Below, piece by piece: positions 1 to 6,981 of a DNA stretch of 6,981 nt. Origin of the DNA: a virus; UHGV virus genome UHGV-0211273. One strand, given 5' to 3'. Each line of letters opens with the position of its first letter. Position 1 is the first letter of the stretch. A program made the position numbers and the translations under genes. Under the pieces are notes generated by a model. That model searched no databases, had not been told where the DNA came from, and was given only the letters and a program-made list of their open reading frames with translations.

Positions 1-108
1 CTGTGCGTGTTCTGCCGCCGACACAAGCACGTACCCACCACACTGCGATGCAGGCTCCCCGGTGGGTACAAGCGTCCCCTCAGCTGTCAGAGACACGCAC
101 ACGGCCAT
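1..108 (-). CDS. 5' part of an 85-aa minor coat (pVII/pIX-position) protein; continues across the junction at 6981
   Basis: ATG at 108, 3 nt after the ssb stop; 36 open codons MAVCVSLTAEGTLVPTGEPASQCGGYVLVSAAEHAQ ending exactly at base 1. Confidence 0.8.
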   Translation of the reverse strand, partial: MAVCVSLTAEGTLVPTGEPASQCGGYVLVSAAEHAQ

Positions 109-111
109 GGC

Positions 112-414
112 TTAAGCCTGAGCAGCCGGGCGCACGGGCGCCTTCGACAGCGGGCGCAGCACTGTGAACTTGCTCAGCGAGGCCACGCCCTTGTTGATCT
201 GGAGCATGGACTCGACATCGAACTCGTAATCGCCGGGCGGGTAGCCGGGCTGGCCGTCCTGGAGGCGGACGTCATACGGGTAAGCGAAGCCATCCGATTC
301 AAGGCGTGCCTTCTGCTTGCGGGTGGTGTAGCTGATCTGCTCACCCTTGTTGCCCTCGAACGTGCCGCCGCGCTCTTCGATTTCGGCTTTCAGGACGGTT
401 ACCTTGATGCTCAT
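112..414 (-). CDS. gV: Single-stranded DNA-binding protein (gene V-like), 100 aa
   Basis: Size and position directly after rep; YPPGDY motif and beta-rich pattern typical of inovirus pV; SD-like AAGGGG upstream. Confidence 0.88.
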   Translation of the reverse strand: MSIKVTVLKAEIEERGGTFEGNKGEQISYTTRKQKARLESDGFAYPYDVRLQDGQPGYPPGDYEFDVESMLQINKGVASLSKFTVLRPLSKAPVRPAAQA

Positions 415-420
415 ATGTAG

Positions 421-1527
421 TTACCCCTTTGAGGTTTGCTGTACGGCCGCGATTTCGGGCCAGTGCGCTGCTGTGTCACCTGTGACCCACTTCGGCAGCG
501 ATGGCGAAGTGCAGGATTCGATTACCGCCCGCAATGCCTGATCGTCAGGGCAGTTCTTGGCGATGAAATTGAGGGCTGCGCCGTACTGGCGGCGGATGTG
601 GCGGCGTACGCTCTTCCACGTCGCCTCAACGGCGGCTTTCGTGATTTCGATGCGCGTGGCAACACAGCGCAGAAAGGACAGCACCGGATAGGCCCCGAGT
701 AGGTAGGAGGCCGGATCACGCAGAATGTCGAGGGGCAGTTCCTTGCGGTTGGAGTTGCGGAACTGCGCCTCATAGCGCACCCACGGCGAACTCTTGTCGC
801 CTTGTTCCCTGCCCTTCTCGTAGACGCGCAGCTGCTTCTCCGACTTCTTGCCGCCCACATAGAACGTCTTGCCGTCGCCGCTGTCGTAGTCGTCCACCAG
901 CTGCGCCTTCGGGCGCTGACCACGGTTATCGAACTCGCCAGCGGCGTACCACTTCTGCGCCAGACGCAATGGGTATTCGCCCACCAAGTCATCGGCGCAC
1001 ACGTCAACACGGGTGATCCTTCCGGCGCAGCTTTCGAGCTTCGCTCGAAGCTCCAGCCACCGCTGCGCATGGCCGCAGCGCGCTGCGCTTATCGCCTTGC
1101 ATCCATCACCGGTTAGCTCGATGCGTGCGGTATACGTCCCATCGGCGCGGCGGCACTCTTCGCCGCCCAGTTCGATCATGCCGACGAACTTCTTGGCCGC
1201 GTCGATGATCTTGATTCGCCACGTGTAAAAGCGACCGCCGCCTGCTGCTTCGTCCAGTTCGAGGCCCAGCCCTGCGAAGAACCAGCAGAACACCTGCAGG
1301 GCCGCAATACGTGCGTTTTCCGGGGAGAACTCGATCCACTGGCGGACCTCTTCGAAGCTATCGCCATCACGGAACGCGACTTCATCCAGCGCTGCGCGCA
1401 GATCGATGGAAGCGGAGAACCAGTCGATGCCGACCGTCAGGGTTCCCTCGGGGTTCCTGAATTCACTGACTCCCCTGTTAGACGAGGGGAGTCCCGACCC
1501 GGCCAGCACCGCGCGATCACCGACCAT
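421..1527 (-). CDS. Rolling-circle replication initiator, Rep_trans family (368 aa from ATG 1527)
   Basis: Motifs IDWFS, ITRVDVCAD, GKTFYVG, LRVYEKG (putative catalytic Tyr) and WVRYE. ATG 1527 is preferred over the track's 1584 start because it overlaps the end of the upstream small gene. Confidence 0.93.
   Translation of the reverse strand: MVGDRAVLAGSGLPSSNRGVSEFRNPEGTLTVGIDWFSASIDLRAALDEVAFRDGDSFEEVRQWIEFSPENARIAALQVFCWFFAGLGLELDEAAGGGRFYTWRIKIIDAAKKFVGMIELGGEECRRADGTYTARIELTGDGCKAISAARCGHAQRWLELRAKLESCAGRITRVDVCADDLVGEYPLRLAQKWYAAGEFDNRGQRPKAQLVDDYDSGDGKTFYVGGKKSEKQLRVYEKGREQGDKSSPWVRYEAQFRNSNRKELPLDILRDPASYLLGAYPVLSFLRCVATRIEITKAAVEATWKSVRRHIRRQYGAALNFIAKNCPDDQALRAVIESCTSPSLPKWVTGDTAAHWPEIAAVQQTSKG
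1468..1493 (-). other. Putative double-strand origin (nick-site hairpin) within rep
   Basis: Minus strand GACTCCCCT-CGTCTAAC-AGGGGAGTC: perfect 9-bp stem with CTAA in the loop, as in Rep_trans/MOBT nick sites (pT181, ICEBs1). Confidence 0.78.
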
Positions 1528-1693
1528 TGGCGCGGCCCTTCCAGAGCTTCCACAGGCGACGGATCGCAAGCCATGACTGCTCAATCACGATTGAAGCTAT
1601 TGCGCTGCCGAGGCAAGCGACAATCAGCGCAGCGCATGCGAAAAGGCCCATATCGGCCTCCGCAAGTTCGGCGGCAAAGGTATGGATGCTCAT
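1517..1693 (-). CDS. Small membrane protein, 58 aa (not in ORF track)
   Basis: MSIHTFAAELAEADMGLFACAALIVACLGSAIASIVIEQSWLAIRRLWKLWKGRANGR; ATGA overlap with the upstream gene; 11-nt overlap with the rep start; hydrophobic segment followed by a basic tail. Confidence 0.72.
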   Translation of the reverse strand: MSIHTFAAELAEADMGLFACAALIVACLGSAIASIVIEQSWLAIRRLWKLWKGRANGR

Positions 1694-1917
1694 GCGACTC
1701 GCTCCTGGGCTTCGGCCAGCTCAGCGGCAGCGAGCAGATCACCGCGCTTCGTGGCCGCAATCTCGGCCCGCGCGAGTGCGATGACCTGGGCTTCGCGCAG
1801 CTGCTGCGCGGCGGTGTAATCACGCCGGTCGAGCAACCACGAAACGATGCGAGCGCCGCCAATGGACACGGCCACGATGGCGGCCAGCAGCGCGAAGGTA
1901 ATGAGCGGATCGATCAT
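1690..1917 (-). CDS. Small protein, 75 aa, with N-terminal TM helix and Ala/Glu-rich helical tail
   Basis: MIDPLITFALLAAIVAVSIGGARIVSWLLDRR...AQERVA; SD-like GGGGA upstream of ATG 1917. The track's extension to 2061 runs through the promoter/operator region. Confidence 0.75.
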   Translation of the reverse strand: MIDPLITFALLAAIVAVSIGGARIVSWLLDRRDYTAAQQLREAQVIALARAEIAATKRGDLLAAAELAEAQERVA

Positions 1918-1929
1918 CCCTGTTCCCCT

Positions 1930-1980
1930 ACCCCAAGCCCCAAGGAAACCCGCCAGCGGCCTTGGGGTGCCGGTGGCGGG
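1930..1980 (-). promoter_or_regulatory. Structured 5' leader (hairpin with alternative or pseudoknot pairing)
   Basis: Stem 1949-1960/1969-1980 (11 of 12 pairs); the 8-nt loop 1961-1968 is perfectly complementary to 1930-1937; alternative stem 1938-1945/1960-1967. Confidence 0.5.
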
Positions 1981-1982
1981 AC

Positions 1983-2059
1983 CGCCTACATCCGTAGGCG
2001 ATGGGGCTTTATACGCGCCTACATCCGTAGGCGTCAACACCTGTAGGCTACACCCGTAC
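1983..2059. promoter_or_regulatory. Operator array: two identical 18-bp palindromes plus two degenerate cores
   Basis: CGCCTAC-ATCC-GTAGGCG at 1983-2000 and 2016-2033; CAAC-ACCT-GTAG at 2035-2046; CTAC-ACCC-GTAC at 2048-2059; lies between divergent genes next to an HTH gene. Confidence 0.8.
2008..2037 (-). promoter_or_regulatory. Sigma70-like promoter for the leftward replication operon
   Basis: Minus strand TTGACG (2037-2032), 18-nt spacer, TATAAA (2013-2008). Confidence 0.7.
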
Positions 2060-2076
2060 ATGAACCCGAGGCAGCT

Positions 2077-2550
2077 ATGGACTGGAATGACTTCTTTGAG
2101 CGGACCCGCGTAGCGGCCAAGGTCGAGAGCTATTCAAAGCTGGCGCCGCTGCTGGGAATTACAGATGGCGCAATCGGCCACTACCGCATGGGCAGGCGTG
2201 TGCCGCAGGTGTGGGTGGTGGCGGATGCGCTCCGTATCCAAGGGCATCCGGAGCCTGAAAAGCAGGCAATTGAGATCATGAAACGTGCGGCGCTGACCTC
2301 GCCGGAGCGTACCTTCTGGAAGCGCTTAGCGGCGACGGCAATGGCGCTATGCCTAGCTGTTGGCTTCGCTCTGCCCCACAAGGCTCAGGCGGCGGTCACG
2401 GGCTTCGATAACGCCCACGTTGTATACATTATGCGAAATGCTGTATCGACCTTGGCACGGTTCGTCGGCTCCGCGTGGCAATGGCTGGGCCTCTGGCTCG
2501 GCTCTTGCCTGCGTCCTCAATCCCCGGCCAAGGATGAGATCGCGGCATGA
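2077..2550 (+). CDS. HTH transcriptional repressor (DUF3693-like), 157 aa, containing attP
   Basis: HTH-like SYSKLAPLLGITDGAIGHYRMGRRVP; FWKRLA motif; SD GAGG at 2068-2071; divergent from the rep operon. Confidence 0.82.
   Translation: MDWNDFFERTRVAAKVESYSKLAPLLGITDGAIGHYRMGRRVPQVWVVADALRIQGHPEPEKQAIEIMKRAALTSPERTFWKRLAATAMALCLAVGFALPHKAQAAVTGFDNAHVVYIMRNAVSTLARFVGSAWQWLGLWLGSCLRPQSPAKDEIAA
2412..2439 (-). other. dif-like attP (XerCD site)
   Basis: Minus strand ATTTCGCATAA-TGTATA-CAACGTGGGCG: good XerC arm, canonical central hexamer, degenerate XerD arm. Plus strand TATACATTATGCGAA (2423-2437) matches the core I recall for Xanthomonas inovirus attP sites (Cf1c/XacF1). Confidence 0.88.
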
Positions 2551-2927
2551 TTGAGTTTGACCCGCACCAACGTATCGACTTGACCGGCCCTTGGGCCGGT
2601 TTTTCTTTCCTCGGTGATCGCCTGATCACCCCCGAAGGCCGCGAGCTGCTTCCCGAAGATCTGGCCTGGCTGTCACTCACCGCCTGCCAAGCGCAGGAAT
2701 GGCGCCGGATGATGGAAACTGCGCGCTCGAGGCCGTCGATCGACAGTTCCAGAAATGCGCGCAATCGCGATGCCGGCATCCGCCATCATCCTGCCACTGT
2801 CGTCAATCTGCGAGACGTGGTGAGCCGGCGCAAACAGCGTTCGGCGGTGGTGATGGCTGGCCCTGACGCCGAGCCACCCGCAGCAGACCTACCGGCGCCG
2901 GGGCCAAGGCGCCGCGAGCGCGTGTGA
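2547..2927 (+). CDS. DUF3653-family phage protein (XafT-like candidate Xer activator), 126 aa
   Basis: Motif GPWAGFSF..DRLITPEGREL.PEDL; ATGA overlap with the repressor stop. Confidence 0.78.
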   Translation: MIEFDPHQRIDLTGPWAGFSFLGDRLITPEGRELLPEDLAWLSLTACQAQEWRRMMETARSRPSIDSSRNARNRDAGIRHHPATVVNLRDVVSRRKQRSAVVMAGPDAEPPAADLPAPGPRRRERV

Positions 2928-2936
2928 AGCGTTTCC

Positions 2937-2955
2937 GTAGGGGCGCTGCCCCTAC
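2937..2955. terminator. GC-rich hairpin between convergent genes (terminator or packaging-signal candidate)
   Basis: GTAGGGGC-GCT-GCCCCTAC, 8-bp perfect stem in the 36-nt gap; no clear U-tract on either strand. Confidence 0.45.
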
Positions 2956-2963
2956 ACCCCGGT

Positions 2964-3371
2964 TCATTGCTCGCGGCAGCGCAGCCATTCGCCCTTGGCA
3001 TTTCGCAACTGTTCCCAGCCGTTGTTTAGGCGGCGCATTGCGGTGCCCCCCATACAGGCAGCGCCCAGCTGCTTTGCCTCGGCGCTCCCGTAGGCTGGCA
3101 TGCGAACAATCTCGCTCGATGGCGTTGGTAACCCTTGGCGACGCGCCTCGCCCTGTATCAGGGATCGCTCAATTTCCGCGCAATAGAGCCGGATGCGCGG
3201 ATCAAGGTGTTGCTGGCATTTCAGCGGCTCAGCGCCAAGGTTGCTCGCCTTCGGTGTTGGCGGCGTGTACCTGGACGGTGGCTGTGGACCGGTGGCCGAG
3301 CGTAGTTGTTGCGCATGCGCAGGTGCCCACAGCAGCAGTAGAGCCAGCACTAAGCCTGATCGAATGTCCAT
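2964..3371 (-). CDS. Secreted/periplasmic protein of unknown function, 135 aa
   Basis: Signal peptide MDIRSGLVLALLLLWAPAHA-QQ; Pro-rich linker; four Cys; follows zot. Confidence 0.78.
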   Translation of the reverse strand: MDIRSGLVLALLLLWAPAHAQQLRSATGPQPPSRYTPPTPKASNLGAEPLKCQQHLDPRIRLYCAEIERSLIQGEARRQGLPTPSSEIVRMPAYGSAEAKQLGAACMGGTAMRRLNNGWEQLRNAKGEWLRCREQ

Positions 3372-3413
3372 TTCGCCCCCAAGGTTCGGGGGCATGGTAT
3401 CCCATTGCGAAAA

Positions 3414-4706
3414 TCAGAAGCTCGCCGGATATGGCGGCGTCTCTGGGAACGTGCCCAAGGGGCGCTTCCCAACTGCAATTAGGGTGCTCCCGTTCGCCGC
3501 GGCGGTGGTCGGCTGTGTCTCGCTCGCGCTCGTCACAGGCGACCCCGCCGCAGCCTTTATGCGCGCGGTCGTCGCATCGGACTGCTCGCCAAACGGGTCT
3601 ACGGGCCAAGTCGTGGCAATGATCTCGTGCCCCTTAGCGCTCAGTAACACGCCGAATTCGGTTCGCCTCACAGACCAGCCCAGCGCCCACAGCTGCTCAG
3701 TGGTGAATCGATCAAGTACTTGCCCGCCGCCTGACGCGCGAAACTCCACGATGTCGCGCTGGCCGTACCACCCGGCGTGCCTCGCCCTGGCATTGGCCGC
3801 CATGTCCAGAATGTACTGAACGCCCGCAGGCAGCTTCTCCTTCGTCTTGGGCGTCTCGGCAACCTTTGTGACCACCGTGGCCGGCTGAGCACCCGGCGCG
3901 TGCGCTATCGCGGGAATTGCGGCCTTCTGCGTCTTGACAACTTCCTTTAGCTTGCTTTCCTCGCCCGTTGAACCGTCTGCGAAGAAGAACCGCAGGAACA
4001 TCACCACGCCAATGACAAGTGCAAGGCCCATTACGATTGATGGGCCGCGCAGGGTTTTCCACAGAGTGCGCGTGTTTCCCTTGTAGACCTCATTGGACTC
4101 AATGCCCGGCTGTACGCCGTGGTAGAGCTCCCAGATGGCCGGATCGTACTTGCGGACTTCTGTGCCCACCGTTTCGTATTTGCCGGTGCCAGTGGCCGCA
4201 TAGAACCGCACCGAGTAGCGCTGATCGGACCCCAGCGCGTCGAGCTTGGTATACGTGTTCTTCTTCGCCATGCGGCGGATGATCAGGCGGTGCAGGTCTT
4301 TGCAGTCCTGCGAAATGATCACCATGTCCAAGCTGATATGGCCGTGCTTGGCGAAGAAGTTTGCTGCGCGCTCGGGCAGATTGGCACGATTGGTCGGCCA
4401 GTACTCGTGCGCCTCATCGATCACGATCAGTGCGTGCTTCTCGATATGCGGGAACGAAATGGCGCCATCGTTGTCGGTATCGCATACGCACCAGTCAACC
4501 ACTTCCTTGTCGCCCATCACGTGCACCAGCTCGCGCACCTCTTCTTCAGGCATGCCCAGGTGCGCGGCGATCTTGTCGAGGCTCTCCCCTACCCCGTTTA
4601 GGCGCACGTAGACATGGCGCTTGGCGCGCAATGCAGGAAGGATGTGATGCAGAACCGCCTCGTAGCTCTTGCCGCTGCGCGGCAAGCCTTCATGGCCGAA
4701 GATCAT
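3414..4706 (-). CDS. zot: Zot/pI assembly (morphogenesis) ATPase, 430 aa
   Basis: Walker A GLPRSGKS, Walker B LIVIDEAH, IISQ motif, single TM SIVMGLALVIGVVMFLRFFF; ATG 4706 is 4 nt after the pVI stop. Confidence 0.95.
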   Translation of the reverse strand: MIFGHEGLPRSGKSYEAVLHHILPALRAKRHVYVRLNGVGESLDKIAAHLGMPEEEVRELVHVMGDKEVVDWCVCDTDNDGAISFPHIEKHALIVIDEAHEYWPTNRANLPERAANFFAKHGHISLDMVIISQDCKDLHRLIIRRMAKKNTYTKLDALGSDQRYSVRFYAATGTGKYETVGTEVRKYDPAIWELYHGVQPGIESNEVYKGNTRTLWKTLRGPSIVMGLALVIGVVMFLRFFFADGSTGEESKLKEVVKTQKAAIPAIAHAPGAQPATVVTKVAETPKTKEKLPAGVQYILDMAANARARHAGWYGQRDIVEFRASGGGQVLDRFTTEQLWALGWSVRRTEFGVLLSAKGHEIIATTWPVDPFGEQSDATTARIKAAAGSPVTSASETQPTTAAANGSTLIAVGKRPLGTFPETPPYPASF

Positions 4707-4710
4707 TTCG

Positions 4711-5109
4711 TTACGTCCACTGGAAGAGAGTGAGGAACACCCGCACAAGGCGGAATACAAGTGCAGCCGTCAGTACTGCGATAGCCTCACCGACGCGCAG
4801 CTGGGCAACGATGAAGGCGGTCCACGGCCCCGCAGCGTTAAGCATTGCGCAGAAGCTGATCTGCGACAGGAAATCAGGCGCTGGAATGAGGTACACGATG
4901 GCCTTGACGAACGACAGCACAAGCTCGATGAAGTCGGTCTGCAGATCCGTCATGAAGTCGGAGAAGTCCGCCCACAACGACGTGATCTGTTCCTTTGCCC
5001 ACGTGGTAAGGGCGGTGACCGGCCCTACCCCATCGGCATATGCCCACGAAGCTGACAGCACGAGCACAATCAGCGCAGCAGCCAGCACGATCAGATGATT
5101 GCGCCTCAT
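4711..5109 (-). CDS. gVI: pVI-like minor coat protein (DUF2523-like), 132 aa
   Basis: Lies between pIII and zot; hydrophobic with C-terminal FRLVRVFL; ATGA overlap with the pIII stop. Confidence 0.82.
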   Translation of the reverse strand: MRRNHLIVLAAALIVLVLSASWAYADGVGPVTALTTWAKEQITSLWADFSDFMTDLQTDFIELVLSFVKAIVYLIPAPDFLSQISFCAMLNAAGPWTAFIVAQLRVGEAIAVLTAALVFRLVRVFLTLFQWT

Positions 5110-6101
5110 AGCAGTGCCCACCTCAGCGCCACGATGCCCATGCCTGCAAGGAAGACAAATCCGGCGTACTGGAACAGCTGTAGCAATGGGCCAGAGCACA
5201 GCGAGGCCAGGTCAAACTTGCCTGCGTACTGTCCACCATCCCACGTTGCAGTCGGACAAGTGCCACCGCCTGTGCAGCTGCCGAAGAAGCCTTTGACCTT
5301 CGACAAGATCGGGGCGCCTTCAATGGCCGTCTTGAACTCCGCTATCACCTGCTGAACCGTCTTGCCGGACTTCTTGTAGAGGCGCCCTGTCGTTGGTCCC
5401 GGCGCCCCTCCGTCACCGCCCTCGCCCGTTCCCGGGCCCGGTCCGGGCCCCGCACAGCCATCCGGGTCTTTGCAATCACCATCCCCGTCGCCGTCCCCAT
5501 CACCATCACCATCACCATCACCGGGCCCGGTGCCACCGCCGCCATCACCGCCCCCGCCGTCACCTCCACCATCGCCACCCCCGTCACCGCCGCCGTCACC
5601 TGGACCGGTTCCGCCTCCATCTCCCCCGCCTTCACCCGGGTCGGGCGTAGTAGGCGCAGGGTGATCGTCTGTCGTGCAGGTGGCACCGGTGGGAGAGAAG
5701 AGGCGCCCGGTTGGCGACTGTGCATAGAGCGAGCCACTGTATGCGCAACCATCGCTGCAAACGCTGTCGAGGCCGGTGCTACCGCCCCCCTTCCAACTGG
5801 TTTCCTCAGGTCGCGCAGAGCACACGCCGCTGTAGTAGAACGACTCCACCGCAATCTGGCGGTAGTTGACGCATTCGGCGCCCGTAATGCCACCGACAAA
5901 GGTGGTAGGTCCAGATGCAAGCACACAAGCTGCATAGCCAGGGCGACCCGCCGCCTGTCGTTGCGAGTAGGCCATTGCCGCAGCGTAGGCCTTACCTTGA
6001 TCGCATTCTGACTCAGATCGGCACGGCTCAGCAGCACGGACGCCCATGGGCATCCAGTAGCTGCCTAGCAGTACTGCTATCAGCAGTATCAGGCGTGTCA
6101 C
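5106..6101 (-). CDS. gIII: pIII-like adsorption protein, 331 aa
   Basis: Signal peptide; Cys-rich N-terminal domain; long Gly/Asp linker; C-terminal domain ending in a TM anchor; GTG start. Confidence 0.9.
   Translation of the reverse strand: MTRLILLIAVLLGSYWMPMGVRAAEPCRSESECDQGKAYAAAMAYSQRQAAGRPGYAACVLASGPTTFVGGITGAECVNYRQIAVESFYYSGVCSARPEETSWKGGGSTGLDSVCSDGCAYSGSLYAQSPTGRLFSPTGATCTTDDHPAPTTPDPGEGGGDGGGTGPGDGGGDGGGDGGGDGGGGDGGGGTGPGDGDGDGDGDGDGDGDCKDPDGCAGPGPGPGTGEGGDGGAPGPTTGRLYKKSGKTVQQVIAEFKTAIEGAPILSKVKGFFGSCTGGGTCPTATWDGGQYAGKFDLASLCSGPLLQLFQYAGFVFLAGMGIVALRWALL
5395..5640 (-). repeat. Low-complexity coding repeats (GDGGG, GD, GPG linker of pIII)
   Basis: (CCATCA)4 at 5497-5520 and degenerate Gly/Asp codon repeats; boundaries approximate. 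Confidence 0.8.
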
Positions 6102-6181
6102 TGGCTGGCCTCATTGAATGCCAGGGCGACCGCATGACCAGCAAGACCGCCAATGAACGCAAAGACCATGCACACAAGCAT
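6098..6181 (-). CDS. 27-aa hydrophobic peptide, candidate pVII/pIX-like minor coat protein (not in ORF track)
   Basis: MLVCMVFAFIGGLAGHAVALAFNEASQ; SD GGAG 5 nt upstream; GTGA overlap with the pIII start. Confidence 0.68.
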   Translation of the reverse strand: MLVCMVFAFIGGLAGHAVALAFNEASQ

Positions 6182-6183
6182 CG

Positions 6184-6453
6184 TCACTCCTCCCTTTCCG
6201 GTGCGCCGCAGTAGACACACTCGCCGCCGTCATAGTCATGGCCGGTGTCAGCGCACACGGCCTCTTCAACCTCGCCCGCCTCGTCGTCGGCGTGTTCGTC
6301 CGCGTCCTGGTCCTCGCGGTCCTCAAAGAAGCCTGCGATCTTGTCGACACACCACCGTCCGAACCAAGGGAGTGCCATCAGCGTGCCGGCACCGACAATT
6401 GCTGCAACCACCTGTGCGACGGATAGCCCTAGGAATACCCCACTGAAGTCCAT
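6184..6453 (-). CDS. Major-coat-protein paralog with acidic Cys/His C-terminal extension, 89 aa
   Basis: First 44 aa align without gaps to the major coat protein (20/44 identical by hand count); tail has 20 D/E in 46 aa and C-x4-H-x6-C-x2-C. Confidence 0.85.
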   Translation of the reverse strand: MDFSGVFLGLSVAQVVAAIVGAGTLMALPWFGRWCVDKIAGFFEDREDQDADEHADDEAGEVEEAVCADTGHDYDGGECVYCGAPEREE

Positions 6454-6462
6454 CACCCACCC

Positions 6463-6600
6463 CTAGTAGTCGATGACGGCGCGGCACTCCATGCACCACA
6501 GGTTCCCGTCGTCCAACACGGTCACGTCATCGCCACCACACTCAGGGCACCAATCGTCTTGGCACTCATCGGGGCTCACGTCATCGGGCTGTGTCTGCAT
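6463..6600 (-). CDS. Acidic zinc-ribbon microprotein, 45 aa (not in ORF track)
   Basis: MQTQPDDVSPDECQDDWCPECGGDDVTVLDDGNLWCMECRAVIDY; CPEC-x14-CMEC; fills the gap between the two coat-like genes. Confidence 0.75.
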   Translation of the reverse strand: MQTQPDDVSPDECQDDWCPECGGDDVTVLDDGNLWCMECRAVIDY

Positions 6601-6607
6601 AGGAATC

Positions 6608-6627
6608 GGGGCCGGTTTCCCAGCCCC
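6608..6627 (-). promoter_or_regulatory. GAAA-tetraloop hairpin downstream of the major coat gene (partial terminator, mRNA stabiliser or RBS-bridging element)
   Basis: GGGGCTGG-GAAA-CCGGCCCC, 8-bp stem with one G-U pair, followed by GATTCCT-ATG. Confidence 0.6.
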
Positions 6628-6650
6628 TCCCCGTCACAATTCTCCCGCGA

Positions 6651-6785
6651 TCAGCGGAAGAAGGTGGCGACCTTGTTGGTCGCCCAGCGGGCAAAGCCCG
6701 GGGATGCCTTGATGGCACCTGCGCTGATGATTGCGCTGACTGCGCTGGCGGCTGCGAGGCCGGTCAGAATGTCGCCGAAGTCCAT
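6651..6785 (-). CDS. gVIII: Major coat protein pVIII, 44 aa, no signal peptide (not in ORF track)
   Basis: MDFGDILTGLAAASAVSAIISAGAIKASPGFARWATNKVATFFR: acidic N-terminus, hydrophobic core, basic C-terminus; strongest SD (AAAGGAG); followed by a hairpin. Confidence 0.9.
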   Translation of the reverse strand: MDFGDILTGLAAASAVSAIISAGAIKASPGFARWATNKVATFFR

Positions 6786-6831
6786 TGCACTGCTCCTTTG
6801 TTGTGCGCGTTGTGCGCGTTAGATGGGGTGG

Positions 6832-6981
6832 TCAATCCCGCTCTGTACTGACCGACTTCACGACGGCGCCCACGATGTAGCCCAGCACGTTCAGTGCGAG
6901 CACCAGCGTGAACACCCCCGAGAACCAACCAGTGGCCACTTCCGGTTCGGGCCACTGGAATAGATCGATGAGGATTGAGGC
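6832..6981 (-). CDS. 3' part of the 85-aa minor coat protein that begins at 108
   Basis: ASILIDLFQWPEPEVATGWFSGVFTLVLALNVLGYIVGAVVKSVSTERD-stop; C-terminal TM segment; frame starts exactly at 6981. Confidence 0.8.
   Translation of the reverse strand, partial: ASILIDLFQWPEPEVATGWFSGVFTLVLALNVLGYIVGAVVKSVSTERD

Follow-up and report, generated by a model that had tools for sequence, protein, structure and literature searches.

A second coat gene with an acidic tail

Sequence comparison confirmed that the window (the whole 6,981-nt stretch of DNA that was analyzed) encodes, beside its major coat protein pVIII, a real and selected pVIII paralog of undescribed function, which appears to have kept the packing surface of a coat protein while exchanging its basic C-terminus for an acidic tail. 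The window is a complete phiSMA7-like inovirus, with its circular genome opened inside a gene VII-like ORF. Its minus strand carries Rep, pV, gene VII-like, coat, pIII, pVI, and pI genes, and its pI shares 99.3% identity with the pI of Stenotrophomonas phage phiSMA7 (Table 1).

Table 1. Features of the inovirus window
Feature	Position	Strand	Remarks
Coat paralog (phiSMA7 ORF89 homolog), 89 aa	6184..6453	-	Coat-like helix residues 1-43, acidic linker, predicted zinc knuckle C67/H72/C79/C82
ORF45, 45-aa acidic CxxC-x14-CxxC zinc-ribbon miniprotein without membrane segment	6463..6600	-	PF08271 match below cut-off
Major coat protein pVIII, 44 aa, leaderless	6651..6785	-	PF25631 and phiLf coat protein B match
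GC-rich hairpin 3' of gene VIII, here without U-run	6608..6627	-	z -3.07 for 91-nt stretch
27-aa hydrophobic ORF 5' of gene III	6098..6181	-	Marks downstream edge of insert
pIII-like adsorption protein, Gly/Asp-rich linker	5106..6101	-	Gene order matches phiLf
pVI-like minor coat protein	4711..5109	-	phrog_974
pI morphogenesis ATPase (Zot family)	3414..4706	-	Module follows pI lineage
Gene VII-like ORF, 85 aa, split by window ends	3' part 6832..6981, 5' part 1-108	-	
pV ssDNA-binding protein	112..414	-	Exchanged among module-bearing phages
DUF3653 protein with WAGFxF motif, likely PSB15 packaging-signal-binding homolog	2547-2927	+	

The paralog ORF is intact on the minus strand, and the plus frame has stops. 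As the original prediction had claimed, its product aligns without gaps to that of the 44-aa ORF, with 20 of 44 residues identical (BLASTP, E = 2e-8), a score reached by 0 of 100,000 shuffled paralog heads (maximum 14). Both proteins match PF25631 (Inovirus_capsid) at residues 3–43, with 73.6 bits for the paralog and 68.7 bits for the 44-aa protein at a curated cut-off of 27 bits. The paralog covers the whole model (1–41 of 41), and all members of the family alignment A6 (38/38) match it at E ≤ 0.01. The 44-aa ORF also matches the annotated phiLf major coat protein B (52% identity, weak E-value) and, given both matches, is the true pVIII.

The closest described relative of the paralog is phiSMA7 ORF89 (CDF66325.1; PHROG 29356), which is the same gene (93% identity over 89 aa, identical gene order); among 50,697 annotated phage records the paralog matches phiSMA7 alone (2 records). 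The phiSMA7 record labels ORF89 “hypothetical; putative capsid protein” and ORF45 also “putative capsid protein”, and leaves the 44-aa coat gene unannotated, so that an annotation fix is due: two genes bear the capsid name while the real coat gene is missing. A search of largely open-access literature returned no account of an acid-tailed coat paralog; within that literature the earlier statement that no function had been described holds. The phiSMA7 paper may discuss ORF89, and a survey that notes many short inovirus membrane proteins without assignment may list this family (PMC6813254).

An AlphaFold model of the paralog (pLDDT 81, pTM 0.36) has one helix at residues 4–48, with pLDDT >90 for residues 11–40, then a linker predicted with low confidence and a small hairpin knuckle. 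The predicted fold, a single short helix with a hydrophobic core, is that of a pVIII. The minor coat families pIII, pVI, pVII, and pIX gave no match to the paralog, which matches coat-type families alone, and pIII-, pVI-, and pVII-like genes stand separately in the window. Foldseek with the model returned 0 matches at E ≤ 0.001, and ESM Atlas returned the paralog’s own family alone. A weak search of longer proteins with the coat as query found no match, a result contradicted by the profile search described below.

Residues kept and lost relative to the coat

Residues 1–43 of the paralog are homologous to the PF25631 major coats (phiLf coat protein B and the window’s pVIII), and the proteins share the leaderless, one-helix layout. 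In 30 distinct pairs of coat and paralog heads, 14 positions are identical between the two proteins in at least 87% of pairs (G9, L10, A18, I19, A22, G23, A27, P29, F31, R33, W34, K38, F42, and F43), mainly small residues and the F-x-R-W...FF aromatic end. Judged from the alignment, this set probably exceeds what a plain membrane anchor would need.

The paralog differs from these coats in being a second copy that has lost K26 and the terminal Arg, has exchanged N37 for D/E, and bears an acidic tail of 34–58 residues. Across 42 distinct coat/paralog pairs, which are relatives and not independent events, the coat is net +4 from residue 20 to its end and carries K26 in every pair; K26 occurs in 0/42 paralogs, D/E stands at position 37 in 38/42, residues 20–43 are net +1 in 34/42, and the tails are net -11 to -24. 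The short, net-basic, lumen-lining C-terminus of a pVIII is therefore lacking, and the paralog was not filed as a major coat protein. In f1 and IKe, the basic C-termini are turned towards the DNA, and the shell is packed by hydrophobic residues (PMC10175506, PMC6431161). By analogy, the pattern of kept and lost residues suggests that the paralog still packs as a coat but has been selected against wrapping DNA. Since R33 and K38 are kept, DNA contact would be reduced, not abolished. The uncharged run is at least 24 residues long in 29/30 paralogs, compared with 17–23 in the coat, a difference suggestive of retention in the membrane, although on the Hessa scale paralog and coat are told apart in 17/30 only.

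The kept packing residues, together with the “putative capsid protein” label in phiSMA7, would also suit a minor virion subunit, present in a few copies in the filament or at a tip junction, its tail threaded outside or placed where DNA is absent. Engineered C-terminal display on M13 pVIII exists (PMC6100724, PMC4177731), and long C-terminal pIII fusions pass between helices in mixed virions (PMC10175506). The M13 scaffolds resemble the paralog in joining a coat helix to a C-terminal extension, but they are artificial, and the displayed peptides described there are 7–9 residues only. The IKe lumen is ~22 Å wide (PMC6431161), and the longer uncharged run points to retention in the membrane, with the reservation on the Hessa scale noted above. 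The assertion that so large a polyanion cannot fit the lumen is not airtight, in view of the short peptides on M13 pVIII, although 46 acidic-rich residues are far larger than those. Basic second coats found in the same genomic slot (see below) look structural and lend this reading further support; on balance we consider it unlikely. If the paralog does enter virions, it would be a natural large C-terminal pVIII display.

Acidic tail, metal-ligand motif, and selection

The tail (residues 44–89) is 46 aa long, with 20 D/E, 2 basic residues, and a net charge of -18, and it contains the motif C67-x4-H72-x6-C79-x2-C82; the acid count and motif are as first described. The four ligands are invariant in 31/31 distinct close tails and fall into two pairs, the arrangement of a zinc ribbon or knuckle, and the tail may accordingly be a zinc-binding one. 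It has no Pfam match, and the best Foldseek hit stands at E 4.5, with zinc fingers among the weak rows. Four-cysteine zinc ribbons (TFIIB-type PF08271, RanBP2-type) have a similar ligand pattern and appear as weak Pfam and Foldseek look-alikes; the paralog differs in scoring below curated cut-offs, in the Foldseek threshold given above, and in its fusion to a coat helix.

Most of the distant tails read CxxC..CxxC with varied spacing, the His form being a variant of one branch, and three contigs (L095, L096, and L203) carry acidic tails without any ligands. Throughout the 33 distant clusters with such tails (see below), acidity is the constant feature and ligand spacing varies. Metal binding, prominent in the original prediction, is consistent with the close relatives and is probably not the key feature of the family. 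A weak resemblance of the tail to ORF45 (hhalign 82%, 26 columns, mainly the cysteines) is no more than suggestive of a derivation of the tail from an ORF45 copy, in which a coat + ribbon unit was duplicated and then fused.

Purifying selection acts on both halves of the paralog. Pooled pairwise dN/dS estimates over related sequences from 32 close loci are 0.042 (95% 0.020–0.074) for the coat-like part and 0.113 (95% 0.060–0.189) for the tail, beside 0.129 for ORF45, 0.157 for the coat, and 0.015 for the 27-aa ORF. Synonymous divergence is high, and no internal stops occur in 29–31 distinct sequences of the close loci. With ligands, reading frame, and constraint all retained in these loci, the tail shows none of the decay that would have counted against its importance, and a functionless relic of duplication, for which dN/dS values of 0.04–0.11 would be hard to explain, is scarcely credible.

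A two-gene insert behind gene VIII

The paralog and ORF45 form an insert between gene VIII and the 27-aa membrane gene that precedes gene III. ORF45, which the original prediction had not mentioned, separates the two coat genes and accompanies the paralog. The coat–ORF45–paralog order recurs in a set of 305 loci that bear the coat or ORF45 and represent 68 distinct protein signatures, with many near-copies. ORF45 without a downstream coat-like gene was seen at contig ends or gaps only, and in one genome (G350) a divergent zinc-ribbon ORF replaces it. ESM Atlas with ORF45 returned generic small zinc ribbons. A 1.8-kb contig from a Kitasatospora assembly (L049) carries a near-identical module, probably through contamination.

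Relatives lacking the insert (L080, L089, L091, L107, phiLf, and Pseudomonas phage 97-1) have the order coat, hairpin, 25–27-aa membrane ORF, and pIII. There the small ORF adjoins the hairpin, which identifies it as the downstream edge of the insert. Module-less relatives keep the 27-aa ORF, which both the phiSMA7 and the phiLf record leave unannotated; it is a candidate for the missing minor coat (pIX-like) gene.

The hairpin behind gene VIII occurs in insert-bearing and insert-less relatives alike. A promoter and terminator scan returned 0 of each, and the hairpin gets no terminator call. In Ff phages a terminator follows gene VIII; by this analogy, and from its position behind the hairpin, the insert is probably made at a lower level than the coat. 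In the stretch 6600–6632 (minus strand), ORF45 starts 7 nt past the hairpin, and the sole purine-rich run resembling a ribosome site lies at the hairpin’s 5' arm; folding of the hairpin may control or enable ORF45 translation. Read-through or frameshifting from gene VIII into ORF45 was considered and rejected: the spacer is 49–57 nt in the loci inspected and keeps no fixed frame.

The strict pairing with ORF45 and the varied tails might instead reflect a host-directed module made up of a soluble and a membrane-tethered acidic zinc ribbon, which would imitate DNA or serve as bait for a host sensor of defence or stress that recognizes coat protein or ssDNA at the membrane. In phage counter-defence, small acidic proteins are a recurring theme. 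Neither the paralog nor ORF45 has a PADLOC match, the library consisting of defence and not counter-defence proteins; stable inheritance and the strong constraint on coat-packing residues also speak against such a module, and we hold it to be improbable.

What the module travels with

Co-inheritance was followed with pI or the coat, not the insert, as query. The module is present in 41/41 pI-matched loci that reach the coat region (12/53 stop short) and in 50/56 coat-matched loci; of the remaining six, one is cut by a gap and five have a single coat. Module-bearing phages have pI proteins 52–100% identical to that of the window, and all others ≤47%. On a pI tree of 39 rows, the 15 module-bearing ones all lie to one side of a branch (support 81/79; 1 change), a clade of moderate support in a tree whose root rests on a long branch. 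The cytoplasmic net charge of pI, tried as a separator, gave no clear split (-1 to +3 with the module, +1 to +6 without).

The pV and Rep proteins of module-bearing phages range from identical to barely alignable with those of the window, and the at least five barely alignable pV types among them are also found in module-less phages. This fits a partner of the module in the structural operon, though physical linkage alone can explain it. A tethered DNA mimic that specifically strips pV would present its polyanion where displacement of pV takes place, at the predicted cytoplasmic face (PMC10175506). The swapping of pV types under the module argues against a pV-specific partner, and we rate this role very unlikely; a purely electrostatic action on any pV would be compatible with the swapping. 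Of the three roles first offered for the paralog, pV displacement thus fares poorly and an assembly factor is best supported.

The third, a coat decoy against other inoviruses, would either stop an incoming related virion from uncoating at the inner membrane or poison the assembly of a co-resident phage. Related phages lack the module, and tail sequences diverge fast. phiSMA6 and phiSMA7 share a host strain, and two inovirus genes have been described as giving superinfection exclusion of tailed phages (PMC8228603, PMC6813254); two module-bearing prophages lie on one contig (L029 and L030). The paralog, however, branches within its own coat type, so that the phage’s own assembly should be hit first, and unlike a patchy conflict gene it shows zero losses in the 41 informative loci. 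A decoy is therefore unlikely in our estimate; if the paralog does block rivals, it would represent a new exclusion mechanism.

Breadth, origins, and reuse of the slot

A profile search of 1.84 billion representatives gave 70 clusters: 33 with a coat helix and an acidic tail of at least 30 residues, 21 plain coats, 13 with other tails, and 3 without a coat segment. The profile itself favours acidic tails, and genomic context is limited to the few clusters matched to loci (e.g., P0015 in L269). Among the 33 acidic-tail clusters, 28 have at least four Cys/His ligands and 5 do not. Set aside were L052, L206, and L207 (chance), P0053 and P0065 (no coat segment), and P0006, P0008, P0011, and P0012 (truncated or chimeric ends).

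On a tree of coat-type proteins, 25/27 acidic paralogs fall in one starred clade, with L100 and L209 outside; a single origin of all acidic paralogs is not rejected (p-AU 0.83, 13 rows). Within the genus of genome G001, 13/147 genomes matched, which we read as 4 with the acidic module, 6 with a short basic-ended second coat, and 3 with a single coat. The basic-ended second coats (49–52 aa) occupy the same slot (~1685–1850, coat orientation) in six genomes (L330, L331, L332, L336, L217, and L212). They appear to have been lost in G425 and G510, which suggests that the phages can do without genes of this kind. Two genomes of the wider order (G827 and G789) have a longer coat-like protein in this slot, with an acidic tail of 96–103 residues and at most one cysteine; these long, ligand-less proteins belong to a different pI clade. 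Such proteins, seen at L344 (1696–2220) and L345 (1637–2203), also have a Cys-containing N-terminal extension.

Second coat genes are common in these phages, and the acidic tail seems to have originated two or more times. More tentatively, Lysobacterales inoviruses may more than once have turned a coat copy into an “anti-coat”, which packs as a coat but bears its own DNA-like polyanion; as switches derived from the capsid, which initiate, halt, or sabotage the extrusion of filaments, such proteins would make up a class so far undescribed.

A possible role in gating filament assembly

The reading we favour, at somewhat less than an even chance, is that the paralog packs in small numbers with pVIII in the inner membrane, at the site where pI extrudes the filament, and that its cytoplasmic polyanion there stands in for DNA and gates the start or end of filament assembly. 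The gene is a duplicate of the coat gene, and its product joins a coat-like helix to an acidic, predicted zinc-ribbon tail. Made in few copies, the protein would sit in the inner membrane N-out/C-in and pack against normal pVIII at the extrusion site. Its tail might contact the basic C-termini of pVIII, which in f1 form the lining of the cavity that houses the DNA and probably engage it at the membrane (PMC10175506), or a basic membrane-proximal stretch of pI. With polyanion in place of DNA, assembly would be gated without wrapping of a genome, and ORF45 would be a soluble counterpart of the tail. Coat topology and the thiol ligands make a cytoplasmic tail probable. A leaderless coat might, in principle, be flipped by a strongly acidic end, as with Pf3.

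What the comparisons show is in line with gating: the paralog is homologous to the coat, is under purifying selection, has consistently lost positive charge while keeping the packing residues, is inherited together with pI but not with pV, and lies behind the gene VIII hairpin. Against it, relatives of the same coat type assemble without the module (L080, L089, L091, G289, and phiLf), so the paralog is not a universal assembly part.

The proposed role has a likeness in the PSB15/thioredoxin checkpoint of Xanthomonas inoviruses, a charge-driven, non-virion control of assembly (10.1101/2024.03.19.585677, PMC5408679): as suggested for the paralog, a factor outside the virion acts by charge at the inner membrane. 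PSB15 is unlike the paralog in being basic, in binding DNA and lipid, and in not being coat-derived. A PSB15-like gene occurs with and without the module, many loci being too short in that region for a call. The hand-over of DNA from pV to coat and the start and stop of extrusion are poorly resolved, least of all in integrative phages without Ff genes, and a reversed-charge coat paralog found in a wide clade and in an isolated phage, phiSMA7, offers a ready genetic handle on the hand-over step.

Other features of the window

The dif core sequence quoted for phiLf (10.1101/2023.12.30.573655) was found at positions 2423–2437. This dif-like attP core lies within a regulator ORF (2077–2550), so that integration would alter the C-terminus of that protein. 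A 143-aa ORF 3' of pI (2964–3395, minus strand) has a signal-peptide-like start and four cysteines, is patchy in relatives, and gave no Pfam or PHROG match. Three near-copies of a ~14-nt motif at 1985–2045, between the divergent regulator and Rep-side genes, are a possible operator.
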